This document shows, in pieces, positions 1 to 64,000 of a stretch of 64,000 bases of DNA (positions are counted from its first letter, which is position 1; each line of letters starts with the position of its first letter). The translations under genes and the position numbers were made by a program. The notes under the pieces were generated by a model, which did no database searches, was not told the DNA's origin, and saw only the letters and a list, made by a program, of their open reading frames with translations. This stretch comes from Nitrosopumilus sp. Its GTDB lineage: Archaea; Thermoproteota; Nitrososphaeria; Nitrososphaerales; Nitrosopumilaceae. Location: positions 64,001 through 128,000 of the forward strand of contig OZ241981.1 of the NCBI GenBank assembly GCA_965204345.1, in the 5' to 3' direction.

Positions 1-482
1 GGTTTTTCTAATGCCTGGGGTTTTTCTGTAGGTGTGTACGGGTATTTTATGATTACACTGTTGATAAAGTCTATGTAGTTCTTTATGATTATGCTGTTTG
101 GCTTTTCATCGTGTGCCTTTTGAAAATATCTTAGTGATTCCTGATATTCTCCAAGATTGCCAAAACCTACTCCCATTCCGGTTAGTGAAATTACATCATT
201 TGGTTTGTATTGCAATATCTTGAAAAATTGTCTTAGTGACTTGTCGTGTTCTTGAAGATTACTGTGAACAATCCCCTTCATTTTCAGTGTTGAGATGTTG
301 TCTGGCTCTACTTCCAATATGTCATCATATATTGTAATGGCTTGCCTGTATTCCCCTTTGTATACGTGTTCCCTGGCCTGATTAAACATGTCTTCCAAGT
401 CTTTTTCTGCCTGTGCAAATGCCGGTACTGCCCCAAGTGACACACCTAGCAAAAATATGAACAAAAAACAAAACATTCTCAA
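1..482 (-). CDS. Tetratricopeptide-repeat protein with N-terminal signal peptide (partial, runs off the window start)
   Basis: Not in the ORF track. Manual translation of the minus strand from TTG482/ATG476 is open to position 1: MFCFLFIFLLGVSLGAVPAFAQ, then TPR-like helices (GEYRQAITIYDDILEVEPDN, GEYQESLRYFQKAHDEKPN). Confidence 0.85.
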   Translation of the reverse strand, partial: MRMFCFLFIFLLGVSLGAVPAFAQAEKDLEDMFNQAREHVYKGEYRQAITIYDDILEVEPDNISTLKMKGIVHSNLQEHDKSLRQFFKILQYKPNDVISLTGMGVGFGNLGEYQESLRYFQKAHDEKPNSIIIKNYIDFINSVIIKYPYTPTEKPQALEK

Positions 483-617
483 TGTGTCTTTTTTGGTGTT
501 TTTTATTTTATTTTATAGTTTATTTCCAATTTCTACTGCTAGTCTAGGCGATCTTTTTTTATCTGAATTTAACTTATTGGAAAATCTTTAATTTATTCGC
601 CGTTACGAGATTTTATA

Positions 618-950
618 ATGGCGCATATGGGGGCAGGAGAAGTAATTTATGATTTACGTAAAAAAATCCAGGAAATCCGGACTGATTTGGAGCAGTTAGG
701 CTCCCCTGCAACTGAAATTCCCGAGATGATCTCATCTACCAATCTGTTGCGTTCAAATGAGTATCTCTCTAAGGCCAATGACAAGAAAACCGAGCTGCTA
801 AATGCATATGAGAATTACTCTGAGGCATTGGAGGAATTTCTATCATCTGTTTTTGACATTCAAAAAGACCTAAAGGAAATCCTAAAGGAACAGTCCTCGT
901 TAATTCCTAGCAAAAGACAGACAAAAAGGCCCAAAGCAAGAAAGAAATAA
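618..950 (+). CDS. Hypothetical coiled-coil protein
   Basis: 110-aa ORF with ATG start, helical composition and basic C-terminus; abuts the convergent birA. Confidence 0.7.
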   Translation: MAHMGAGEVIYDLRKKIQEIRTDLEQLGSPATEIPEMISSTNLLRSNEYLSKANDKKTELLNAYENYSEALEEFLSSVFDIQKDLKEILKEQSSLIPSKRQTKRPKARKK

Positions 951-951
951 T

Positions 952-1959
952 TTATTTTGATAAATGAACAACATCTCCTGCAGTAATTTTATGCATTTTT
1001 TTATTGTCTGATACTATCAGTGATCCGTCTTCTTCTATTCTGACTGCCTTTCCTTTGATTTTGGCCCCTGCCGTGTGCAACTCGATATTCTTTCCTATGG
1101 TAGATGATCTGTCTGTCCATCCCGAAATAATCTTCCCTGTCTGCCTGGCGTTTAGGGATTCGTAGTTCTTCTCCAACTCTGCTAAAAAGGCATGAACCAA
1201 CTCAACGGGTCTGATTTTTTGTTTTTGTCCGTTCAGCGATGCTACCCCGTAGAAATTTGGGGTACCTTTTAGCGTTTTTTCAATTTGCCTTGCATTTACA
1301 TCAAAGTTTATTCCGACCCCTAGCACCAGATTCCCGATTCTGTTTGACTCCAGTGATGCATCTACTAGCATTCCTGCAATCTTTTTGCCCCCTATTGTTA
1401 AATCATTTGGCCATTTTAATTCCGGTTTGACTGAAAATGTCTTCTCTATTGCAACTGATAATGCAAGAGACGACGCGATTGGAAACAATGTTGTCATTGA
1501 GACATCAAATTTTGGATAAAGTATGACAGATAACCAGATTCCTCCGCTTGGAGAAACCCATCTCCTCCCTGATCTTCCTCGCCCTCCTGTCTGCCTTGCT
1601 GCTACGATTACTGCTCCGTTGTTTATGGGGTCGTCTGCCATTTTTAGAGCCTGATTTTGTGTAGAGTCTGTGGAGCTAAAATAATATGCTCGCTGACCTA
1701 TTGTCCTTGTTTTTAAATTTGAGATAATTTCCCATGGCAGCAACAGATCCGAATTTGCGATTAGCCTGTATCCTGACTTTTGTTTTGACTCTACAGCATA
1801 TCCCAGCTCTTGAATTTTCTTGATATGCTTCCATACTGCAACCCTGCTAATATGCAGTACATCACTTAGGTCTTGACCTGACAGATACTCTGTATTGTGG
1901 GTCTGCAAGAATGTCAGTACCTTGACTAGCCCTGGACTCTCAAAAGAATTGTAAATCAA
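952..1959 (-). CDS. birA: Biotin--[acetyl-CoA-carboxylase] ligase with N-terminal HTH
   Basis: N-terminal HTH (SGQDLS..LHISRVAVWKHI), QTGGRGRSGRRW, KWPND, KIAGML, GVGINF. Confidence 0.95.
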   Translation of the reverse strand: MIYNSFESPGLVKVLTFLQTHNTEYLSGQDLSDVLHISRVAVWKHIKKIQELGYAVESKQKSGYRLIANSDLLLPWEIISNLKTRTIGQRAYYFSSTDSTQNQALKMADDPINNGAVIVAARQTGGRGRSGRRWVSPSGGIWLSVILYPKFDVSMTTLFPIASSLALSVAIEKTFSVKPELKWPNDLTIGGKKIAGMLVDASLESNRIGNLVLGVGINFDVNARQIEKTLKGTPNFYGVASLNGQKQKIRPVELVHAFLAELEKNYESLNARQTGKIISGWTDRSSTIGKNIELHTAGAKIKGKAVRIEEDGSLIVSDNKKMHKITAGDVVHLSK

Positions 1960-1995
1960 CTAGATTCTGTCTTGATTTGGAGTATAAAATGTGCA

Positions 1996-2529
1996 CTAGA
2001 ATCCGACATCAAAATCAAATCCGCCACCGCCATCATCACCGCCGCCATCGCCCATGCTGCTGCCCCCGTCTCCTGTGCCTCCATCTCCCGTATCTGGCAT
2101 GTCCTCTGGTGCAACATAGTCTGACATTGCCATTCCCATCATGCTAAACATCATTGAAAACATGATCATATCCATTACTCCAAAAAACATCATTGTGGGA
2201 ATGATTGACTTGTTGTTATCCATCTCTTGTTTTAGTTTCTCCTTGTCCCCTGCCTTGTATAGCACTGACATTTGGTTCCATCTTGCTTGCAGCTCGTGAA
2301 CCCTTTCATCCACCTCTTTTGATCCCTTCTCCGTAGTGTTGATTTCGACCTTTGTACCAAACAATCCCTTTTTTTCGTTGACTTGGATTAGTCCTCTCTT
2401 TTCTAGCTGCTCTAAAATTGAGTTTAATTCGTCAGGTTTGATCTGGGTCATTTTTTGAATCTTATCAAATTTCCTTATTCCGTGTTTGATTGCACCTAGA
2501 ACAATCAGGTCTTTTGGTTCTGTATCCAC
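1996..2529 (-). CDS. Winged-helix protein with Met-rich segment and Gly/Asp-rich tail
   Basis: wHTH-like N-terminus (ELNSILEQLEKRGLI...TTEKG), then Met-rich and GDGG-rich low-complexity C-terminus. Confidence 0.7.
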   Translation of the reverse strand: MDTEPKDLIVLGAIKHGIRKFDKIQKMTQIKPDELNSILEQLEKRGLIQVNEKKGLFGTKVEINTTEKGSKEVDERVHELQARWNQMSVLYKAGDKEKLKQEMDNNKSIIPTMMFFGVMDMIMFSMMFSMMGMAMSDYVAPEDMPDTGDGGTGDGGSSMGDGGGDDGGGGFDFDVGF

Positions 2530-2608
2530 ACCATATCTCCTCTATAACTGGTAAAAAATTCTTTGTGTATTTATTATTTTAAAAATTATTATTCCTCACT
2601 ATTGGATA

Positions 2609-3025
2609 TTGGATATGGAACAGGATCCATCCTCTGACGAAGAACTCCGTGAGATTCTATCCCTAAACAAGGTAGCAGTTATAGGCATCTCCAGGCATTC
2701 CTCAAAAGCTGCCCACCATGTTCCAAAGTATCTCTCTGATAATGGTTATAGCATAGTTCCCGTAAATCCCACCGCCGATGTGATCCTAGGCAAGAAATGT
2801 TATGACTCTGTCTCTGAGATAGTTGGCGCAGTTGATATCGTTGAGGTCTTTAGGCCCTCTGATCAGGTATTGCCTGTGGTAAAGGAGGCCATCCAAAAAA
2901 AGCCAAAAGTAATCTGGTTGCAAGAGGGAATTCATAATGTTGAGGCTGAAAATTTGGCAAAACAAGCTGGCATCAAAGTGGTCTTTAACAGATGCATGTT
3001 GGCCGAACATCAGAGATTGTTATGA
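2609..3025 (+). CDS. CoA-binding protein (YccU-like)
   Basis: VAVIGIS, PVNP, VDIVEVFRPS, IWLQEG, VFNRCM motifs. Confidence 0.9.
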   Translation: MDMEQDPSSDEELREILSLNKVAVIGISRHSSKAAHHVPKYLSDNGYSIVPVNPTADVILGKKCYDSVSEIVGAVDIVEVFRPSDQVLPVVKEAIQKKPKVIWLQEGIHNVEAENLAKQAGIKVVFNRCMLAEHQRLL

Positions 3026-3390
3026 TGGCTAGCTTTGAGCGGTTCTATCAGGACTTGTTGGAACTTGCTAGAAAATATGAGCAAGAAAATCTCCCATTAA
3101 AGATAGAAAAAGATCCTGATCATGACATCCTCAAAATATTTGGAGAAAAAACTACTTCTTTGGCAAGGGCACAAAATGGTTTAAACGATGTGGCCGAACT
3201 TGCATATGCTGCTGCAGAACATCATCCATATTGGAATCTGTTATATCATTGCACTGAAATTTCAAGCAGTGCTTTAGAAAAATGGAGGTCATCCCTGTCT
3301 GAGGATGATTTTTCTGAGATTGCATGGGCAATTAAAGAGCTGAATCAGGCATTAGAGAAAATAAAACAATCAAAACCCTCCCGTTGCTAG
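3022..3390 (+). CDS. Hypothetical protein
   Basis: ORF 2992..3390; the likely start is the ATG at 3022, overlapping the upstream stop (ATGA). Confidence 0.7.
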   Translation: MMASFERFYQDLLELARKYEQENLPLKIEKDPDHDILKIFGEKTTSLARAQNGLNDVAELAYAAAEHHPYWNLLYHCTEISSSALEKWRSSLSEDDFSEIAWAIKELNQALEKIKQSKPSRC

Positions 3391-3424
3391 GCAGAGATAA
3401 ATATTTTGAAATGCTAATCCTTGC

Positions 3425-4636
3425 ATGCCAATCAAGATTGGGCTAATTGGTAAAACAAATACCGGCAAAACCACCTTTTTTAATTCTGCCACCCTTTCAT
3501 CTGAGGAAATCTCATCCTATCCGTTTACCACAAAGTCTCCCGTCTCCGGAGTTGCACACGCCATTACGCTGTGCGTGCATCCTGAATTTAAAATTCAGGA
3601 CAATCCAAATAACTCAAAATGTCTTGATGGGTGGAGATACATTCCCATTGAGCTAATTGACCTGCCTGGCCTCATCAAGGATGCCTGGAAGGGAAAAGGC
3701 CTGGGAAACCAGTTTTTGTCCATTGCCGCCCAGTCTGACGTACTGCTCCATGTTGTTGATGCCTCCGGCGGAATTGACTCTACTGGCAAAATAACTGAGG
3801 TTGGCACAGGTGATCCTATATCTGACTTTGCAGACATTGAGGAAGAATTGATCATGTGGTATCATAAAATTTTGGAAGGAAACCGTGACAAAGTTTCCAA
3901 ATTAATTAATTCAGGCTCATCTGTTGTAGATGTCATCACTGATCTTTATCGTGGCATTGGAGTGACAAAGATACATGTCAAAGAATCCTTTCATGCAGCC
4001 GGCCTTGAGGAAAAGGCCTTTGATGACCTTGATATGGCTGAGAGTAAAAAATTTGCTTCATGCTTGAGAAAAATTTCAAAACCCACCCTTATTGTTGCAA
4101 ACAAGGTTGACGTTGACGGCGCTGAGAAAAATTTTGCAAGGTTAAGAGAACGATACAATGACTCCATAGTCATTCCTGTAAGTGGCGATAGTGAGTTTGT
4201 TCTTAGGCGTGCAGAACAAAAGGGCCTGATAAAATATTCTCCGGGCTCTGAGACATTTGAAATCTTAAAATCTGATGAGCTTAATGAAAAGCAAAACAGT
4301 GCCTTGAATTTCATCAAAAAAGAGATCATGGGCGAATACATGAGAACCGGAGTTCAATTTGCAATCAACGTGGCAGTTTTTAAGTTGCTCAAAATGAATT
4401 CCGTATATCCTGTTGCTGATGAAAAAAACCTTGCCGATAAAAAAGGCAAGATCTTGCCTGATCTTATTTTGCTAAAAGACGGCGCCACAATAAGTGATCT
4501 TGCCAAAGAGATCCACACTGATTTGACCAAGGGGCTTCTTTATGGCAAGGATTTAAGATATAATCTGAGATTGCCCATCGACTATCAGCTGAGGGACAGG
4601 GATGTGGTGTCTCTGGTCAGCGCAGCCAAAAAATAG
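3425..4636 (+). CDS. ychF: Obg-family YchF-like GTPase/ATPase with C-terminal TGS domain
   Basis: G1 GKTNTGKTT, G2 YPFTT, G3 DLPG, GLGNQFL, G4 NKVD, TGS-like C-terminus. Confidence 0.9.
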   Translation: MPIKIGLIGKTNTGKTTFFNSATLSSEEISSYPFTTKSPVSGVAHAITLCVHPEFKIQDNPNNSKCLDGWRYIPIELIDLPGLIKDAWKGKGLGNQFLSIAAQSDVLLHVVDASGGIDSTGKITEVGTGDPISDFADIEEELIMWYHKILEGNRDKVSKLINSGSSVVDVITDLYRGIGVTKIHVKESFHAAGLEEKAFDDLDMAESKKFASCLRKISKPTLIVANKVDVDGAEKNFARLRERYNDSIVIPVSGDSEFVLRRAEQKGLIKYSPGSETFEILKSDELNEKQNSALNFIKKEIMGEYMRTGVQFAINVAVFKLLKMNSVYPVADEKNLADKKGKILPDLILLKDGATISDLAKEIHTDLTKGLLYGKDLRYNLRLPIDYQLRDRDVVSLVSAAKK

Positions 4637-4937
4637 ATGTTGTTTTTTAGTGCTGTTTTTTTGCCTTGATCACATTCACATTGAACTGTTGCTTGGATGA
4701 TTTTTTCCAAAATCCAATGGATTCCAACTATAAAAAAAGACGCAAGAATGCTGTGTCTGAAATTATTCTGGTTCTGGCCTCTTCTTTATCGTCATCAAAC
4801 CATCTGTCATTTTTAACTGGCAGCCAACTGACTTTTCTGCAAGGTTCCTCTCATGCTTTTATCTGCAAAGATGTTGCATGTAACATGGATGAACCGGGGG
4901 TTCTTTTCAATCCGTTTGAGTTCCTTCTATCTCTCTC

Positions 4938-5867
4938 TTACTTGCTCCCAATTTGTACAAATGATCCTGCTGAAACCGTCAGGCCTGCACATTTTTCAGG
5001 CTGAATAATCCTTGCAAGAATCTCTATTCCTTCTACGGTTCTGATGCCAGGCTTGCTAAAAAATGAGTCTGCATCCACTGCAAAAATCTTGTTATTTTTC
5101 ACAGCTCTTAGTGTTCTCCATGCCTTGTTATCTCTTAAAATTACGTCATATTCTGAAATTGTCCGCTTTGTGTCAAAACCGCATGGCATCAAAACTATGA
5201 TATCTGGATCTGACCTGATAATCTCATCTGTCGCCAGTCTTCTTGAATGCTCCCCTGCTTTGCTAATCATGTTTATTCCTCCTGCAATTTCAATCATTTC
5301 TGGAACCCAATGCCCTGCAGTAAAAAATGGCTCAATCCATTCGATTGCCAATACCTTGGGTTTGTTATTGCTGATAATTTTTCCAATGTCTGCAACTCTT
5401 TTTTCAAGAGAATCTGCTATCTGTCTAGCTCTTTTGCTGCATTCTAATATCTTGCCCAGTATTGTTATTGATTCTATGATCTCCTTGATACTGTGGGGAT
5501 CCATGGAGTGCAGAATCGGCTTTGTCCCAAGGATCTTTACTGCCTTATTCACTTGACTTGTATACGCGGCACAAACCTCGCAGGTACCCTGGGATATTAT
5601 CATGTCCGGATTTGCATTTTTCAAATTTTCTTCATTTAAAACAAAAATGTCTTTGCCCTCGCTTTGCAGCTTGCAAGTTGCTGCATCTATTTCCTTGCTG
5701 GTTAGTTCCTTGGAATTAATCACCGTATCTATGACTCTTGGTTTTGAGCATGCATCCTGCGGATATCTGCATTCGTGTGTTACTCCCTTAAGCTTGTCCT
5801 GTCTCCCTAATTCGTATACTAGTTCGGTTCCGCTAGGCACAAATGAGACGATTCGACTTACTGTCAT
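4938..5867 (-). CDS. Cobalamin/Fe-siderophore-type substrate-binding protein (BtuF-like)
   Basis: RIVSFVPSGTE, GVTHEC, CEVCA, AGHWVPEMIEIAGG, DPDIIVLMPCGF. Confidence 0.85.
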   Translation of the reverse strand: MTVSRIVSFVPSGTELVYELGRQDKLKGVTHECRYPQDACSKPRVIDTVINSKELTSKEIDAATCKLQSEGKDIFVLNEENLKNANPDMIISQGTCEVCAAYTSQVNKAVKILGTKPILHSMDPHSIKEIIESITILGKILECSKRARQIADSLEKRVADIGKIISNNKPKVLAIEWIEPFFTAGHWVPEMIEIAGGINMISKAGEHSRRLATDEIIRSDPDIIVLMPCGFDTKRTISEYDVILRDNKAWRTLRAVKNNKIFAVDADSFFSKPGIRTVEGIEILARIIQPEKCAGLTVSAGSFVQIGSK

Positions 5868-5965
5868 GGTTTTGACTAGATGATATTTTACTTAAACGCC
5901 CTGTTTGCTGGCGATCAATTTTTGTCATTAGGCAAGTTAATAGGCATTTTTTAGGTACAAAAACC

Positions 5966-7123
5966 ATGATTTCAGACTCTGAAAATATTCGTAGAGCCAT
6001 CCTGTCTAGATGGCACGAATCTCTTTTAAGGCATGGCAATCTGTTCTCTTCTGATTTTGTGAGCGGTGCTAGTCCTCCGTCTGTATTTGTTGGATCATAC
6101 AACTACCCCAAAGTCCTCGTTGGTCCTATGGTGCCCCCAATTCATGGGGATACTAGTCTGTTAGATAGCCCTGAGCGATGGACAGGAAAGTCTTTAGAAG
6201 ACATTGTAAATTTTAGGCTCAATTTGGTCAGGGGCACACAAAAAATTCCAATAGGACAGACTGACGGGCGATACGTTGAAAATCTCCAAGAAGTTACAAT
6301 GTCTTCAAGGCCTATTGATTCTGATCTAGTTTTTCAGAGTTCTACTGCCCCTAGTGTTTCACTTGACGGTGAGAGTGCCCCTTTTGGTCCTATTGGCCAA
6401 ATAAAATCTGCAAAATTCTCTGCAAATGCTCCTGTAAAATCTATAGAAAAAACATACTATGACAAGGATCTAAAAGCTCAAGATGCTGTTTTAAATTTAT
6501 ATAATTCCGGAGTAGAAATTTCAAAAATCCAAAAATGCTTCAGTATTGGAATGCTCGGATGCAAAAGGAAGCTTGTTCCTACTAAATGGAGTATTACTGC
6601 AACTGATGATATTATTTGCAAATCGCTTACCGAGGACGTGTTAAACTACGGCCTGATTGACTCGCACAGGGTCTTTTCGTATGAGCATTTGGGGAATATC
6701 TTTTGCGTGGTATTGTTTCCACACCGATGGGTCTATGAAATGATTGAGGCCTGGTATTCTAACGGTGTCTTGGGTTTTGGCTCTGACTGTGAGGATGCCC
6801 GCGGAATTGATCATCCTCCCACTATTGCCGGTGCATATTTTGCTGCAAAACTAGGTGTTTTAGAATACCTTGTCAAAAATAAAGTTCAAGCAGGAGCTGT
6901 AATTTTACGAGAAATCCGTCCCGAGTATGCCATCCCTGTCGGTGTGTGGCAAGTGAGAGAGGGCGTCAGGGAGGCAATGAATAAAAAGCATCTCTTTGCC
7001 GATGATTTTGAGCACGCACTAACTTTGGCCTCAAATAAAACGAGCATCAGTAAATCTGAGTGGCTCATGCATGGAAATGTTGTCGAACTGACCAGACAGA
7101 AAGCTATTTCTGATTTTTTTTAA
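5966..7123 (+). CDS. nreA: Nre-family DNA repair protein
   Basis: SPPSVFVGSYNYPKV, LVPTKWSITATDD, GAYFAAKL, PVGVWQVRE, C-terminal PIP box QKAISDFF. Confidence 0.9.
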   Translation: MISDSENIRRAILSRWHESLLRHGNLFSSDFVSGASPPSVFVGSYNYPKVLVGPMVPPIHGDTSLLDSPERWTGKSLEDIVNFRLNLVRGTQKIPIGQTDGRYVENLQEVTMSSRPIDSDLVFQSSTAPSVSLDGESAPFGPIGQIKSAKFSANAPVKSIEKTYYDKDLKAQDAVLNLYNSGVEISKIQKCFSIGMLGCKRKLVPTKWSITATDDIICKSLTEDVLNYGLIDSHRVFSYEHLGNIFCVVLFPHRWVYEMIEAWYSNGVLGFGSDCEDARGIDHPPTIAGAYFAAKLGVLEYLVKNKVQAGAVILREIRPEYAIPVGVWQVREGVREAMNKKHLFADDFEHALTLASNKTSISKSEWLMHGNVVELTRQKAISDFF

Positions 7124-7193
7124 AATCTGCTGATTTAATTTTAAATATCATAATTTTGCATAAGTATTTTTTTGGGGGTTATTAGTAAAATAA

Positions 7194-7740
7194 TGAACTA
7201 TCTACCTTTCCTAACAATTCAAAAGATCATCAAACATTTCAGAAAAAGCTGCAGACAGAGGCAGTAAATACGCAGAAAAAAACTCTTAATCAATAATAAA
7301 GAACTTTGATAAACTCTGTAAGGAAAAATATGACAAACAGGTGGTGAGACAATTAAAAGCGATTCGTGATGAATATTTTACTAAAACTGGAAGAAGAAAT
7401 ATGACAAGCAGGAGATCAGACCAATAGCAGAATATCAAAAAATAGATCTAGGTATTGTTTACAAGTTACTCCAAGAGTGGATCAACTGGAACAGCAAGAA
7501 TATGCTTCTAAATGATATCCCAGTTTTTTCATGTATTAAAAAAATATCTCAGATATCACAACATAAAGATCACAAAAGAGGATATGGAAAATTCTCCGGA
7601 TTTTCCATACATGATCAAAGAGGAAAAACACCCACTGACAAAAGAGGAGCTGCAAGATATTGAGTCTGAGCAACAGGAAAAATTATCTCAAAATTATAGG
7701 ACAGTTATCAAGTGGATTAAGATTGATAGGACTTGACAAG
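7194..7740 (+). pseudogene. Decayed N-terminal part of a tyrosine recombinase/integrase
   Basis: Pieces across frames read KNFDKLCKEKYD...YKLLQEWINWN...QFFHVLKKYLRYHNIKITKEDMEN...EEKHPLTKEELQDI, resembling the core-binding domain and LTxEE linker of thaumarchaeal integrases. Stops and frameshifts are present and the catalytic domain is missing. Confidence 0.6.
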
Positions 7741-7836
7741 TACATTCTAATAAATATCAAAAAGTGAATTTTTCAGAATGAAAATATTATTACATGGTAT
7801 TTAGAAAAATTATCCATAAATTAGAGATTTCAATAT

Positions 7837-8097
7837 GTAAGAATATCTCCTAAAATAAGAAATATCATTACACGGTATGATTTAGAAAAGAGAATAAATA
7901 TTCAAAGATTAGCGTGAAAAATACCAAAATCTACGTATAAGCCTGAACAATTTCTATGTCTGATCTTTAGAATTTAGGATAGATTGATTGGATTATCTTT
8001 GCATCGGAGAAGGGTATATTATCGAGAAGAAAACCATCTCTGAATTAAATCAAAAATGTTTGAAGTTCAAAGATGGATAAAATATACACTTGTCTAA
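7837..8097 (+). pseudogene. Pseudogene of the TBP paralog (C-terminal repeat only)
   Basis: Manual translation VRISPKIRNIITRYDLEKRINIQRLA*KIPKSTYKPEQFLCLIFRI*D...IFAS..KG...KTISELNQ aligns with the C-terminal half of 14536..15075 (IKITPKVQNIVARFDLKQ...LPKSMYEPEQFPGLIYRIQD...LFASGKG...KTIAEVN). Two stops plus frameshifts. Confidence 0.8.
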
Positions 8098-8112
8098 TCT
8101 TTTATTAGAGTT

Positions 8113-9474
8113 TTGTTGGTGGAAATAATGGTGACACAGATAGAATTTGAGAAAGAAAATCTTCCAGAAGGATGGATTGTAACAGCAATTAGCAACATAA
8201 CAGAAACTGTACAAAAAATTAATCCTAAAGATACCCCCAATAAAATATTCCATTATTGTGACATAAATTCGATCGATAATAGTAGATTACAAATTACCAA
8301 TCCAAAACAAATTTTGGGTAAGAATGCACCATCTAGAGCAAGACAACTAATTAAGAAAAATGACATATTATTTTCCACTGTTCGAACATATTTGAAAAAT
8401 ATTGCGATGGTTCCAGAACATTTAAATGATAATTTGGCATCAACAGGATTTTGTGTTATACGAGCAGGAAAAATTAATGAAAAATTTATGTTTAATTATA
8501 TACAATCATCTCAGTTCATTGATCTAATAAACAGTGCACAAAGAGGAATAAGTTATCCAGCTGTAAGAAATAATGATGTACATAATAGCATTATTCCTCT
8601 CCCCCCACTCAACGAACAAAAACGCATCGTTACAAAAATCGAATCAATCTTCACACAGATTGATGCATGTAAAGAAGAATTAGATGTATTTGCATCGCAG
8701 ACCAAATCAGTTTCTTATAGTTTACAAACATTGAAGGGAAATATATTAAAACAAATGTTTGAAGAATTAAATAAAAAACACAGAGCAGATATGTTAGAGA
8801 AGGTGTGTATTGATATCCAATCGGGATTTGCTCAAGGGGAAAAAGATGTAAAAAATGGAATAATTCATCTTAGAATGAATAATATAGATACAAACTTCAC
8901 AATGAATTTTGAACTACTTCGGACTATCAATGCTACAAATAAACAAAAAGAAAAATATCTTTTACAAAAAAATGACATACTTTTTGTGAATACGAATAGT
9001 GTAGAATTAGTAGGCAAATCTGCTATTTTTACATTTGATAAAGACTGTCTTTATAGTAATCATTTAACACGTCTGCGCACTAATATTTCTATACTAGATC
9101 CAAAATTTCTCTTGTATTATTTTTATTATAAATGGATAAAACATGATTTTCGAAGTATATGTAATAAATGGATAAATCAAGTGGCAATTAATACTACAAA
9201 AATTAAACAACTACAAATTCCTCTTCCTCCCCTCAACGAACAAAAACGCATTGTTACAAAAATCGAATCAATCTTTGACAGGATTGATGTAAAACAAGAG
9301 GAAATGAAAAAGATTGAGATGCAGTTAAAATCAATTCCCGACAGCATTAATACATTGAAAGGCAGCATATTAAAAAAAGCATTTGAAGGTAAGTTGGTTC
9401 CACAGAATCCAAATGACGAACACGCATCTGTACTTCTTGAGAGGATAAAATCCCAAAAATCTAGGAAAATATAA
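8113..9474 (+). CDS. hsdS: Type I RM specificity subunit HsdS, copy 1 (TRD-A + TRD-B, complete C-terminus)
   Basis: LPEGW, two IPLPPLNEQKRIV conserved regions, C-terminal AFEGKLVPQNPNDEHASVLLERIK typical of the EcoAI/EcoEI (type IB) group. Probable start is ATG 8128. Confidence 0.95.
   Translation: MLVEIMVTQIEFEKENLPEGWIVTAISNITETVQKINPKDTPNKIFHYCDINSIDNSRLQITNPKQILGKNAPSRARQLIKKNDILFSTVRTYLKNIAMVPEHLNDNLASTGFCVIRAGKINEKFMFNYIQSSQFIDLINSAQRGISYPAVRNNDVHNSIIPLPPLNEQKRIVTKIESIFTQIDACKEELDVFASQTKSVSYSLQTLKGNILKQMFEELNKKHRADMLEKVCIDIQSGFAQGEKDVKNGIIHLRMNNIDTNFTMNFELLRTINATNKQKEKYLLQKNDILFVNTNSVELVGKSAIFTFDKDCLYSNHLTRLRTNISILDPKFLLYYFYYKWIKHDFRSICNKWINQVAINTTKIKQLQIPLPPLNEQKRIVTKIESIFDRIDVKQEEMKKIEMQLKSIPDSINTLKGSILKKAFEGKLVPQNPNDEHASVLLERIKSQKSRKI
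8146..8178 (+). repeat. hsdS repeat R1 (33 bp); inverted copies at 15618-15650 and 16305-16337
   Basis: TTTGAGAAAGAAAATCTTCCAGAAGGATGGATT; 31/33 identical to the reverse complement of 15618-15650. Confidence 0.9.
8593..8666 (+). repeat. hsdS inverted repeat R2, left copy (74 bp)
   Basis: 73/74 identical to the reverse complement of 15835-15908 (single C/T difference at 8610). Confidence 0.95.
9233..9293 (+). repeat. hsdS inverted repeat R3, left copy (61 bp)
   Basis: 55/61 identical to the reverse complement of 15160-15220. Confidence 0.9.
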
Positions 9475-9499
9475 ACACATGACATAAATTTACAAATAG

Positions 9500-10189
9500 T
9501 TGTTTATTCAAATTTCCAAGATAAAGAAAAAATATAATATCTTTACTAATAACATGCAAATGATTATGAGATCTAATTTACAAAATGATACTGGCCTAAA
9601 AATTCACAATAAAATAATTTTACAATTTTTTAAAGATTGTAAAGATAAAAAATTGTTATCCAATACAATAAAACCACAACAGAATAATACTATATGTACT
9701 CGTTGGGATATATCTAAGTTAACCGATCAAGCAATTCAAAAAATACGTAAACATAGGATTGATTTAAAAAACAATGAAAAAACACAATTTCTAAGTGATA
9801 AAGAACATGATGCCTTACAGTTTTCTCGCTGTGTGTCTTTTTTGAGAGACACTACCGAAGATTTGAAAATTTCATTACAGTTAATTATTGATCCATCACA
9901 AGTAAAATCATGTACTGAGCTTGGAAAATACCTTAACGAAATTTATAATAAACTAGGTTATAATGACGACAAGAAATCCAAAATGAATCGTGCCTTTCAA
10001 AAAGATCTCAGAAATGCATTAAGTCATAACAATTATTCGTATAAATGTGATAAAAACCATGTAAAGAGCATAACATGGCAAGATCATAATCAAAAACACA
10101 CATGGAATCAAGTGGAATTGTCCAAATCCATCTCAAAGATAATTTGCATAAATGGACTAATTGGCAAAATAATTAATGGGAAATTCTGA
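9500..10189 (+). CDS. Hypothetical protein with RxxxxH (HEPN-like) motif
   Basis: AT-rich 229-aa ORF directly downstream of hsdS copy 1, with DLRNALSHNNY in a helical context. The true start may be ATG 9554 or 9560. Confidence 0.55.
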   Translation: MFIQISKIKKKYNIFTNNMQMIMRSNLQNDTGLKIHNKIILQFFKDCKDKKLLSNTIKPQQNNTICTRWDISKLTDQAIQKIRKHRIDLKNNEKTQFLSDKEHDALQFSRCVSFLRDTTEDLKISLQLIIDPSQVKSCTELGKYLNEIYNKLGYNDDKKSKMNRAFQKDLRNALSHNNYSYKCDKNHVKSITWQDHNQKHTWNQVELSKSISKIICINGLIGKIINGKF

Positions 10190-10197
10190 TACCGTGC

Positions 10198-11697
10198 TTA
10201 TTTTGGGATTTCCTTGTTGATAATGTCTTTTATATCTTCAAATGACTTGATCATGCCCTTTCTTAGATCAATAAACTGATCAATTAATTTGTCTGGTGGC
10301 AGAACAATTGTTTCAATTACATCTGTTGGATTGTTGGAGTCAAGATTGAAATCCTGAATGTCTTTAACATTAATTTTCCATGCATTTTCATTTGATGTCT
10401 TCTTTTTGAACCATTTTTCAATCTCTGCAAAGTCGTCATATGCGATTGGGTTTGACTTTGTATATTTGGGATTCTTTGCACGAGTTACTCCACGCAATCG
10501 TTCGGCTACCTTCATTTGATAATACCAAATTTCTTTGGTTGGTCCTGTCTTGTCAAAAAACAGTATGTTTGTTGCAATTGATGTGTAAGGCTCAAAAACA
10601 GTTTTGGGCAGCCTAATTATCGTATGCAAGTTAAATTCTTCAAGAAGTTTTTTCTTGATTTTAGAGGCAACGCCTCCTGCAAACATTGGACCATCTGGAA
10701 GAATAATTCCACACCGTCCTCCTTCTTTTAGAGAATACATGATGTATAACAAGAATGAAAGAGCAGTATCTGATGTCTGCATTCCTACAGGTAGATTGGA
10801 TGAAATTCCTTCCTCCTCTTCCCCCCCAAATGGTGGATTCGTTATGATAAGATCATACTGGTCATTTTGAGAAATTTCTCTCAGAGGATTAACAAGTGTG
10901 TTTGCTCTGATAATGTTTGGTTTGTCTACCTCATGAAGAAGCATATTCATCATTCCTAAAAGATAAGGCATGGATTTTTTCTCGATCCCAAATAATGTGT
11001 TTGTAGTTAGTTTCTTCAAATCTCCTTTTGTTTTTTGTTCATGTCTTAGAAACTCCAAAGATTCTACCAAAAATCCACCTGTACCACATGCAGGATCTAA
11101 TATCTTTTCAGATTTTTTTAGACTAGGGTTGATTTGATTTACAATAAACCGAATTACAGGTCTTGGTGTGTAAAATTCTCCACTATTTCCTGCGGCATCT
11201 CTCATCTCAATTAACATATCTTCATAGAGTTTTGCCATGGTGTGAATGTCATCAGTATTGATAAAATTTACCTTATCTATCAGATTAATAATCTGTCTGA
11301 GGAGGTATCCACTGAGTATTCTATTGTTTAATTCTTTAAAGATCGTTGCAATGACATCTCTTTGTTCAAAACCTTTATCACCTGTCAGTTTTGAGAGTTT
11401 TGGAAATAATTTATTATTTACAAATGAGATTAGATCAGGACCTGTTAAAACCTTGACAGTACGTCCTTTCTTATCTTTTTCTGCTGCCCAATCCTGCCAT
11501 CGTAATCCCTTTGGTATTGCCTCCACATATTTTCTATTTAGAGCAGCCCTCTCTCTTTCAAAATCATCAAAACTCTTTAGGAATAAAATCCATGCAATTT
11601 GAGGAATTCTATCAACATCAGTATTAAGACCTGCATCTTTTCTCATTAGATCTCTTGCAGATTTTATTATAGAACGAAGTGAATGTGCATCCATCAT
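10198..11697 (-). CDS. hsdM: Type I RM methyltransferase subunit HsdM (N6-adenine)
   Basis: GEFYTPR, DPACGTGGF (motif I), NPPF (motif IV), N-terminal RDLMRKDAG. Confidence 0.97.
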   Translation of the reverse strand: MMDAHSLRSIIKSARDLMRKDAGLNTDVDRIPQIAWILFLKSFDDFERERAALNRKYVEAIPKGLRWQDWAAEKDKKGRTVKVLTGPDLISFVNNKLFPKLSKLTGDKGFEQRDVIATIFKELNNRILSGYLLRQIINLIDKVNFINTDDIHTMAKLYEDMLIEMRDAAGNSGEFYTPRPVIRFIVNQINPSLKKSEKILDPACGTGGFLVESLEFLRHEQKTKGDLKKLTTNTLFGIEKKSMPYLLGMMNMLLHEVDKPNIIRANTLVNPLREISQNDQYDLIITNPPFGGEEEEGISSNLPVGMQTSDTALSFLLYIMYSLKEGGRCGIILPDGPMFAGGVASKIKKKLLEEFNLHTIIRLPKTVFEPYTSIATNILFFDKTGPTKEIWYYQMKVAERLRGVTRAKNPKYTKSNPIAYDDFAEIEKWFKKKTSNENAWKINVKDIQDFNLDSNNPTDVIETIVLPPDKLIDQFIDLRKGMIKSFEDIKDIINKEIPK

Positions 11698-11728
11698 TAC
11701 TCATAATCGTATCGACATTAAATATGAT

Positions 11729-14095
11729 TCAGTTGTCTCTATACAATTCCTTTGTTAATTGTATTATTGCACCATCATATTCATCACCATCTTTGAATCT
11801 GTGATTGATGATTTCAGTAGGGCCTCCAAACTGTTTGAATTTTGGCAATTTCAAAACTCCTCTTTCCTCCAACTCTTGATACCCCTCCTCTGCATAATGA
11901 TCCAATATCACCTCTAGAACTTCTCGTGCTTTGTTCGGATATTTCTCCAAAAATGCCTTTTTATGTACAGAATTGATCCTCTCTAATCGAGTTTTTGCAT
12001 CTGCATTAAATGCAAAATGTAAGAGCATATCAAATGAATCAATCTTAGCCATCTGAGTGATTTCTTTAAGATGTGAAAAACTAACGCCTCTCTCTTCTAG
12101 TTGCTTTACAAAATGCTGTCTTTTTTCAGGATCTGTCCATATCTTGTATAGTTTTGTTTGTTCATCATTTACTAGACGGCGAACAGTCTCTCCAGTATAA
12201 TCTTGATAAGAAATAAGCCTATTCTGATTAATTGATTGATCAAAAATTAAAACCGATTCACCACGAATTTCTACTTTTTTTCCATTTATGTGATATGTTT
12301 TAATTGTTTGTGATTCTTGTTCTTCTTCTGCTTTATCTTCTAGTGCCTCTTTTACTGCATTTCTTCTTTTCTCTTCTGCACGTTCTAAGATTTTTTTTTC
12401 TTTTTCTTTAGTAATTATTTCTTGTTCTTCTTCAGTTTCTGCAATTGCAGGACCATCCCATTCTACATCCTCAAACAATCTACTAGTTTTTCTATAATCT
12501 ATAATTGAAAACCACATCTTATCTTTTGGTTCATAGACACGGGTACCTCTACCAATAATTTGTTTGAATTCAGTCATGGAATTAATGCTCTTATCTAATG
12601 CAATTATCTTGCATGTTGGAACATCTACGCCTGTTGACATTAATCTAGATGTAACTGCAACAATTGGAAAATCTTTGTTTGGTTCCTGGAATTGATCCAA
12701 GTATTCTCGTCCTATTTCACCTTCAGCAGAAACTATTCTGACACAATAGTCATGTCTTTCTCCAGAATAATTTCGAATTAGTTTAGTCATTGCTTGTGCA
12801 TGTTCTGAGTTTTGACAAAATAAAATCGTCTTGTTATATTTTTGATTATTTTTCTCCAAAAAATCTACAAGGTGTTTTGCTACGGTCTTTCGTCTCTCAT
12901 CAACAATTAAAATTCTGTCAAAATCTTTATAGCTGTATGTTTTGTCATCAAGTATCTTTCCATCTAAATCCGTTTCCCCTGGTTTTGGAATATATCCCGT
13001 CAGATCAATTTCAAGATTAACCCTGTGAATCATGTATGGTGCTAAAAAGCCATCTTCAATTCCTTGTTTTAGACTGTATGTGTATATAGGAATACCAAAA
13101 TAATCATACGTATCTTTATTTTCGTCCTTTCGTTTAGGAGTTGCAGTCATGCCTATGTGAACAGCATCTTTGAAATAATCCAATATCTTTCTCCAGCTCC
13201 CATCCTCATTGGAGCTTCCTCTGTGACATTCATCAATTATTATGTAATCAAAGAAATCTTTTGAATATTGCTTGTACAGCTCACAATCCTCTTTATCTAC
13301 ATCAAGTGCTTGATATAGTGCAAAATACATACTATATGCAGTCTGTGCAACTTTTTGGATCTTGTGTCTTGCTTCACCAAAACCTGCAAATGCATTATTT
13401 TTTGCTTGATCTAACAAAACGGTTCGATCTGCTAAAAATAAAATTTTTGGATGTGGGGTATCTTTTTTCCAGAGTTTTTGTGCAATTTGATAAGATATGA
13501 ATGTCTTGCCAGTTCCAGTCGCAAGATTTAAGAGTACGCGCTTCTTTCCTGCAAGAATTGCTGTTAATGTGGAATGGATTGCAATTTCTTGATAGTACCG
13601 AGGTTCCATGGGAGATCCTCCTGGATCTTTTGAACTTCGATCCAACGACTCTAATATAACATTCATTTGTTTTTTATTAAAATTTATACCTTCTTGGAAT
13701 CTCTCTAGTAATTCTTGAGGTGTTGGAAATTTATCTATTGTTTGTTGTTGTTTTTTGGAAAAGTCATATTCTTCAATTTTCTGTCCATTTGTTGCAAAAG
13801 CAAATTTTAACTCCATTTTTTCAGCATATTTTATTGCCTGACTCATTCCTTCATCATGTGGTTTGTCCCATGCTTTAGCTTCTATTACTGCAATTTTGTA
13901 ATCATCACCCAACTTGAGAATGTAATCAGCTATGATTGGTTGTGCCCTTTTTCCAGTACGGCCATCAGGAGTAATTCTGCCTTCATTAATTTTATATTCC
14001 CTAATGATTTTATCTAATTCCCAACCAGATTCTGCTAGCTTGGGATCAATATGTCTCATACAAGTGGTTGATTCGGACATCTTTTCTTCAGTCAA
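11729..14095 (-). CDS. hsdR: Type I RM restriction subunit HsdR (EcoAI/EcoEI-like)
   Basis: ADY...VIEAK nuclease motif, ATGTGKT, IIIDECHRG, GMTATP, TGVDVP, QIIGRGTR and an EcoEI_R_C-like C-terminus. Confidence 0.97.
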   Translation of the reverse strand: MTEEKMSESTTCMRHIDPKLAESGWELDKIIREYKINEGRITPDGRTGKRAQPIIADYILKLGDDYKIAVIEAKAWDKPHDEGMSQAIKYAEKMELKFAFATNGQKIEEYDFSKKQQQTIDKFPTPQELLERFQEGINFNKKQMNVILESLDRSSKDPGGSPMEPRYYQEIAIHSTLTAILAGKKRVLLNLATGTGKTFISYQIAQKLWKKDTPHPKILFLADRTVLLDQAKNNAFAGFGEARHKIQKVAQTAYSMYFALYQALDVDKEDCELYKQYSKDFFDYIIIDECHRGSSNEDGSWRKILDYFKDAVHIGMTATPKRKDENKDTYDYFGIPIYTYSLKQGIEDGFLAPYMIHRVNLEIDLTGYIPKPGETDLDGKILDDKTYSYKDFDRILIVDERRKTVAKHLVDFLEKNNQKYNKTILFCQNSEHAQAMTKLIRNYSGERHDYCVRIVSAEGEIGREYLDQFQEPNKDFPIVAVTSRLMSTGVDVPTCKIIALDKSINSMTEFKQIIGRGTRVYEPKDKMWFSIIDYRKTSRLFEDVEWDGPAIAETEEEQEIITKEKEKKILERAEEKRRNAVKEALEDKAEEEQESQTIKTYHINGKKVEIRGESVLIFDQSINQNRLISYQDYTGETVRRLVNDEQTKLYKIWTDPEKRQHFVKQLEERGVSFSHLKEITQMAKIDSFDMLLHFAFNADAKTRLERINSVHKKAFLEKYPNKAREVLEVILDHYAEEGYQELEERGVLKLPKFKQFGGPTEIINHRFKDGDEYDGAIIQLTKELYRDN

Positions 14096-14535
14096 TTTTC
14101 AACATAAAATTTTCAACATATTTCTAGATAAATGTTCTTTTTGAAAAATCAAATATTTTAGAATAAAATCAAGATTTGAATCTGCGAAATATTTTTGAGA
14201 ACTGATCTATTATACAGCTAACCATAGTGTGTTTATATCAGATCAAGAATAGGTGTGACTCTGAAAATATCTGGAATTTCTTGTATGGTGTAACAAGCAT
14301 TAGCTTGAACTCCTCTGTACAGACTGATTTTCACCTCCAATCATAACATTAACAAGTATTTACTTGTTGGACAGTAACGCAAAATATGCAAAATGAGAGA
14401 TGTTCATTAGATCTACAATTGTGGTACTTCGCACTATTGGATCTTTGGTTTTTATTTAGATTAGGACATATCTAGACAACTGATTACAAAATAGATTCAA
14501 TCTTAACAATTATTAGAAAAAATAAGAAAATTTCA

Positions 14536-15075
14536 CTAGATACATCTTACCTTGATATCAAATAATGCAGAATTTACTTCTGCAATGGTTTTTGCCCCTG
14601 CAATAACTCCTTTTCCTGATGCAAACAAAAGTGCTACACAGCTATCTTGAATTCTATATATCAAACCGGGAAATTGTTCTGGTTCATACATACTTTTTGG
14701 TAATATTCTTACAAGTTTTTCTATTGGCAAATTTTGTTTTAAATCGAATCGCGCTACAATATTTTGCACTTTGGGAGTAATTTTAATGAGTTTTGCAAGA
14801 TTATAATTATCCAGTATTTTTATTGCTTTTTTTAATTCTTTTTTAGATTGTGCAGGATTCTTTGTTCCAACTGAAATAAGTTTTCCATTTCCAAATACAG
14901 TAACTCGTCCAACCATCAAATCATCTTTTACATACCTACACCTGTATAAAGCAATATTTGAGCTGAGAAAGGGATATTTGTTAAAAGAAGCAATATCTAT
15001 TTTCTGTTTAAGATCTGCTGTAGTTACAGTGTTTTGAATTTTAATTCCTGCTACAAGCTTTGACTCTTTTTGCAT
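14536..15075 (-). CDS. Divergent TATA-box-binding protein paralog
   Basis: Two-repeat TBP architecture: IQNTVTTADL...VFGNGKLISVGTK and VQNIVARFDL...YEPEQFPGLIYRI...LLFASGKGVIAGAK. Repeat 1 lacks the YxPExFPG motif. Confidence 0.9.
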   Translation of the reverse strand: MQKESKLVAGIKIQNTVTTADLKQKIDIASFNKYPFLSSNIALYRCRYVKDDLMVGRVTVFGNGKLISVGTKNPAQSKKELKKAIKILDNYNLAKLIKITPKVQNIVARFDLKQNLPIEKLVRILPKSMYEPEQFPGLIYRIQDSCVALLFASGKGVIAGAKTIAEVNSALFDIKVRCI

Positions 15076-15086
15076 TAAAATTCATG

Positions 15087-16346
15087 TTACCCTATCGCAT
15101 TAAAAATGAATGTATTATTCACATATGTGATTTTTTGTTTGATTAAATATAATATCTGCTTTACATCAATCTTGTCAAAGATTGATTCAATTTTGGATAC
15201 GATGCGTTTTTGTTCGTTGAAAGGCGATAGTAAGACAGGAATAGTTTTCATTGCTGTCTGATTAAGTTTCAATCGTGTTGTCCCAGTTACATATCCATGA
15301 TAATTCACCTGATTCAAATAGTGGCAAAGAAATTTGTTGATCAATAATCCAGATATTCCTTTAAGAACATGAGCATGATTATTAACCCAACTTTTTCCAT
15401 TAACAATGTAGGCTTTGTTTTTGAAAGTTTCAAAAAATGGTGCACCGTCTTCTCCCAACAAAACCAATTCTTCATCAAAAATATAATCATCAATCAAGCC
15501 AACTTGACCAGTAGCACCATAATATGGAATATTTCCAGTACGATTTTTCCGTTCACTAGAATTTACTGGTATTCTTTTTCTGTCCCAAATTTCTACAATA
15601 TCTTCCAAATTGATCTTAATCCAACCTTCTGGAAGATTCTCTTTCTCAAAAATCAACTCTTTCTCAGAACTCTTATGCAATCTCCTCAAAAGCATCTCTG
15701 CTGGCTCATCAGCTGGATCCTGTGAAACCAGCTTGCCCTCAAAGGCCTGCTTGAGCACGCTACTTCTTAGCATCCCCAGGCTGCCAGAAGATGACTTTAT
15801 TTGAGATGCAAGTGCCTCCAGCTTGTTTTGTGCCGCATCAATCTGTGTGAAGATTGATTCGATTTTTGTAACGATGCGTTTTTGTTCGTTAAGTGGGGGG
15901 AGAGGAATTGAATATATTGCCAGCTTTTCATATTTTATTCGAGGGTGTTGAACTCCTGTCATATTTCTATTAGCAAAACGTACAACCTGACTGGTAGATA
16001 AAAATAACATAATGTATTTGCTAACCAGATTGTCATTTTGTTGGAAAACCAATATGTCTGTGGAACACACTCCGTTAAAATCTGGAATTGCTACTTTGTT
16101 TAGATATGGACGTAATTTTCCATAAAGAATATCTCCCTTACTAAAGACATTTTTTGTGCTCTTTGTATCTTTTGAATTGGCCTTTCCAATAATTTTTCTT
16201 GAATTACTTTCTATGTGTTCTAATCCCACAAAAGGTTGATTTTTCTCATTCTTTGGATCAAATTTTCTTTTTGATTGATTCAGAACATTCAGTAAATCTG
16301 TTCTAATCCACCCTTCTGGAAGATGCTCTTTCTCAAAAATCAACAT
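15087..16346 (-). CDS. hsdS: Type I RM specificity subunit HsdS, copy 2 (TRD-C + TRD-D, C-terminal conserved region missing)
   Basis: LPEGW twice, IPLPPLNEQKRIV, central AFEGKLVSQDPADEPA. After IDVKQ the sequence becomes unrelated (ILYLIKQKITYVNNTFIFNAIG*). Confidence 0.9.
   Translation of the reverse strand: MLIFEKEHLPEGWIRTDLLNVLNQSKRKFDPKNEKNQPFVGLEHIESNSRKIIGKANSKDTKSTKNVFSKGDILYGKLRPYLNKVAIPDFNGVCSTDILVFQQNDNLVSKYIMLFLSTSQVVRFANRNMTGVQHPRIKYEKLAIYSIPLPPLNEQKRIVTKIESIFTQIDAAQNKLEALASQIKSSSGSLGMLRSSVLKQAFEGKLVSQDPADEPAEMLLRRLHKSSEKELIFEKENLPEGWIKINLEDIVEIWDRKRIPVNSSERKNRTGNIPYYGATGQVGLIDDYIFDEELVLLGEDGAPFFETFKNKAYIVNGKSWVNNHAHVLKGISGLLINKFLCHYLNQVNYHGYVTGTTRLKLNQTAMKTIPVLLSPFNEQKRIVSKIESIFDKIDVKQILYLIKQKITYVNNTFIFNAIG
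15160..15220 (-). repeat. hsdS inverted repeat R3, right copy
   Basis: Reverse complement matches 9233-9293 at 55/61; similarity ends where hsdS copy 2 loses homology. Confidence 0.9.
15618..15657 (-). repeat. hsdS repeat R1, internal copy (40-bp direct repeat with 16305-16344)
   Basis: 38/40 identical to 16305-16344; encodes LIFEKENLPEGWI. Confidence 0.9.
15835..15908 (-). repeat. hsdS inverted repeat R2, right copy
   Basis: 73/74 match to 8593-8666. Confidence 0.95.
16305..16344 (-). repeat. hsdS repeat R1, 5' copy
   Basis: Encodes LIFEKEHLPEGWI at the start of hsdS copy 2. Confidence 0.9.
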
Positions 16347-16559
16347 ATCAATTCTTTGTTTCTTTAATTTAAATTAGTCAAGTAACAGTTAAAGTGAAAA
16401 ATAGAATTTTATAAATCATAACAAATGAATCTCCTGCAATTGTTGCAAAGCTTTGAAATTATTGTACTATACTCCAAGGAGATTGTCATTGTGACATAAA
16501 CGTACTTTGTCTTTTCTTCAGATATTATAGTTAATGGTTTTATCTAGTTTATTAGCCAT

Positions 16560-17486
16560 TTAGATCTCTATTTTATACATGACTTTTTTGAATTCCCTAA
16601 AGAGATCTTCTAGGGTAGGCGTCAGATATACATGATCAAGACCATTTTTGTGACCCATTAGCTTTTCTGCAATGTTATAGTTTACTGAATTGTCCAGTTT
16701 TAAGACAGTATTGTATCGCTTTCTAAAACCATGATCTGCTTGGACGTCAAAACGATTTTTTGATTTTATTCTTTTCAGGTTACTTTTCTGAATTATTCTA
16801 TAAATTGCAGAACGAACGCCGTTCCAACCTAATTGTTTTGGAAGGAATTTGGTTGTTGCAAATATGGGAGTATCTTTGTAAAATATTTCTCCTTGATTTT
16901 TACGATATTCATGATAAGCTTTCAATGCCTTGGTTGCTTGTGGTGTAAGAAATGCCCAATACTCCTCAACATGTCCCGCATAAAGCAATATGCCAGTGCA
17001 ACCATATGACATCTTCATCATGTGTTTTATGGATAAATCGTGATCAAAAACTCCCACCCTTGCTCCTGTTGAACTAAAAAAGTACACCAAAGCTTTGTTC
17101 CTAAGGCTTGTTGTGTTGGATAATAATTTCTTGATTTCTTTTGTCGTATATGCCCTCAAGCTTTGCGTTTTTTGCTTTTGTGGGAACATTTTGTTTATGA
17201 TGTTCCAGTTAAGATTAATCTCATTCATTATACAGAAATGCTTTATGCCCTGAAACTTTGATGGGATAGAATTGGGGTTTGTAGTACGCTTTAGCTCGAT
17301 TAAATAATTCTCAAGATTATACTGCAAGTCTGTATTTGGAATACTTGTTAGTTGATTTTGGGATGTAATGTTTGCAAAATTTAAAAAAGAGTTAAGATGT
17401 GATGTATAATTCTTTTTTGTGTATTTTGATTTTATCGACTCTTCAAATAATAATGAACATCGATGTTTAGTTATTAAATTACTCAT
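16560..17486 (-). CDS. Tyrosine recombinase/integrase (Xer-like), intact
   Basis: Catalytic residues present: STGARVG (R), HGFRKR (HxxR), LMGH (H) and HVY (Y). Confidence 0.93.
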   Translation of the reverse strand: MSNLITKHRCSLLFEESIKSKYTKKNYTSHLNSFLNFANITSQNQLTSIPNTDLQYNLENYLIELKRTTNPNSIPSKFQGIKHFCIMNEINLNWNIINKMFPQKQKTQSLRAYTTKEIKKLLSNTTSLRNKALVYFFSSTGARVGVFDHDLSIKHMMKMSYGCTGILLYAGHVEEYWAFLTPQATKALKAYHEYRKNQGEIFYKDTPIFATTKFLPKQLGWNGVRSAIYRIIQKSNLKRIKSKNRFDVQADHGFRKRYNTVLKLDNSVNYNIAEKLMGHKNGLDHVYLTPTLEDLFREFKKVMYKIEI

Positions 17487-18208
17487 GTATTATTTTATTG
17501 TAAAATATTTATTTTTGTACATATGTTTATGAAATTAGAGCATCTTAATTTTTAGGATCATAATACTTTATCAAGATTGTTTTATATTCCCAGCATAAAA
17601 TCACAAACAGATTATTCTCTGATGATTTGGCATCTTGTAATATTTCCAAAATTGTTCCCATCTTTAAGATATGATTGCCTGCAGCTCATAATTAGTCATA
17701 CTGATAAAAAATATCGTTAGATTTACGTATGGAATTAAGGTCCAGAATGCCAAGTATCAATCTTTGCAGAAGTTAATATAACCTGGTGTAAAATATTGCC
17801 CTACACCTAAAATTATTACTGTAAAAACCAAAGAAAACCCAGAATAGTCTGCATTGGATTCTATTAATGAACTAACTGATGATTTGGACAAAACTTGGTG
17901 TTTCTTAGTTTAACTAAAATCAAATCCTGATTATAAAGACATTAATTTTTTTCCATATCATATGCATATGCCAAAGGGCATCAAAGGTAACTATCTTGCG
18001 CAAATTTGACACTTGCAGATGAATTTGATTACAGTTCATCAAGAAATGCCAATTTTGAATCCATGAACAATTACGTAACGTAATCATCATCTTCTGGGGC
18101 ATGTGTGCGTGCGTTTCTACTCTATCTTTTTTTTCATCATTGGAATTATCTGCTGATCTGCCCTAATCAGAGAGCATAAATCCTAGATTTAAATAAAAAA
18201 ATGAAACG

Positions 18209-18964
18209 ATGAATGAAGATTTGGCGGGAACTGATTATTCCAAATATGGCAAATACACAGTTGATGATTCTCTTGAATTGTCCCTGCCTGGAACCACTAT
18301 AAAATTTGAAAAAATAAGCGAAAATGCTTTTTCATATTTTAGAGAGGATTCTGAGGGCAAAATAACTGAAAAAATGATCCCTGTTCATTCTGATGAATTA
18401 AAGATTGAAATGGCTCCTATCAGGCCCCTTAACCATCCGGCAAGACGTACCGGATACGTCTTTTTAAAATTTGACAAGGAAATCTATCTCAGCCAAAACT
18501 CTGCGGCTAGCATCTTTGTCCACTGCCCAATCGAAGTTGGCATTTTCATAGTTAATGGACCTGCCAGAGAATCCCTGGATTGGATTACGTGCAATCCCCT
18601 TAATTCTAGGTTTGGCCTGTATGGCCCTCCTGATACCGGAATTTTGTGCAAGTATGCCAAAGTCACACTGGCTACTGACTTTGCAGATTCTGTTCCCTAT
18701 GTTGAATGTGTGATGAAAGTTGTCATTGAAAATAATCTGAGTTCCGGGCAAACAATTAGCAAAATAATTTTCCCAATTACTGATAATTCCCTCTACTATG
18801 AAGACTCTAAATCTGTCTTAGATGGAATCAAAGTGACTTTGAAAAAGCGGGCAGTTGTCAGTATTGCAGATGTCCAAACTGCCGTATTGGATACTGACTG
18901 GAAAAAATCCCCCACATGGGAAGACAACACAAAAAATACCTCCATGGAGATGGGATTGGAATGA
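18209..18964 (+). CDS. DUF432-family protein
   Basis: CPIEVGIF and LYGPPDTGILCKY; DUF432 genes typically lie upstream of mscS in archaea. Confidence 0.75.
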   Translation: MNEDLAGTDYSKYGKYTVDDSLELSLPGTTIKFEKISENAFSYFREDSEGKITEKMIPVHSDELKIEMAPIRPLNHPARRTGYVFLKFDKEIYLSQNSAASIFVHCPIEVGIFIVNGPARESLDWITCNPLNSRFGLYGPPDTGILCKYAKVTLATDFADSVPYVECVMKVVIENNLSSGQTISKIIFPITDNSLYYEDSKSVLDGIKVTLKKRAVVSIADVQTAVLDTDWKKSPTWEDNTKNTSMEMGLE

Positions 18965-19788
18965 CTCCGATAGACTTTCTTTCTGGACTGTCAGAAATAG
19001 AGATTGCAGGCGGCCTGAACGTTCTCTCATTACTGATTGGCGGAATCATTATGGCTGCCGGAATCATTATTGCAAAGATTGCAAAGCTGATTTTCTTCAA
19101 ATATTACGCCCCAACTTTGCCTCAGGACACTGCAAAGAATTTTGGCAAAATAATTTATTTTGGAATAATCGTAATGGCGTTTCTTGCGTTTACTTCCAGC
19201 CAGGGCCTTGACTTTTCAGGCCTGCTTGTAGCAGGCGGGATCTTTGCCGTGGTGATTGGATTTGCAACCCAATCAGTAGTCTCCAACTTGATCTCAGGTG
19301 TCTTCTTGATGATTGAAAAACCTGCAAAGCATGGCGATACTTTGCAGATTCCTGACATGGGAATATCTGGAACCCTGCTGGATATTGGCACTTTTTCTAG
19401 CAGGGTTAGAAAGTTTGACGGGACTGTAATTCGAATACCAAATGAGAAATTCTTCACATCCAATATCCGCTCATTAACTGTCTCAACTGTAAGGCGGGCT
19501 GAGGCCATGGTGGGAATTGCCTACAGGGCTGACATTGAAGATGCCATATCCTCAATTAGGGCTGAAATCTTACTTGGGATGCCCTTTGTGCTGAGGGTTC
19601 CAGAGCCTGAGTTCCGTGTCGAGGAACTGGGCGATTCTAGCGTAAATATCCAGGTATTGGTATGGCATCCCCGTGATGATTGGAGCCAGGCCCAGCCCAT
19701 TTTGCTGACTACGATAAAGCGCGCATTGGACAAATCTGGAATAGAAATCCCGTTTCCTCAGCGTGTTATCTGGGATGCCAAGGATTAG
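18961..19788 (+). CDS. mscS: Small-conductance mechanosensitive channel
   Basis: Three TM helices, GFATQSVVSNLISG, IPNEKF, GIEIPFPQR. Start is ATG 18961, overlapping the upstream stop. Confidence 0.92.
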   Translation: MTPIDFLSGLSEIEIAGGLNVLSLLIGGIIMAAGIIIAKIAKLIFFKYYAPTLPQDTAKNFGKIIYFGIIVMAFLAFTSSQGLDFSGLLVAGGIFAVVIGFATQSVVSNLISGVFLMIEKPAKHGDTLQIPDMGISGTLLDIGTFSSRVRKFDGTVIRIPNEKFFTSNIRSLTVSTVRRAEAMVGIAYRADIEDAISSIRAEILLGMPFVLRVPEPEFRVEELGDSSVNIQVLVWHPRDDWSQAQPILLTTIKRALDKSGIEIPFPQRVIWDAKD

Positions 19789-20069
19789 ACTGGTATCTTC
19801 TTAATTTGCTTACTTTGCGCTCTCTTTTTCTTGATCAAGCTAAACATGATCATTCCGACATTGACAATGGAAATTATTTCAATCAAATCCACTCCGTACA
19901 GGAACCAGTCAATTACTGGGTGCACCCTGGAGACAATTCCAGCTTCTAGCATTATGTCTGCATTCCATATCATGTGTGGAACCTGAATGAACTGTATGAT
20001 TGCAATTAAAATTATACTTCCCAGGATTTTATCCTCGTACCAGTTCCAAAATTTGTTCCATACGTTCAT
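19785..20069 (-). CDS. Small membrane protein
   Basis: 94 aa with two hydrophobic segments and a basic tail. Confidence 0.7.
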   Translation of the reverse strand: MNVWNKFWNWYEDKILGSIILIAIIQFIQVPHMIWNADIMLEAGIVSRVHPVIDWFLYGVDLIEIISIVNVGMIMFSLIKKKRAQSKQIKKIPV

Positions 20070-20189
20070 GCACCATGTTGGTCTTTAATTCTATTAAACG
20101 CGTCGGAAATTAGATTCTCCTAATTAGACCTGCCTAATTTTTTTAGGAACAAGAACCGCTAGTGCAGCCTAGTTAGTACCGACTAATTT

Positions 20190-21578
20190 TTATTTTTCGG
20201 CCTTGATGACTTCTTTGCGCATCCAAACGGTTTTTCCTTTATGATCAATTAATTCTATGTTCATTTTCTTTAATTCGTTTCGAATTTTATCTGCAACCTC
20301 AAACTGTCCTGTTTTTCTTGCCTGCTCCCTGTCTGTGATCATGCCGTCTATTGCCTGCTTGTCCTCCTGCGTTATTTCCGGAATGGACAATCCCAAAATG
20401 CCTAACATTCGCTTTAGTTCTATTCTAATTGTCTGGGAATCTTCTCTTCCTAATTTTTCTTCGGCTGCCAGCCTGTTTGCCTCTCTTACTAGTTGGAAAA
20501 ATGCAGATAATGCAAGATGGGTGTTCATGTCATTATCTAACGCATCATTGAATTGACCGCCTAGTCTTGCCACCATCTTATCGGACTCTTCATCTTTGTG
20601 ATTCTCTGCATGGATTAGCTCATAGTAGCATGTCTCTACCTGCCTCCACTTGGTAAGATTTTCTTTTAGCAGTTCCTCAGAATAGTCTATGGGTTTTGAA
20701 TAATGTCCTGATAGGCAGAATAACCGTATGATGTTTGAGCCCCAATTTTCCAAAACATGTCTTATTGACTTGACATTGCCTACAGATTTTGACATTTTTT
20801 CGCCCTCTATGGTGACCATTCCTACATGCATCCATGTTTTTGCAAACTGGGCATCTGTACATGATTCTGACTGTGCAATTTCGTTTTCATGATGTGGAAA
20901 GATAAGATCACGCCCGCCTCCATGAATCTCAAAGTTCTCCCCCAGGTATTTCACGCTCATAGCCGAGCATTCTATGTGCCATCCAGGTCTTCCCCTTCCC
21001 CACGGGCTGTCCCATGCAGGCTCTGATTCTGAGAACTTCCATACTGCAAAATCCAAGGGGTCTTTTTTTTCTTCATCTACCTCTATTCTTGCTCCTGATT
21101 GGAGCTCATCTATCCTCTTTTTTGATAATTTCCCGTATTTGGGGAATTTTGATACTGAAAAGTATACTCCGTTTTTTGCCGTATATGCTATTTCTTTCTC
21201 AACTAGTTTTTCTATAAATTCTATGATATCTGCAATGTGTTCTGTTGCTTTTGGATAATTTGTGGCACGTTTTACATTTAATTCATCAAAATCTCTGAAA
21301 TAGTTTTCAATGTATCTTTTACTAATCTCTTTGGCAGACTTTTTTTCTGCATTTGCTCTGTCGATGATTTTGTCATCCACATCTGTAAAGTTTTGAACAA
21401 GTTCCACCTCTGTTTCCTTGCTCTCTAGGTATCTTCGTAACACGTCAAAAACTATGATTGTTCTTGCATGTCCTATGTGCGATTCATCATATACTGTAAC
21501 CCCGCATACGTATATTTTGACTCTTTTTGCTGTATCTACAGCCTGCTCTGATCTTGATAGCGTGTCCTGAATTTTCAT
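20190..21578 (-). CDS. cysS: Cysteinyl-tRNA synthetase
   Basis: YVCGVTVYD..HIGH, PGWHIECSAM, DLIFPHHENE, KMSKS. Start set at MKIQDT (21578). Confidence 0.97.
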   Translation of the reverse strand: MKIQDTLSRSEQAVDTAKRVKIYVCGVTVYDESHIGHARTIIVFDVLRRYLESKETEVELVQNFTDVDDKIIDRANAEKKSAKEISKRYIENYFRDFDELNVKRATNYPKATEHIADIIEFIEKLVEKEIAYTAKNGVYFSVSKFPKYGKLSKKRIDELQSGARIEVDEEKKDPLDFAVWKFSESEPAWDSPWGRGRPGWHIECSAMSVKYLGENFEIHGGGRDLIFPHHENEIAQSESCTDAQFAKTWMHVGMVTIEGEKMSKSVGNVKSIRHVLENWGSNIIRLFCLSGHYSKPIDYSEELLKENLTKWRQVETCYYELIHAENHKDEESDKMVARLGGQFNDALDNDMNTHLALSAFFQLVREANRLAAEEKLGREDSQTIRIELKRMLGILGLSIPEITQEDKQAIDGMITDREQARKTGQFEVADKIRNELKKMNIELIDHKGKTVWMRKEVIKAEK

Positions 21579-21579
21579 T

Positions 21580-22371
21580 CTAATCCCTGCTTGGTTTTTG
21601 TGGCTGTGATCTTTTATGTTCACTGCTTGTGTGCATCTGCCGTATCTTTTCTATTTTTGAGATGTCAATCTTTGTGGCCTGATGCGTTTCTGTGACTGAT
21701 AATTTCCTCTCAAACAGGCAATACAAAATAACATCTATCTCTTCATACTGCATTCCTAATTCGTTTTCAGCCTCATGTTCAGTCCATAGGTGCGGGCTGC
21801 TCTTTTTTAGAATAATCTCTTTGGGAATCCCCAGATGTTTTGCAATTTCTCTTATCTGAAGCTTGTATAGTGAAACAATTGGTGTGATGTCTGAAGCTCC
21901 ATCCCCGTATTTTGTAAAGTATCCTATCATGTGTTCGCTTTTATCACTTGAGCCTAACACAAGATAGTTTTTCGTGTTTGCATAGTAATACAAAATATCT
22001 GTTCTTACTCTTGCACGCAGGTTTCCTATCGCCTTTTCATCTGCATCCAGGTGTGTGGCATATTCTCTGATAACTGATTCAATGTCTATTATCTTGTGTT
22101 TTATTCCAGTGTCTGTGATTATTTTGAGTGCGTCATCTGTTTCTGTTTTGGGAGTAATTGACGTATCTGGCATTATTAATGCAAGTGTCTTGTCCCTTAA
22201 TTTTTTTTTACAAATGTATGCCAGTACTGCCGAATCTATCCCCCCGCTTAATCCTAAAACAACTCCCTCACTGCGGTTTTTTTCTATCTGTTCTAACAGG
22301 AATTCTTCTATCGTTTCTGTAATTTTGGTATAGTCTTGGGTTGTAATCTCTTTTATGATTTCTTGACTCAA
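21580..22371 (-). CDS. nadE: NH3-dependent NAD+ synthetase
   Basis: GLSGGIDSAV, GNLRARVR, GYFTKYGDG. Confidence 0.95.
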   Translation of the reverse strand: MSQEIIKEITTQDYTKITETIEEFLLEQIEKNRSEGVVLGLSGGIDSAVLAYICKKKLRDKTLALIMPDTSITPKTETDDALKIITDTGIKHKIIDIESVIREYATHLDADEKAIGNLRARVRTDILYYYANTKNYLVLGSSDKSEHMIGYFTKYGDGASDITPIVSLYKLQIREIAKHLGIPKEIILKKSSPHLWTEHEAENELGMQYEEIDVILYCLFERKLSVTETHQATKIDISKIEKIRQMHTSSEHKRSQPQKPSRD

Positions 22372-22735
22372 CGCCTTGTTTTTAGAATCTATCAGAATAA
22401 ACCTTATGCCTAAAACGCAACAGTTGCTTGGTTTTGAACGCAGACTATTCTTTATGCTGATCTGATGTGGTACTATTGCAGAAATGACTCTGACAAATTT
22501 AGATTATCTGCTCATCAGAATTTAAGGGCAAACTGCAGGAGGTGACTTTCTCAAAAAAAAAATTATCCAGTCCTCAAAGAAGCGCAGTTGAAGCTTTTCA
22601 AATCTTTGATTTATGATATGAAACATCAAAGTTTATCAGAACTCCAGCACCCTTCAAAAAATGAGAAGACTCTGCTCTCTTTTGCAGTTTAAGCTATCTT
22701 TAGATGGTTTGAAAAGCTAGTTTTATTTTTAATGG

Positions 22736-23041
22736 CTAAATATCTATGTAAATGCCATCATCTCTTGTTTGAACAGGATATGTTTCAAGCTTTACATCCT
22801 TGAGATAGTCTCTTAATTCTCCTGTTTTGATATTGTAATGCCAAAAATGTAACGGACATTCAACAATATCTCCCTCCAGTTTACCTGATGCAATTGATCC
22901 GTCCTGATGTACACAAAGATCATCCATTGCATGATATCCTCCCTGGTTAAAGACTGCAATCTGCCTTCCGTCTATCTTGAAAGCTTTTCCCTTGCCTGAT
23001 GCAATTGCCCCCTTGTCTGCAATTTTTTTCCATGCCAACAA
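22736..23041 (-). CDS. Rieske [2Fe-2S] ferredoxin
   Basis: CVH...CPLH Rieske ligand motifs. Confidence 0.9.
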   Translation of the reverse strand: MLAWKKIADKGAIASGKGKAFKIDGRQIAVFNQGGYHAMDDLCVHQDGSIASGKLEGDIVECPLHFWHYNIKTGELRDYLKDVKLETYPVQTRDDGIYIDI

Positions 23042-23113
23042 TCCTGCTGTATTTCTATCATTTATTTAGATTCGCATGATAGAATTTTATACTATATTTT
23101 TGGTGCTGAGTTA

Positions 23114-24355
23114 TTGAGCAAAGTTAAGACTAGTCCCAAGTTGGTCCGAGAAGGAAAGCTATCCTACGAGTGGGCCAGGTCTCACATGCAGATTCTTGAT
23201 AATACGATTAATCGGTATAAAAAATCAAAGCCTCTCAAGGGAGTCACTCTTGGATTTTGCTTGCACATTACCAAAGAGACATCTGTCCTGCTTATGGGCG
23301 CCAAAGAACTCGGCGCAACTGTTGCATGCTGTGGGGGAAACCCGCTGACTACGCAGGATAACATCGCAGCATTTTTAGCTTCCAAGGGAATTCACGTATA
23401 TTCTTGGCATGGACAGTCTCTCAAAGACTATGATTGGTGCATTGATCAGGTCCTAAAACACAGGCCTGCAATATTAACTGATGATGGGGCTGACATGAAC
23501 ATCAAAGCTCACTTTGATAAGCGATTCAAAGACATCAAGGTTTTAGGCTCAACTGAAGAAACAACTGCTGGTGTGACTAGAATCAGGGCAGTTGAAAATC
23601 AAGGCAAACTTCGCTATCCTGTAATTTTGGTCAATGAGGCATATACAAAACACATGTTTGATAACAGATATGGCACCGGCCAAAGTACCATTGATGGTTA
23701 TCTTCGGGCAATGAATCTACTGATGGCATCAAAGCGCGTTGTTGTTGTTGGATATGGCTGGGTTGGCCGCGGTGTTGCATCTAGGTGTCACGGAATGGGC
23801 TCCAAGGTAATTGTTACTGAAGTGGATCCTGTAAAGGCCCTTGAAGCACACATGGACGGATTTGAGGTCATGCCCATGTCTCAAGCTGCAAAAATTGGGG
23901 ATATGTTCATTACATGCACTGGCATGACCAGTGTCATCAGAAAGGAGCACATCTTGCAAATGAAAAATGGCGCAATAATGGGCAATGTCGGACACTTTGA
24001 TGTTGAGATTGACAGTGAATTTCTGCTAAAGAACTCTAGGTCTGTTAAGGAGGTAAGGCCCAGCCTTGATGAATGTCATTTGAAAAATGGCAAAAGGGTT
24101 TATCTGATTGGGCAGGGACGTCTTGCAAATCTGGTTGCCGCAGAAGGCCATCCTCCGGAAGTCATGGCCCAATCCTTTTCAAACCAAATTCTTTCAGTCT
24201 TGTATATTCTTAAAAACCATAAAAAAATGGAAAATAAAATCATCAATGTTCCCAAAGAGATTGACCAGCAAATTGCAGTTGATGCACTAAAGGCAATGGA
24301 TGTTAAAATTGACAAGCTGACTCCTGAGCAAGTAAAATATGCAAACAGCTGGTAA
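23114..24355 (+). CDS. ahcY: S-adenosylhomocysteine hydrolase
   Basis: EETTAG, FDNRYGTGQS, GYGWVGRG, GHFDVEI, GRLANL, GHP. Confidence 0.97.
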   Translation: MSKVKTSPKLVREGKLSYEWARSHMQILDNTINRYKKSKPLKGVTLGFCLHITKETSVLLMGAKELGATVACCGGNPLTTQDNIAAFLASKGIHVYSWHGQSLKDYDWCIDQVLKHRPAILTDDGADMNIKAHFDKRFKDIKVLGSTEETTAGVTRIRAVENQGKLRYPVILVNEAYTKHMFDNRYGTGQSTIDGYLRAMNLLMASKRVVVVGYGWVGRGVASRCHGMGSKVIVTEVDPVKALEAHMDGFEVMPMSQAAKIGDMFITCTGMTSVIRKEHILQMKNGAIMGNVGHFDVEIDSEFLLKNSRSVKEVRPSLDECHLKNGKRVYLIGQGRLANLVAAEGHPPEVMAQSFSNQILSVLYILKNHKKMENKIINVPKEIDQQIAVDALKAMDVKIDKLTPEQVKYANSW

Positions 24356-24446
24356 TTTAGGCTCCTTTTGTCTGTGTAATTTTATTTTACTATCTTTATG
24401 CTGTAATTTTCTTCAAAAACCTCATAAAATTACAACATGATCAGTT

Positions 24447-24839
24447 GACCCCGTATGGCATGCTTTTTGTTCTGATGGACGCATGTATGTTGCAGAGAAA
24501 AGTGAAGACAGGATATTTTACCATGGGGCAACAGAGGCACTTGTCTTGGCAAGACATCCAATGCGGGTCATCTAGACACGTACCGTGCAGCAAGAATAAC
24601 ATGCGGACCTGCCATTTATGGCTCTAGAGACGGCCTGTATCGGAGCGGTGATATGGGAGGGGGGCATCAGCGAGATAAGCCTATCTACGCACAATATGGT
24701 TGGGGAAATCACGACATTGGCTGATGACCCATATGGCATGAACAATGCCTGCAACCTGAATACAATTACTGTATCTTTTAACCTGTATGATGATGATGAT
24801 GCTTTTACTACCAGCTCGAAGATAAAAGACGGCAAATAA
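24447..24839 (+). pseudogene. Remnant of an NHL/beta-propeller repeat protein
   Basis: With one frameshift it reads DPYGM.F.SDGRMYVAEKSEDRIFY, and a second DDPYGM follows near 24724; the frames are broken. Confidence 0.4.
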
Positions 24840-24961
24840 TTTGATTTGGCTCTTAGAACCGGCAAATACTGTATTGTCAAAAATAATTAGAAATCACAAC
24901 TAAAATCAATTTCTTTTGGTTCACACAATGAGTTGGGTTTTGCTAAATTCCAGCGATCAGA

Positions 24962-25138
24962 TCAGCAGAAAGCACCATAACCCGCTAGATGTTCAACACT
25001 AATTACAGTAAATTCATTATATTCTGATTCTGAGATCGCAATTTTTTCTCCCGGTCTTGGTGTTGCTTCAACAGTTAATTGCATATTCTCTACAATCTCA
25101 CCTGCATCCTCATCAGGATACAATTTGATTTTTACCAT
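24962..25138 (-). CDS. Small hypothetical protein (58 aa)
   Basis: Manual ORF MVKIKLYPDEDAGEIVENMQLTVEATPRPGEKIAISESEYNEFTVISVEHLAGYGAFC, below the ORF-track cutoff. Confidence 0.4.
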   Translation of the reverse strand: MVKIKLYPDEDAGEIVENMQLTVEATPRPGEKIAISESEYNEFTVISVEHLAGYGAFC

Positions 25139-25490
25139 CTATTCTTTGATGCCTGACTCTGAAATTAATTTTTTCAAGCAAGCTCTTGCATTTTCCTGTA
25201 TCTTTATTAATCCCTAAAAAAAGTCATAATATCTTGGCAGATGATGTATTTTGCAGTTACTCTCTTGTGAAATTTATCCAACCAGTACCTTACGATTCAA
25301 CTTTTCTAGAATGTTATATGAATATGGAATCTCATTTAGTTTCAGATGCACATGCCTCATCCCTGAAAATTCCGTATTATGGAGATATACATCATCCTAC
25401 TTATTTGATAGCGAGCCTGATTTATTCATGAAAATGCAACAAAGATATTTAATATCTGAGGCCAAAATTGTATCTCTAATGGTGAAATAA

Positions 25491-25796
25491 TTGAGTGTAT
25501 CGATAGGAAAACCAAAACTAATTGAAGTGGATTTTCGTGTATGTTGCAATCATGCAACCAACAGTTCTACTAGATGTATACGTACTGTAAAGGCAATTAG
25601 AAAACAATTCAACAACATCATGGAGATTAAAACAACTAAACCATATGGTTCTACAGAAGACATGTGTGTAATTGGTACTGCCAAGATTAAAGCATCAATG
25701 AGAACACAGTTTGAAAAAGATCTCAAAAAATTAAAAATTGATTCTGCTGGAACTAGAAAAATAAAAAGAGCTATAGTTTCATTACCTAGAAAGTAA
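25491..25796 (+). CDS. Hypothetical basic protein
   Basis: 101-aa ORF in an AT-rich patch, directly upstream of the HAD gene. Confidence 0.55.
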   Translation: MSVSIGKPKLIEVDFRVCCNHATNSSTRCIRTVKAIRKQFNNIMEIKTTKPYGSTEDMCVIGTAKIKASMRTQFEKDLKKLKIDSAGTRKIKRAIVSLPRK

Positions 25797-25812
25797 TCTG
25801 AGTAGCATAAAA

Positions 25813-26768
25813 TTGATTAGTTATGTAGTATATCGCAGAGGAACTGAAAAATTAACAATTAGAAAACTTTGTACTACAAAATTATTTTCATCAGTTAAAT
25901 CTTATACAAAAAATACGTTAAAACTTGAAACAAAAAAACCTATTTCTTATTCAGAAAAAGATACTATTGAAAAAATACGCACCAAAATACTTGAAATAAA
26001 TACGATAACTCAAGAACCCAATTTTATCCAATCCTTGAAGAAGAAGAACCAAAACTCCTTCACATATTTGCTGATATTGACAGTACGCTAACTCATCATG
26101 GCGTATCTTCTCTTAACAGAAATGTTCAATCTACAATCGATGCATTTGAAGAACATAATTGCAATTTCTATTTTTGTAGCGGCAGATCATACCAAACTAT
26201 TGACAATTTAAGGAAACTGTATCATACTGGTGAATATGGCATTGCTGAAAATGGAGGAATAATCGTAGGAATGCCTAGGGCAGATGGAACACTAGGAGAC
26301 AAAAGACAGCCTAATAAACTAATTAAATATCTATTGAAAAAAAACATATCTTTTCAAATTGATAAAAATCAACAAAATCGAAGGACCGAATATGTTTTAT
26401 TAACAAATTCAATTACCGAAAATAATCTGAAAAGGGCAATATCAAAATCTGGTGCTATCATAGAATATCATACTAGTAAAAATACATATCATATATCAGC
26501 AAAAAATGTAAACAAAGGATCAGCCATAGCTTTTTTAACTGGCGGAGACGAATTGTCTTTGGACTCTACTTTGGATGAAGTGATTGCAATTGGTGATAGT
26601 GATCTTGATTTTCCCATGTTTAAGCATGCAGATAGATCCTATTTGGTTGGAAAACCAGATAACAGTCTGGCAAAAAAAATCAAGGGACTAAAGAAAAAAG
26701 TTATTCAATTACCACTTCCTCCTGATGCTTTGGATGAAATGTATGGAGATCTTTTCCCCTTGGGCTAA
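25813..26768 (+). pseudogene. Frameshifted HAD subfamily IIB (Cof/phosphoglycolate-phosphatase-like) hydrolase with N-terminal extension
   Basis: The frame of ORF 26271..26768 is open from 25995 and contains motif I FADIDSTL, motif II CSGR, IAENGG, NKG and GDSDLD. It has no start codon before motif I, so a -1 shift from ORF 25813..26091 is needed. Confidence 0.75.
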
Positions 26769-26840
26769 TATCAACGGTTCAGGCAATTCTGGTGATGTGT
26801 CTATCTGTGCCATAAATCACAAATTTAGTAATCTGTAAAT

Positions 26841-26923
26841 TGCACTATGGGATTTTTTGGTGATTACATCTTCTGGGTACTTTTTAAGAAAATCATCTTT
26901 CCAATTTGCTGCTAAATTCCAGT
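26841..26923 (+). repeat. Degenerate dispersed intergenic repeat, copy A
   Basis: TGCACTATGGGATTTTTTGGTG...TAAGAAAATCAT...CAATTT...AAATTCCAGT aligns with 38290-38362; partial copy at 24941-24970. Confidence 0.6.
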
Positions 26924-27183
26924 GAACAAAAAGCAGACGCGCCAGAACCATCCTGCATTGATCACAAAATCCGGAATTCCAGATTTGCCACGTATGTTTT
27001 TAAGTGCAGTTTGCGGACTTGTGGGCGATAACAAAGAAGATACATCATGGCAGACGATCCAACGGCATTTGCCCTAGCGTATCTGAAAATACTCCAAAGG
27101 AAATCTTGGAAACATCTTGATCTTTTCTGGCATCCCTGATAAAATGAGTAAACTATTAAGATCATGACAGCATCCATATCATA

Positions 27184-28839
27184 TTGAGCAAAAAAGCTAT
27201 CATAACAAGCGCCCTGCCTTATGCCAATGGCGAAATCCATTTGGGCCATGTTGCATCCACATACCTTCCTGCTGATGTGACAACTAGATTTTTAAAATTA
27301 AATGGCGTAGAGGCCTACTATGTGTGCGCATCTGATGATTTTGGCACTCCCATACTAATTCAGTCTGAGAAGGAAGGCAAAACCCCTGCTGATTATGTTG
27401 CCTACTGGAATAAACGTGACTATGAGGATTTTACGGCATTTGGCATTGATTTTGACTGCTTTTACAAAACTAGCTCTCCAGAAAACATCCAATTCGTTCA
27501 AGATACGTTCAGAAAACTAAATGATGCTGGACATATCTATGAGAAAGAAATAATTCAATTTTATTGCAACAATGATAAAAAATTCCTGCCTGACAGATAC
27601 GTAAAAGGTGTCTGTCCTTTTTGCAAGTCCGAGGATCAGTATTCTGATCTCTGTGAAAGCTGTGGACGAGTCCCCGAAGAAATTATTGATCCTAAATGTT
27701 CTCTGTGCGGCCAACCTCCTACCAAGGAAAAAACGACTCATTATTTTTACAGGCTGACTAATTTTGGCGGTTCACTGTCTGACTGGCTGGATGAGAATCC
27801 CCATCTTCAAAAAGATGTAAAAAAATATGTGCAAAACTGGATCAAGTCAGGTTTGATTGACTGGGATATTACCCGAGACATCACTTGGGGCGTGCCCATA
27901 CCCCTTGATGATTCCCAGAACAAGGTCTTTTATGGATGGTTTGACAACCATCTGGCGTACATTTCAACTGCCCTGAAATTCCTAAATGAGAGGGGCATTG
28001 ATGGAAAGGAATTCTGGAATTGTGCTGACATTTATCATTTTATTGGAAAGGATATCGTCTATCACCACTATCTGTTTTTGCCTGCCATGAGGCTGGGGAT
28101 GCAAAGCGAATACAAACTGCCTGACTATATTCCAACCCGGGGACATTTAACACTACAGGGAAAGAAAATTTCTAAAAGTAGAAATTGGTACATTGGACTA
28201 AAACAGTTCTTGGAATATTACCCTGCTGATTACCTCAGATTTTATCTGGTATCAATCAATCCATACTCTCAAGATGATCTGAACTTTGATTGGGACGACT
28301 TTGCTACTAGGATTAACTCTGAGCTGATTGGAAACCTTGGAAATTTTATTAATCGAGCACTTGGCTTTACCAAAAAAACATTTGATGGGAGGATTCCTCA
28401 AATAACAACACTTGATGATCAGGACTTGGAGGCAAAGCAAAAAATTAAGAATCTGTCTGGCCAAGTTGGGCTTTTGATGGAACAAAATCATCTTGACAGG
28501 GCCCTGAAAAAGATTATGGAATTTTCCTCCTTCTTTAACCAGTATTTCCAGCACAAAGAACCCTGGAGGAACGGTCCTGGCACGCCAAACTGCGTATATC
28601 TGTCAGTAAATGCCACCCGAAGCCTGGCAATTGCAATGTTTCCGTTTATTCCCGAGTCTGCACAAAAAATCTGGATTCAGTTGGGGCTGCCCGGACTATT
28701 GACCGGTTCTGCATGGGATGATCTGTCTGGTCTGGCAATTCCCCCAGGACACGTTTTAGGCGAATCCTCGCCGCTGTTTGCCAAGGTTGAGCCCTCTGAG
28801 ATTGAAAAGCATAAAAAAGAGCTGGGGCCGTCTGTCTAG
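27184..28839 (+). CDS. metG: Methionyl-tRNA synthetase
   Basis: SALPYANGEIHLGH, Zn-knuckle CxxC pairs, IGKDI, KISKS. Confidence 0.97.
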   Translation: MSKKAIITSALPYANGEIHLGHVASTYLPADVTTRFLKLNGVEAYYVCASDDFGTPILIQSEKEGKTPADYVAYWNKRDYEDFTAFGIDFDCFYKTSSPENIQFVQDTFRKLNDAGHIYEKEIIQFYCNNDKKFLPDRYVKGVCPFCKSEDQYSDLCESCGRVPEEIIDPKCSLCGQPPTKEKTTHYFYRLTNFGGSLSDWLDENPHLQKDVKKYVQNWIKSGLIDWDITRDITWGVPIPLDDSQNKVFYGWFDNHLAYISTALKFLNERGIDGKEFWNCADIYHFIGKDIVYHHYLFLPAMRLGMQSEYKLPDYIPTRGHLTLQGKKISKSRNWYIGLKQFLEYYPADYLRFYLVSINPYSQDDLNFDWDDFATRINSELIGNLGNFINRALGFTKKTFDGRIPQITTLDDQDLEAKQKIKNLSGQVGLLMEQNHLDRALKKIMEFSSFFNQYFQHKEPWRNGPGTPNCVYLSVNATRSLAIAMFPFIPESAQKIWIQLGLPGLLTGSAWDDLSGLAIPPGHVLGESSPLFAKVEPSEIEKHKKELGPSV

Positions 28840-28841
28840 TC

Positions 28842-29597
28842 ATGGCCACTGTTGCCAGAATTTCCACTAGGGGCTACTATGATCTATCTGATGGGAGTAC
28901 CTTGAAAAATAATTCATACCATACATACCCAAAAAACGATTTCAAAAAACTAGTTGACTCAAAGGAATTCACAATAATGATTCATGGCTTACGCAATGAC
29001 AATGCTGGGGCCGTTGCCAAAGTCGTGCTGGCCAGAAACAGGTTACGCCGGTTGGGCTATCGCTATCCTGTAATTGGATTTAGCTATGACTCAAACACCA
29101 CTGGTGCCCATTTGGCCAAGCATGCAAAACGTGCTCTTGCAGCTGGGCAAAGGATTGCCAAAAAGAACGGTAAAAACCTCGGATTGTTTGTTGAGGATTT
29201 CAAAGCTGCTAGTCCCAAGACAAAAATCCGTCTAATGGGCCATTCGCTGGGTTCCCAAGTAATTTTGAGCACGTTGGAGTACCTTGCAAAAAAGAAACAA
29301 AACGTCGGGATTATAGAGAGCGCATACTTTTTTGGCGCATCAGTTACCAGAGATGTGCCCTCGTCTAAGAAATACAAGGACATACTGCAGCGCATTATCA
29401 ACACCAAGCTTGTAAACCACTATGCCCCAACTGATGAAGTTCTCAGATGGGCCAATGCCAAAAAATATGTAAGCGGTCCTTTGGGTCTTGCCGGCTCTGC
29501 TGGCGGGGTGACTGCTAAAAAGTACCGCCAGAAACTAGTCAGACCAAAAAATCATCGATTTGCAAGCTATGCTGCTGTTCTAAACTCCTTTCCGTGA
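28842..29597 (+). CDS. Alpha/beta-hydrolase fold protein (DUF726/DUF900-like)
   Basis: IHG and GHSLG nucleophile elbow. Confidence 0.75.
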   Translation: MATVARISTRGYYDLSDGSTLKNNSYHTYPKNDFKKLVDSKEFTIMIHGLRNDNAGAVAKVVLARNRLRRLGYRYPVIGFSYDSNTTGAHLAKHAKRALAAGQRIAKKNGKNLGLFVEDFKAASPKTKIRLMGHSLGSQVILSTLEYLAKKKQNVGIIESAYFFGASVTRDVPSSKKYKDILQRIINTKLVNHYAPTDEVLRWANAKKYVSGPLGLAGSAGGVTAKKYRQKLVRPKNHRFASYAAVLNSFP

Positions 29598-29744
29598 TGA
29601 TCTTGAGCCTGTGAGAGATGATTTTATGTGATGGCCGAGTTTGGAATTCTGTAATGGCTCTATATAAAAAATCATAGGCACCAGTTTGATTTTTGTACAA
29701 AACCCGCTCAAAACTTCATAAGTTCGAGCTTTTACTCAAAATTC

Positions 29745-30665
29745 ATGGTTAGATCTGTAAACTTTGTTGTTCTAGGCAAGCAGTCCATTGCGTCTGATTT
29801 TGGAAAAAAAGGCACCGAAACTGATCTGACTCTTTATGATAGAAAAGAATCTGAGGTAATCAAGACTTGGGTTGTTCCAACTGGATTTCCTGATAAGATA
29901 CAGCCTCTTCTTCAGGCAATTAATTTGGCAGAATATGTAATACTGCATGTTGAAAAACTAGACAAGTTTACAGGAGAGCAGATCATTGCACTTGATCTGT
30001 TAAAAAAAGAACATGGGATTCTCTCTCATACTTTTGATGTCGATGAGGCAAAACTGGGTGCCATGATTAAGGGTACTGTTGTGGAGCATTACACAAAAGT
30101 TGATCAGGACAAAATTAAAGAAGAGGCAGACAAGCTAAAGCCCATCACAAACACCAATCCCTCCGAAATGGTAGTTGATCACTGTTTTGATGTCAAGGGA
30201 GTTGGGACCGTAATTTTGGGCAAAGTGACAGGTGGAACTGTAAAGCAGTATGACAATTTGAAACTGTATCCACTTGGAATCAACGTTTTGATAAAATCAA
30301 TTCAAATGCATGATGATCCTGTGGGCGAATCTGCCTGTCCTGCACGCGTTGGATTGGCAGTCAAGGGTGCAAAACCTGATGAGGTTGGACGCGGTGATGT
30401 AATTTCCGGGGAGGGAACAGTTGATGTAAAAACAGAGGTTGTTCTTGATTTTCAAAAAAGCCCCTTTTACAAAAGTGACATTGCTGAAAATCAGGGGTGC
30501 TTGGTCTGCGTCGGATTGCAAATCAAGGCTGCAAAATTCTCCTCAATCTCTCCCTTGAAGCTGGCCTTTGAAAAGCCGGTTGTGTGCAAGGCAGGACAGA
30601 TTGCCGTAATTCTAAAACCTGAGTCCACTACCATTAGAATTCTTGGCAGTGGCAAAATCCAATAA
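29745..30665 (+). CDS. SelB-like / EF-Tu domain 2 protein with degenerate G domain
   Basis: VDHCFDVKGVGTVILGKV, IKSIQMHD, RVGLAVKG, RGD; no canonical P-loop. Confidence 0.8.
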   Translation: MVRSVNFVVLGKQSIASDFGKKGTETDLTLYDRKESEVIKTWVVPTGFPDKIQPLLQAINLAEYVILHVEKLDKFTGEQIIALDLLKKEHGILSHTFDVDEAKLGAMIKGTVVEHYTKVDQDKIKEEADKLKPITNTNPSEMVVDHCFDVKGVGTVILGKVTGGTVKQYDNLKLYPLGINVLIKSIQMHDDPVGESACPARVGLAVKGAKPDEVGRGDVISGEGTVDVKTEVVLDFQKSPFYKSDIAENQGCLVCVGLQIKAAKFSSISPLKLAFEKPVVCKAGQIAVILKPESTTIRILGSGKIQ

Positions 30666-30699
30666 TGAAATTTAATTAAGTGAAACACTGTGACTAAAC

Positions 30700-30822
30700 A
30701 TGGGAAAACCGCTGCGTGCATGCCCTATCTGTCCTCAATGCGGTTCCAAGCGGTTCATTCGGCTTGCCGGAGACCCAGTTACTGTAAAGTGCCGTTTGTG
30801 TGATAGAGTAATTGAAATTTAA
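30700..30822 (+). CDS. Zinc-ribbon micro-protein (40 aa)
   Basis: Manual ORF MGKPLRACPICPQCGSKRFIRLAGDPVTVKCRLCDRVIEI with CPQCG and CRLC. Confidence 0.6.
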   Translation: MGKPLRACPICPQCGSKRFIRLAGDPVTVKCRLCDRVIEI

Positions 30823-32208
30823 TTCATAGCCAGTACAGTTATTTGCCATACTTGCATGTGGCAATAATTTATGGAGTTTCAGAGGCAACCAAGGAATTTC
30901 TTGGAAAGCCTTTAAAACAAATCAAAGAATCAGGTGAAATTGGTAATATTCCACGAGAATCAAAACAAGACCATGATTGAACTGAAGACAAAGTAGGAAA
31001 CAAGTTCAATAGATGGCATAAACAGCAAGTGATAAAGAAGACTAAAGACAGCATGGGCAATAAAACACGCAGAAGCTAAAGGAGAAAATCTGACCTTGGA
31101 AAAACTCTTAGAACTTTTTTGGTAACCTGCATCTTTTTTGCAGAGTGAATAAAGACTTGAAAAAACATGTCACATACAAAAGAAGACTAGATCCCAAATC
31201 TGCACAGATAACTTTTGTTGTAATATCTAAAAAAGGGGGAAATGCAATTAAAGTAAAAAATTAGGGTGCAAAATACTACAACAATCATCACGGTCTTGCA
31301 CCTCAACAATAGGCAGAACTAGTCAAGGCCATAAATTAAACTAAAATCTTCATGATTCAGGCCAAAAGACCTACACTATGAAAATTAAAACTATTTCTAG
31401 AAAAAGAGATTTTCATCTTTAGGCATCTTTGTGCTGAAATGTGCTAAACATTGTGATCCGGATCTTTTTTGCCGGTATGAATTTTGTGAATATTTAGACT
31501 GACAAGTTCAACTAAAGTTATTTATTTATCTAAAAGATGTAACTAGTAAAGGGTTGTAATAAATATAAAAGAAAGATTAGTATATTTTCAAGAGATACAG
31601 AATATTTTTGAAGAACTGGATTTGGACACTTGAAAAAAGAAACGAGTTTTTTAAATTTGAACAAAAAGATAATCCCAAACACTATGAAAAATATCTGCCA
31701 GTCACCACAGTTACATCTGCAATTGAATAAGAAACATGCCCTGTCTTGATGAAATATACAATACCATTAATGCCAATGGAATCACATTTGATATTTTTAG
31801 AAAGGATTGCCAAAAAAAAACTCAGTGAACACGCTAGAAGAAATACTATCGTTTATTATTCTGTTTCCCCTGTCAAGTAGAATTTTCAAAAATATCAATT
31901 AAGAGATTCTTCCCATGTGCCCATATACAGTCAAGCACAATTTGATATACAGAGCGTTTTTTCCAAGTATTTTCAATAATACGGTCCTGGAAAATTCCCC
32001 TTTTACCTGCTGTATTATCTTGCAGGCCCGAAGATGAAGATGGAATTTTTTGGGGAATTGGACTGTAATGAATGTCATGCGTGGCGTGAAAAGTACGTTG
32101 ATGTCCTAAAAACATTTGGAGACGATCCTGAAAAATAAAGTCATGAAAAATATCCGAAATTATCTACGTTTTGTGTTGGTTAATATTTGCAATATTGTTT
32201 TTACAATT

Positions 32209-33207
32209 ATGGCAAAAACATGGAAAGATGCCGATATCAGCCTTGATCCTATAAGGGATCAAACAATTGCCGTAATTGGCTATGGAATCCAAGGCGATGC
32301 GCAAGCCAACAACATGAAAGACTCTGGTCTTGATGTGATAGTCGGTCTTAAGGAAGGCGGTACTAGCTGGAAAAAAGCAGAATCTGATGGTCACAAGGTG
32401 ATGTCTGTTGCAGATGCAACAAAACAGGCAGACATTGTACACATGCTGATTCCTGATATGATTCAGGGCCAAGTATACAGGGATCAAATCAGGCCAAATC
32501 TTTCAGAAGGAAAAGCACTGTCATTTTCTCATGCCGCTGCAATCTATTGGAAATGGATTGAGGCACCAAGTGATGCTGATTTAATCATGGTTGCCCCAAA
32601 GGGACCAGGTTCCAAAGTAAGGGAAACATATCTTGATAATTTTGGCACTCCTGCAATCGTTGCAGTTGAACAAGATTTTACAGGAAAAGCTTGGGATAGG
32701 ACACTGGGAATTGCAAAAGCGATTGGCAGTGCCCGCGCTGGATTGATCAAAACCACTTTCAAAGAGGAAGTGGAGACTGATTGGTTTGGTGAACAGGCAG
32801 ACCTCTGCGGCGGTGCGGCCTCTATGGTTACAAATGCATTTGAGACTCTTGTTGAGGCAGGATACCAGCCGGAAATTGCATACTTTGAAGTCTTGCATGA
32901 GCTAAAACTCATTGTAGACATGATTCAAAGATACGGAATTAATGGAATGTGGAGACGTGTAAGCGAGACTGCCAGGTATGGCGGACTGACACGCGGACCA
33001 ATGGTTATGGATTCTGCAAGCAAAGAAAACATGAAAAAGGTACTAACTATGATTCAGGATGGAACATTCAACAGCGAATGGATCTCTGAATATCAGAAAA
33101 ACGGCAAGGATGCATTTGACAGGCACATGAAGGTATATGACCAACACCAAATTGAAAAAGTTGGCAAAGAGATGCGTAAAATGATGTGGCCTGATTCCAC
33201 AGAATAA
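32209..33207 (+). CDS. ilvC: Ketol-acid reductoisomerase
   Basis: IGYGIQG, APKGPG, EEVETDWFGEQ, AYFEVLHELKLIVD. Start set at MAKTW (32209). Confidence 0.97.
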   Translation: MAKTWKDADISLDPIRDQTIAVIGYGIQGDAQANNMKDSGLDVIVGLKEGGTSWKKAESDGHKVMSVADATKQADIVHMLIPDMIQGQVYRDQIRPNLSEGKALSFSHAAAIYWKWIEAPSDADLIMVAPKGPGSKVRETYLDNFGTPAIVAVEQDFTGKAWDRTLGIAKAIGSARAGLIKTTFKEEVETDWFGEQADLCGGAASMVTNAFETLVEAGYQPEIAYFEVLHELKLIVDMIQRYGINGMWRRVSETARYGGLTRGPMVMDSASKENMKKVLTMIQDGTFNSEWISEYQKNGKDAFDRHMKVYDQHQIEKVGKEMRKMMWPDSTE

Positions 33208-33353
33208 TGTATGCTTATTACAGAGAATAAGTGATTTTTTCTTTTTTTTATTCCGTTATCTTTGATGTAAAAAGATTTTCTAAATTGAGACTACGTAATT
33301 TGAGGAAAAACTATAAGATTATCATTTCAATATACTCAATACGTAATTAAAAA

Positions 33354-35257
33354 ATGAGGGATATTCTAAAAGAAAGTGAAAAAAATCAAGCAGTTCTCAA
33401 AGAGCGTTTAGAATCGGATCCTGATCTAACTAACACAAAAAAAGAACTTTATGATCTTATAGAAAAATTAGAAAAAAATTAGATGATTGTGGTTCTCTAG
33501 ATTTAGTCAGTAAATTTGCATTAATTGAGTTACTGGCACAAACCCCATATGCTCATAATGATGAATATCCAGAAAGTGAAAACCCCTTTGGGTTATTTTT
33601 ATTAGGATTGTTTCTTAATCATAATAATTTAACCTCGTCATTTGAAGAAACTGATTTTCAAGATGTTTATAGTCTATTAGTTGAAATATTTAAAAAAAAC
33701 CAAATTCTTCTAGTTTTAAATAATATTGTTAATGCTAAAGGAAATCAATTATCTTTTCAGGCAAATTCTCAAAAATTACTGGATGATAATAATCCTCATG
33801 TTTTTTCAAAACAGAAAAATGAGTATACTTTAGCAATTTTTAGACCTTTTAATGAGAAGTTTGCCAAAGAACTGGGATTTACAATTGATGATGCATATGA
33901 TTTTGCAAAAATCATTCACATTAGACTAAATGCTGTTTTAAAATCTTCTTCTAAACAAGTGGAAAAAATAAAGAATGAAATCAAAAAAAAGTATGAGACT
34001 GATGAAAACTATCAAAAACTTCTAAAAGAATCGAATATGAAATTTGAAAATGTTTTTCATCAACACTTAAATCATCTTTTCTTAAAAAATTCTACTAATG
34101 CACTTACAATTGACTTTGAAAAATTATGTCAAATTTCAAAATTTAGCAACAATCAAAAAACATGTTTTAAAAATTATCTGAAAAGTCTTAGTTGTACCTT
34201 TAGTGAACAATTTGAATCTTTTAAGACTTCTAATGATGAAAATATCATTTACTATAAACCAATAATAAAATTAGATGAAAATACATTTTTTGTATCAAGA
34301 CCTGATGTTCTTGAACAGAGACTGGACGTTGTTTTTGAATATCTTTTGTTAGATGAAAAAATCAAAAAATCAGAACTTTGGACAAAATTTAATGATATAA
34401 AATCATCATATGTGGAAGAAAAAATCTTTCAATGGTTACGAAAAGTTTTTGGTCAAAAAAATGTCTATCGTAATCTCTATTATTGGATTGGCAGTGATAG
34501 GATGGAAATTGATATTTTGGTGATATATGGTGAAAAAATCCTTCTTTTGGAGGCTAAATCTGGTTTTATTCCTGTAACCGTCAAAATACATGGGGAAAAA
34601 ATCAAAAATAGATTAAAAGATTTGATAAAAAAACCATACAATCAGAATTTATCTGCTCAAAATTACATCTTATCTAATTCAAAGAGTGAATTTTGGAATG
34701 AAGATAAAACCAAGAAAATACTGATAATTGAACAAAAACCAGAACATGAATTTATTTTTCTAAATATTACACTGGAAATGTTAGGTGGCATTTACATGGA
34801 TTTGAAGCATTTAGTTGATGCTGGTTTTTACCAAAAAAATACTCTCTATCCTTGGTTAGTTTATTTTTTTGATCTGGAAGTTATTCTTGATGTCCTTAAG
34901 GATCCAATTCTTTTCATTCATCACATTAGAGAAAGAATGATTGTAAACGAGGAAGAGATTGTGGATTCTGTTGGCGAATTGTCTTATTTTGGGTATTATC
35001 TTAAACATGGAAATTTGAAAATACAAAATTCTGTTACTGACAGTTCTGATAGAATGATGTTTAATCCTTATAGAATAATGCTTGGTTCTGATTATATGTC
35101 TGATTTAGAAAAATATTATTCCATGGGTGAAAAAAAGCCAAATTTTCCTATGCCTCTTCAATTAAAGAGAGTATTTAGAGAACTCTATAAAATGAAAAAA
35201 CCCGGGTTTGTTGATGAAGGTTGTTATTTATTAGAAGAATTTTTTAAGAAAAATTAA
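33354..35257 (+). CDS. NERD/PD-(D/E)xK-like nuclease-domain protein, split by a -1 frameshift at an A7 tract
   Basis: Main ORF 33608..35257 contains EIDILVIYGEKILLLEAKSG. The upstream ATG33354 frame stops right after GAAAAAAAT-TAG (33471-33482), while the -1 frame continues (LDDCGSLDLVSK...) into the main ORF. Confidence 0.65.
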
Positions 35258-35366
35258 CCATATGTAAGAATCATCTGTTAAAATATCGGATATGAGTTAT
35301 TTTTTGACGAAAAATTATTAAAATTGATCTAAATCACACGACAATCCACCCAATAGCCTTTTTTCC

Positions 35367-35789
35367 TTATATTTTTCTTAATTTAGACACACCAATTGTG
35401 ATGTGATCAATGATTGTTGACAATGGCGTACCTGGACCAAACACATGATCTACTCCTGATTTGACTAAATCCTTGTGATCAATTTCTGGAATTACTCCTC
35501 CTCCAACAACAAGAACATCTTTGATTCCTTTTTTCTTTAGTGCCTTGACCACCCTTGGGAACAGTGTTCCGTGTGCCCCATTTAGCAAACTCATGGCAAT
35601 TGCATCGACATCTTCATCTTCTGCAATCTGTGCAATCCTGTCCGGGGTTGCAAAAAGTCCTGAATAGATTACCTCCATCCCTGCATCCCTGAATGCTCTG
35701 CAAAGTACTAGTGCACCCCTATCGTGCCCATCTAGTCCCAATTTGGCAACTAGGATTTTGATACTACGCGATGCTGTCCTTTGTTTCAT
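35367..35789 (-). CDS. Methylmalonyl-CoA mutase small (cobalamin-binding) subunit
   Basis: AKLGLDGHDRG, SLLNGAH, GGGVIP, FGPGT. Start set at MKQRT (35789). Confidence 0.95.
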   Translation of the reverse strand: MKQRTASRSIKILVAKLGLDGHDRGALVLCRAFRDAGMEVIYSGLFATPDRIAQIAEDEDVDAIAMSLLNGAHGTLFPRVVKALKKKGIKDVLVVGGGVIPEIDHKDLVKSGVDHVFGPGTPLSTIIDHITIGVSKLRKI

Positions 35790-35996
35790 GATTATAGTTG
35801 AATTTGGGATATATTTATTTATTAAAATCAACATTTGCTACTCATGCCAAGGACTGAATCCGAACAGACGTCTGTTTCAAGAATTGATGATATGATGGTT
35901 TCAATATTGCGGAGGAACTTGGAATTAATTAATTGCTACTTGCTATTTTTTTAGGATTATGATATTATTCAGTGTAATAATTACAGGAATTGCATT

Positions 35997-36045
35997 TTAT
36001 TTTTTACTGTTATTTTTTACTGTTATTTTTTACTGTTATTTTTTA
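35997..36045. repeat. 13-bp tandem repeat (TTATTTTTTACTG, ~3.8 copies)
   Basis: Three perfect units at 35997-36035 plus a 10-bp partial unit. Confidence 0.9.
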
Positions 36046-36709
36046 TCATTATGCCCTCTTGGTGTTATCCTTTCCCTAATTATTCAGACATCCCTACAAA
36101 TTGTTGGAAGAAAAATACGAGTTATTTTATGTTGCTTTTAATTTCAGAAGCCGTGTTTTGTTTATTGGTTGTTATAATAAGAAGAATAAAATCCAAGTCA
36201 CAAAATGATTGAATTTTTATCAAACATCAAGACATTACAACCCAAGGTTTCTAGAAATTATCCTACACGCTAGAGAAATCAAACACATCCATGACAGAAT
36301 GATGAGGAGTTTTGCTGAAAAACAGCTATCAGATCATAAAAATCCGCAATAACCATAATAAATTATTTTCTGAGCATTATGATAACTATCTCAGTAGAGT
36401 GATATCTTGAGATCCTATGTTGCCTAAATTATCAGATAAATCATCTGATACAAAAACAGATGCTGAGAATGACTAAAGATGCGACGGCATTCTCTGGAGT
36501 TGATAAAAACTTGACAGAATGCAATAGGCTTGTTTTTGAAACCGGGGGGCCAATTCCACACACGTGCACAGGGTGTCCGTTGTTAGGGTCAGGTGAGCTT
36601 TGACAAACATTACATGTGTAAAACTGTGATGAATCACAATTTCATCCAGCAATGATGAATTGTGTCAGAATCCGATGAAAATATTGACAAAAAATATGGA
36701 AGTGTGGTT

Positions 36710-36946
36710 CTACAGGTTGTGCTTGAATGGCCTTGTAAGCTTGTATCTGCCGTCTTTGATTCTCACAAAGTAGACAGGCCTTTTCTGTGGGTTGCCTTTT
36801 CTGTGCCTAGAGGGGTAACTTGATGCTGCCCTTGCAGAAATGCGGCACGACTTTACCAGGTCAGTTGGATAAAATGGCTCTTTTAACTTCTTTGATTTTA
36901 TCGCCTTTACTATCCTAGAGTAGGTCGGGTGCAAGTTTTTCTTCAT
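36710..36946 (-). CDS. Small basic protein, possibly nucleic-acid binding
   Basis: 78-aa K/R-rich ORF ending in YFVRIKDGRYKL, similar to a wHTH wing. Confidence 0.55.
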   Translation of the reverse strand: MKKNLHPTYSRIVKAIKSKKLKEPFYPTDLVKSCRISARAASSYPSRHRKGNPQKRPVYFVRIKDGRYKLTRPFKHNL

Positions 36947-37471
36947 GCAATAACTGCTGTATCATTGCCTTTTTTAGTTTTTGATTTTGCGGCTTTGTTA
37001 ACCTGAGGCAGGTTGCCATCTTGCCTTAATTGCCTGAAGATCTGTTGTTGCCTATCCCGGAATGAACCCAAAACGGTGATGTGAGAGATTCAAGCGACAG
37101 AATTTAGGCGTAAAATTACTGATTTTAATAAACAAAATAAGGCAAAACGCACATTGCTAGCTTGCATGATTTACCCTGATTTTTACTGCCCTGTTAAACA
37201 TGGTCCAAAAACATGATGAGTTTGCAGTGACTCGACATGTCAAAAGATGCTGCCAGATGATCAAGTGATAGCAGGCCCAGTAATATGACATCATAGAGAT
37301 ATTTTGTAACAAATTGAGCATGTTCTTTATGATGAATGTTAAAAAGGACTTAGTTATGGATTTGATATGCTCTTTTTAGGTCCTAATAGATCCACAAATT
37401 ATCTTCATAAAGGAGACTGGTATGACTCGTAATTGTTTCAAATTTTCATCTAACATGAAAAGGACTTTTTT

Positions 37472-37705
37472 TTATGGCAATTCATCAAAATGATATATAG
37501 AACCATCCACTTGACAGACTGGATAATCAAGCTGTTTTTGTAGGTCGCAAATTAAATTATTGTATGCTTTTATCTTAGAATCAGGGAGAGGAGGTCTATT
37601 AAAAAGCAACATGCTATATTCTACTGCAATAGTGGATGTATAAACAATCATAATACACATGGCTATAACCATTATTTTGTAATGTCCAGTTTTAAGGTGA
37701 AACAT
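37472..37705 (-). CDS. Small single-TM membrane protein, paralog B
   Basis: TM segment followed by ICDLQKQLDYPVC...FDELP; start overlaps the upstream stop (TAATG). Confidence 0.65.
   Translation of the reverse strand: MFHLKTGHYKIMVIAMCIMIVYTSTIAVEYSMLLFNRPPLPDSKIKAYNNLICDLQKQLDYPVCQVDGSIYHFDELP
37518..37552. repeat. Perfect 35-bp direct repeat with 37772-37806
   Basis: ACTGGATAATCAAGCTGTTTTTGTAGGTCGCAAAT at both positions. Confidence 0.95.
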
Positions 37706-37979
37706 TATGGGTACGCCTCAACACTTTGTTCAAGTTCATCAAAGCTAAACCTTAAATTTCCTATATTGCAAACTGGATAATCAAGCTGTTTTTGTAGGTC
37801 GCAAATGTATTGATGTAACCCTGCTCTTGAATATCGGCCATACTTGGCATGTGATAGTATCCAACACGATATGAAACTGCCAGTATGGATGTAACGGCTA
37901 GCACCGCACATAATGTAATGATTATTACTAGATAATATCTGGATTTAATTGTCTGTTTCGCTTTATTTTGTTTATCCAA
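37705..37979 (-). pseudogene. Small membrane protein, paralog A, frameshifted
   Basis: TTG37979 frame gives MDKQNK...YYLVIIITLCAVLAVTSILAVSY...EQGY; the conserved YICDLQKQLDYPVCNIG...FDELEQ lies in another frame (one-base shift near 37815). Confidence 0.6.
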
Positions 37980-37995
37980 ATCAGTAATTTCACTC

Positions 37996-38169
37996 CTAGA
38001 TTTTGTACACTTCAATGGATAGAGTTCCATCACATTGACATGACTTGCATTTCCCATTAACAATTTGTGATTTTCTGTCTGCTGTGATTATGTGGTTTGT
38101 AAGTGAATGTCCACATTCAGAACAGACACTTTTCTGTTCCACACCAATTCTGACTCTCATAGTTTTCAT
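37996..38169 (-). CDS. Small Cys/His zinc-binding protein (57 aa)
   Basis: Manual ORF MKTMRVRIGVEQKSVCSECGHSLTNHIITADRKSQIVNGKCKSCQCDGTLSIEVYKI. Confidence 0.6.
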   Translation of the reverse strand: MKTMRVRIGVEQKSVCSECGHSLTNHIITADRKSQIVNGKCKSCQCDGTLSIEVYKI

Positions 38170-38289
38170 ATCGTCCCCTTGCTGTTAAATTTTTGTTGCC
38201 ATGTATTGGATTATTGCTTGGATAGTGACTTTTGATGTATATTATAATGTCATACCAGGGCCAAAAAGCGGATTTGACAATCGCTGAAC

Positions 38290-38378
38290 TGCACTTTGGG
38301 ATTTTTTGATGGCTGGATATCTAAGAAAATCATATCTTGACAATTTATTATCAAATTCCAGTAATCAGATCATCAAAA
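38290..38378 (+). repeat. Degenerate dispersed intergenic repeat, copy B
   Basis: Aligns with 26841-26923; its 3' part AAATTCCAGTAATCAGATCATCA resembles 24945-24967. Confidence 0.6.
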
Positions 38379-38541
38379 TGTATCAAACCCGAATTGAACT
38401 GTCTGTTTAAAACAGGCAAATGACACTAAGATTGAACAGTGTAGGAAATAGACAATTAATTTAACTAATTAAAGGCTTGATCTCGTAAACTATGTCTTAC
38501 CTCTTCACATATATTGATTTAAGATCAAGCAGTCCTAAGGA

Positions 38542-38805
38542 ATGCCTGAGAATGTTTGTGATTTTTGTAAGGGTGTGGGTTCTTCATCCTCACACGTCTG
38601 TGTCTATTGCAATGGCACCGGTGAATGGAACCAAGCTGCACAAGCATATGTAAAGAATCACATCTGTCAGTGTATCGTACTTGACAGAAAATTTTGTCCT
38701 GTGTGCAACAAGGCATGCCATCATGATACCTCATTAAATCCCAAACAAAAGATTGATCCCGGATATGGCGGCATGTCTGCTCCTGAGGTTCCAGTTATTG
38801 TCTGA
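38542..38805 (+). CDS. Cys-rich zinc-finger protein (DnaJ-type CxxCxGxG repeats)
   Basis: CDFCKGVG, CVYCNGTG, then CQC, CPVC and CHH. Confidence 0.75.
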   Translation: MPENVCDFCKGVGSSSSHVCVYCNGTGEWNQAAQAYVKNHICQCIVLDRKFCPVCNKACHHDTSLNPKQKIDPGYGGMSAPEVPVIV

Positions 38806-38942
38806 GTATGATTGAGCCTTTACTAACATACTCACACTTCTTATAGATGAGTATTGCTCTTAAATCATGCCTGAATATTATGAGAGTGATTGTTCTTCAC
38901 TGACTAATTTGATAAGGAAAATTATCTGGTGTGGAAATTAAA

Positions 38943-39851
38943 ATGGATAACACTAATTCTGTCTGTGCCCGCTGTGGAAAAAACTCCCTGCTTACTGATG
39001 AGGTGACAGGAGAACAATTCTGTGGAAAATGCGGCTATGTAATCACTGAAAAATCCCAGGAATCCGGTCCTGAATGGAGGTCTTTTCAAAAAGACGGCGG
39101 TGCAGATCCTGCAAGAACCGGCGCCCCCTCATCACTAATGATTCATGATATGGGGCTATCTACTGTCATTAATCCCCTAAACAAGGATGCCTCAGGAAAG
39201 CCTCTCTCCACATCCATGAAAAGCACCATTGAGCGGTTAAGAACTTGGGATAGCCGAAGCCAGGTTCATGCCCCAGTTGACAGAAACCTGCGTCAAGCGC
39301 TAAGCGATTTGAACAAGCTAAAGGACAAGGTTTCAATTCCTGCAAACGTGCTGGAAAAAGCCGCATACATTTATCGCAAGGCATTGGAGAAAAAGTTGGT
39401 TCGTGGAAGATCTATCTCTGCCATGATTGCCGCATCCTTGTATGCTGCATGCAGAGACACTGAAACCCCCAGAACCCTAAAGGATGTTGCAGATGCTGCA
39501 AACGTAAAGCGAAAGGACATTGCAAGATGCTATAGGCTGCTTCATCACGAACTGGAGCTAAAAATGCCTGTTGTTGATTCTATACAGTGTATTGCAAGGA
39601 TCTCAAGCAAGCTTGAGATATCTGAGAAGACAAAACGGTACGCAGTCAAGGTACTAAAGGAGGCCCAAGAACGCAAAGAGTCTGCCGGAAAAGACCCTAT
39701 GGGACTGGCAGCTACTGCACTTTATCTCTCATGTGTTAAAAACGGCGTATCCATTACCCAGAGGGACCTTGCAGAAGCTGCCGGAGTAACTGAAGTCACC
39801 ATCAGAAATCGCTACAAGGGATTAAAGGCCGAACAGTCACAAAACCCCTGA
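38943..39851 (+). CDS. tfb: Transcription initiation factor IIB (TFB paralog)
   Basis: Zn ribbon CARCG...CGKCG, GPEWRSF, cyclin repeats (RGRS, GKDPMGLAA, VTEVTIRNRY). Start is ATG 38943 (GTG 38931 possible). Confidence 0.97.
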   Translation: MDNTNSVCARCGKNSLLTDEVTGEQFCGKCGYVITEKSQESGPEWRSFQKDGGADPARTGAPSSLMIHDMGLSTVINPLNKDASGKPLSTSMKSTIERLRTWDSRSQVHAPVDRNLRQALSDLNKLKDKVSIPANVLEKAAYIYRKALEKKLVRGRSISAMIAASLYAACRDTETPRTLKDVADAANVKRKDIARCYRLLHHELELKMPVVDSIQCIARISSKLEISEKTKRYAVKVLKEAQERKESAGKDPMGLAATALYLSCVKNGVSITQRDLAEAAGVTEVTIRNRYKGLKAEQSQNP

Positions 39852-39886
39852 TCTGTCTTTGCTATAGCTGTACGCCTTGATTTACA

Positions 39887-42427
39887 ATGGAAAATATACA
39901 TAAAGTGCAACACGATACTTTTGTTGTGGATACAGTCCCAATTAATTACCAGCTAACCTTTGAGCCTGATCTTAGGAAATTCACATTTGCAGGCTCTGAA
40001 TCCGTTTCTGTCAACTGCAAAAGACCTACTAATCTCATAACCATGCATTGCGCCGAATTGGAAATTGTTTCATGTCAGGTAAAATCTGGAAGCAAAACAA
40101 TCGGTTCCTCAATAAAATTAAATCCCAAAAAGGAAGAATTACAAATCAAGTTATCTGATAAGATCAAAGGAAAATCCACCATCAGTTTGGAATTTAATGG
40201 AGTTTTAAATGACAGGCTGCTGGGATTTTATCGCAGCCAATATACACAAAACGGCAAAATCAAATACCTTGCCACTACTCAGTTTGAGGCAGCAGATGCT
40301 AGGCGCGCATTTCCTTGCTGGGATGAGCCTGTGGCCAAGGCCACTTTTGAGATCTCAATCATTGCAGATAACAGGCTCACTGCAATTTCCAACATGCCTG
40401 TCAAATCAAAGAAGAAACTTGGCAGTAAGACCCTGTACAAATTTTCAAAGACTCCCGTGGTCTCAACGTATCTGGTTTATCTTGGCGTTGGCGAATTTGA
40501 ATACCTTGCAAGCAGAGTCGGGAAAATCCGGATTAGGGTTGTAACTACAAAGGGAAACAGGTCCAAGGCCAAATTTTCACTGGAATTGGCAAAGAAGCTT
40601 CTTGGTTCGTATGAAAAATATTTTGGAATAAGGTATCCTCTGCCCAAGCTTGACCTGATTGCAGTTCCGGATTTTGCAGCAGGTGCCATGGAAAATTGGG
40701 GCGCAATAACTTTCAGGGAGACTATTTTGCTATATGATCCAAAGACATCTTCTACAAGAACCAAGCAATTCATTGCAGAGGTGATCTCCCACGAAATCGC
40801 ACATCAGTGGTTTGGCAATCTTGTAACCATGAAGTGGTGGAATGACTTGTGGTTAAATGAAAGCTTTGCAACCTTTATGGCAACCAAGTTTGTTGACAAG
40901 TTTTATCCTCAGTGGGATCTGTGGAATCAGTTCGTTGAGGATGCCATGAATGTTGCCATGGGGCTTGATTCTTTAAAGACTACCCATCCAATAGACGTCA
41001 CAGTAAACTCCCCTGCTGAAATCCGGGAAATTTTTGATGCGATATCTTATGACAAGGGCGGATGCATATTAAGAATGCTTGAAAACTATGTTGGAGAGCC
41101 AAACTTTCAAAAGGGATTAAAAAAATACCTGTCTGATTTCAAGTATCAAAACGCACAGGGCCAGGACCTGTGGGATGCCATTGGCAAGGCCTCCAAAATG
41201 CCTGTCTCCTCTATGGTCAATACATGGTTAAAGCAGCCCGGATTTCCCCTAGTCCGAATCAGCCAGGACAGAAACACGCTAAAGCTAACACAGCAACGGT
41301 ACCTGCTTGAATCTGATAAGAAATTCAGCAAAGGGATATGGTCAATCCCCCTGTCTTTGGGACTGGAATCTGAAATCACCAAAAGACTGTTCACTAGAAA
41401 AACAATGTCCATAAAGCTACCTGGGAATACCTTGGGTTTTGTTGCAAACTATGGGAGAAAGGGATTCTATCGCATAAAATATGACGAAGGCATACTGCTT
41501 GATCTGAAGATGCTAGTAGACAGAAAACGCATCTCTCCCATTGACAGGTGGGCAATTCAGAATGACTTGTTTTCTTTGTGCGTCTCTGGCAATGAGCAGG
41601 TAAGAAACTATCTTGATTTTTCTGATGCGTATTTTGATGAGGACAGCTATCTTGCATCTGTTAATGTTGCCCATAACCTGGCGTCCTTGTATTTCCGTGC
41701 ATTTGATGAACCCTTTGCAGATGAGATACGCGATTACACCCTGAACTATTTTAGAAAGCTTTTGTCCAATTTGGGGTGGGAACCCCAAAAATCCGACAGG
41801 CATACTGATGCATTGCTGCGCTCATTTGTAGTCTCGGTGCTGGGCAGGATGGATGATGAGGATGTCACAGGCACGGCGCTTGCAAAATATAAGAAATTCT
41901 TAAAATCCCCATCCTCCTTGCCTGCTGACCTGATTGAAGCTGTCTGCTCCATTGCTGCATGGAACGGCGATGCAAAAACCCATGCCGAGCTTACAAGGCT
42001 TTACAAAAACGCAAAAACTATGGAGGAGAAACTCAGATTCCTAGGCGCATTATGCGGCTTTAGGGATAAAAAATTACTCTTAAAATCCCTTGACTTTTCC
42101 CAAACTTTTCATGTCCGTTCTCAGAACATGCAGCTGCCAATCATGAAAGTCTCTGCAAATCCTTACGGTGACAGGGTTTTGTGGCCGTGGCTGAAGAAAA
42201 ATTGGAAAAAATTAAACAAAAAGGTGGGACATGGCAATCCTCTCTTTAATCGCATTGTGGCAAGCATTACTGCCGTAGCTGATGCCACTATGGAAAAAGA
42301 GATCAAAACCTTTTTCAAAAACAATCCCACTCCCGGCACTGAGCGCACCCAATCCCAAACCCTTGAAAGAATAAGGATAAACTCAAAATTCCTCAGGCAA
42401 ATGAGAAAAGAGTTCAAGGATGGCTAA
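39887..42427 (+). CDS. M1-family aminopeptidase (tricorn-interacting factor F2/F3-like)
   Basis: TQFEAADARRAFPCWDEP, GAMENWG, HEIAH-x18-E, SYDKG. Confidence 0.95.
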   Translation: MENIHKVQHDTFVVDTVPINYQLTFEPDLRKFTFAGSESVSVNCKRPTNLITMHCAELEIVSCQVKSGSKTIGSSIKLNPKKEELQIKLSDKIKGKSTISLEFNGVLNDRLLGFYRSQYTQNGKIKYLATTQFEAADARRAFPCWDEPVAKATFEISIIADNRLTAISNMPVKSKKKLGSKTLYKFSKTPVVSTYLVYLGVGEFEYLASRVGKIRIRVVTTKGNRSKAKFSLELAKKLLGSYEKYFGIRYPLPKLDLIAVPDFAAGAMENWGAITFRETILLYDPKTSSTRTKQFIAEVISHEIAHQWFGNLVTMKWWNDLWLNESFATFMATKFVDKFYPQWDLWNQFVEDAMNVAMGLDSLKTTHPIDVTVNSPAEIREIFDAISYDKGGCILRMLENYVGEPNFQKGLKKYLSDFKYQNAQGQDLWDAIGKASKMPVSSMVNTWLKQPGFPLVRISQDRNTLKLTQQRYLLESDKKFSKGIWSIPLSLGLESEITKRLFTRKTMSIKLPGNTLGFVANYGRKGFYRIKYDEGILLDLKMLVDRKRISPIDRWAIQNDLFSLCVSGNEQVRNYLDFSDAYFDEDSYLASVNVAHNLASLYFRAFDEPFADEIRDYTLNYFRKLLSNLGWEPQKSDRHTDALLRSFVVSVLGRMDDEDVTGTALAKYKKFLKSPSSLPADLIEAVCSIAAWNGDAKTHAELTRLYKNAKTMEEKLRFLGALCGFRDKKLLLKSLDFSQTFHVRSQNMQLPIMKVSANPYGDRVLWPWLKKNWKKLNKKVGHGNPLFNRIVASITAVADATMEKEIKTFFKNNPTPGTERTQSQTLERIRINSKFLRQMRKEFKDG

Positions 42428-42827
42428 AAGACTAGGACCGCCAATATTTCTTGGTGTCTTTACTGTACTGGCCATTGTGTTTTTGACCGGAGGTGCAACA
42501 GACGACAAGGATGCCCTTAGGGAAACATTTCAAATTGAGGCAGTATACTATGATACTGGCCATGTGGAGATATCATATCTTGATAATTCTGATAGGACAA
42601 ATTCTGCCGTACTGGAAATTCTTGGAATGGACGAGTCTTTTCAAAAGACCTTTTCTGAATCTCAATTCGTTGAAATCGTTCCTTTTTCTGACGTTCCAAA
42701 GTATGGCTGGGCAATACATCCCATAGTCTTGGATATTCAGCATGATGAATTTGGACACATTCAATTAAAAACTGAAGTTCATCCCTTGGGTGATCCGGTT
42801 CCATCTGTAATCTACTCTAGACCCTGA
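42420..42827 (+). CDS. Hypothetical membrane-anchored protein
   Basis: N-terminal TM segment; overlaps the end of the aminopeptidase gene. Confidence 0.7.
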   Translation: MAKRLGPPIFLGVFTVLAIVFLTGGATDDKDALRETFQIEAVYYDTGHVEISYLDNSDRTNSAVLEILGMDESFQKTFSESQFVEIVPFSDVPKYGWAIHPIVLDIQHDEFGHIQLKTEVHPLGDPVPSVIYSRP

Positions 42828-42872
42828 CTTGCCGGGGCACAAGATTTTATTGCACCCCTTATTATTTACTGT

Positions 42873-43796
42873 ATGACTGACATGCTTTCTGATCTAAAAA
42901 AGGGAAGGCGCGGGGCAATTGCCAAGGCTATTACTGTTGTTGAAAATGATCAAAAGGAAGCAAAAAAACTGCTAAAGAAAATCTTCAAGGACTGCGGAAA
43001 TTCCAGCATCATTGGCATAACAGGGCCTGCCGGTGCCGGCAAGAGCTCGCTGATAAACAAGACTTCTCTTGCCCTAAAGGAATTGGGCTCAAAACCCGCC
43101 GTTTTGGCAGTTGATCCCACAAGCCATGTTACCGGCGGCTCTATTTTGGGAGATAGAGTCAGGATGAGCGAGTCCACTGATTCTGGGACTTTTATTCGCA
43201 GCATTGCGTCTCGCGGTGCAACCGGTGCCGTCTCTCGCTCATTGAGAAACAGCATACGTGTTTTAGAATATGCCGGATTTGACCCAATAATCATTGAAAG
43301 CGTTGGTGCAGGCCAAACCGAAGTTGAGATCTCAAACATTGCTGATATCACAGTCGTTGTCTTTAATCCCAATACCGGGGATAGCATTCAGACAATCAAG
43401 GCAGGCCTCACTGAGATTGGCGATATCTATCTTGTAAACAAAAGCGATCTGAGCGGAACAAACCAGCTCTTTGATGCAGTCCGTGATTTTATTGGCGATT
43501 CTAAGAGAAATCCCGTCATTTTAAAAACATCCGTGAAAAAAAATTCTGGCATCACAGTCTTTGCAAAAACCCTAAAAGACATGATAAAGTCCAAAAAAAA
43601 ACTCAAGGACATCAAAAATCGTGAGAGGCTTGAGGTGGAACTAAAGGATATTGTTTTAAATAACATAAAACAGAGCATTGATGAGATGCTGGTTTCTGAT
43701 AAAACCTTTTCAAGATATCTTAAAAAATTATACTCAAAGGACATTGATCCATTTGAAGCCGGGGATAAGATTACAAAATCCTTGCTAAAAAAGTGA
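42873..43796 (+). CDS. meaB: Methylmalonyl-CoA mutase-associated GTPase MeaB/ArgK
   Basis: GITGPAGAGKS, VDPTS, GDRVRM, ESVGAGQ, NKSD. Confidence 0.95.
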   Translation: MTDMLSDLKKGRRGAIAKAITVVENDQKEAKKLLKKIFKDCGNSSIIGITGPAGAGKSSLINKTSLALKELGSKPAVLAVDPTSHVTGGSILGDRVRMSESTDSGTFIRSIASRGATGAVSRSLRNSIRVLEYAGFDPIIIESVGAGQTEVEISNIADITVVVFNPNTGDSIQTIKAGLTEIGDIYLVNKSDLSGTNQLFDAVRDFIGDSKRNPVILKTSVKKNSGITVFAKTLKDMIKSKKKLKDIKNRERLEVELKDIVLNNIKQSIDEMLVSDKTFSRYLKKLYSKDIDPFEAGDKITKSLLKK

Positions 43797-43800
43797 TACT

Positions 43801-45402
43801 ATGGCTATAAAAAAATCTTCAAAATCAAAGGTTTCTGAAAAGAAAATTTTCACTGATTCTACTTTTCTGGTAAAACGAATCTATCAAAAATCTGGCAAGA
43901 AAAGATCCGTGGAGGATGCAGGAAAGTACCCTTTCACTAGGGGCATTCATCCTGGGATGTTCCGTGATAGGTTTTGGACCATGAGGCAGTATTCGGGATT
44001 CGGTGATGCAAAACTAACCAACGAGCGATTCAAGTTCATGCTTGAAAAAGGCCAGACTGGCCTTAGCATGGCCTTTGACTTGCCTACGCAGATTGGGTAT
44101 GATTCTGACTCTCCCCAGGCAGAGGGCGAAGTGGGCAAAGTCGGAGTCTCCATCACGTCAATTAGGGACATGATGACTGCCTTTGATGGCATTCCCTTGG
44201 GCAAAGTCAGTTCCTCGATGACTATAAATTCGACTGCATCCACGCTTCTTGCATACTATATTGCAGTGGGAGAATCCCAAGGATTCAAAAGCCATCAGCT
44301 GCGTGGAACCACCCAAAATGACATTCTAAAAGAATACATTGCAAGAAACACCTACATCTATCCCCCCCAGCCCTCGATGAGATTGATTGGCGACATGATT
44401 GGCTATTGTGCACAAAAAGTTCCTTTCTGGTATCCCGTATCTATCTCTGGATATCACATGAGGGAGGCCGGCTGTACTGCAACACAGGAGGTTGCATTCA
44501 CACTAGCCAATGCAATTGCGTATATTCAGACTTGTATCGATAAAGGATTGAAAATTGACGACTTTGCACCCCGCCTGTCTTTCTTTTTTTGCTGTACCAT
44601 GGAGTTCTTTGAGGAGGTCGCAAAGTTCAGAGTCGCAAGAAGGGTTTATGCAAAAATATTAAAAGAGACGTTCCATGCAAAAAATCCCCGCTCACTACAA
44701 TTAAAATTCCATACCCAGACTAGCGGTGAGTCACTAACTGCACAGCAGCCCAACAATAACATTGTTCGTGTTGCAATACAAACCATGGCAGCAGTTGCAG
44801 GAGGAACCCAGTCACTTCATACCAATTCTAGGGATGAGGCATTGGCACTTCCAACACAGGAATCTGCAAAAATTGCACTAAGGACACAGCAGATTGTGGC
44901 TCATGAAAGCGGCATTACAAAGACTGCCGATCCCCTGGCAGGTTCCTACTATCTTGAAGAGCTGTGCGACCAAATTGAGGACGGCGTCTGGAAGTATCTT
45001 AGGAAAATTCAAAAAATGGGCGGTTCTGTAAAAGCAATTGAAAAGGGCTTCTTCCAGTCCGAAATTCGTGCAAATGCCTACCGTCTCAAAAAAGAGACAG
45101 ATGATGCTGACAGGGTCATTGTTGGCGTAAACAGGTATTCTGAGGAGGAACAACAGCCCGAACTGCTTAGGATAGATGGCAGGATTGAAATTCAGCAAAA
45201 AAAGGCATTAAAAAAATTACGTGCAGACAGGGATCCTAAAAAACTGGAAAAAGCACTGTCTGCAATGCAGAGTGCCGCTGACACTGGAGACAATCTCATG
45301 CCTTACATTGTTACTGCTGCCAAAGCATTTGCAACTACTGGTGAGATTAGCAATACGTTCAGGGAGGTATTTGGCGAGTACCGCCCAAAAGAGGTCTTTT
45401 AG
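43801..45402 (+). CDS. Methylmalonyl-CoA mutase large (substrate-binding) subunit
   Basis: YPFTRG, WTMRQYSGF, GTTQNDILKEY, SISGYH, QSLHTN. Confidence 0.97.
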   Translation: MAIKKSSKSKVSEKKIFTDSTFLVKRIYQKSGKKRSVEDAGKYPFTRGIHPGMFRDRFWTMRQYSGFGDAKLTNERFKFMLEKGQTGLSMAFDLPTQIGYDSDSPQAEGEVGKVGVSITSIRDMMTAFDGIPLGKVSSSMTINSTASTLLAYYIAVGESQGFKSHQLRGTTQNDILKEYIARNTYIYPPQPSMRLIGDMIGYCAQKVPFWYPVSISGYHMREAGCTATQEVAFTLANAIAYIQTCIDKGLKIDDFAPRLSFFFCCTMEFFEEVAKFRVARRVYAKILKETFHAKNPRSLQLKFHTQTSGESLTAQQPNNNIVRVAIQTMAAVAGGTQSLHTNSRDEALALPTQESAKIALRTQQIVAHESGITKTADPLAGSYYLEELCDQIEDGVWKYLRKIQKMGGSVKAIEKGFFQSEIRANAYRLKKETDDADRVIVGVNRYSEEEQQPELLRIDGRIEIQQKKALKKLRADRDPKKLEKALSAMQSAADTGDNLMPYIVTAAKAFATTGEISNTFREVFGEYRPKEVF

Positions 45403-45801
45403 ATGAAAATTGATCATATTGCAATAGCAGTAAATGATGTAGAGGAATCCGCCAAAATTTACCAGCAGGCACTAGGTGTTAAGAGTGTGGAATTTGAAAC
45501 AGTAGAGTCTGAAGGAGTTAGAGTTGCAATAATTCATTTGGAGAATGGGCGTGTCGAACTAATGCAGCCAACAAATGATCAAAGTCCAATTAAAAAATTT
45601 CTTGACAAAAAAGGTCAAGGATTGCATCATATGGCATTGGATACTGAGAATATTGAAGGTGAGGTCAAGCGAATGGAGGGCTGTGGCATACAGTTCTTGG
45701 GTAAAATACGCCCTGGATCTGCAGGAACCAAAGTCACTTTTATTCATCCAAAATCGTTACACGGCGTACTGACAGAACTTTGCTCTCATCCCAAACAATA
45801 A
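45403..45801 (+). CDS. mce: Methylmalonyl-CoA epimerase
   Basis: VOC fold: IDHIAIAV, GLHHMAL, FIHPK..HGVLTEL. Confidence 0.95.
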   Translation: MKIDHIAIAVNDVEESAKIYQQALGVKSVEFETVESEGVRVAIIHLENGRVELMQPTNDQSPIKKFLDKKGQGLHHMALDTENIEGEVKRMEGCGIQFLGKIRPGSAGTKVTFIHPKSLHGVLTELCSHPKQ

Positions 45802-45840
45802 AACCAAAAAAGAAAGCCAGAGATGCATATGCTATTTTTG

Positions 45841-46233
45841 TTATGCCTTGGTAGGATCTCTGCTCAATATGTTTAGCACATGCTCAACAATTTGTTTTTG
45901 ACCGCCTGCATGCATATCTGTCCGTACTGTATCAGAGCCCAAGCTAACAAAAATCAGATTCTCATCCCCCAATGGAAACGTCATACGTGTAATCTTTTCA
46001 AATGCTGCTACTGCGTACAACCCATTGCCTATTTTTGGCCTTAATTCTTTTCTGCCTTTCCAGGCGGTTGCTGCCCTTTTTAGCGATGATGCTGTCTCAT
46101 CTGGGGACAGGTAATTTGTAATTCCTTCTCTGTGGCTAGTTGAGAGAATATTCCCGTCCGTATCTGTGATTATGCTGTGTCTGATGTTTGGGTCCGAATC
46201 CATTATTCTCCTTAAGAGATTTTTAAAATCCAT
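45841..46233 (-). CDS. Hypothetical protein (roadblock/sensor-like thaumarchaeal family)
   Basis: IMDSDPNIRHSIITDTDGNIL and YAVAAFEKITRMTFPL pattern. Confidence 0.6.
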   Translation of the reverse strand: MDFKNLLRRIMDSDPNIRHSIITDTDGNILSTSHREGITNYLSPDETASSLKRAATAWKGRKELRPKIGNGLYAVAAFEKITRMTFPLGDENLIFVSLGSDTVRTDMHAGGQKQIVEHVLNILSRDPTKA

Positions 46234-46351
46234 TCTTTATTTCACGTCAAAATATTACTTAAGAGTTCTGTGTTATTTTAAAAGTAGCTGTGTTGGCCTT
46301 TGTGATCTTACTTTGTCCTTGACATCTTGCAGATCTTGGCTATTCTTTGCA

Positions 46352-46448
46352 CAAGTCCCAAATAATAATCCAGTTTCAACTTTCTGACGCTGATGCCTGC
46401 TGTCTAGTTCTCTGCTGATTGCAAGTCCCAAATAATAATCCAGTTTCA
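46352..46448. repeat. Two perfect 27-bp direct repeats, 70 bp apart
   Basis: CAAGTCCCAAATAATAATCCAGTTTCA at 46352-46378 and 46422-46448. Confidence 0.9.
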
Positions 46449-46546
46449 GCATCTGAAAATATGTTTGATAATGTCCAATTCCGGTTCTCGTTTTAGCAGT
46501 TACTCTCATAATTGCATCTTATTGCGTGTTTCAAACTTGAAGATAA

Positions 46547-47104
46547 CTATTCCATCATCTTCAAAGTATCCGAAGCCGTAATGATGCCTATGATCTTTGA
46601 TTTTTTTGAAACCAGGATACATTTTGAATATCTGATTAACGGAACAAGTACATTTGCTGGCGTGTCATAATTGACAATTGGCGGTATGGGGTCCATCGTA
46701 TCTGCAAGCTTTGCTTTTTTTAACTCTGATTCCCCTAAATCTGATAAATGCCTTACAATCCCGTCTTCTGAAATTACGCCTACTACCTCTGAATCATTAA
46801 AAACAGGAATTTGGCTGATTGATAACTGATGCATTTTTTTGATTGCATCATGAAGTGTGTTTGTTGGCCTTAATTTCACAATGTCCTTGCTGCAAAAATC
46901 CCCCGCCGTATGGGATGATGACTCTCCTTCTAGTTTTGCAAGACTTTCAAAAATTTTCTTTGCCGTATCATAACTTGGCTGGCTTCTTCCTGACTCTATT
47001 TGATTAATCATTGATGTGCTTACTCCTGTCATTATCGCAAGTTTTTTTTGTGTTATGCCTATCTTCTGCCTAATTTGCTTAATTGATTCAATTCTTGGCA
47101 GCAT
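46547..47104 (-). CDS. XRE-family HTH regulator with CBS pair
   Basis: RQKIGITQKKLA...INQIESGRSQPS, followed by two CBS domains. Confidence 0.92.
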   Translation of the reverse strand: MLPRIESIKQIRQKIGITQKKLAIMTGVSTSMINQIESGRSQPSYDTAKKIFESLAKLEGESSSHTAGDFCSKDIVKLRPTNTLHDAIKKMHQLSISQIPVFNDSEVVGVISEDGIVRHLSDLGESELKKAKLADTMDPIPPIVNYDTPANVLVPLIRYSKCILVSKKSKIIGIITASDTLKMME

Positions 47105-47243
47105 CTCATTTTCAGTTAGATTTGGATGGTTTTAAAATATATTGAAAGTGAGTTTTTTGATAGCATTAATGTGCCTTTAGTGTGTTCAATTATGAGTAAC
47201 TGATTAATTCTATGGTATTTTAGTGTAAGATCAGTAGGCAGTA

Positions 47244-48863
47244 TTGATGAAAAAAAATATAATCATAAAAAATTTTGTCTTTCTGTCTTTTTGTGCCATT
47301 CTTCTTAGTTACGGTTTACAGCCTGCCTTTGCTGAAATTTTCTTTCCATCCACGAATTTCAGGCTTCAAGACAACCCTACTTTTTGTGTAGTTATTCCCG
47401 AAGATGACAATGTTCCTCAAGCGCAAAAAACTAGGTGGGTAAATTTGGCAGAACGTGCAGTATTGGAATGGGAAGCAAAATTAAAGGAAAAAGAAACAAT
47501 TAATCCTGATGTTTGGGACATTAGTGTAAAGATAGTCTCAGAAGATGACTCTAAAAATTGTGGAATTAACATTTCATTTAAAGACAAACCCAAGTTTGAA
47601 GGCACGATTATTGGGGTGTTTTGGTGGCCTCCTGCCTCCATTGAAATTTATTACTTGCAGTTCCAGCTGTGTGGTCTGTTTGGATGTTACAATGATGATG
47701 CTTTCATCTCTGATGATCACGTATTTGTTACTGTTTTACATGAGGTAGGCCATGCTATGGGATTAGATCATTATGTTTCTGATAATTCTGATATTAATTC
47801 ACAATGGAAAACTAGTAACAATGTGCCACCCTCGATAATGATTCCAACAATTCACAACACTCCTAGCATTCAACAAATTACTGATACTGACATTAACAAA
47901 GTTCGTGAAATTTATGGCAGTAATGGATTCAAAGCATTTTCCGTAATACCTGAGCCAAAGCCCGAGCCAAAACCTGAGCCAAAGCCCGAGCCAAAACCTG
48001 AGCCAAAGCCCGAACCAAAACCTGAGCCAAAGCCCGAGCCAAAACCTGAGCCAAAGCCCGAGCCAAAGCCCGAGCCAAAACCTGAGCCAAAACCTGAGCC
48101 AAAGCCCGAGCCAAAGCCCGAGCCAAAGCCCGAGCCAAAGCCCGAACCAAAACCTGAGCCAACACCTGCACCCCCAGCCGTAGAACCAATTCTTCCTGAC
48201 AGGCCATTTCTTGAAATAGAGGTCTCCAAAAAAATAATCAAGGTTCAAAACCACATACGTGATACAGTCAAAATTTCAGGAATTATATCTGGTGACAAGT
48301 TGCTACAGGGGCATCCTGTAATAATATCTGTATATTATCCTGATCAATCTGTAGAAATATTAAAAACATTAACTACACGCAGTGGCTACTTTGAAACATT
48401 ATTGATAATTGATAAAAATTCAATTCGGGGAGACTATCAGGTTTCAGTAAGCTATTTGGAGCATGTTGACAAAAACATGGATGTGTTTTTCAAAGTAATT
48501 GATGATACGGTTGATTCTGATGATGCTGTATTGGATGCATCTTCTGATAAAGAACAAAGTATCTCCACAGAATCTGTTTCTGGTTTGTTCTCCGTGTCTG
48601 TTATTCCTGAGTGGTTTAAAGATAATGCAAGATGGTGGGCTGATGGTCTTTTGGATGACGATACTTTTACTTCCGGAATGGAGTTTTTGCTTTCAGAGAA
48701 CATAATTACAATTCCAGAGTCTGATGTTGTTTTATCAAATCAGCCTATTCCTCCTTGGGTAAGATATAATGCTGGATTGTGGGCTGATGGTCTTTTGGAT
48801 GACGATTCCTTTATTTTGGATTTGAAATATCTTGTTGAGATTGGAATTATAAAAATAAACTAA
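47244..48863 (+). CDS. Secreted metzincin metalloprotease with PEPK linker and thaumarchaeal IPxW/WWADG C-terminal repeats
   Basis: Signal peptide, [11 protein letters not shown], Met-turn SIM, 17x[19 protein letters not shown] and [15 protein letters not shown]. Confidence 0.88.
47949..48161 (+). repeat. 12-bp coding tandem repeat (17 x PEPK plus PEP)
   Basis: CC(T/C)GA(G/A)CCAAA(G/A) units. Confidence 0.95.
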
Positions 48864-49259
48864 TTATTTAAATAATCTTTTATCAATATTTGATTTTTTA
48901 CTAGCATAAATTTATTTTTCATATGCGGGATTAATTCCTCCAAGCTCCTATCAAATATGTGATTTTGTCTTTTTTGCTGAGCACATAATGTACTTCCCAA
49001 TCCTTGTTTATTTCTAAAGTTTCTACAGATATTTCCTGACTTTGGCAATTAGATGATGATCTTTTTTATCGAGTCTGAACTATTGTCCCAATTCTGAGTC
49101 TGGCAATTGCGTCTAGTGTCTCAAATACTTGGATTGTTTTGAGCAGCCCCCTTCCTTATCATGATATTCTCAACTCATATACAATAAAAATCCGCAATAC
49201 TGCGTTATGCAGGCCTGCTGCGATGTGATTCCTGGCTTTGCCTGAATTTCAGACGGTTA

Positions 49260-51923
49260 TCACTTTTTTGATTTTTTCTTTGGCTGTTCTATTGCTGCCT
49301 GTGCTGCTGCAACTATTGCAATGGGAATTCTGTGTGGTGATGCACTCACATAACTCAAACCTACGCTATGACAGAATTTAATCGAACTAGGATCCCCCCC
49401 GTGCTCTCCGCAAATTCCAACTTCCATATTGGGTCTCAATGCCCGTCCTGCTGACACGCCAATTTTTATCAGGCTGCCTACGCCGTTGACGTCAATTGAT
49501 TGAAATGGGTTTTTTTCCAGCAGTTCCTTTTCCATGTATTCCGGAAGGAATTTTCCCTCGACATCTTCCCTGCTGAAACTAAATGTTCCTTGAGTAAGGT
49601 CGTTTGTGCCAAAACTAAAAAACTCTGCCGTAGTTGCAAGCTCACTTGCAGTAAGTGCAGCCCTGACGACTTCGATCATCGTGCCAAAGTTAATTCTTAG
49701 CTTCATCCTGTGCTTTGACTCTGTTTCCTTTTTTATCCTGTCATAGATTTCTTTGATGTGGTTTAGCTCTGCAATGCTGCTGATTTGTGGAATCATGATT
49801 TGAGGATGTGCCCTGACTTTTTTCTTTGTTAGTTCCACTAGTGCATCAAATACTGCCCGAATCTGCATTTCATAAATTTCAGGATACGTGATTCCTACAC
49901 GCACTCCCCTGTGTCCCATCATTGGATTAATTTCCGCAAGCTCTCTTGCTCTTTTCAGAAATTTTCTTGCCTCACTGACTTGATCCGTATTTCCGCCTGA
50001 TTCCAATTTTTGAATTTTTTGTACTAGTTCTTCTGGATTTGGCAGAAATTCATGCAGTGGCGGATCCAAAAGTCGGATTGTTACCTCATATCCCTCCATT
50101 GCTTTTAGAATTTCCATAAAATCACTTTTCTGTAACTGGCCTAGTCTTTTCAGTATCTTACTGCGCTCTTCAATATTTTCAGCCATGATCATCTCCACAA
50201 ACAAATTGATTCTGTCGCTGCCGTTGAACATTCTTTCTGTCCTGCATAATCCAATTCCCTGACCTCCAAACTTTCTTGCAAGCCTTGCCCCCTCTGGGGT
50301 ATCTGCATTTGCCCTAATCCCTATCCTCTTGGATTTTTGAGCCCAGTCCAGAATCTGCCTGAAATCTTTTGTCACTCTGGGCTCTACTGTTGGAATTTCC
50401 CCAACAAATACGGTTCCTGCACTTCCGTCAATTGAGATCATCTCTCCTTCCCTGACTGTGGTTCCATTTGCAGTACACGTGTTGTTATCATAGTCAATTT
50501 TTAATTCTGGACATCCGACGATGCATGGCTTGCCCATTCCCCTTGAGACAATTGCCGCATGGGATGATTTTCCTCCCAGGCTAGTCAAAATGCCTTCTGA
50601 TGAAAAGAACGCTGGAACATCCTCAGGCTTGGTCTCTTTTCTTACAAGGATTATCTTTTTGCCTGCATCCCCTAGTTCAATTGCCTTTTTGACATCAAAT
50701 ATCACTATTCCGCTTGCAGCTCCCGGCGATGCGGCAATTCCTTTTGCCAGCTGTTTGAAATTCTTAATTTTTGACTCATCCATGGTTCTGTGGAGCAGTG
50801 CCTCTAACTGTTGGGCGGGAATTCTTGTAAGTGCCTTGTTTTTATCAATCAGTCTTTCTTTTACCATGTCTACTGATGTCTTGACTAGTGCTGCTGCACT
50901 CATTTTTGCGGCTCTTGTTTGCAGCAGATAGAATTTGCCCTGTTCAATGGTAAATTCAATATCCTGCGGTTCCCTGAAATGTTTTTCTAATTTTGCACAT
51001 GCATTACTTAATTCCCTGTGGGATTTTGGCATGTCTTTTTTGAGTATTTCAATGCTCTTTCCTGTTCTTACTCCTGCAACAACGTCTTCCCCCTGGGCAT
51101 TGATCAGGTATTCTCCTTCTATCTCTTTTTTGCCATTATGGCCGTTTCTTGTAAACACGACTCCTGTTGCGCTGTCATCTCCCATGTTCCCAAATACCAT
51201 TGTAACTATGTTAACTGCCGTTCCGTTTGCAATATCTTTTGTAATGCCGTTTTTTTCACGATAGACTATTGCCCTCTCCCCCATCCAACTCTTAAAGACA
51301 GCCTCTATGGATAGGACCAGCTGCTCGTCAGGTGTGTCTGGAAACTTTCTTTTGGTATGTTCCTCACAAATTTTTTTGTATTCTGCCACGATTGATTTTA
51401 ATGATTCCACGCTTAGTCTGCTGTCATCTGAAACCCCCTGCCTGTCCTTTGCAGATTCTAAGACTAGATCAAATTTCTCATCATTTACGCCAAATACAAC
51501 CTTGCCAAACAGCTGAATGAATCTTCGGTATGAATCCCATGAGAATCGCGGGTTTTTAGTCTGTTCTGCAAATCCCTCCACTGTCTTTTCATTTAGTCCC
51601 AAATTCAATATGGTGTCCATCATTCCAGGCATTGAGATTGCTGCCCCTGAACGAACTGAAACCAATAACGGATTTTTTGTAGAATTCCATTTTTTGCCCG
51701 TCTTTTTTTCCATTTTTGCAATGTTTTTCATTACTGCTGGCATCACGTCCTTTGGAAGTTTTTTGCTGTTTTGATAATACTTGTTGCAAACCTCAGTAGT
51801 GATGATAAATCCCGGCGGCACTGGCAGCTTTAATCGGGTCATCTCGCTTAATCCTGCCCCTTTTCCTCCTAGCAGCATTCTTTTTTTGCTGTCTGCCTCA
51901 TCAAACGCATAAACTGGTTTCAT
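49260..51923 (-). CDS. ppdK: Pyruvate, phosphate dikinase
   Basis: LLGGKGAGL, SVRSGA, GGKSSHAAIV (phospho-His), GLCRTE, FSFGTNDLTQ, GICGEHGG. Confidence 0.97.
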   Translation of the reverse strand: MKPVYAFDEADSKKRMLLGGKGAGLSEMTRLKLPVPPGFIITTEVCNKYYQNSKKLPKDVMPAVMKNIAKMEKKTGKKWNSTKNPLLVSVRSGAAISMPGMMDTILNLGLNEKTVEGFAEQTKNPRFSWDSYRRFIQLFGKVVFGVNDEKFDLVLESAKDRQGVSDDSRLSVESLKSIVAEYKKICEEHTKRKFPDTPDEQLVLSIEAVFKSWMGERAIVYREKNGITKDIANGTAVNIVTMVFGNMGDDSATGVVFTRNGHNGKKEIEGEYLINAQGEDVVAGVRTGKSIEILKKDMPKSHRELSNACAKLEKHFREPQDIEFTIEQGKFYLLQTRAAKMSAAALVKTSVDMVKERLIDKNKALTRIPAQQLEALLHRTMDESKIKNFKQLAKGIAASPGAASGIVIFDVKKAIELGDAGKKIILVRKETKPEDVPAFFSSEGILTSLGGKSSHAAIVSRGMGKPCIVGCPELKIDYDNNTCTANGTTVREGEMISIDGSAGTVFVGEIPTVEPRVTKDFRQILDWAQKSKRIGIRANADTPEGARLARKFGGQGIGLCRTERMFNGSDRINLFVEMIMAENIEERSKILKRLGQLQKSDFMEILKAMEGYEVTIRLLDPPLHEFLPNPEELVQKIQKLESGGNTDQVSEARKFLKRARELAEINPMMGHRGVRVGITYPEIYEMQIRAVFDALVELTKKKVRAHPQIMIPQISSIAELNHIKEIYDRIKKETESKHRMKLRINFGTMIEVVRAALTASELATTAEFFSFGTNDLTQGTFSFSREDVEGKFLPEYMEKELLEKNPFQSIDVNGVGSLIKIGVSAGRALRPNMEVGICGEHGGDPSSIKFCHSVGLSYVSASPHRIPIAIVAAAQAAIEQPKKKSKK

Positions 51924-51958
51924 TTTTACGATTAAGCAACAATCTTAGAAAGGGGGTA

Positions 51959-52615
51959 TTAAACCATTGATTTGGCAAAATCAGCCATAATCCTGCTCCA
52001 ATTTTTTGCCTTGACAATTCCGCTTGCAACAAGAATTCCTTTGGAACCCAATTCCATTGCCTTTGAAACATCCTGACCGGAAACAATTCCTGCACCACAA
52101 AGCAGTCTTGTATTGTTTTTACTGCTTTTTACTACGTTTGCTGCCTTTTCAATCAGCTCTGGTTTTTCTGTGGAAACTGCCTTGCCTGATCCGATTAGCT
52201 CCGGCGGCTCTATGGCAATATAGTCCGGGTTTAGTTTTACATATTTTTTAACCTCCTTGAGATCTTTTACGCAAAGAACGGATATCATTTTCAGCTCCCT
52301 TAGTTTTAAAATTCTGCCTTTAATCTCCCTACTTGAAATTCTGTGCTCGCTGTGATTAACCAACGATCCCCTTACCCTTGATTTTTTCAACAGTTCTGCA
52401 ATTACAAATCCTGTCGTACTGCCAACACTGGAGTTGTCAATATGCTGGGCCAAAATGGGAACTGATCTGTTTGATACCAGTCCGATTAGATGCTGGGGCG
52501 GGGATACGGCAATTTTTATTCCGTATTTTTTAGAAATTTTTTCAGCCGTTTTTACAAATCTAATTATTTTATCTCCTGCAACTTCCTCATAGTTTTTACA
52601 ATTGATTACAAACAT
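51959..52615 (-). CDS. tpiA: Triosephosphate isomerase (archaeal type)
   Basis: INCKNY, NHSEHR, IEPPELIGSG, CGAGI, LVASG. Confidence 0.95.
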   Translation of the reverse strand: MFVINCKNYEEVAGDKIIRFVKTAEKISKKYGIKIAVSPPQHLIGLVSNRSVPILAQHIDNSSVGSTTGFVIAELLKKSRVRGSLVNHSEHRISSREIKGRILKLRELKMISVLCVKDLKEVKKYVKLNPDYIAIEPPELIGSGKAVSTEKPELIEKAANVVKSSKNNTRLLCGAGIVSGQDVSKAMELGSKGILVASGIVKAKNWSRIMADFAKSMV

Positions 52616-52653
52616 CCCTCTTTCAAACTTTTTGCATTGTATTTAATTCTTCA

Positions 52654-52938
52654 TTAGGATGTTTTTGATATTCTGTCATATCTTTTTTTCATTCCCAACA
52701 CAATCATCATCAGAATAATTGCCGCAACATTTGTGCCTATTATGAAAATATCCTCCACAATAATTCCGTAAATTAGCCACAATATTGCCCCTGCCGAAAT
52801 AAAGATCATCAGAAATCTTGAAACATCTTTTAGGCTTTTTGTCTTGTATCCCTTGTAAATCTGCTCTACCCAACCTGTAAGAATCAGGATTCCTGCTGCG
52901 ACTCCAAGCACTGTCAGAAGCGTTCCATCGACTTGCAT
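52654..52938 (-). CDS. SemiSWEET/PQ-loop family membrane protein
   Basis: Three TM helices; QIYKGYKTKSLKDVS, WLIYG, IIGTN. Confidence 0.8.
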   Translation of the reverse strand: MQVDGTLLTVLGVAAGILILTGWVEQIYKGYKTKSLKDVSRFLMIFISAGAILWLIYGIIVEDIFIIGTNVAAIILMMIVLGMKKRYDRISKTS

Positions 52939-52946
52939 CTTTTATT

Positions 52947-55505
52947 CTAGCTCCAAAAGAACTCGTCCAATCCTGTCTGTTTTGGCTTTCCCAGCATTGT
53001 ATCAAAATCCAAATCCATTGATGCGGTGATTTGCTCCAACGTTGATTCCATAAATTCCATGTATTTTTTAGAATCTATCTCCTCCTTTTTGGCCAGCTCT
53101 ACTGGTTTTACCCCCGGCTTGTTTAGAATTTTAACAAATGAGATTCTGTCCCCCTTTTTTATTTCCCTAACTGATTCTAGCTGTTTTGCAGCCCTGATGT
53201 GCTGTGGAATTGTCTTGACGTACTCTGATGGAGCCTTGCTTAGCATTACATTAAATGTTAATTCCTCTAATGGGATCTCCTTTGCCTCTATTTTTTTGCC
53301 ACACGTTGCAATCTTTTCTGAAATTTCCTGTTTTGCCTTTACAAAGTCTTCTGTGGTCTGAACCTTGGATAAGACATCAATTAGCTCATAGAATAAATTT
53401 TTGATAAATGCTGGGGTGTGTGATTTTTTGCCTGTTAATCCCTTGACGTCCACTTTGCCTGATTTTGTTACTCCCAGATAGTTCTTCTTTCTGTTGCTTA
53501 GCACGCAGTATCTGTATGTTTTGTCAATCTCCAAATCTACCCCGTGATCTTTTTTTGCCTGCTCTATTACAGCTTGAATCTGTTCTTGAGTTGGGTTTTT
53601 AATAAAAAGCGAGTCTGTATCCCCGTACAGGACCTCTATTTTTGCCTCTTCGCATTTTTTAATTGTCTCCAAAATCGTGTGCCTCCCAATTGCAGTCGTT
53701 GCCTCTGCTGCTGGCAGAAAGTACAGTGGAAATATCTCCGCACCCATTACCCCATAGCTGGCATTTAAAATTACTTTGAGTGCCTGGCTGACTACCGTAT
53801 ATTGCTGCCTTTGATCCTCAGTTAGCGTGTCCTTCTTTGATAGGCTCTTGTAGTAATTTACACGCAGGTCCCTCAGCGAGCCTATGATCATAGATGTTAG
53901 GCCGTTCTTCTTTGTACATGCCCAGTGGTTTGTCTGCGGAATGGTGTTTCTTTTACACCCCTCGTGGGGACATCTTACCGTCTCATATGACAGGTTTCGA
54001 ACTTTGATGATGCTTGGATACAGGCTGGCAAAATCCATTACGACGACATCAAAATGAATTCCTTCCTTTGGTTCAACAACAAGCCCTCCACGGTACTTTT
54101 TGTCTTTGATTACTGCATCTGACATGACCCCTTCTGATCTTCTTTCTAGTTCCTCTCGTTTTGGAATTAAACAGTCTCTGCGTCTGTGCTCGTAATATAG
54201 CAGGCTTCGAATCCATTGCGATACTCCCATTCTTGCAATGTCGTCAATGGGCATTCTTCCAATCCTTGCAATGATTACAAGCAGGTCCATCAGCAAGTCC
54301 CTGTTAAAGCTGGTCAACTCGTATGTTAGCAGGGCGTCATTGTAACAGTAATTGGCAGTCTGATAAAGGGACAGTTCGTCAAATTCTAATCCATAATCTA
54401 TCTTCTCTTTGCCTAGCAATGCCTTTGATACGCTGTTTAGGGAAAAATCAGTGTATTTTTGACTGAAAGCATAAATTTGAAATGAGCGATTTGAGAGAAC
54501 TTTGTACAAATCAAGATGGACTCCCTCCTTGAGGGTTGCCGAATCCCTCATCATGTATAGCGGGTTCTCTGAGTTTTTTATTCCCAGTATGTTTGCCCTG
54601 TTGTACAGGTATGGCAAGTCAAAATCATCTCCGTTATATGTTAGAACAAACGGAAATGTCCTGATAATTTCAAATGCGTCCTGAATCATTTCTTTTTCCT
54701 TATCCAAATCATAAAACGTTACCTTGATGTTTTGGCCTAGTTCGTTTGTTCCTTCCTTGGTTCCCTTGGTTCTGAGTACAAAAATCTGATCAAACCCATC
54801 TGATCCCTTTAGTCCTATGGCCGTGATTTTTTTTTCTGCAATTTTTGGGTCTGGTATTCTGCCAATCTCTGCCTCCACTTCGATATCCACGCCGAGTCTT
54901 TTGATCTTTGGGATTGGCTGGTTTAGCAAGTCTGCCCATTCGGAGATGTATCTCTTGAATTCTTCTGCATCAACCATGCTTTTGCTGTCCACCTTGTCCC
55001 ATAACAGGCTCTTTAGTGCAAGCTTGACTTGATCAGAAATTTCTAAATCATGCTGCTGTACTTTGCCCCCTTTTATTTCATAATACTTTCCAACGATTAT
55101 CTTTCTATCGTACAAATAATTCTCATAATACTTGATATTTGATTCCCATGTCTCTATTACGTTTCTGATGCTCTTGTCTCCTGCCGTGCCCCCAATTACA
55201 AGCGGATCTGCTACGATAATTTTTGACATGTTTATCTTGCTGTCCTTGATCAAATCATACCTCTGGACTGTCTTGATTTCGAGTACATCGTCTCTCTCTT
55301 GTAGGAAATCCAACTCATCTGATGCCAGCCTTGAATAGCAGTATGGCTTGTGCCCGACCTCGTCTTTCCATAAAAATAATTTTTTAGATTCTGGCTCGTA
55401 AAATTTCAGCACGGCTGATTTTGAGATATTGTCATATGTTGCTGATACTAGCATCGATGCTGGCATTGATTCAATCTTTTTAGTCTCAGGCAAACTTGCT
55501 TGCAT
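52947..55505 (-). CDS. polB: Family B DNA polymerase (PolB1-like), no intein
   Basis: Exo motifs DIE and YNGDDFD; DFASLYPS, KVILNASYG, YGDTDS; PIP box QTGLDEFF. Confidence 0.97.
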   Translation of the reverse strand: MQASLPETKKIESMPASMLVSATYDNISKSAVLKFYEPESKKLFLWKDEVGHKPYCYSRLASDELDFLQERDDVLEIKTVQRYDLIKDSKINMSKIIVADPLVIGGTAGDKSIRNVIETWESNIKYYENYLYDRKIIVGKYYEIKGGKVQQHDLEISDQVKLALKSLLWDKVDSKSMVDAEEFKRYISEWADLLNQPIPKIKRLGVDIEVEAEIGRIPDPKIAEKKITAIGLKGSDGFDQIFVLRTKGTKEGTNELGQNIKVTFYDLDKEKEMIQDAFEIIRTFPFVLTYNGDDFDLPYLYNRANILGIKNSENPLYMMRDSATLKEGVHLDLYKVLSNRSFQIYAFSQKYTDFSLNSVSKALLGKEKIDYGLEFDELSLYQTANYCYNDALLTYELTSFNRDLLMDLLVIIARIGRMPIDDIARMGVSQWIRSLLYYEHRRRDCLIPKREELERRSEGVMSDAVIKDKKYRGGLVVEPKEGIHFDVVVMDFASLYPSIIKVRNLSYETVRCPHEGCKRNTIPQTNHWACTKKNGLTSMIIGSLRDLRVNYYKSLSKKDTLTEDQRQQYTVVSQALKVILNASYGVMGAEIFPLYFLPAAEATTAIGRHTILETIKKCEEAKIEVLYGDTDSLFIKNPTQEQIQAVIEQAKKDHGVDLEIDKTYRYCVLSNRKKNYLGVTKSGKVDVKGLTGKKSHTPAFIKNLFYELIDVLSKVQTTEDFVKAKQEISEKIATCGKKIEAKEIPLEELTFNVMLSKAPSEYVKTIPQHIRAAKQLESVREIKKGDRISFVKILNKPGVKPVELAKKEEIDSKKYMEFMESTLEQITASMDLDFDTMLGKPKQTGLDEFFWS

Positions 55506-55509
55506 CTTC

Positions 55510-56037
55510 TCACTCTGATTCTTCGTATCTGCTTACGAGCTCCCTTCCCCACTTTGCAATTTTGTCTTTGTCCATGCTAACCACTCTCACTCCAGCTTCT
55601 TTTAGCAGGTCATAATCTGTCTCCGGATATGAATCCAAGCAAACAAATTTTTTAATTCCTATGGTTATTGCCATTTTTGTGCACTCCAAGCACGGAACAA
55701 ACGTCGTGTATAAAACGGCTCCTTCTACTCCTGCCTCTATCCCTAAAATTGCACAGTGCATGATTGCATTGGCTTCTGCATGGTTGCAAAGGCATCTGTC
55801 AAGTGATTCTCCTGGTTTGATTTTTCCTTCCATTCTAAGCTGGCATCTTTTGCATCCTCCCTCAAAACAATTTTTGATTCCAGGCGGCGTTCCATTGTAT
55901 CCTGTTGCAAGCTGTCTGTGATTTCTGACAATCACTGCTCCTACCTGCCTTGCCATGCAGTTTGAGCGAAGCTTGGCAAGTTCTGCTTGGAGCATAAAAT
56001 ATTCGTCCCAATTGGGTCTGTTAAAAGGACTGTTCAC
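55510..56037 (-). CDS. dCMP deaminase family protein
   Basis: WDEYFM, GYNG, HAEANA, PCLEC. Confidence 0.92.
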   Translation of the reverse strand: MNSPFNRPNWDEYFMLQAELAKLRSNCMARQVGAVIVRNHRQLATGYNGTPPGIKNCFEGGCKRCQLRMEGKIKPGESLDRCLCNHAEANAIMHCAILGIEAGVEGAVLYTTFVPCLECTKMAITIGIKKFVCLDSYPETDYDLLKEAGVRVVSMDKDKIAKWGRELVSRYEESE

Positions 56038-56294
56038 ACGAGTATTCTTTGTTCGTTCAATATATGGATCACGCTAGTTTAAATCCCGTCTGCGATCAGA
56101 CGCTGTGACAAATAGTGGATTGCAGCAGGCACTGATGATTACCTGACAGTAACATAAGAGATATACAAAACTGATGAGACAATAACTGAAATTCCGATAA
56201 TTATGCCTAGCTCTTTTTTTGAAAACACGCTTGCCCTAAAACTCATAATCCTCTTTGTCCTTTGTCAACTTAAGCATATTGGGGTCTGCAGCTT

Positions 56295-56489
56295 GCAAAT
56301 TAATGAATACCTTGGAGTTTGAAATCACCATCATCTCTGCTGCTTTGATTGGCATGCTCTATCTCTTTTTTTTGAAATATCCTATATCTCCTTGTGATGC
56401 CGGGCTTTTAAATGATCTAAAAATTCTTCCTCCTGAACCTCATTGTGTCTGTAGTTACATTCTGTAAAAATACAATCAAAGTTCAACAA
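56295..56489 (-). pseudogene. Disrupted small C2H2-like zinc-binding protein gene
   Basis: Reads NFDCIFTECNYRHNEVQEEEFLDHLKARHHKEI*DISKK, then after a shift MPIKAAEMMVISNSKVFINL. There is an in-frame TAG, and an A8 run lies near the shift. Confidence 0.5.
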
Positions 56490-56687
56490 TCTGCATCCTC
56501 CTTGGCTCCTTTTAAGAATGATAATATTCTTCATTGCCGTATGTATGTGCAAAAGTCTTCATTTTTGCTGATTTTGGCATAAAGTTCGTCATTTTTACGC
56601 ACGGTTTTCTTTAGTGGAGAATGTAATGGTATGCGTTAGCTAATAATTGACTACACGAAAGCATAAAATCCACAAATTAGATTCTTT

Positions 56688-58205
56688 TTGTATATGATGG
56701 CAAAGTTTGTAGAAAAAAAGTATATTAAAAAAAACTCTATTGAAAAACGTGATTACCAAGTAAATCTTGCAAATCAGGCCATTGGTGAGAACTGTGTTGT
56801 TGTTTTGCCCACCGGTCTTGGAAAGACTGCCGTTGCATTACATGTGATTTCAGAATACCTCTCAAAAGGGACCGGTGGGATTTTGTTCTTGGCGCCTACA
56901 CGTGTTCTTGTAAACCAGCACTATGATTTTCTAAAAAGCAGTCTGACCCTAGATGACATCTCCTTGATCACAGGCGAGGATGCAATTGAAAAAAGAACAA
57001 GGCTTTGGAATAACAGTGTTGTGTGTGCGACCCCTGAAATTGCAAGAAATGACCTGAATCGCAAAATTGTCTCCTCTGATCAATTTAACCTTGTGGTCTT
57101 TGATGAGGTTCATAGAACCGTTGGGGATTATGCCTACTCTGGAATTGCCCAATGGTTTGAAAACTCCCCGGCGCGGCTAGTTGGAATGACTGCCACCCTT
57201 CCCAGTGAAAAAGACAAGGCTGCTGAAATCTTAACAAAGCTACGAATTTCAAGTGTTGCAGAACGCACAGAAAACAGCCCTGATGTAAAACCCTACACGC
57301 AGCAAACCAACACAGAGTGGATAAATGTGGAATTGCCCCCGGAACTCAAATCCATTCAAGCACTACTAAAGTTAGCACTAAATGAAAGGTATGATGTTTT
57401 ACAAAAAAATGGCATTCGTTTGACAGAACAACAATCCCTTTCTGCGCTGCTTCGAGTCAGACAGTTTGTATTAAATCAGAATCGGCGCTCTGCAAAGCCC
57501 CTGTTTGCCGGAATTCGAATCCATTATGCCTTAAACATACTTGAGGCTCATGGAATTACGCCTTTTTTGAAATTTTGTGACAGAGCAAAGGCCAAAAAGG
57601 GCGTTGGCATCAAGGACCTATTTGAGGCTGATCCTAATTTTACACGAGCAATCCATCTGGCAAAAGCCGCACAATCCCGCGGAATTGAACACTCTAAAAT
57701 TCCCAAGCTAAAGGAGATTATTGAATCCGTTCCCGGCAAGGCCTTGATTTTTACAAGCTATAGGGATTCAGTTGATCTAATTTTTACAGAACTGACAAAG
57801 CTGGGAATCCCTGCCGGCATTCTGATAGGCAAAGCAGGTGATACGGGACTAAAGCAAAAAAAGCAGATTGAGACCGTACAAAATTTCCGTGACGGCGTAT
57901 TTCAAGTGCTGGTTGCAACTCGTGTGGGAGAGGAAGGACTAGACATTGCCGAAGTAAACCAGGTTATTTTTTATGACAACGTTCCAAGCTCCGTTAGGTT
58001 TATCCAAAGACGGGGAAGAACAGGCAGAAAGGATACTGGCAAGCTTGTAGTTCTTATTGCCAAAAATACCATTGATGAGACGTATTACTGGATTGGCAGG
58101 CGAAAGATGGCTGCCGCTAAATCCATGGGTGAGAAGATGACCCAAGTTTTGGAAAAAAATCAGAAAATTGAATCTGAAAAGACCGGGCTGGATGCATTTC
58201 TTTAA
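56688..58205 (+). CDS. hef: Hef/FANCM-like SF2 helicase without C-terminal ERCC4 nuclease
   Basis: LPTGLGKT, FDEVH, GMTAT, GEEGLDI, QRRGRTGR; ends in PIP-like KTGLDAFL. Start may be ATG 56694 or 56697. Confidence 0.9.
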   Translation: MYMMAKFVEKKYIKKNSIEKRDYQVNLANQAIGENCVVVLPTGLGKTAVALHVISEYLSKGTGGILFLAPTRVLVNQHYDFLKSSLTLDDISLITGEDAIEKRTRLWNNSVVCATPEIARNDLNRKIVSSDQFNLVVFDEVHRTVGDYAYSGIAQWFENSPARLVGMTATLPSEKDKAAEILTKLRISSVAERTENSPDVKPYTQQTNTEWINVELPPELKSIQALLKLALNERYDVLQKNGIRLTEQQSLSALLRVRQFVLNQNRRSAKPLFAGIRIHYALNILEAHGITPFLKFCDRAKAKKGVGIKDLFEADPNFTRAIHLAKAAQSRGIEHSKIPKLKEIIESVPGKALIFTSYRDSVDLIFTELTKLGIPAGILIGKAGDTGLKQKKQIETVQNFRDGVFQVLVATRVGEEGLDIAEVNQVIFYDNVPSSVRFIQRRGRTGRKDTGKLVVLIAKNTIDETYYWIGRRKMAAAKSMGEKMTQVLEKNQKIESEKTGLDAFL

Positions 58206-58471
58206 TTTCTGTACTGCCTGGATATTTTATCAAAAATAATCTGTCTTCTCTGAATTATCTTATTTTTAATTCCTGATTCCAAGTGATGTATGCTGCTGTG
58301 TTTTGCAACAAGTAAATTCTCCAGTCTGACTTCAAATTGACTTTGAAGAAAATCCTCTGCCCCCTGATAGCCTCCCTCCAACTCCAAACTCTCAAATGTG
58401 TCTTTTGCCAGATTGGCTATGGATTTATCTAGATATTCTAAAATCTCCTCTAATGCGTTTTCAGTAAGCAT
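58202..58471 (-). CDS. Hypothetical protein
   Basis: 89-aa ATG ORF convergent with and overlapping the helicase stop. Confidence 0.7.
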   Translation of the reverse strand: MLTENALEEILEYLDKSIANLAKDTFESLELEGGYQGAEDFLQSQFEVRLENLLVAKHSSIHHLESGIKNKIIQRRQIIFDKISRQYRN

Positions 58472-58719
58472 ATGTCATTTTTTCTCCTGGCATGCAAAAA
58501 TGTTTTGTATCTTGCTTTGGCTTTTTCAGATGCAGAAATTGACAAAAACCCCCCCAAATTCTGTTTTGTGTTATTGTCATTTTTGACACATCAAAAGCCA
58601 TGGGGTGTTTTGGCAGAAAAAGAAGAGAAACCTGATAAAGAAATTCATGATGATTTTGAAAAAAAGTCAGACAAAAAACTCATGATGGCTTAGAAAATCA
58701 GACCGCCTGAAACTTTAGT

Positions 58720-58998
58720 TCATCCTAGCCTTTTGATGATGTGGTATCCAAATTCTGTCTTAACTGGATTTGATAGTTCTCCAACTTGCAGTTTGAATGC
58801 CGCATCTTCAAACGGTTTTACCATCATTCCCTTGGTAAAATATCCCAAGTTGCCTTCTTTTTTACCGCTCCCTGTGTCTATTGAGAATTCCTTGGCCAAC
58901 TTGCCAAATTTTTCCCCATTCTTGATCTTTTCTAATATTTCTAGAGATTGGCTCTGCTTTTTGACTAGAATATGGGAGCACTTGATTTTATTGCTCAT
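58720..58998 (-). CDS. Parvulin-type peptidyl-prolyl isomerase
   Basis: CSHILVK, FGKLAKEFS, GNLG, MVKPFEDAAF, TEFGYHII. Confidence 0.95.
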   Translation of the reverse strand: MSNKIKCSHILVKKQSQSLEILEKIKNGEKFGKLAKEFSIDTGSGKKEGNLGYFTKGMMVKPFEDAAFKLQVGELSNPVKTEFGYHIIKRLG

Positions 58999-59451
58999 TT
59001 TTTACCTTGGATTATTCTGTATCTTAATTGTTTAGTTTTGTCTTTGCTTGTTCATATGGACAAACACATATTTTTTTATCAGTTCTGACTCATTTGATAT
59101 GCTGTGAGAATTCTTTACCCTAAAGATGCCTCTAAAGCAGGCCGAGTTTTTGCAGATATTTTGACTGGTAGACACTGATTTTGATTCTCTAGATGAAAGT
59201 GGCGCAACTTGCAACAGTGCGTATCATGCTGTGATCTGGCTTTACTTGATGTGCATGCATGCCAAAATATTCTGGGGCATATTTTCTTCTAGACCTAAAA
59301 CACATGCATGCATCCGGATTATCCAAAGCTGTAACTGTCATTGCACTAGTCTTCACTCTAGAACAAGGATTTGCTTTGTTTGGGAATTTGTTCTGTTTTA
59401 AGATAATCCCAACGGTTCACAGACTGTTTGGAAATTGAGCAAGCCGTCTTA

Positions 59452-59850
59452 CTAGTTTAAACCCCAGCTGATTTTGTTACTTGGTACTATCTTCAAAAAC
59501 GGCGCTTCCCCTTCTTTCCAAGGATCTCTTCTCACCCATTCAAATTTTTCAGAAAATATGCCATAAATTTTTCTAAATTCAGGGCCTTCTTCAACAATCT
59601 CCGTTCTTCCCTGAATGCATACTGCCTTGTGGTTTCCTGACTTGTAAATGTCCATGACAATTGCTGTATTTGCATTTGATTTTATGTTAAGATACGTTCT
59701 TGTTTTATAGTCTGTTGCTATGATAACTTGATCATCTATGACCACATATGATACTGGTTTTACATGCGGGATACCCTCATGCGTAGTTGCTATCCGAGCT
59801 TCCTCTAGTTGATTTAGAAATTCCGTCTCTTTTTGATTGAATTTAATCAA
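59452..59850 (-). CDS. Pyridoxamine 5'-phosphate oxidase-like FMN/F420-binding protein
   Basis: ARIATT..GIPHVKPVSY, NIKSN, VCIQG, KISWG. Confidence 0.85.
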   Translation of the reverse strand: MIKFNQKETEFLNQLEEARIATTHEGIPHVKPVSYVVIDDQVIIATDYKTRTYLNIKSNANTAIVMDIYKSGNHKAVCIQGRTEIVEEGPEFRKIYGIFSEKFEWVRRDPWKEGEAPFLKIVPSNKISWGLN

Positions 59851-60125
59851 CTGAAAATCCGTTCTCTTATTTCTGGTATGTGCCTGTATACGATGTCCCT
59901 TACCTTGATTTGATCTTCTTTAGTTGGTGCCTCTTTTTGTGAACTAAGAACCGCCCCGCCCATTCCTAGTGCCATTCCCATTACAATTCCATAAACAAAT
60001 TCCTGGGGGTCCTTTACTTTTAGAACCTTGGTGTTTTCTTTAATTTCATCCAAATATGCCGGAATCGTAGATACTGCCCCGTTGATAACTTGCATGATTA
60101 CTGCCTCTAGCTGATCTTCGCTCAT
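59847..60125 (-). CDS. Hypothetical protein
   Basis: 92-aa ATG ORF overlapping the downstream gene by 4 nt. Confidence 0.7.
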   Translation of the reverse strand: MSEDQLEAVIMQVINGAVSTIPAYLDEIKENTKVLKVKDPQEFVYGIVMGMALGMGGAVLSSQKEAPTKEDQIKVRDIVYRHIPEIRERIFS

Positions 60126-60196
60126 GATTATGCTCTGATCGATTTCTTAATAAATTTGTGCCCAAGATTTTTAATCTCTTTTATCTGCTTTGAGAC

Positions 60197-60598
60197 ATGT
60201 TCTCGTTTTTTACTACAAATCAAGCAAATGATGCACTACCTGATGTTATAAAAAAATATGAATACTCTTTGGCAAAGAATAACGAAATTAAAAAAATTGA
60301 GCAAGAACTACAAATGACCGTTGCTACAACTAATTCTTTTGAAGCATATGTCAACCTCAAACAAAAACTAAACTCCGCAATTACTAAATTCTATGAATCC
60401 GTTGAAATTCTTGAAAATACGGGGGTGGTTGTCAAAAGCATTGAACAGGGACTGCTTGATTTTCCATCAAAACGATTTGATGAAGAAGTTTGGCTCTGTT
60501 GGAAATATGGTGAAACTGAAATTAAATTCTGGCATGAAAAAGATTCGGGATTTATGGGCAGAAAGCCAATTAAAGTCAATGATGACTCTCTAGTTTGA
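60197..60598 (+). CDS. DUF2203-family protein
   Basis: GVVVKSIEQGLLDFPS, WLCWKYGE, FWH...GFMGRKPI. Confidence 0.85.
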   Translation: MFSFFTTNQANDALPDVIKKYEYSLAKNNEIKKIEQELQMTVATTNSFEAYVNLKQKLNSAITKFYESVEILENTGVVVKSIEQGLLDFPSKRFDEEVWLCWKYGETEIKFWHEKDSGFMGRKPIKVNDDSLV

Positions 60599-60726
60599 TA
60601 ATCTGCCCCTCGTCTCTTTGGAGATGATGATGCACTGCGGGTCTTGGAATTAAAAATCGTCTCTTATGCCATATGATCTTCTTGTCCTTGCATATAGTTA
60701 GTTGCCATACTCTAGATAAGATATAG

Positions 60727-61278
60727 TCATACCAAGTCAAATAAAATTATTTCAATATCATTGATATTCTCATCAAACTCTATAATCAGAGTAATATTGC
60801 CTGAATCATCCAAAGTTTTAGAATAAACGACCGCCTCTTCGTTATTGATTAAAACAAATACATCCTCATCAGGCTCATTTGAAATAAATCCAAAAGGCAA
60901 CAATATTTCTAACTGGCCCGATCTATTCCACGAATCAACATCCAAATTTAGTATTGGAGAGTCAACCGCTACCGCTATATTGCTAATTGAGCCTGCTGTT
61001 ATTTTATACGAGACAGAAAATAGCTCGTCATTATATGGAGATGTCAACTCTACTGTTCTATATGATAGTACATCCCATTGTAACTTCTCAGCAGTTGATT
61101 CGTAGACACATGCAAGATTCTCATTGGGCCTAAGAACTAAGAGCATTTTATCGCTGCATACTATGTCCTCAGGGTCCAGACCCATCAGGATTTGACTCTT
61201 CAGTGATAATTCCTCTGAATGCACATCATTAACTGCAAATATCAAAAGAAAAAAAGATAGTATGATTGCCTGTTTCAT
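60727..61278 (-). CDS. Secreted protein with two-Cys thaumarchaeal module and beta-sandwich domain
   Basis: Signal peptide; SLKSQ..G.DPEDIVC...RPNENLACVYESTAEKLQW; then YKITAGSI...GQLEILLP...VFVLINNEE. Confidence 0.7.
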   Translation of the reverse strand: MKQAIILSFFLLIFAVNDVHSEELSLKSQILMGLDPEDIVCSDKMLLVLRPNENLACVYESTAEKLQWDVLSYRTVELTSPYNDELFSVSYKITAGSISNIAVAVDSPILNLDVDSWNRSGQLEILLPFGFISNEPDEDVFVLINNEEAVVYSKTLDDSGNITLIIEFDENINDIEIILFDLV

Positions 61279-61376
61279 GTCTTGGATTCAGGTTGAATCT
61301 TATAAATGAATATACCTTCATTGCAGAATACCTTATTGAGTCACTTGCTGATTTAATCATGTCAAACAATTCAGCG

Positions 61377-61820
61377 TTATTGCCAGATGATCTAGATGAT
61401 CTAAAACAGCTGGAGGACTCTAACCACATAAACAAATTAAACCATGGAGACAGAGCCTGCATAACCGGGAAGCTCAAGTATCAATGCCAAAGTTCCAAAT
61501 AACTGAAAAATATGTTCATAACGGAGCACTAGCGATTCTTGGAATGTTAGATGCATTTAATTCAAAAAATGCCTATCTTTAAGGAATTGCATATATTTTT
61601 CCAGATAACAATCCATACGTGAGTGCTACAACACAGGACACATTCATAGACGTAAATGAAGAAGGGACAGAAGCGGTTGCTACAACAAGTACCCTGACAA
61701 CTACCACAACTGCACACCACCACCTCTCCACAATTTATTGCAGATCATCCGTTTTTGCTTATAATTGGGGATAATGAGAGCGGTACGATTTTGTTTATGG
61801 GTAGGATATCTCATCTGTAA
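61377..61820 (+). pseudogene. Serpin (serine protease inhibitor) pseudogene, C-terminal part
   Basis: Across two frameshifts and one stop: LLPDDLDDLKQLEDS / VSMPKFQITEKY...LGMLDAFN...*GI...FIDVNEEGTEAVATT / PQFIADHPFLLIIGDNESGTILFMGRI*. Confidence 0.88.
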
Positions 61821-61889
61821 ACAGTAGTTGCAATTTACTGTTAAATTCCGTTATCAGATAATCAAAATGTACCAAATCCATGTGAAATC

Positions 61890-63506
61890 TTGATGTTTCC
61901 AGAAAGCCATCTGCTAATCATTCTTAATAACAACGCATACCCACACTATCTAATGGTTAGAATCCTACTGCTAGGGTTTTTGGTTTTGACCACCGTAATG
62001 GTGATAATGGCGGTGCCAGCATATGCTGCATACCCTGTCTTGCCATTGGATCAGCATCAGTCAGACATATCAATGGATATGATTCAGTGCAATGACGGCA
62101 AGCTTCTGATGATGACTTTTGCAGGCAAGCCAGTATGCGTAACTAGTGATTCTACAATGCAGTTAGCAGACAGGGGCTATGCCACGGCATACACACCAGA
62201 AACATCCCAAAAAGCCAATGAATCCTTGAATGAAAAGATCACAAACCAGACAGACACGCATGTATTTACTGACAAAGAAAAGCAGATTATTGCTGATTAC
62301 AGAGAATCTTCAATGTTATCATCAGAACCTTCAATTCTTATACACATGTATTCTATAGAACTACCAACATTGCCCAAAGTGGGTCAGACTGCCTTGGTAA
62401 ATTTTACTGGTGTTTATACTGATAAGGTAAATTTTGAACCATACAAGGAACCATTCACACTAAAAGTATTTTCTGGTACTGAGGACAAAGTTCGGTTTCT
62501 TGATGACGCCGTAACAAACGCAGGAACTGATGATCCAGATGTATTTGTGCCATTTGATAATGATGTTGGATATGTGGTAAATGATCCCGTGCTAGGTAGG
62601 GCTTATACCGTACTGGTTACTGTAGAAATTCTAGAAGAAGGATTTATTCACATTAATGCACTTAGATTTAATGGTGCAGAAAATAATATTGGTCGCTACT
62701 TTGCGATATCTGATGAGCATTCTATGATCATAGGTGAGTATATTGATGAGGGATACACTTTTCTGGATCACACCATTGTAGATTTGTACTCTAATATCGA
62801 ACATTTTACACGTGAGGATAAAATTCTCTCGACGGCAACACATGCTAGATCTCTGCGAGTTTGGGGTGAGATGTATAATATGGAACTTTACCCAGATACT
62901 GATGGTGTAATTCAGGCACTTACTAATATGCGTCTTCCATTGGATGATGCAGAACGTGTTTTAAATTATACAAATTTTACGTCAGCGCAAGTTGCCAACA
63001 TCTTGGAAAGATACAAATCAAATCACACTACATCATCAGATGTATCGTCATCCTCTGACCAGCCATTGACTCAGTCACATGGATCTCATGACGGCTGTGG
63101 CAACTATAGGATATTTTTAAAAAAAATCAGCAGTGGTGATATAGTCTGTGTGTTTGTTCCTACTGCTGAAAAACTGATAATTCGAGGCTGGGGTGATATG
63201 ACTCATGAGCCTCATGATATTGAGATTAGTTTTGAAACATTGTACAAGATTGAGCCAGGGCAGGTAAGAACTCCTTTTAATCGTGACTCGGCTGCTATGC
63301 TTGAAGGTGCAAATGAACAATTTTATGATTATTTACATAAATGCAGGCTTGGCACATCTATTGCAAATGAGGATATTCCACCTGAGGGCATTCCAGGAGG
63401 ATGCATCATTTATTTCCCAACTCTACACTTTGAGTTTAAGGATTTTGTATCGATACTGCGCCACAATGACACATTAAGCTGGTTGGATCGTGATAAATTT
63501 TCATAA
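61890..63506 (+). CDS. Secreted/surface protein with two copies of the two-Cys thaumarchaeal module
   Basis: Signal peptide (MVRILLLGFLV...AYA, likely start 61953); PLDQ...IQCNDGKLLM...KPVCV...LADRGY and PLTQ...GC...DIVCVFVPTAEKLIIRGW. Confidence 0.75.
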   Translation: MMFPESHLLIILNNNAYPHYLMVRILLLGFLVLTTVMVIMAVPAYAAYPVLPLDQHQSDISMDMIQCNDGKLLMMTFAGKPVCVTSDSTMQLADRGYATAYTPETSQKANESLNEKITNQTDTHVFTDKEKQIIADYRESSMLSSEPSILIHMYSIELPTLPKVGQTALVNFTGVYTDKVNFEPYKEPFTLKVFSGTEDKVRFLDDAVTNAGTDDPDVFVPFDNDVGYVVNDPVLGRAYTVLVTVEILEEGFIHINALRFNGAENNIGRYFAISDEHSMIIGEYIDEGYTFLDHTIVDLYSNIEHFTREDKILSTATHARSLRVWGEMYNMELYPDTDGVIQALTNMRLPLDDAERVLNYTNFTSAQVANILERYKSNHTTSSDVSSSSDQPLTQSHGSHDGCGNYRIFLKKISSGDIVCVFVPTAEKLIIRGWGDMTHEPHDIEISFETLYKIEPGQVRTPFNRDSAAMLEGANEQFYDYLHKCRLGTSIANEDIPPEGIPGGCIIYFPTLHFEFKDFVSILRHNDTLSWLDRDKFS

Positions 63507-64000
63507 AGTCTTTTTCTGAACCTGAGATCCTACGTTCATTTTTTTGCATTCAAGGCCATACCCAAGATTTTACTGTTGAGGTGATTTCTTTCTTGCAAAA
63601 CTTTGAATTTTTCTCCTTCCTCGTCTTTTATTGTTGTTACACATGGACTTTTTTTTCTATTTTATATTTAGATATTAAAATGCCAACTCTCTGAATGCGA
63701 ATCTAAACACTGGCATCATGCTTCCTTAGTCATATTCATTAGTTTGTTATTTTTTTATACATGTGGCATTGTACAAGTAATTACTTTGCATACATGGTAA
63801 TTTTACAGTACCAAACCTGCATCTCTATGAATCTTGACAGATCTAGTCTGGATTAAAGAAACTTTGTTACAAGGCATTATGTTGAATTCTTTACTATGTG
63901 CCTCTGATGGCCAGTACCATTGCTAGTTTAGCTGCATCTGAAGGATCTGATATGTCATTTGATATAATTGCAACAGCTAAAAGTTATGCTGAATATAATG

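Follow-up and report, generated by a model that had tools for sequence, protein, structure and literature searches.

Loci in which Type I restriction-modification specificity is rearranged by inversion have been described from several directions. In the hsd loci of Mycoplasma pulmonis, hsdM and hsdR lie between two hsdS genes of inverted orientation. The Enterococcus faecalis system Efa4125I/EfaH25I has been presented as an epigenetic inverton with the invertase EfiA (Huang et al. 2020, PMC7672463), and for SpnD39III of Streptococcus pneumoniae, PsrA is described as footprinting the short repeat IR1 together with its boundary (PMC4190663, PMC7096588). At the pneumococcal spnIII locus, recombination independent of known site-specific recombinases has also been reported (PMC6620402). 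For archaea, Tables 1 and 2 of Huang et al. (2020, PMC7672463) count 4 and 11 invertase-positive Type I loci with multiple hsdS genes in Euryarchaeota, and the main text of that paper has 0 occurrences of Thaumarchaeota or Crenarchaeota.

The Nitrosopumilus locus and its recombinase

In the window (the whole 64,000-nucleotide stretch analysed here) from the ammonia-oxidising archaeon Nitrosopumilus, hsdM, hsdR and a TBP paralog lie between two convergent, full-length hsdS genes, and a tyrosine recombinase gene adjoins them. hsdS1 (8113..9474, + strand; translation may instead begin at the ATG at 8128) has two TRDs (PF01420, 5.8e-23) and a canonical 61-aa C-terminal tail, whilst hsdS2 (15087..16346, - strand), also with two TRDs (PF01420, 6e-33), ends in a short non-canonical 25-aa tail beginning right after the distal core described below. 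The putatively invertible segment holds hsdM (10198..11697, - strand; PF02384, 5.3e-63) and hsdR (11729..14095, - strand; PF04851 and PF08463). A divergent TBP paralog (14536..15075, - strand; PF00352, 1.9e-31) lies directly downstream of the short-tailed hsdS2, and a 229-aa ORF with no family match (9500..10189, + strand) lies downstream of hsdS1. Three features of an inverting Type I system are present: opposite-strand hsdS genes that share a locus with hsdM and hsdR, inverted repeats inside the hsdS genes (I1, 123 nt; I3, 64 nt; I5, 40 nt) and a site-specific recombinase gene beside them. The locus is, in our assessment, a probable Nitrosopumilus hsdS inverton.

The recombinase (16560..17486, - strand) has archaeal XerA as its best NCBIfam match (E 2e-14), with scores below the cut-offs for both the XerA equivalog NF040815 (53.8 bits, or 52.7 in the genome search, against 220) and Pfam PF00589 (25.2 bits against a gathering cut-off of 27.1). 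Its AlphaFold model (pLDDT 86.5) points to the two-domain Xer/Cre/Int fold, the top Foldseek matches being XerA (5hxy, E 2e-9), Cre, XerH and an integron integrase, with a probability of 1.00 against XerA, Cre, XerH, IntI and lambda Int. R143, H252, R255, H279 and Y287 are invariant in all 33 homologues, and, by the order of the motif, they may be the catalytic R..H-x-x-R..H/W..Y residues. Homologues are confined to a subset of genomes, with several copies in each, and the clade to which the recombinase belongs is linked to inverted hsdS pairs: an hsdS gene lies beside 18 of 33 recombinases that are at least 59% identical to it, compared with 0 of 38 at 54% or below. No tRNA gene was found within 26 kb, so there is no obvious integration site. 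The last two observations both count against the possibility that the recombinase is uninvolved, for instance as a relic integrase, and that the hsdS genes are rearranged through their repeats by general homologous recombination or by gene conversion, an explanation to which we return below.

The 17-mer and the repeats that contain it

The sequence-only reading of this DNA had singled out a 17-mer at the downstream edge of all four TRDs, and its description of that element was borne out. Exact matches occur in the central and distal conserved regions of hsdS1 (8611-8627 and 9235-9251, + strand) and in the distal and central conserved regions of hsdS2 (15202-15218 and 15874-15890, - strand); there is no fifth copy in the window when up to two mismatches are allowed, and no match in any of 100 dinucleotide shuffles. 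The 17-mer codes for N-E-Q-K-R-I, with only the first two bases of the isoleucine codon included, immediately 3' of each TRD, and NEQKRI opens the conserved helix (PPL-NEQKRIV...) found after every HsdS TRD. Neighbouring codons differ (PLPPL vs LLSPF, VTK vs VSK), as had been claimed. In 835 long ORFs of the same genome, CGC provides 8% of Arg and AAC 42% of Asn codons, and at the genome's codon frequencies the chance that four independent draws match at each of the five complete codons is ~3e-5, although the copies are paralogous repeats and independence is therefore the wrong null for this value. The four-way identity is not codon bias.

The 17-mer is, however, just the longest four-way invariant run within longer repeats, which span 57-123 nt. 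The central-central arms extend over 123 nt (82% identity, 56 nt exact) and the distal-distal arms over 64 nt (89% identity). An N-terminal repeat in hsdS1 (FEKENLPEGWI; 8146..8185, + strand) is inverted relative to 16298-16337 and 15618-15650 (I5, I6), and its linker copy in hsdS2 (15617..15657, - strand) forms a 41-nt direct repeat with 16304-16344 (D4). The same assembly contains a second haplotype of the locus (L011, on contig C3) in which AAA replaces AAC in two of the four 17-mer copies, so that the part invariant over all eight assembly copies is only 14 nt.

It had been proposed that fixed synonymous positions in NEQKRI reflect DNA-level constraint on a recombinase binding or crossover site. 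Constraint of this kind does exist, and the regions after the TRDs do appear to be recombination substrates of a recombinase-linked invertible locus, but the 17-mer is probably the wrong element. Were it itself the site, or an accessory binding arm beside the core, this would fit its exactness in all four window copies, rare Arg codon included, its position within the inverted repeats of the window, and the lack of change in its 14-nt part across the eight copies of the assembly. Yet when 50 copies of the repeat were surveyed in 16 related loci, each of its codons showed synonymous variation: N (AAC 26, AAT 4), E (GAA 42, GAG 6), Q (CAA 46, CAG 4), K (AAA 34, AAG 4), R (CGC 25, AGA 13, CGT 3, CGA 3, AGG 1) and I (ATC 40, ATT 7, ATA 2). 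Although CGC is rare, it supplies more than half of the Arg codons at this position (25/45), so the 17-mer may retain some DNA-level preference.

Inverted partners tell against the 17-mer in the same way. Among 21 partner pairs from 11 loci, only 8 have the same 17-mer in both partners (0.165 mismatches per nt) and in the other 13 it differs by up to 9 of its 17 bases, whereas a 28-nt core further downstream is identical in 13 (0.020 mismatches per nt) and the spacer within that core in 21 of 21; these counts overstate independence, given the relatedness of the copies and the chance that gene conversion, too, keeps partners alike. In one locus (L050) the central partners read NEQHHIVSK and NEQKRIVAK, yet they are identical from the core onward. 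The comparison with solitary hsdS genes, which had been suggested as a check, also went against the proposal. In another genus, solitary genes with no recombinase match within 20 kb have an unchanged peptide and use nearly the same codons, with 15-16 of the 17 bases retained in L141 (16/17 and 15/17) and 11/17 in L140, but they do not keep the palindrome, its arm reading TCC-ATA or TCT-ATA. A solitary gene from the same genus as the window (L142) does retain the palindrome, which counts against the palindrome as the site. Conservation of the 17-mer beyond protein demand and confined to recombinase-linked loci was thus not found. We consider it very improbable that the 17-mer is the recombinase's site or an arm of it. 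It is probably a passenger, with its four-way identity, rare CGC included, attributable to protein constraint together with concerted evolution of the repeats.

A candidate recombination core downstream of the 17-mer

The likelier DNA-flipping site is a candidate palindrome that begins 13 nt downstream of the 17-mer. This 28-nt imperfect palindrome (11-6-11) consists of an asymmetric 6-nt spacer flanked by an 11-nt arm on each side, CGAATCAATCT on one and its near reverse complement on the other, and sits in codons for I-E-S-I-F-x-x-I-D-A. The central copies lie at 8640..8667 in hsdS1 (+ strand; spacer TCACAC at 8651-8656) and 15834..15861 in hsdS2 (- strand; arms complementary at 10/11 positions), and the distal copies at 9264..9291 in hsdS1 (+ strand; spacer TTGACA at 9275-9280) and 15162..15189 in hsdS2 (- strand; same spacer). 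Within the 50 copies surveyed, GAA-TCA-ATC is invariant in 50/50, as is a later ATT, and the bases invariant among related loci make up the palindrome arms. When 401 family genomes were searched with the codon-blind pattern K-I-E-S-I-[FL]-x-x-I-D, 45 matches were obtained compared with 2 for the control; all 42 matches in the window's genus read GAATCAATC, and none of six metagenome matches to the peptide pattern did.

The dif and loxP sites have inverted arms and a short asymmetric spacer, and the candidate core has the same layout: its arms are complementary at 7-11 of 11 positions (only 7-10 in the distal cores) and its spacer is identical between partner sites. Symmetry alone is at chance level, one site with at least 10/11 complementary positions being present in the window where 1.2 would be expected in random sequence. 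Genome-wide, TCAATC-N8-GATTGA occurs in the eight repeat copies and at one other place. The spacers fall into two classes, with 4 central and 5 distal variants among the loci, and in each of the 11 loci the central spacer departs from the distal one at 3-5 of 6 positions (5 of 6 in the window). Another hsdS family, also found next to recombinases of this clade, has TCAATC...TTGATGC and class-specific spacers in common with the first, but its EQ box lies 12 nt closer to the palindrome, a further point against the 17-mer as the site.

These patterns also bear on homologous recombination between the 57-123 nt repeats. The window repeats are long enough for such exchange, and pneumococcal spnIII offers a precedent (PMC6620402). 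However, synonymous invariance is limited to the palindrome arms, the spacers of all 21 partner pairs are identical despite diverging flanks, and in some pairs (the distal one of L048) exact identity covers only ~22 nt. Where related copies are mosaic, the boundaries are scattered, which favours homologous recombination, and do not cluster on the core: in 6 of 12 pairs they fall at -28 to -37, the TRD edge, which is at or just beyond the left end of the 17-mer (within ~7 nt of it, and so in favour of the 17-mer as a site), and only 3-4 fall in the core or at its edge.

Rearrangements were seen in other samples. A metagenome contig from run X2 (depth 21.5, at least 255 nt on each side of the joint) carries an inversion between the two distal sites, with 9280 on one strand joined to 15172 on the other in exact register. 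The 16 letters that are ambiguous at this joint would correspond to 9265-9280, the sole 16-nt stretch identical in both distal copies. This exchange, the single mappable crossover, lies inside the palindrome and 14-29 nt downstream of the 17-mer, and so outside the element put forward as a crossover site, an outcome that had been named in advance as refuting that proposal. It had further been supposed that pairing the second repeat with the third would yield HsdS variants with one or three TRDs, but this pairing is distal with distal, so both genes keep two TRDs and swap their 3' tails, as the X2 junction illustrates. Products with one or three TRDs need central-distal pairing, which should be disfavoured by the differing spacers (5/6 positions here). 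A single-TRD hsdS2 is nonetheless present in runs X1 and X2, via a 687-nt deletion between the 41-nt N-terminal and linker direct repeats (15617-15657 and 16304-16344; joint 15638->16326). That deletion uses a repeat without a palindrome and so favours homologous recombination, which on balance we regard as an unlikely explanation of the locus.

A further alternative is that past duplication and rearrangement left a frozen locus in which protein constraint alone keeps the repeats and no switching now occurs. No alternative junction was seen among the assembled contigs of the probable source runs, X5 and X7 (one X5 contig covers 8637-14722), although rare variants are lost from contigs and, at 56 nt, the central repeat is longer than the word used by the assembler; moreover, the differences observed are between samples or haplotypes. 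Set against this, sites of two classes and one canonical tail are retained in 11/11 and 3/3 loci from different species, and partner spacers co-vary. X1 contigs that end at 9280 or start at 9265, as would be the case if that sample held both forms of the junction, weigh weakly (contig ends only) in the same direction. A frozen locus seems to us a highly unlikely account.

Proposed switch and comparison with known systems

Exactly one canonical C-terminal tail is present per locus, in 11/11 family-A and 3/3 family-B loci, and the non-canonical tail diverges right after the distal core. Our preferred reading, to which we give a probability of about 0.6, is that the 17-mer is a passenger and that the adjacent recombinase flips the two-hsdS locus at the downstream palindrome, pairing sites with the same spacer. 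The palindrome would be the site of the Xer/Cre-fold recombinase, which would catalyse inversions between identical-spacer sites only, central with central and distal with distal. Central inversion would exchange TRD2 between hsdS1 and hsdS2, and distal inversion would exchange the 3' ends of the two genes. The short-tailed HsdS is presumably inactive, and since one 3' end per locus codes for the canonical C-terminal helix, combining both inversions would allow four different complete HsdS proteins. Switching may be ongoing within populations.

XerA, Cre/loxP and XerH/difH provide the best fold matches to the recombinase, and XerA also its best NCBIfam match, but the Nitrosopumilus protein scores far under the XerA equivalog cut-off, is multi-copy and present only in some genomes, and its candidate sites lie inside coding sequence. 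Short dedicated sites within hsdS that give many allele combinations would be a feature shared with M. pulmonis hsd1/hsd2 (vip and hrs sites), where HvsR is described as encoded elsewhere in the genome, unlike the adjacent recombinase here (PMC5149525, PMC7672463). As in SpnD39III (cod/ivr), inversions between hsdS repeats would switch Type I specificity with a tyrosine recombinase in the locus; that system, however, expresses a single hsdS alongside silent partial ones and has three pairs of repeats and six specificities, and its descriptions in the abstracts include no palindromic core with class-specific spacers (PMC4190663, PMC7096588). The Euryarchaeota loci of Huang et al. (2020, PMC7672463), given there by count only, resemble the Nitrosopumilus locus in being archaeal and of Type I, with more than one hsdS gene and a homologue of an invertase. 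Efa4125I/EfaH25I, as described in the same paper, resembles the Nitrosopumilus locus in its two full-length hsdS genes, its locus-encoded tyrosine invertase and a mid-gene inverted repeat at which inversion exchanges the second TRDs, whilst its repeats (60-bp IR1, 15-bp IR2) are unrelated in sequence (PMC7672463). The Nitrosopumilus locus differs from it in having a second class of site, after the 3' TRD, that would exchange the C-terminal tail, in an inverted segment that holds hsdM, hsdR and a TBP paralog, and in its archaeal host.

The 17-mer and the repeats that contain it

The 17-mer encodes N-E-Q-K-R-I (the isoleucine through its first two bases) immediately behind all four target-recognition domains (TRDs) of the two hsdS genes, hsdS1 (8113-9474, +), which has a long C-terminal tail, and hsdS2 (15087-16346, -), which has a short one. 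The four exact copies claimed in the sequence-only reading were confirmed, two on the forward strand (8611 and 9235) and two on the reverse (15202 and 15874), with no near-match in the window and no match in 100 shuffles, and the residues flanking them do differ as had been stated. Codon bias does not explain this identity, since CGC makes up only 8% of the arginine codons in the 835 long ORFs of this genome. The 17-mer is the longest run common to all of four longer repeats. Between hsdS1 and hsdS2, the central regions (those between the TRDs) pair as inverted arms of 123 nt (82% identity, 56 nt exact), and the distal regions, after the 3' TRD, as inverted arms of 64 nt (89% identity); within one hsdS gene the central region recurs as a direct repeat of 55-87 nt at the distal position.

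Between the two genes lie a 229-aa ORF downstream of the long-tailed hsdS1 (ORF229; 9500-10189, +), hsdM (10198-11697, -), hsdR (11729-14095, -) and a divergent TBP paralog (14536-15075, -), which follows hsdS2 after 11 nt. Nre (5966-7123, +) and, just upstream of hsdS1, a TBP fragment with two stops (7849-7986, +) stand on one side and a 308-aa recombinase (16560-17486, -) on the other. For ORF229, neither NCBIfam nor PADLOC gave a match and Pfam gave none above cut-off; PADLOC matched neither the TBP paralog nor the recombinase, and no tRNA was found as an integration target in positions 1-26000 of the window. This assembly has three Type I loci, and in each a divergent TBP paralog adjoins hsdS, the other two paralogs being at 6337-6888 (-) of L011, a second haplotype of the present locus, and at 2657-3214 (+) of L012, a second Type I locus. 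The divergent paralog scores 76 and 34 bits for its repeats, against 94-100 per repeat for the three canonical TBP genes elsewhere, and in relatives a TBP paralog is often directly upstream of the recombinase (L048, L051, L060, L062, L065 and L090).

The fixed synonymous positions of the 17-mer had been taken to suggest constraint at the DNA level, but comparison across relatives places that constraint elsewhere. An nhmmer profile collected 53 repeat copies, of which 50 from 16 loci were kept for the codon count; those dropped were one copy out of register, L045, whose contig is that of L037, and L051, a 20-bit match containing an in-frame stop. Every codon of the 17-mer varies synonymously in this set: asparagine is AAC in 26 copies and AAT in 4, glutamate GAA in 42 and GAG in 6, glutamine CAA in 46 and CAG in 4, lysine AAA in 34 and AAG in 4, arginine CGC in 25, AGA in 13, CGT in 3, CGA in 3 and AGG in 1, and isoleucine ATC in 40, ATT in 7 and ATA in 2. 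Codons also vary at other fully conserved residues (a lysine, 35/15, and an aspartate, 41/9, over the 50 copies). Invariance sits instead in E-S-I, which is GAA-TCA-ATC in 50/50 copies, and in a later isoleucine, which is ATT in 50/50. Because the nhmmer profile could favour invariant copies, the test was repeated with a codon-blind degenerate pattern, K-I-E-S-I-[FL]-x-x-I-D, on 401 genomes of the family. This gave 45 matches in 15 genomes and 2 for the reversed control, and GAATCAATC was read in 42/42 matches from the window's genus. Two forward and two reverse copies are present in eight genomes, including the window's own assembly (4+4, with the second haplotype counted) and G397 (2+3). In L011 two of the four repeat copies have AAA for AAC, so that over eight copies the invariant part of the 17-mer is reduced to 14 nt.

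Nor do the codons of the 17-mer appear to be linked to the recombinase. In two genomes of another genus hsdS belongs to a classical hsdR-hsdS-hsdM operon and encodes the same peptide, and over 20 kb no ORF of 90 aa or longer matches either recombinase of this genome (blastp, E 1e-5). One of these loci, L141, retains 16/17 and 15/17 bases of the 17-mer region; its arm reads GAA-TCC-ATA or GAA-TCT-ATA and its Ile-Asp reads ATC-GAC or GTT-GAT. The arm in the other, L140, is GAG-TCA-ATC. In metagenome contigs the codon-blind pattern matched six stretches, about three of them hsdS-like, with GAATCAATC in 0/6, and a scan with the hsdS1 protein found 0 relatives among 100 pattern matches. The preferred reading of the 17-mer is that protein constraint and concerted evolution carry it along as a passenger; the longest exact word common to coding repeats need not be the functional DNA element.

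A candidate palindromic core and joints in assembled contigs

A 28-nt candidate recombinase site (an 11-nt arm, a 6-nt spacer or overlap and a second 11-nt arm) begins 13 nt past the end of the 17-mer, at 8640-8667 and 9264-9291 on the forward strand and at 15162-15189 and 15834-15861 on the reverse, and the invariant bases make up the inner portion of each of its two inverted arms. Symmetry alone was dropped as an argument for this palindrome, as it is at chance level (one site in the window has at least 10/11 complementary arm positions, where 1.2 are expected), and the case rests on the pattern across loci. In 11 loci the spacer is identical in 21/21 inverted partner pairs, that is, central with central or distal with distal copies. 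Among loci there are four central and five distal spacer variants, and within a locus the central and distal spacers differ at 3-5 of 6 positions (11/11 loci). The whole 28-mer is identical in 13/21 partner pairs, with 0.020 mismatches per nt, compared with 8/21 and 0.165 for the 17-mer, and the central partners of L050 differ through the 17-mer region and are identical from the core onward. In the window, differences that flank the central sites are at 8610 and 8667, and those around the distal sites at 9254, 9257-9260, 9264, 9281 and 9294. Genome-wide, apart from the eight repeat copies, TCAATC-N8-GATTGA has a single occurrence (G000:C1:463328-463347). Counted from the core start, the mosaic boundaries of the 12 informative pairs among 49 copies range between -40 and +28, with no clear clustering. 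L142, a solitary hsdS of the window's own genus, retains the palindrome, which counts against its being the site. On balance the palindrome is the better candidate for the recombinase site, ahead of the 17-mer. The sequence-only proposal stands as regards recombination in the regions behind the TRDs, but not as regards the 17-mer as the element.

Evidence from sequencing runs was drawn from assembled contigs only. In X2, a run labelled as a sponge metagenome that covers 0.65 of the sequence words, a contig of depth 21.5 links position 9280 on one strand to 15172 on the other; the joint has 255 nt or more to either side and is in exact register with the distal repeats. The 16 ambiguous letters of this joint are taken to be 9265-9280, the left arm and spacer and the sole stretch identical in both distal copies, which places the exchange inside the core, 14-29 nt past the 17-mer, rather than within the 17-mer as had been suggested. 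In the same run the gene that would receive the complete tail is a single-TRD form. Such an hsdS2 results from a 687-nt in-frame deletion (15638 to 16326) between 41-nt N-terminal/linker direct repeats, which is present in X1 and X2 and carries the main depth in both. A further loose end in X2, at 9259, resembles the reciprocal junction and was set aside, as its hsdS2-like part is a diverged allele and the exchange point is uninformative.

In X5 and X7, the probable source runs, the window's form is present at ~86-106x and the second haplotype at ~12-38x, and the assembled contigs contain no alternative junctions of the window's own sequences. The assembly is interrupted at each central repeat (8637/8638 and 15861-15864), presumably because the 56-nt exact inverted repeat exceeds the assembler word length, and this would mask a central-by-central inversion. 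An X1 contig (depth 8.3, short side 40 nt) joins 8593 to 15616 on opposite strands; it might represent a TRD1a-TRD2b hybrid, and it is off the register of the central repeat. Four joints in X5 and X7 (8178 with 9219, 9216 with 16307, 14535 with 15693 and 15220 with 15617) were rejected as switching, being the second haplotype aligned to the window. That minority haplotype, L011, is a 10.6-kb contig (C3) of the same assembly that has the window's flanks (99.5% on the Nre side) but different TRDs, hsdM and hsdR, the latter two undetected by blastn with those of the window, and its TBP-hsdR block comes after the Nre-side hsdS. Both hsdS genes of L011 carry one identical TRD2, with identity stopping 28 nt past the distal core start.

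The recombinase and its linkage to hsdS

The recombinase falls slightly short of the Pfam PF00589 cut-off (25.2 against 27.1), and its best NCBIfam match is archaeal XerA (E 2e-14), far under an equivalog cut-off that 0 proteins of this genome reach. A fold search with an AlphaFold model built from 33 homologues (pLDDT 86.5) returned XerA, Cre, XerH, integron integrase and lambda integrase as the closest structures, while the alignment profile gave 0 matches to PDB sequences at E 0.001. R143, H252, R255, H279 and Y287 are invariant in 33/33 homologues and, from the order of the motif, are the putative catalytic residues. An alignment scan of relatives, with one genome per species, found 71 recombinase loci in MAGs labelled Nitrosopumilus, Nitrosopumilaceae or Cenarchaeum. 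By blastp, an hsdS gene lies within 10 kb in 18/33 loci at 59% recombinase identity or more, the 15 negative loci including several short contigs, compared with 0/38 at 54% or less. Repeat-like DNA was found in 9/36 congeneric genomes and 0/24 genomes from other families of the order.

L040, L053, L054, L057 and L064 carry a second hsdS family (EQQKIASILSGVDA) next to the same recombinase clade, the L040 recombinase being 78% identical. This family has inverted repeats of 42-50 nt, with TCAATC...TTGATGC and class-specific spacers in common, and its EQ box is 12 nt nearer the palindrome. In L012 (G000:C1:226001-242000) a tyrosine recombinase of 448 aa separates hsdR from hsdM. Its hsdS ORFs, four in number and half-size, are arranged as two inverted pairs, and the locus has a perfect inverted repeat of 62 nt (4160-4221 / 11588-11649); neither the 17-mer nor the palindrome is present there.

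A proposed switch and known inverting systems

Exactly one hsdS gene carries a canonical tail of 56-67 aa (..LK.S.LK.AFEGKLVPQDPNDEPA..) after the distal core in 11/11 two-hsdS loci of the window-type family, the other gene having an unrelated tail of 16-47 aa, and one canonical tail per locus is also seen in 3/3 loci of the second family. Counted from match strings, partner identity stops 28 nt past the core start in 7/11 distal pairs. We infer each step of the following mechanism from such patterns: a distal inversion would transfer the sole complete 3' end to the other hsdS gene, a central inversion would exchange TRD2 between the genes, and the two combined could yield four complete HsdS proteins. 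We would give a probability of about 0.4 to one joint claim: that Type I R-M inverton switches run by a dedicated Xer-like recombinase clade form a family in Nitrosopumilus, sponge-associated members included. In this claim the recombinase would act on a 28-bp core inside the HsdS coiled-coil coding sequence, in two site classes differing only in the 6-nt overlap, giving a four-state switch in which the central sites shuffle TRD2 and the distal sites hand over the single functional C-terminal tail; the co-travelling divergent TBP paralog may be a dedicated transcription factor. The core offers a concrete target for biochemistry, and overlap identity would be a rule predicting which rearrangements are allowed.

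Inverting Type I R-M systems are epigenetic switches known mostly from host-associated bacteria. Bacterial examples with locus-encoded tyrosine recombinases are well described (PMC7394358, PMC7672463), and so the kind of system is already known. In Huang et al. 2020 the E. faecalis loci have two full-length hsdS genes with a mid-gene repeat, and clade-2 loci are noted in which inversions would truncate HsdS; the tables of the main text contain Euryarchaeota loci (4 and 11) but none from Thaumarchaeota (PMC7672463). In the accessible text of Atack et al. 2020 'archaea' is mentioned 0 times (PMC7394358), and Milman et al. 2023, in the part available, name archaea as future work (PMC9881135). No hsdS inverton in Thaumarchaeota or Nitrososphaerota is named in the titles and abstract openings found, and supplementary tables may list more. 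The four-phase bacterial scheme of Atack et al. 2020 puts repeats at two places, upstream of the 5' TRD and between the TRDs (PMC7394358), whereas the archaeal logic would be a swap of the 3' tail. What is different here is the lineage, a recombinase clade that may be distinct from the six bacterial ones, the candidate core and the proposed 3'-tail logic. Two of the runs that contain this DNA are labelled as sponge metagenomes. If the proposed reading is true, the inverting Type I strategy also operates in ammonia-oxidising archaea, in a version that uses a recombinase clade of its own and a core site both compact and predictable, and it would provide a route to detecting methylome heterogeneity in uncultured archaeal symbionts.

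Follow-up and report, generated by a model that had tools for sequence, protein, structure and literature searches.

A candidate invertible locus for type I restriction-modification specificity on a small island in a Nitrosopumilus genome

Organization of the locus

The window, a stretch of 64,000 nt from Nitrosopumilus sp. (GCA_965204345.1 OZ241981.1:64001-128000), belongs to the 2.12-Mb genome of an archaeon with amoA and contains a complete type I restriction-modification (R-M) system in the order hsdS1/ORF229/hsdM-hsdR-TBP-hsdS2, with a Xer-like tyrosine recombinase gene alongside (Table 1). The two hsdS genes are inverted relative to each other within one type I locus, and the convergent pair encloses ORF229, hsdM, hsdR, and a TBP paralogue; an earlier note on this DNA had placed the two genes facing each other around hsdM-hsdR, which gene calls and Pfam matches bear out. 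PF01420 matches each of hsdS1 and hsdS2 in two stretches, the pattern of a two-TRD HsdS, and both Pfam and PADLOC identify HsdM and HsdR as members of a type I system. The four TRDs (A to D), previously described as unrelated, are indeed mutually dissimilar, with at most 30% identity in short local alignments and 22% over 128 aa for the best pair, A-C. The likely start of hsdS1 is the ATG at 8129, and a comparison with the tail of hsdS1 indicates that the distal helix of hsdS2 is mostly missing, the protein ending after ...IDVKQ.

The orphan gene ORF229 has no Pfam family above cut-off, no NCBIfam or PADLOC match, and no tblastn match in 57 related loci. The TBP paralogue between hsdS2 and hsdR, on which the earlier note was silent, is divergent; the genome holds five intact TBP genes, two of which adjoin hsdS loci. 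Upstream of hsdS1, PF00352 also matches a degraded TBP pseudogene at window positions 7849-7986 (G000:C1:71849-71986), with two internal stops.

Table 1. Features of the island and the type I R-M locus, in window coordinates.
Feature	Position	Strand	Evidence or remark
Low-GC, strain-variable island holding the whole system	7125-18020	.	GC drop, X1 joint, C3
Degraded TBP pseudogene upstream of hsdS1	7825-8080	+	Stop-to-stop frames resemble C-terminal half of TBP
hsdS1: TRD-A, central helix, TRD-B, full-length C-terminal helix	8113-9474	+	Pfam Methylase_S 5.8e-23, 2 stretches; PADLOC Specificity_I 7.6e-64
R1 copy at hsdS1 5' end, codons FEKENLPEGWI	8146-8178	+	31/33 to 15618-15650, inverted
R2 left copy	8593-8666	+	73/74 to 15835-15908
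Candidate core site, R2 left	8643-8664	+	ATCAATCT-TCACAC-AGATTGAT; perfect palindrome, 8/8
R3 left copy	9233-9293	+	55/61 to 15160-15220
Candidate core site, R3 left	9267-9288	+	ATCAATCT-TTGACA-GGATTGAT
ORF229, orphan gene after hsdS1, within candidate invertible segment	9500-10189	+	
hsdM	10198-11697	-	N6_Mtase (PF02384) 5.3e-63, HsdM_N (PF12161) 5e-9; PADLOC MTase_I 4e-163
hsdR	11729-14095	-	ResIII 4e-38, EcoEI_R_C 2e-26, Helicase_C; PADLOC REase_I 5e-208
Divergent TBP paralogue, within candidate invertible segment	14536-15075	-	Pfam TBP 1.9e-31, 2 repeats
hsdS2: TRD-C, central helix, TRD-D, shortened C-terminal helix	15087-16346	-	Methylase_S 6e-33
R3 right copy	15160-15220	-	55/61 to 9233-9293
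Candidate core site, R3 right	15165-15186	-	
R1 copy before TRD-D	15618-15650	-	Direct repeat of R1 copy 16298-16337
R2 right copy	15835-15908	-	73/74 to 8593-8666
Candidate core site, R2 right	15837-15858	-	
Xer-like tyrosine recombinase, candidate invertase, 308 aa, intact	16560-17486	-	213 nt upstream of hsdS2

Inverted repeats and the candidate core site

The inverted repeats R1, R2, and R3 lie within hsdS coding sequence, in phase and at TRD borders, and the identities claimed for them in the earlier note were reproduced to the base when the counts were recomputed exactly, with the repeat search and blastn concordant (Table 1). R1 forms an additional inverted pair at 8146-8185/16298-16337 (35/40), and a direct-repeat family, D4, occupies 15617-15657/16304-16344 with 95% identity. 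Within R2, 23 of 24 codons are identical and the remaining one differs synonymously, whereas in the conserved helix directly downstream 4 of the 17 same-residue codons are identical and 13 are synonymously different, so that the remark that repeat identity reaches synonymous positions holds and protein constraint does not account for it. The same 20-residue peptide is encoded at the hsdS1 C-terminus and the hsdS2 centre with six synonymous differences, and high identity in R2 and R3 stops 5-10 nt past the palindromic core. The identity of the repeats exceeds what chance and protein constraint would be predicted to yield. One alternative is that nothing recombines and that the repeats reflect purifying selection alone, acting on the coiled-coil helices through which HsdS touches HsdM. 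The repeats do encode a conserved IPLPPLNEQKRIVTKIESIF..ID helix start and, at the N-terminus, FEKENLPEGW, motifs such as recur among HsdS proteins of one family. This account is highly improbable, being contradicted by the synonymous identity of R2 that equally conserved downstream residues do not share, by a recombinant R3 junction in run X2 and a deletion between R1 copies in runs X1 and X2, and by module swaps, all described below.

Every R2 and R3 copy contains an 8-6-8 palindrome, ATCAATCT-N6-AGATTGAT. The pattern ATCAATCY-N6-RGATTGAT occurs at eight places in the 2.12-Mb genome, all of them in these hsdS genes (four in the window and four in the haplotype contig C3, described below), and the reversed control pattern has 0 occurrences in the same 2.12 Mb. 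The spacer of the central sites is TCACAC in both window copies and TCTCAC in both C3 copies, and that of the C-terminal sites is TTGACA in 4/4 (window and C3). Among 17 hsdS helices from five loci, a comparison in which every hsdS with this peptide came with the recombinase, the palindrome arms match 8/8 in nine, 7/8 in six, and 6/8 in two, and GAATCAATC is present in 17/17; the helices carrying the palindrome are all homologous, and its conservation is therefore not independent evidence. In locus L053 the core reads ATCAATCC...GGATTGAT, with both arms changed and the palindrome retained.

The tyrosine recombinase

The intact tyrosine recombinase reported upstream of hsdS2 was recovered as a gene for a 308-aa protein beyond a 213-nt gap, which places a candidate invertase directly beside the locus. 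Its score against PF00589 (25.2 bits, 1.6e-5) falls below the curated cut-off of 27.1, at an E-value that is still significant, and its score against the NCBIfam model XerA_Arch (NF040815; 2e-14) is 53.8 bits against an equivalog cut-off of 220, so that it is Xer-like and lies outside XerA as that model defines it. The putative catalytic residues R143, H252, R255, H279, and Y287 follow the order R..H-x-x-R..H/W..Y and are invariant in 15 of 15 sequences, and they align, at weak E-values, with the box I and box II motifs of XerA structures (TGxR and HxxR...GH...Y), as represented by the chains 5hxy (E 0.003) and 4a8e (E 0.033). At E<=0.01 the NCBIfam scan gave only XerA, XerC, XerD, and PRK00283, and so no assignment to the PsrA/CreX clade as judged from NCBIfam models, among which a PsrA model is presumed from a product name quoted in PMC9881135.

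Homologues occur in 139 of 300 genomes of the archaeal family at E<=1e-10, with no close relative outside that family in the databases searched, and neither phage records nor IMG/VR contain any relative. The 12 orthologues closest to the recombinase share 54-70% identity with it, and nine of them adjoin type I genes, namely hsdS in L045, L046, L047, L049, L051, L053, L054, and L055 and hsdM only in L052; the orthologues of L044, L048, and L050 have no type I genes adjoining within the stretch fetched. In three loci the orthologue lies between two inverted hsdS genes, whose inverted repeats extend over 208 nt at 92% (L049), 221 nt at 93% (L051), and 176 nt at 86% (L055). By gene neighbourhood, the recombinase orthologues are recurrently linked to inverted hsdS pairs.

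Natural rearrangements in metagenomes and a co-assembled haplotype

In run X2, a sponge metagenome from an independent study, a single contig passes directly from 9280 to 15172 with a change of strand and covers at least 255 nt to either side of this joint; the depth is 21.5 at the R3-inverted junction and 23-27 over the locus. Sixteen nucleotides at the joint fit either side, which puts the crossover within 9265-9280 (the left arm and spacer of R3), and because 9280 pairs with 15173 the exchange recorded by the joint is reciprocal and precise and lies within R3. At 9259, a loose end carries 17 letters; the last nine agree with the left half of R3 of the hsdS2 type at 9/9 positions and with that of the hsdS1 type at 5/9, which fits the reciprocal R3 junction. 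An R3 inversion product thus exists in nature, and the earlier claim of an invertible hsdS locus stands in part, for its architecture and for this natural product. The R3-inverted junction was present in one of the four runs examined (X2). In run X5, one contig (8637-14722) passes through R3 in the reference orientation, and the contigs gave no mixed orientations within one sample, X5 being reference and X2 inverted and both unbranched, which suggests that each population is dominated by one R3 state. Since contigs drop rare variants, this result is not decisive, and a single dominant state per population is explained by rare inversion or by selection no less well than by phase variation. The k=31 contigs break off at 8637/8638 and at 15861-15864, so that the orientation of R2 is not readable from them. 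A further rearrangement, a deletion joining 15638 to 16326 between direct R1 copies, occurs in runs X1 and X2.

The co-assembled haplotype contig C3 is 99.5% identical to the window in its left flank and 92% at its recombinase end, and it carries the module of R3, truncated tail, and TBP (92.5% identical) on the Nre-side hsdS and not on the recombinase-side gene. Alternative orientations therefore occur as differences between populations or haplotypes, as seen in the X2 joint and the C3 module. The hsdS genes of C3 share a 755-nt inverted repeat at 99%, and between the same flanks C3 holds a different hsdM/hsdR set, the HsdM being 30% identical. It is a minor haplotype, as joints with a depth of 12-55 in X5 and X7 confirm. 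Its hsdS_b is without an in-frame start, and this lack and the truncated hsdS2 tail could reflect decay rather than design.

It is very improbable that the X2 junction and C3 are assembly artefacts or derive from another organism and are thus uninformative on the locus. The junction comes from one contig in one run, X2 contigs contain many 1-nt indels, and runs were matched to the locus at a likeness threshold of 90; against this, the contig extends well to both sides at locus depth, 127 of the 132 X2 pieces show a likeness of 95% or more, and C3 is backed both by the joints in X5 and X7 and by its near-identical flank. The longest exact stretch common to the R3 copies is 18 nt, shorter than the assembler word (k=31), so that graph collapse does not explain the X2 contig.

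Island setting and the alternative of an island integrase

The GC content is 0.28-0.36 in 7001-18000 and 0.39-0.44 in the flanks, and run X1 contains a joint from 7125 to 18020 at depth 217.5, which does not give the letters between both sides and which points to an abundant related strain without the island. The recombinase sits at the right end of this island, and an island edge is the usual place for an integrase. In contig C6 a 3.67-kb cassette takes the place of the genome's second type I island, which has a different tyrosine recombinase between hsdR and hsdM. Both type I islands are hot spots of defence genes that vary between haplotypes, and each of them has a tyrosine recombinase of its own and a TBP paralogue. 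In the integrated elements of Thaumarchaeota, the most frequent arCOGs include XerC/D integrases as well as the S, M, and R subunits of type I systems (Krupovic et al., 2019; PMC6563490).

The low GC content and the strain variability of the island that contains the entire locus keep alive a reading in which inversion and shuffling are real but rare and proceed by homologous recombination or gene conversion between conserved hsdS helices, the recombinase being an integrase or a relic of a cryptic element and phase variation not being programmed. The X2 crossover is equally compatible with homologous recombination, since it falls in an identical stretch of 16 nt, one of three such stretches in R3, and the single orientations of X5 and X2, the recombinase score below the Pfam cut-off, the swapping of the second island, the frequency of such integrases in thaumarchaeal elements, and the three of 12 orthologues away from type I genes within the stretch fetched all agree with this account. 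Borders and targets are less favourable to it: no att-like direct repeats longer than 13 nt were found at the island borders (the best being 10-13 nt, E>=0.19), the window has 0 tRNA genes in 1-30000, and neither a tRNA nor a gene target was recognized. The absence of the recombinase family from phage records and IMG/VR also speaks against an integrase, as do the orthologues lying between inverted hsdS genes in three related genomes and not at an island edge, and the internal position of the second island's recombinase. The palindromic core with site-class spacers is confined to these hsdS genes, and the repeats of 61-74 nt have exact runs of 16-54 nt, a length that would be short for efficient homologous recombination. 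On this evidence, the account by homologous recombination and an island integrase is regarded as unlikely, though it deserves serious weight.

Proposed mechanism

The preferred reading, to which a probability of about 0.6 is given, is that these genes form, on a small island in the genome, a type I R-M specificity locus capable of inversion (an hsdS shufflon, or 'epigenetic inverton'). The sequence makes programmed phase variation likely, and by analogy the locus is an archaeal version of the bacterial hsdS shufflon. Recombination between the inverted R3 copies would flip 5.9 kb and that between the R2 copies 7.2 kb. The R3 flip would exchange the sequence after the second TRD of each hsdS, such that one hsdS would gain the full-length C-terminal helix and ORF229 and the other would gain the truncated tail and head the TBP-hsdR-hsdM transcription unit, and the R2 flip would additionally exchange the second TRDs. 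At R2 and at R3 the codon phase of hsdS1 equals that of hsdS2, which means that inversion would keep the reading frame, and the R2 and R3 flips together would yield the alleles A-B, C-D, C-B, and A-D; this geometry supports the four in-frame two-TRD alleles proposed in the earlier note. The exchange is presumably catalysed by the adjacent Xer-like tyrosine recombinase at the 8-6-8 core, which appears to be embedded in the codons ESIFxxID, and the spacers TCACAC and TTGACA would tag the central and C-terminal sites, respectively, so that like would pair only with like. Assembly with HsdM may be restricted to the HsdS with the full distal helix, and methylation and restriction specificity would switch for that reason.

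Comparison with known systems

The locus resembles hsd1/hsd2 of Mycoplasma pulmonis with HvsR in its two inverted hsdS genes, in short-site inversions within coding sequence, and in the reassortment of TRD halves. The HvsR gene lies outside its target loci, and HvsR also inverts vsa genes. The M. pulmonis hsdS pair is said, in work by Dybvig et al. from 1998 and Sitaraman et al. from 2002, to flank hsdM/hsdR, with the flip carrying both along. At the present locus, the recombinase is adjacent, Xer-like, and archaeal, the segment adds a TBP paralogue and an orphan ORF, and switching is predicted from sequence. HvsR catalyses hsdS inversions at two S+ loci (PMC7672463). The SpnIII/cod (ivr) locus of Streptococcus pneumoniae with PsrA (CreX) is likewise of type I, with inverted repeats at TRD borders in hsdS and a tyrosine recombinase encoded at the locus, which gives rise to several alleles of HsdS (PMC4948785; PMC7672463). 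There, a single expressed hsdS downstream of hsdM trades TRDs with silent partial copies while hsdR and hsdM stay put, whereas here each hsdS has its own 5' end and the flip would move hsdM, hsdR, and the C-terminal helix; the recombinases differ as well, the present one having only Xer models among its NCBIfam matches at E<=0.01.

Among archaea, Table 2 of Huang et al. (2020; PMC7672463) gives 11 loci of predicted hsdS invertons in Euryarchaeota. These 'epigenetic invertons' (TvrR clade) share with the present case an archaeal type I locus, several hsdS genes, a tyrosine invertase homologue, and a bioinformatic basis, but they belong to another phylum and their clade was found with a bacterial query, whereas the family described here has no close outside relative in the databases searched. 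The words 'Thaumarchaeota' and 'Nitrosopumilus' have 0 occurrences in the main text of PMC7672463, whose supplementary tables might list more loci. The cryptic integrated elements of Thaumarchaeota (PMC6563490) are similar in being low-GC, strain-variable islands that carry type I R-M genes and encode an integrase resembling XerC/D; the present island differs in its lack of att repeats and of a tRNA or gene target and in a recombinase tied to inverted hsdS pairs, not to element ends. The literature searched gave no described invertible hsdS case in ammonia-oxidising archaea (AOA), in agreement with the earlier note, which knew of no characterized system there.

Significance

A wider proposal is tentative and has less than an even chance of being right. 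It holds that the Xer-like family, confined to AOA, is a dedicated hsdS invertase whose spacers limit it to productive exchanges, giving methylome phase variation in a sponge archaeon and a first archaeal 'phasevarion', with a TBP-coupled promoter switch and possibly a site for defence cassette exchange. If this is true, the specificity switch would be coupled to the promoter driving hsdR, hsdM, and a basal transcription factor, because the flipped segment carries the TBP paralogue, and the platform of recombinase plus site may serve the exchange of defence cassettes, given that haplotypes found side by side have unrelated hsdM/hsdR sets.

In host-associated bacteria, heterogeneity in epigenetic state and in phage resistance arises in large part from programmed hsdS inversions, and phage pressure in sponges is thought to be high. 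Archaeal hsdS inversions have so far been the subject only of passing remarks and one table of predicted euryarchaeal loci, and the present locus would add a concrete, testable case in abundant sponge-dwelling nitrifiers, for which a natural R3 inversion product is already in public data. It would also supply a new recombinase clade, a sharply defined candidate for the target site, and a spacer rule open to mutational testing, and the type I islands with TBP paralogues point to a connection, so far unstudied, of defence islands in archaea with basal transcription factors.

Layout of the invertible hsdS locus

The hsdS locus of the window, which an earlier note had proposed as a phase-variable shufflon (8113..17486), is a real and well-built invertible locus with a documented natural inversion. 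The window corresponds to G000:C1:64001-128000. Its genome, G000 (Nitrosopumilus sp., 2.12 Mb in nine contigs), encodes archaeal AmoA (2e-116) and therefore belongs to an ammonia-oxidising archaeon. The locus lies on an island with a GC fraction of 0.28-0.36, compared with 0.39-0.44 in the flanks, which is bounded by an Nre gene and a DUF432 gene. The minus-strand order is recombinase, hsdS2, TBP paralogue, hsdR and hsdM, and hsdS1 followed by ORF229 converges on these genes. hsdS2 stops 22 codons after the residues IDVKQ and lacks most of the hsdS1-type distal helix, a feature that had previously gone unremarked.

Features of the hsdS island and its borders (window positions)
Feature	Position	Strand
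Nre gene, island border	5966-7123	
TBP pseudogene, degraded	about 7825-8080	
hsdS1 (TRD-A + TRD-B)	8113-9474	+
ORF229, orphan	9500-10189	+
hsdM	10198-11697	-
hsdR	11729-14095	-
TBP paralogue, intact, divergent	14536-15075	-
hsdS2 (TRD-C + TRD-D)	15087-16346	-
Tyrosine recombinase, 308 aa	16560-17486	-
Non-coding stretch, about 400 nt	17592-17993	
DUF432 gene, island border	18209-18964	

ORF229 sits within the invertible segment, 3' of hsdS1; it has no match above cut-off in Pfam, none in NCBIfam or PADLOC, and no tblastn match among the 57 related loci examined. Further copies of the non-coding stretch that immediately precedes the recombinase gene occur at G000:C1:905742-906138 (89%) and in contig C8. 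The stretch gave no Rfam match; Rfam likewise gave none across 6500-19000. A bacterial-type promoter scan (65 sites, 59.2±7.2 in shuffles) was set aside as uninformative and unsuited to archaea.

DNA identity of the repeats

The repeat counts reported earlier were reproduced exactly on recomputation (R2 73/74, R3 55/61, R1 31/33), as was the dissimilarity of the four TRDs, of which the two most alike share 22% identity across 128 aa. The repeats encode the starts of both conserved HsdS helices (IPLPPLNEQKRIVTKIESIF..ID) and the N-terminal motif FEKENLPEGW, and conservation of the protein alone would therefore be one explanation of them. This explanation is contradicted by the metagenome junctions described below and by the codons: within R2, 23/24 codons are identical, whereas in the conserved helix just downstream, only 4 of the codons for a shared residue are identical and 13 differ synonymously. 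When non-partner copies of one and the same 20-residue peptide are compared, 6 synonymous differences appear. The DNA identity of the repeats is thus not explained by protein constraint. R1 was rejected as a designed inversion site, since exchange between 8146-8178 and 15618-15650 would yield a one-TRD and a three-TRD gene; it is treated here as a recombinogenic conserved motif, with direct-repeat deletion seen in runs X1 and X2.

A second haplotype in the same population

Contig C3 of G000 (10.6 kb) is a co-assembled haplotype of the locus, with a left flank as in the window (99.5%) and a recombinase end of 92% DNA identity in which 67/67 residues are identical. It carries a different hsdM/hsdR pair, its HsdM being 30% identical to that of the window, and its 'R3 + truncated tail + TBP' module, which matches that of the window at 92.5% identity, lies on the Nre-side hsdS and not on the recombinase-side gene. 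Its joints have depths of 12-55 in runs X5 and X7, which places C3 in the same population as a minor haplotype. The two C3 hsdS genes share an inverted repeat of 755 nt at 99% identity, and one of them, hsdS_b (L009 6888-8195, minus strand), has no in-frame ATG, GTG or TTG upstream of its FEKENLP motif owing to a 2-nt difference from the window ('TG' inserted behind 8137); hsdS_b looks like a silent donor copy, hsdS_a being the expressed gene. Window 15617-15909 is 95% identical to both C3 central regions (818-1110 and 7427-7716), and the central region of hsdS1 is of another type, so hsdS2 is a mosaic. The hsdS2 central helix region (15690-15830) has a markedly higher G+C content than the island has elsewhere.

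Inversion and deletion in sequencing runs

Twelve runs were available as contigs, 6 of which contain at least half of the sampled words of the stretch. Four were compared over 7000-18500, namely X5 and X7 (organism A, one study) and X1 and X2 (sponge metagenomes from two other studies). A single X2 contig links 9280 to 15172 across opposite strands, the joint being flanked by 255 nt or more in both directions, at a depth of 21.5 (locus depth 23-27) and with 16 nt that fit either side. As 9280 pairs with 15173, this joint represents a precise R3 exchange confined to 9265-9280 (left arm and spacer), and at a loose X2 end at 9259 the left half of R3 is of the hsdS2 type, as expected of the reciprocal junction. 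That the inverted junction is an artefact of assembly is contradicted by these joints together with the codon comparison; the longest exact match between the R3 copies is 18 bases, so a k=31 graph could not have fused them by collapse. One X5 contig spans 8637-14722 in the reference orientation, and the comparison between populations consequently gives two orientations in nature, each dominant in a different population. The earlier proposal of inversion at R2 and/or R3 thus gains a natural junction for R3; for R2, the Logan contigs of all four runs break inside its 54-nt exact part.

X1 contig ends at 9280, 9265 and 15188 fall exactly where the two R3 copies differ in sequence and could mean both orientations, but they were discounted as evidence of mixed orientations because C3-like haplotypes in X1 share the words. 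The X5/X7 joints 9216/16307, 8178/9219, 14535/15693, 15220/15617 and 15770/15161 belong to the C3 haplotype and are not rearrangements of the main haplotype. X1 also has a joint 8593->15616 (depth 8.3, side 40). In X1 and X2, a deletion 15638->16326 between direct R1 copies (18 nt fit either side) removes TRD-C and the hsdS2 central helix (15639-16325) and leaves a one-TRD hsdS; depth over 15832-16215 is 3.6 in X1 and 2.9 in X2. An HsdM scan of JGI metagenomes for same-species junctions returned 80 loci (best 71% identical) and no junction information, and the 43 of these examined (L058-L099 and L114) gave no recombinase hits and no core-site matches.

A second type I island and adjoining TBP genes

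Another type I island lies at G000:C1:228205-239555 (L010 4206-15556) and comprises a TBP gene (+), two half-size hsdS (-), hsdR (-), hsdM (+) and two half-size hsdS (+), hsdR and hsdM being separated by an unrelated tyrosine recombinase of 448 aa. Between its facing hsdS genes, stretches of 62 nt and 30 nt are repeated perfectly in inverted orientation (L010 6161-6222 / 13589-13650), and it is a candidate for another shufflon. Divergent TBP paralogues repeatedly adjoin type I R-M genes, as in the window, at L010 4658-5215 and in L045, L053, L066, L070, L072 and L090. Two of the five intact TBP genes in G000 are so placed, in addition to the pseudogene; among other loci, TBP matches adjoin hsdS or hsdM in 2/14 from relatives and 4/43 from metagenomes.

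The recombinase and its candidate core site

The recombinase, present in G000 as a sole intact copy, scores 25.2 bits against PF00589 (1.6e-5), short of the cut-off of 27.1, and matches NCBIfam XerA_Arch at 2e-14, far under the equivalog cut-off. No gene in the whole of G000 reaches that cut-off, and the hsdS-linked recombinase is the best XerA-model match there (52.7 bits). In 15 sequences compared, residues R143, H252-x-x-R255, H279 and Y287 never vary, and in XerA structures they correspond to boxes I and II; a PDB sequence search with the recombinase as a single protein gave no matches. Homologues occur in 139/300 genomes of the family at E<=1e-10, a tally that takes in seven unpublished genomes, on which nothing else stated here depends. 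Nine of the 12 closest orthologues (54-70% identity) adjoin type I genes, and in L049, L051 and L055 the recombinase lies between two inverted hsdS genes with repeats of 208 nt/92%, 221 nt/93% and 176 nt/86%, respectively. The stretches fetched for L044, L048 and L050 hold no type I genes, that of L050 ending 245 nt past the gene. In the genus sample, hsdS was found in 9/40 other genomes, and a PF00589 gene lies no more than about 5 kb from 7/10 multi-hsdS loci (G000 2/2, G291 3/3, G327 1/2, G254 1/1, G309 0/1, G312 0/1). Another genome of the genus has, at G327:C1:65257-65943, a 383-aa frame in which an N-terminal PF00589 (integrase) match is followed directly by one to PF01420 (hsdS). This frame adjoins a second integrase and an inverted hsdS; a recombination scar and a fusion are both possible readings of it.

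A palindrome of two 8-nt arms around a 6-nt spacer, ATCAATCT-N6-AGATTGAT, is present in all R2 and R3 copies, within the codons for ESIFxxID. The pattern ATCAATCY-N6-RGATTGAT occurs at 8 places genome-wide, four in the locus (8643, 9267, 15165, 15837) and four in C3, and the reversed-pattern control at none in G000. The spacer is TCACAC at both central sites of the window, TCTCAC at both central sites of C3 and TTGACA at all four C-terminal sites; partner sites therefore have the same spacer and the two site classes differ. Between partner repeats, high identity ends 5-10 nt past the right arm. Across 5 loci with 17 such helices, the two arms match 8/8 in 9, 7/8 in 6 and 6/8 in 2, and GAATCAATC is present in 17/17 while adjacent synonymous sites vary; in L053 both arms are altered (ATCAATCC...GGATTGAT). 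This conservation is suggestive, and since the copies are homologous it is not independent evidence. At the corresponding position, the hsdS helices of L045, L049 and L055, of another sequence type, have GCGTCAA(T)...(A)TTGACGC, a different dyad.

The main rival explanation is that the recombination is real but rare homologous recombination and that the recombinase is the integrase of the island. The recombinase does lie at the island edge, the island is missing from the abundant X1 strain (joint 7125->18020), and Xer-like integrases and type I genes are reported as frequent in thaumarchaeal integrated elements (PMC6563490). In contig C6 (16309-19975), moreover, a 3.67-kb cassette (ORFs of 449 and 239 aa) replaces the whole 11.35-kb second island between flanks 99.7-99.8% identical, so that, in the population sampled, both type I islands are defence hot spots that vary. 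However, neither att repeats nor a tRNA target were found at the island, recombinase orthologues occur between paired hsdS genes, and no core site lies outside hsdS. Searches for a mobile-element origin of the recombinase also speak against it: phage records gave no relatives, IMG/VR 76 pattern matches with none confirmed, and plasmids one weak cyanobacterial match (26% identity). We regard the island-integrase explanation as less likely than recombinase-driven inversion.

Proposed switching and its significance

Geometry, repeat identity and the natural exchange at R3 are direct observations, and programmed, recombinase-driven phase variation is proposed as the best reading of them (probability about 0.6). 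In such a system, the recombinase would bind the 8-nt arms and exchange strands within the 6-nt spacer, whose identity would limit pairing to like sites. A flip at R3 (9281-15172) would trade the full distal helix and ORF229 for the truncated tail and TBP-hsdR-hsdM between the two hsdS genes, and a flip at R2 (8667-15834) would swap the second TRDs as well. The predicted full-helix alleles are A-B (the present assembly), C-D, C-B and A-D, and only a full-helix HsdS would form the methyltransferase.

The hsd loci of Mycoplasma pulmonis are, by their reported layout, the closest analogue of this locus. Inversion systems of hsdS are well described in bacteria (PMC4948785, PMC7672463, PMC7394358), archaea are named as future work in PMC9881135, and archaeal invertons are described as minimally investigated (PMC10028968). 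Table 2 of PMC7672463 lists 11 euryarchaeal loci, and its main text makes no mention of Thaumarchaeota or Nitrosopumilus. In the available text of a 2023 archaeal R-M survey (PMC10609329) there is no word starting with 'inver'; the 14 Nitrosopumilales in the survey's table average 0.286 M genes and 0.571 S genes per genome. Enrichment of R-M genes is noted in a study of Thaumarchaeota from sponges, the word 'integrase' being absent from its available text (PMC7848895). The earlier note knew of no characterised system of this kind in ammonia-oxidising archaea, and the literature search agreed in finding none described, although supplementary tables, which lay outside the search, might hold one. 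The locus is an archaeal form of the known hsdS inversion, with a new recombinase clade and a testable candidate target site.

Follow-up and report, generated by a model that had tools for sequence, protein, structure and literature searches.

Controller (C) proteins and BrxR/WYL regulators are small DNA-binding regulators of helix-turn-helix or WYL fold that are found in bacterial restriction and BREX loci. Phase-variable type I loci, in which inverted hsdS copies are accompanied by a tyrosine recombinase, also occur in bacteria. To our knowledge, the regulation of restriction-modification and defence loci in archaea is almost unknown, and we know of no bacterial-type controller proteins or ClpXP-based restriction alleviation in these organisms. 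Haloarchaea and Nitrosopumilus carry several TATA-binding proteins (TBPs) and several TFBs, the paralogs keeping both repeats canonical, and we know of no report that ties these multiple paralogs to defence loci. As described in the available part of one report, TOTE and TALON, which are conflict systems of bacteria, combine a TBP with a TPR-cold-shock-domain (TPR-CSD) fusion and with either an effector or a YprA helicase (PMC12458937).

Herein, we describe an intact two-repeat TBP paralog of 179 amino acids (14536-15075, minus strand), encoded in a type I restriction-modification locus of Nitrosopumilus sp.; positions are those of the window, the whole stretch of 64,000 nucleotides that was analysed. 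The name TBPa is given to the separate TBP lineage that includes this gene. TBPa shares with the housekeeping archaeal TBPs (1mp9, 1ais, 1d3u) two tandem repeats, the saddle, the motifs YEPEQFPG and LFASGK, the S1 Asn residues, aromatic kink residues and a modelled C-terminal TFB interface, and differs from them in the stirrup LSSNLxLYRCGYVKD, in a Tyr for the first kinking Phe, in its restriction-island setting and in its patchy occurrence. The multiple TBP/TFB sets of haloarchaea and Nitrosopumilus resemble the present case in having several TBPs per genome and a presumed promoter choice, whereas TBPa is a divergent, asymmetric lineage that tracks restriction systems. In common with C proteins and BrxR, TBPa is encoded by a small and optional gene in restriction-modification or BREX loci, with a presumed regulatory control of timing or level; however, those regulators have a helix-turn-helix or WYL fold, whereas TBPa has a TBP saddle and is proposed to act at the basal initiation complex. 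TBPa was rejected as a C protein on this ground, the helix-turn-helix being absent. The placement upstream of the restriction gene that is typical of C proteins also varies here, as TBPa lies upstream or downstream of hsdR depending on the locus, and no operator was seen. A TBP-fold protein inside a defence or conflict operon is common to TBPa and to TOTE/TALON as far as the available part of their description goes, but those systems are bacterial and pair the TBP with TPR-CSD and an effector or YprA, whereas the partners of TBPa are restriction-modification genes. Membership in TOTE/TALON was ruled out, since Pfam analysis of the TBPa neighbours found no TPR-CSD fusion, with a plain TPR protein at two loci only (L137 and L129). 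The window shares with the phase-variable bacterial loci an inverted hsdS pair, common repeats, an adjoining recombinase and alternative joints, and differs in that the host is archaeal and that hsdM, hsdR and a TBP paralog all lie on the inverting segment.

Identity, fold and lineage of TBPa

The TBPa protein matched Pfam PF00352 in two stretches (E 1.9e-31; 108.2 bits, with the cut-off at 22.9), and its best solved relatives were archaeal TBPs, with 1mp9 at the top (4.8e-30). The AlphaFold2 model (pLDDT 93.7, pTM 0.85) shows the order S1-H1-S2-S5-H2 in both halves, as in the saddle fold, and Foldseek aligned it with solved TBPs at TM 0.82-0.85 (~0.84) and an rmsd of about 2 Å. The reading frame, Pfam, AlphaFold2 and Foldseek results agree with the original prediction of an intact TBP-fold gene at this position. 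TBPa falls below the cut-off in all 10 NCBIfam TBP models (best 105.5 bits, cut-offs 181-347) and is 33-35% identical to the three canonical TBPs of the same genome. A fusion search among longer proteins gave two matches at 33-34% identity, neither of them a TBPa clade member; 105 pattern matches in viral contigs included no TBPa relative, and the ESM Atlas returned only generic TBP clusters.

The translation also reads as had been described for the asymmetry between the two repeats. Repeat 2 (about residues 100-178), containing SMYEPEQFPGLIYRIQDSCVALLFASGKGVIAG, is canonical and keeps YEPEQFPG and LFASGK, whereas YxPExFPG is absent from repeat 1 (about residues 11-90), which contains FLSSNIALYRCRYVKDDLMVGRVTVFGNGKLISVG and in which the stirrup LSSNLxLYRCGYVKD is rebuilt and strongly conserved. 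Replacement of the central Thr residues was also seen, with ISVG and VIAG standing where canonical TBPs have VCTG. Among 87 sequences of the TBPa clade, N15, Y44, C46, Y48, K50, F61, F135, F151 and others are invariant, and the S1 Asn residues are conserved. The repeat 2 stirrup retains Y130, P132 and F135 in all of the clade and E131, E133 and G137 in at least 90%. The four DNA-kinking positions, which we take to be those of the Phe residues, two per repeat, in the yeast and human TBP structures, are always aromatic in these sequences (Tyr44, F61, F135 and F151), with an invariant Tyr replacing Phe at the first position of repeat 1. With an invariant aromatic at each of these positions, repeat 1 is rebuilt rather than decayed. 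The loss of YxPExFPG from repeat 1 had been noted correctly, with the refinement that the first kinking aromatic is retained.

In the phylogenetic comparison that had been suggested, the 26 TBPa sequences of the family formed a single clade (SH-aLRT 100 in one tree and 97 in another), and all 29 canonical TBPs were placed on the opposite side of the branch with a support of 100. Purifying selection acts on the TBPa lineage (dN/dS 0.05-0.29); the comparison of the window with the C3 allele gave 0.097, further values were 0.078, 0.057, 0.048 and 0.285, with constraint on both repeats. A housekeeping TBP is present in essentially every genome, whereas the distribution of TBPa is patchy: the repeat 1 query (E < 1e-8) matched 20 of 400 family genomes, with canonical TBPs present besides. 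With repeat 1 of TBPa as the only query, matches were obtained to at least 150 protein clusters.

The genome contains six TBP genes and six TFB genes; none of the latter is adjacent to any TBPa gene. The model of TBPa with the TFB core of this genome was scored 0.63, compared with 0.01 for the best of three controls, a likeness that may reflect the similar complexes already solved (1ais, 1d3u). This mark was attained in 58 of 80 solved complexes and in 2 of 110 mismatched pairs. Contacts agreed by at least 97% between model runs, with a partner pLDDT of at least 84, and the modelled interface comprises TBPa residues 115-152. These results predict that the C-terminal stirrup of TBPa contacts TFB.

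The window locus and its inverting hsdS genes

On the minus strand, the order of genes is recombinase (16560-17486), hsdS2 (15087-16346), TBPa, hsdR (11729-14095) and hsdM (10198-11697), so that TBPa lies between the second hsdS copy and hsdR on the same strand, as had been stated. The hsdR gene encodes a restriction/translocase subunit of 788 amino acids (Pfam ResIII, EcoEI_R_C, Helicase_C and HSDR_N_2), and hsdM encodes an N6-adenine methyltransferase of 499 amino acids (N6_Mtase, E 5.3e-63; HsdM_N). On the plus strand are hsdS1 (8113-9474), which encodes a full-length specificity subunit of 453 amino acids (Methylase_S in two stretches, E 5.8e-23), and, between hsdS1 and hsdM, an open reading frame of 229 amino acids (9500-10189) with no Pfam match over the cut-off and no PADLOC or NCBIfam match. 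The second specificity subunit copy, hsdS2, also matches Methylase_S (E 6e-33); compared with the hsdS1 translation, its frame departs from the conserved distal region right after IESIFDKID and enters an unrelated tail, and the truncated gene stops 11 nt ahead of TBPa. Just upstream of hsdS1, a decayed second TBPa fragment was observed (7849-7986, plus strand; PF00352 E 1.5e-7), which corresponds to the C-terminal repeat, contains two in-frame stops (one TGA and one TAG) and is 45% identical to TBPa residues 97-149. The GC content is 0.32 in the island versus 0.40 in the flanks, and no PADLOC model matched TBPa, the recombinase or the 229-residue frame.

The tyrosine recombinase (308 amino acids; Phage_integrase E 1.6e-5 and NCBIfam XerA-like 2e-14, both below cut-off) is likely the hsdS invertase; of 20 further loci with homologs of it, at 52-79% identity, 12 have the homolog beside hsd genes. 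The inverted repeats shared by hsdS1 and hsdS2 are 57-123 nt long with 82-89% identity in the window, and in the C3 allele they extend over 750 nt at 99.6%. Arm I1 (8593-8715) lies in the central conserved region of hsdS1 and pairs with 15786-15908 (123 nt, 82%), and arm I3 in hsdS1 (9233-9296) pairs over 64 nt, with 89% complementarity, with an arm in hsdS2 (15157-15220) whose end is 82 nt away from the start codon of TBPa. Opposite-strand joints between the hsdS genes connect 9216 with 16307 (run X1), 8593 with 15616 (run X5, side 40) and, within the I3 pair, 9280 with 15172 (run X6, side 255, 16 shared letters); they come from DNA contigs of three runs in three studies, of which X1 may be the source sample, and indicate the presence of inversion and not its rate. 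With inverted hsdS copies, shared repeats, a recombinase and alternative joints, the window locus is a phase-variable type I locus. The placement of TBPa inside an invertible segment, also part of the original prediction, is upheld by these repeats and joints, and TBPa is therefore carried along when the specificity gene is switched.

The TATA-like element ATTTTTAA (15100-15107, minus strand), which lies in the 3' tail of hsdS2, 25-32 nt ahead of the ATG of TBPa, is a putative TBPa promoter element. Genome-wide, TTTAAA, TTTATA and TATATA peak at -35 to -26 from start codons, and TTTAAAAC or CTTAAAAC is found ~27-36 nt upstream of TBPa genes. A special motif was sought in the TBPa promoters and none was found; the elements have an ordinary TATA-box look and lie at the genome-wide TATA position, so that no TBPa-specific element emerged. 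Inspection of the 440-nt spacer before hsdR gave no result. In RNA run X9 (share 0.06), five small contigs of depth 2-4 were found, located on hsdM (11152-11414), hsdR (13204-14008) and the end of hsdS2 (15111-15215), with none on TBPa; DNA can occur in such libraries, and the run speaks neither for nor against expression of TBPa.

Association of TBPa with restriction systems

The TBPa lineage usually tracks restriction-modification or defence islands of Nitrososphaerota, of type I, IIG, ISP or BREX-like kind. In this genome, none of the three canonical TBPs is near restriction genes, and the three TBPa genes are distributed one per type I locus; type I genes are found at three places only, all of which carry TBPa (3/3). 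Among 26 TBPa loci of Nitrosopumilaceae, 13 include hsd genes, 3 other restriction-modification genes, 4 a recombinase only and 6 neither. Restriction-modification genes were therefore present at 16/26 family loci, against 1/79 canonical-TBP loci at which the same queries were run as a control, although the genomes are related and not independent and such counts overstate the statistics. The control loci came from a search for relatives in genome contigs, in which only 1 of 80 loci belonged to the TBPa clade (L011, 71% identity). In other families, restriction-type genes were found at 5 of 7 TBPa loci, a phylum-level match (L183) having been left out as a canonical TBP. HsdS was present in 16 of 20 TBPa genomes versus 81 of 380 other genomes. 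This recurrent pairing suggests that DNA defence and a basal transcription factor are connected in a way not described before; no paper that connects a TBP with restriction-modification came up in our literature search. The suggested neighbourhood analysis has hence revealed enrichment of the clade at restriction-modification loci. Random genomic contexts or relaxed selection were to count against the original prediction; neither applies, given the enrichment above and the low dN/dS values, and its central idea therefore stands, the interpretation as a whole being supported in part.

The partners and their arrangement vary. The family loci of non-type-I character include a type IIG system with HKD-Snf2 (L127), a type ISP system (L128) and a type II methylase that is separated from TBPa by 1 nt (L131), and a BrxL locus is also among those bearing TBPa. 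The order is hsdM-hsdS-TBPa-hsdR in L143 and hsdR-hsdS-hsdM-TBPa, with overlapping ends, in L177 from another family; TBPa and hsdS overlap in L136 and L122. TBPa precedes hsdR in the window, in C3 and in L143 and follows it in L121 and L177, and this variable order relative to hsdR, hsdM and hsdS is a poor fit to one fixed target promoter. No restriction or recombinase gene was found at 6/26 family loci and 2/7 outside loci, with contig ends beside TBPa in 3 of the 6. TBPa is optional for restriction islands, since all 20 further loci with a close recombinase homolog lack it, 12 of these holding hsd genes. One of the loci without TBPa (L149) has window-like hsdR (77%) and hsdM (85%) genes.

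Possible roles of TBPa

We propose, tentatively and with somewhat less than even confidence, that TBPa serves as an initiation factor borne by the island, through which host TFB is recruited and the restriction genes linked to it are controlled. TBPa would bind and bend AT-rich promoter DNA in the manner of a TBP, its C-terminal stirrup would recruit host TFB, and the expression level or timing of the linked restriction genes would be set in this way. TBPa might be the archaeal counterpart, in role and not in fold, of controller proteins and BrxR-type regulators. The rebuilt N-terminal stirrup could confer a promoter preference or a partner unlike those of the three housekeeping TBPs, and the window gene may be driven from its own TATA-like element. 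Among the three mechanisms originally put forward, namely a promoter-selectivity factor, a TFB-sequestering decoy and an accessory factor for inversion, the first fits best, in view of the conserved YEPEQFPG and the TFB model, and the last is disfavoured by the recombinase loci without TBPa. Arg47 in the TBPa of the window, where at least 90% of the clade has Gly, counts against the initiation-factor reading.

Several other explanations have to be considered. TBPa might be an accessory factor of general transcription that has no particular connection with restriction, a further alternative TBP comparable to the multiple TBP/TFB sets of haloarchaea, located in variable low-GC islands only since new genes land there. 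The patchy lineage, the low GC content of the island relative to its flanks, the variable gene order and the optional presence in restriction cassettes are consistent with this explanation, as are the loci beside housekeeping genes (L135, L144 and L178) or a mobile-element primase (L129). In addition, a species-specific TBP orthogroup, with a proposed role in environmental sensing, is described for sponge Nitrosopumilus in the available part of one report (PMC6697440). However, the pairing is seen repeatedly, in two deep subclades as well as in other families, and involves several types of restriction system, TBPa is found in operons with overlapping ends and at every type I locus of this genome, and the control yielded a single locus; we consider this explanation rather unlikely. 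The partners of TBPa are without exception methylase-based and for the most part translocating systems (type I, ISP, IIG with HKD-Snf2, and the BrxL locus), and the invariant surface of the rebuilt repeat 1 (Y44, C46, Y48 and K50) suggests a new ligand. Both features would suit a TBPa that is part of the defence itself, as a guard, decoy or sponge for a viral factor, keeping the defence genes on or shielding the ATP-dependent enzymes. The factor bound could be, for instance, a DNA-mimic anti-restriction protein or one that inhibits the TBP/TFB of the host; such a role is unlikely in our opinion. DNA-mimic proteins block type I and BREX systems alike. The TBP genes of TOTE and TALON, as presented in the accessible part of their description, also favour a defence role (PMC12458937). 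On the other hand, no viral partner is known, no PADLOC model and no viral contig sequence corresponds to TBPa, and the retained TFB stirrup and DNA-face residues would be superfluous for a mere decoy. In a narrower and still less probable form, TBPa, a TBP-fold protein drawn from the basal transcription machinery, would be a working part of a methylase-based, ATP-dependent archaeal defence (type I, ISP, IIG with HKD-Snf2, BREX-like), in which the N-terminal stirrup senses or soaks up a viral factor and is coupled to restriction expression or activity; equally improbable is the accompanying suggestion that it parallels the TOTE/TALON TBP genes with an independent origin from a true archaeal TBP.

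A negative regulator, which competes with the housekeeping TBP or sequesters TFB and damps the restriction subunit or the AT-rich island, would also keep the TFB interface. The altered repeat 1 and the replaced Thr residues may weaken a productive complex, and the island is indeed AT-rich, but the kink aromatics and S1 Asn residues are those of a normal DNA complex, and the invariant DNA-face residues would be unexplained by a pure TFB-sequestering decoy. We regard such damping as very unlikely, and the present data do not separate repression from activation. Sharp DNA bending by TBP is established, and an IHF- or Fis-like role for TBPa as a DNA-bending accessory of the hsdS-inverting recombinase would be consistent with the inversion joints in the contigs, with the short distance between the TBPa start and an inverted-repeat arm, and with the recombinase homolog (60-70% identity) that adjoins TBPa in 10/26 loci. 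This role is nevertheless the least probable of those considered, as none of the 20 further recombinase loci carries TBPa even where hsd genes are present. Moreover, TBPa is found without that recombinase or inverted hsdS in IIG, ISP and single-hsdS loci (L127, L128, L130, L143, L176 and L181), and the conservation of the TFB stirrup would be left unexplained.

If TBPa is an island-borne initiation factor, it would be the first case in which a paralog of a basal initiation factor is reserved for a defence or mobile island, and would offer a testable route to understanding the safe activation of a restriction cassette that enters a new host. It would also show to what uses the N-terminal stirrup, which is free in archaeal TBP, can be put and inform the partitioning of promoters by alternative TBP/TFB pairs in ammonia-oxidising archaea. 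TBPa is, moreover, a marker gene for locating defence islands in Nitrososphaerota.

The island and its alleles

The TBPa gene, encoding the asymmetric TATA-binding-protein (TBP) paralog, corresponds to a 179-aa open reading frame at 14536-15075 (-), and its neighbourhood, as determined from the window ORFs and Pfam, agrees with the original prediction. The gene follows hsdS2 (15087-16346, -) after 11 nt, and hsdR (11729-14095, -), hsdM (10198-11697, -), hsdS1 (8113-9474, +) and a tyrosine recombinase (16560-17486, -) lie in the same island, where GC content is 0.32 compared with 0.40 in each flank. An ORF of 229 aa between hsdS1 and hsdM (9500-10189, +) has no assigned function, with nothing above the Pfam cut-off and no PADLOC or NCBIfam match; it occupies the slot after hsdS where a second allele, contig C3, has hsdM.

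The proposal that this segment is invertible is supported, as hsdS1 and hsdS2 have inverted repeats in common (57-123 nt, 82-89% identity; one pair is 9233-9296 with 15157-15220), and opposite-strand joints between them were observed in DNA contigs from three public runs of three studies: 9216 to 16307 in X1, the possible source sample, 8593 to 15616 in X5 (side 40), and 9280 to 15172 in X6 (side 255, 16 shared letters). The hsdS2 frame departs from the conserved distal region straight after IESIFDKID, where the repeat arm ends, and continues into an unrelated tail. Within this tail, the TATA-like ATTTTTAA (15100-15107) is located 25-32 nt upstream of the TBPa start, a distance coinciding with the genome-wide peak of TTTAAA, TTTATA and TATATA. 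We infer that hsdS2 is a copy truncated at present and that the TBPa gene has a putative promoter of its own, just within the inverting segment. The X5 and X6 contigs also omit 687 nt (15638-16326) between direct repeats 15617-15657 and 16304-16344, which deletes one hsdS2 target-recognition domain and, in other populations, would yield an hsdS variant of half the size.

C3 (10.6 kb; L009 1-10621), from the same assembly, carries the entire island (window 5613-17486) in a second allelic form, on its own contig: its left flank matches the window at 99.5%, and it terminates in the last 67 recombinase residues, 100% identical to those of the window. The hsdM and hsdR genes of its interior differ from the window's and belong to another family, while its TBP protein is 95% identical to the window TBPa; therefore, the TBP gene has been retained and the enzyme genes swapped. 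Its two hsdS copies have a common inverted repeat of 750 nt (99.6%), and in X1 the depth of the C3-type contig was 14.7 versus 86 for the window form. The last of the three asymmetric TBPs of the genome (C1:228651-229211) lies in locus L010 (G000 C1:222000-236000), where hsdS occurs as two half-size genes (7494-8075, 8150-8758) together with a 1019-aa hsdR and a 448-aa recombinase of another type; past this locus, hsdM and more hsdS halves are located at C1:235498-238278. Two decayed fragments were also detected. One, a TBPa C-terminal repeat with two in-frame stops just upstream of hsdS1 (7849-7986, +), has an identical copy on C3 (8318-8455) and looks like the relic of a second TBPa gene beside the other hsdS. 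The three canonical TBPs of the genome have Y[HE]PEQFPG in each repeat; one is directly behind a TFB gene (G000 C1:1748557-1749703), forming a TFB-TBP pair, and another TFB is encoded within the window at 38931-39851.

Fold, rebuilt repeat and lineage

The TBPa protein matched Pfam TBP (PF00352) in two stretches (E 1.9e-31), scored 105 bits against NCBIfam TBP models with cut-offs of 181-347, and had archaeal TBPs as its closest solved structures (best 1mp9, 4.8e-30). The AlphaFold2 model from an 87-row alignment (pLDDT 93.7, pTM 0.85) predicted a strand-helix-four-strands-helix order, present twice, and superposed on solved TBPs in Foldseek with TM 0.82-0.85 and rmsd ~2 A. The motifs previously quoted for both repeats are present in the window translation, repeat 1 reading LSSNIALYRCRYVKD...TVFGNGK and repeat 2 SMYEPEQFPGLIYR...LLFASGKG. 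The loss of the repeat 1 motif was correct in that the stirrup is altered (consensus hLSSNLxLYrCGYVKD), and incorrect if taken as decay, since an aromatic, Y44, is kept at the PEQF Phe position. Residues invariant among 87 TBPa sequences include N15, Y44, C46, Y48, K50, F61, Y130, P132, F135 and F151; when the canonical TBPs of the genome are aligned with them, the repeat 1 PEQF Phe is matched by Y44 and the LVF Phe by F61, and Y44, F61, F135 and F151 are what we take, from yeast and human TBP structures, to be the four DNA-kinking positions. Because these invariant residues are kept, including the kinking positions Y44 and F61, repeat 1 has been rebuilt rather than decayed. The window copy has Arg47 (codon 14935-14937), within the invariant YxCGYVK stretch; at this position Gly is found in at least 90% of the 87 clade members, the C3 allele among them.

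The C-terminal stirrup is unchanged relative to the TFB-contacting stirrup in solved archaeal complexes. When TBPa was modelled in complex with the core (residues 105-306) of the window TFB, the score was 0.63, a mark attained by 58/80 solved complexes and 2/110 mismatched pairs, and the best of three controls scored 0.01. The modelled interface comprises TBPa residues 115-152, with contacts agreeing at least 97% between runs and partner pLDDT of at least 84. This model shows likeness, not proof, and similar complexes have already been solved.

On the sequence evidence, TBPa is a separate, constrained lineage. All 26 asymmetric rows of a 63-row tree grouped in a single clade (SH-aLRT 100) of two subclades (17 and 9 rows), with a long branch to the 37 canonical rows. 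A second tree of 58 rows, to which other families contributed three asymmetric rows and a canonical one and from which nine near-identical canonical rows were removed, placed 29/29 canonical rows on one side of a branch (support 100) and grouped L176 and L177, two loci from other families, with the family clade (support 93); both trees are quick with long branches, hence how deep the split lies is uncertain. The dN/dS (Nei-Gojobori) between the window and C3 copies was 0.097, and 0.078, 0.057, 0.048 and 0.285 in four other close pairs, with constraint in each of the two repeats. With repeat 1 alone as a query, at least 150 protein clusters of 159 candidates were matched in a metagenome-scale collection, and the best 120 full-length matches were 64-100% identical.

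Association with restriction systems

The type I genes of the genome are restricted to three places, all with TBPa (3/3), and the canonical TBPs lie away from them. Searching 400 other Nitrosopumilaceae genomes with repeat 1 yielded 29 places (E <= 2.8e-7) in 20 genomes, retrieved as 26 loci, whose contents were assigned by local BLAST, Pfam and PADLOC. Type I genes were observed at 13/26 (L121, L122, L123, L124, L125, L130, L132, L133, L134, L136, L140, L143, L145) and other restriction-modification genes at 3/26: a type IIG methylase with an HKD-Snf2 helicase (L127), a type ISP enzyme beside a TBP pseudogene (L128), and a type II methylase separated from TBPa by 1 nt (L131). A recombinase homolog only was found at 4/26 (L126, L137, L142, L095), and neither gene type at 6/26 (L129, L135, L138, L139, L141, L144), of which L138, L139 and L141 have the contig end next to TBPa. 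The suggested neighbourhood analysis revealed restriction genes at 16/26 family loci, and the same queries matched 1/79 canonical-TBP loci, the latter a marginal match among control loci averaging 15 kb and mostly from other archaeal groups. The operon order in L143 is hsdM-hsdS-TBPa-hsdR, and the TBPa and hsdS ends overlap in L136 and L122. HsdS (PF01420) was present in 16/20 TBPa genomes versus 81/380 others. All of these locus and genome counts come from related, non-independent genomes and do not represent probabilities; the HsdS and recombinase tallies take in genomes flagged unpublished, none with a TBPa match.

Across the phylum, 400 genomes were searched, and matches came from eight genomes of other families (E <= 1e-6), reduced to seven loci after L183 was rejected as a canonical TBP. 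L177 carries hsdR-hsdS-hsdM-TBPa on a single strand with overlapping ends; in L176, TBPa adjoins the type IIG and HKD-Snf2 pair as in L127; in both L181 and L182, a single-repeat TBP gene is opposite a type IIG enzyme, with BrxL and a PLD protein after the enzyme; in L179, a large methylase lies at a distance of 5.3 kb from TBPa; and L178 and L180 gave no restriction-type genes with Pfam and PADLOC. The type IIG/DrmMI-like methylase and HKD(PLD)-Snf2 helicase adjacent to TBPa in two different families (L127 10843-18203, L176 11064-17357) correspond to PADLOC candidate C3a139. The single-repeat genes (L181 9826-10194, L182 9883-10260), from two genomes of another family, encode 122-125 aa of repeat-1 type (RYPKYRCAYLK), and a half TBP as its own gene is unusual. 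Proteins with EVE, DUF5655 and DUF4268 domains, families known from modified-DNA or restriction contexts, also occur among the neighbours, without an adjacent restriction gene in L138 (744-1166) and L144 (8660-9568), and beside the operon in L177 (8679-9614).

Possible roles of TBPa

A full-text literature search found no paper linking any TBP to restriction-modification. Within their searchable text, two archaeal defence surveys (PMC12988326, PMC3632139) make no mention of TBP or TATA, and a TBP-evolution study (PMC7221094) gave no match on archaeal TBP or paralog, Thaumarchaeota, restriction or horizontal. A report on sponge-associated Thaumarchaeota describes a TBP orthogroup exclusive to one Nitrosopumilus species, with environmental sensing as a guess (PMC6697440). 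TBP genes are reported in bacterial TOTE and TALON conflict systems in a YprA helicase preprint (PMC12458937), a precedent for the TBP fold in defence, although the partners and the domain of life differ from those of TBPa. We rate TBPa as a true TBP paralog of which both the lineage and the genomic partnership are undescribed.

Close recombinase homologs are frequent. At 20 further recombinase places, taken among the best matches outside TBPa loci (G311:C157, G373:C80 and G322:C2 left out), hsd genes were present at 12/20 and TBPa at 0/20. Moreover, L149 has the hsdR (77%) and hsdM (85%) of this window, with a truncated hsdS immediately before hsdR, and no TBP. Therefore, TBPa is required by neither the restriction enzyme nor the recombinase. 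The original suggestion of a DNA-bending accessory for inversion is weakened by these recombinase loci and by the outside-family loci, and such a role in recombination now appears very improbable. A general accessory TBP that merely landed in islands would account for the optionality of TBPa and its non-defence loci, but leaves unexplained why the association recurs in different subclades, in different families and with different restriction types, and we consider it unlikely. A guard or sponge, with a defence role proper, seems somewhat less likely again, and a repressive or sequestering factor is improbable. Because the DNA face and TFB stirrup are kept, purifying selection is evident, and embedding in restriction operons is repeated, we tentatively favour TBPa as a putative transcription initiation factor, borne by the island and possibly acting on it. 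The rebuilt N-terminal stirrup is likely the source of a differing promoter or partner preference.
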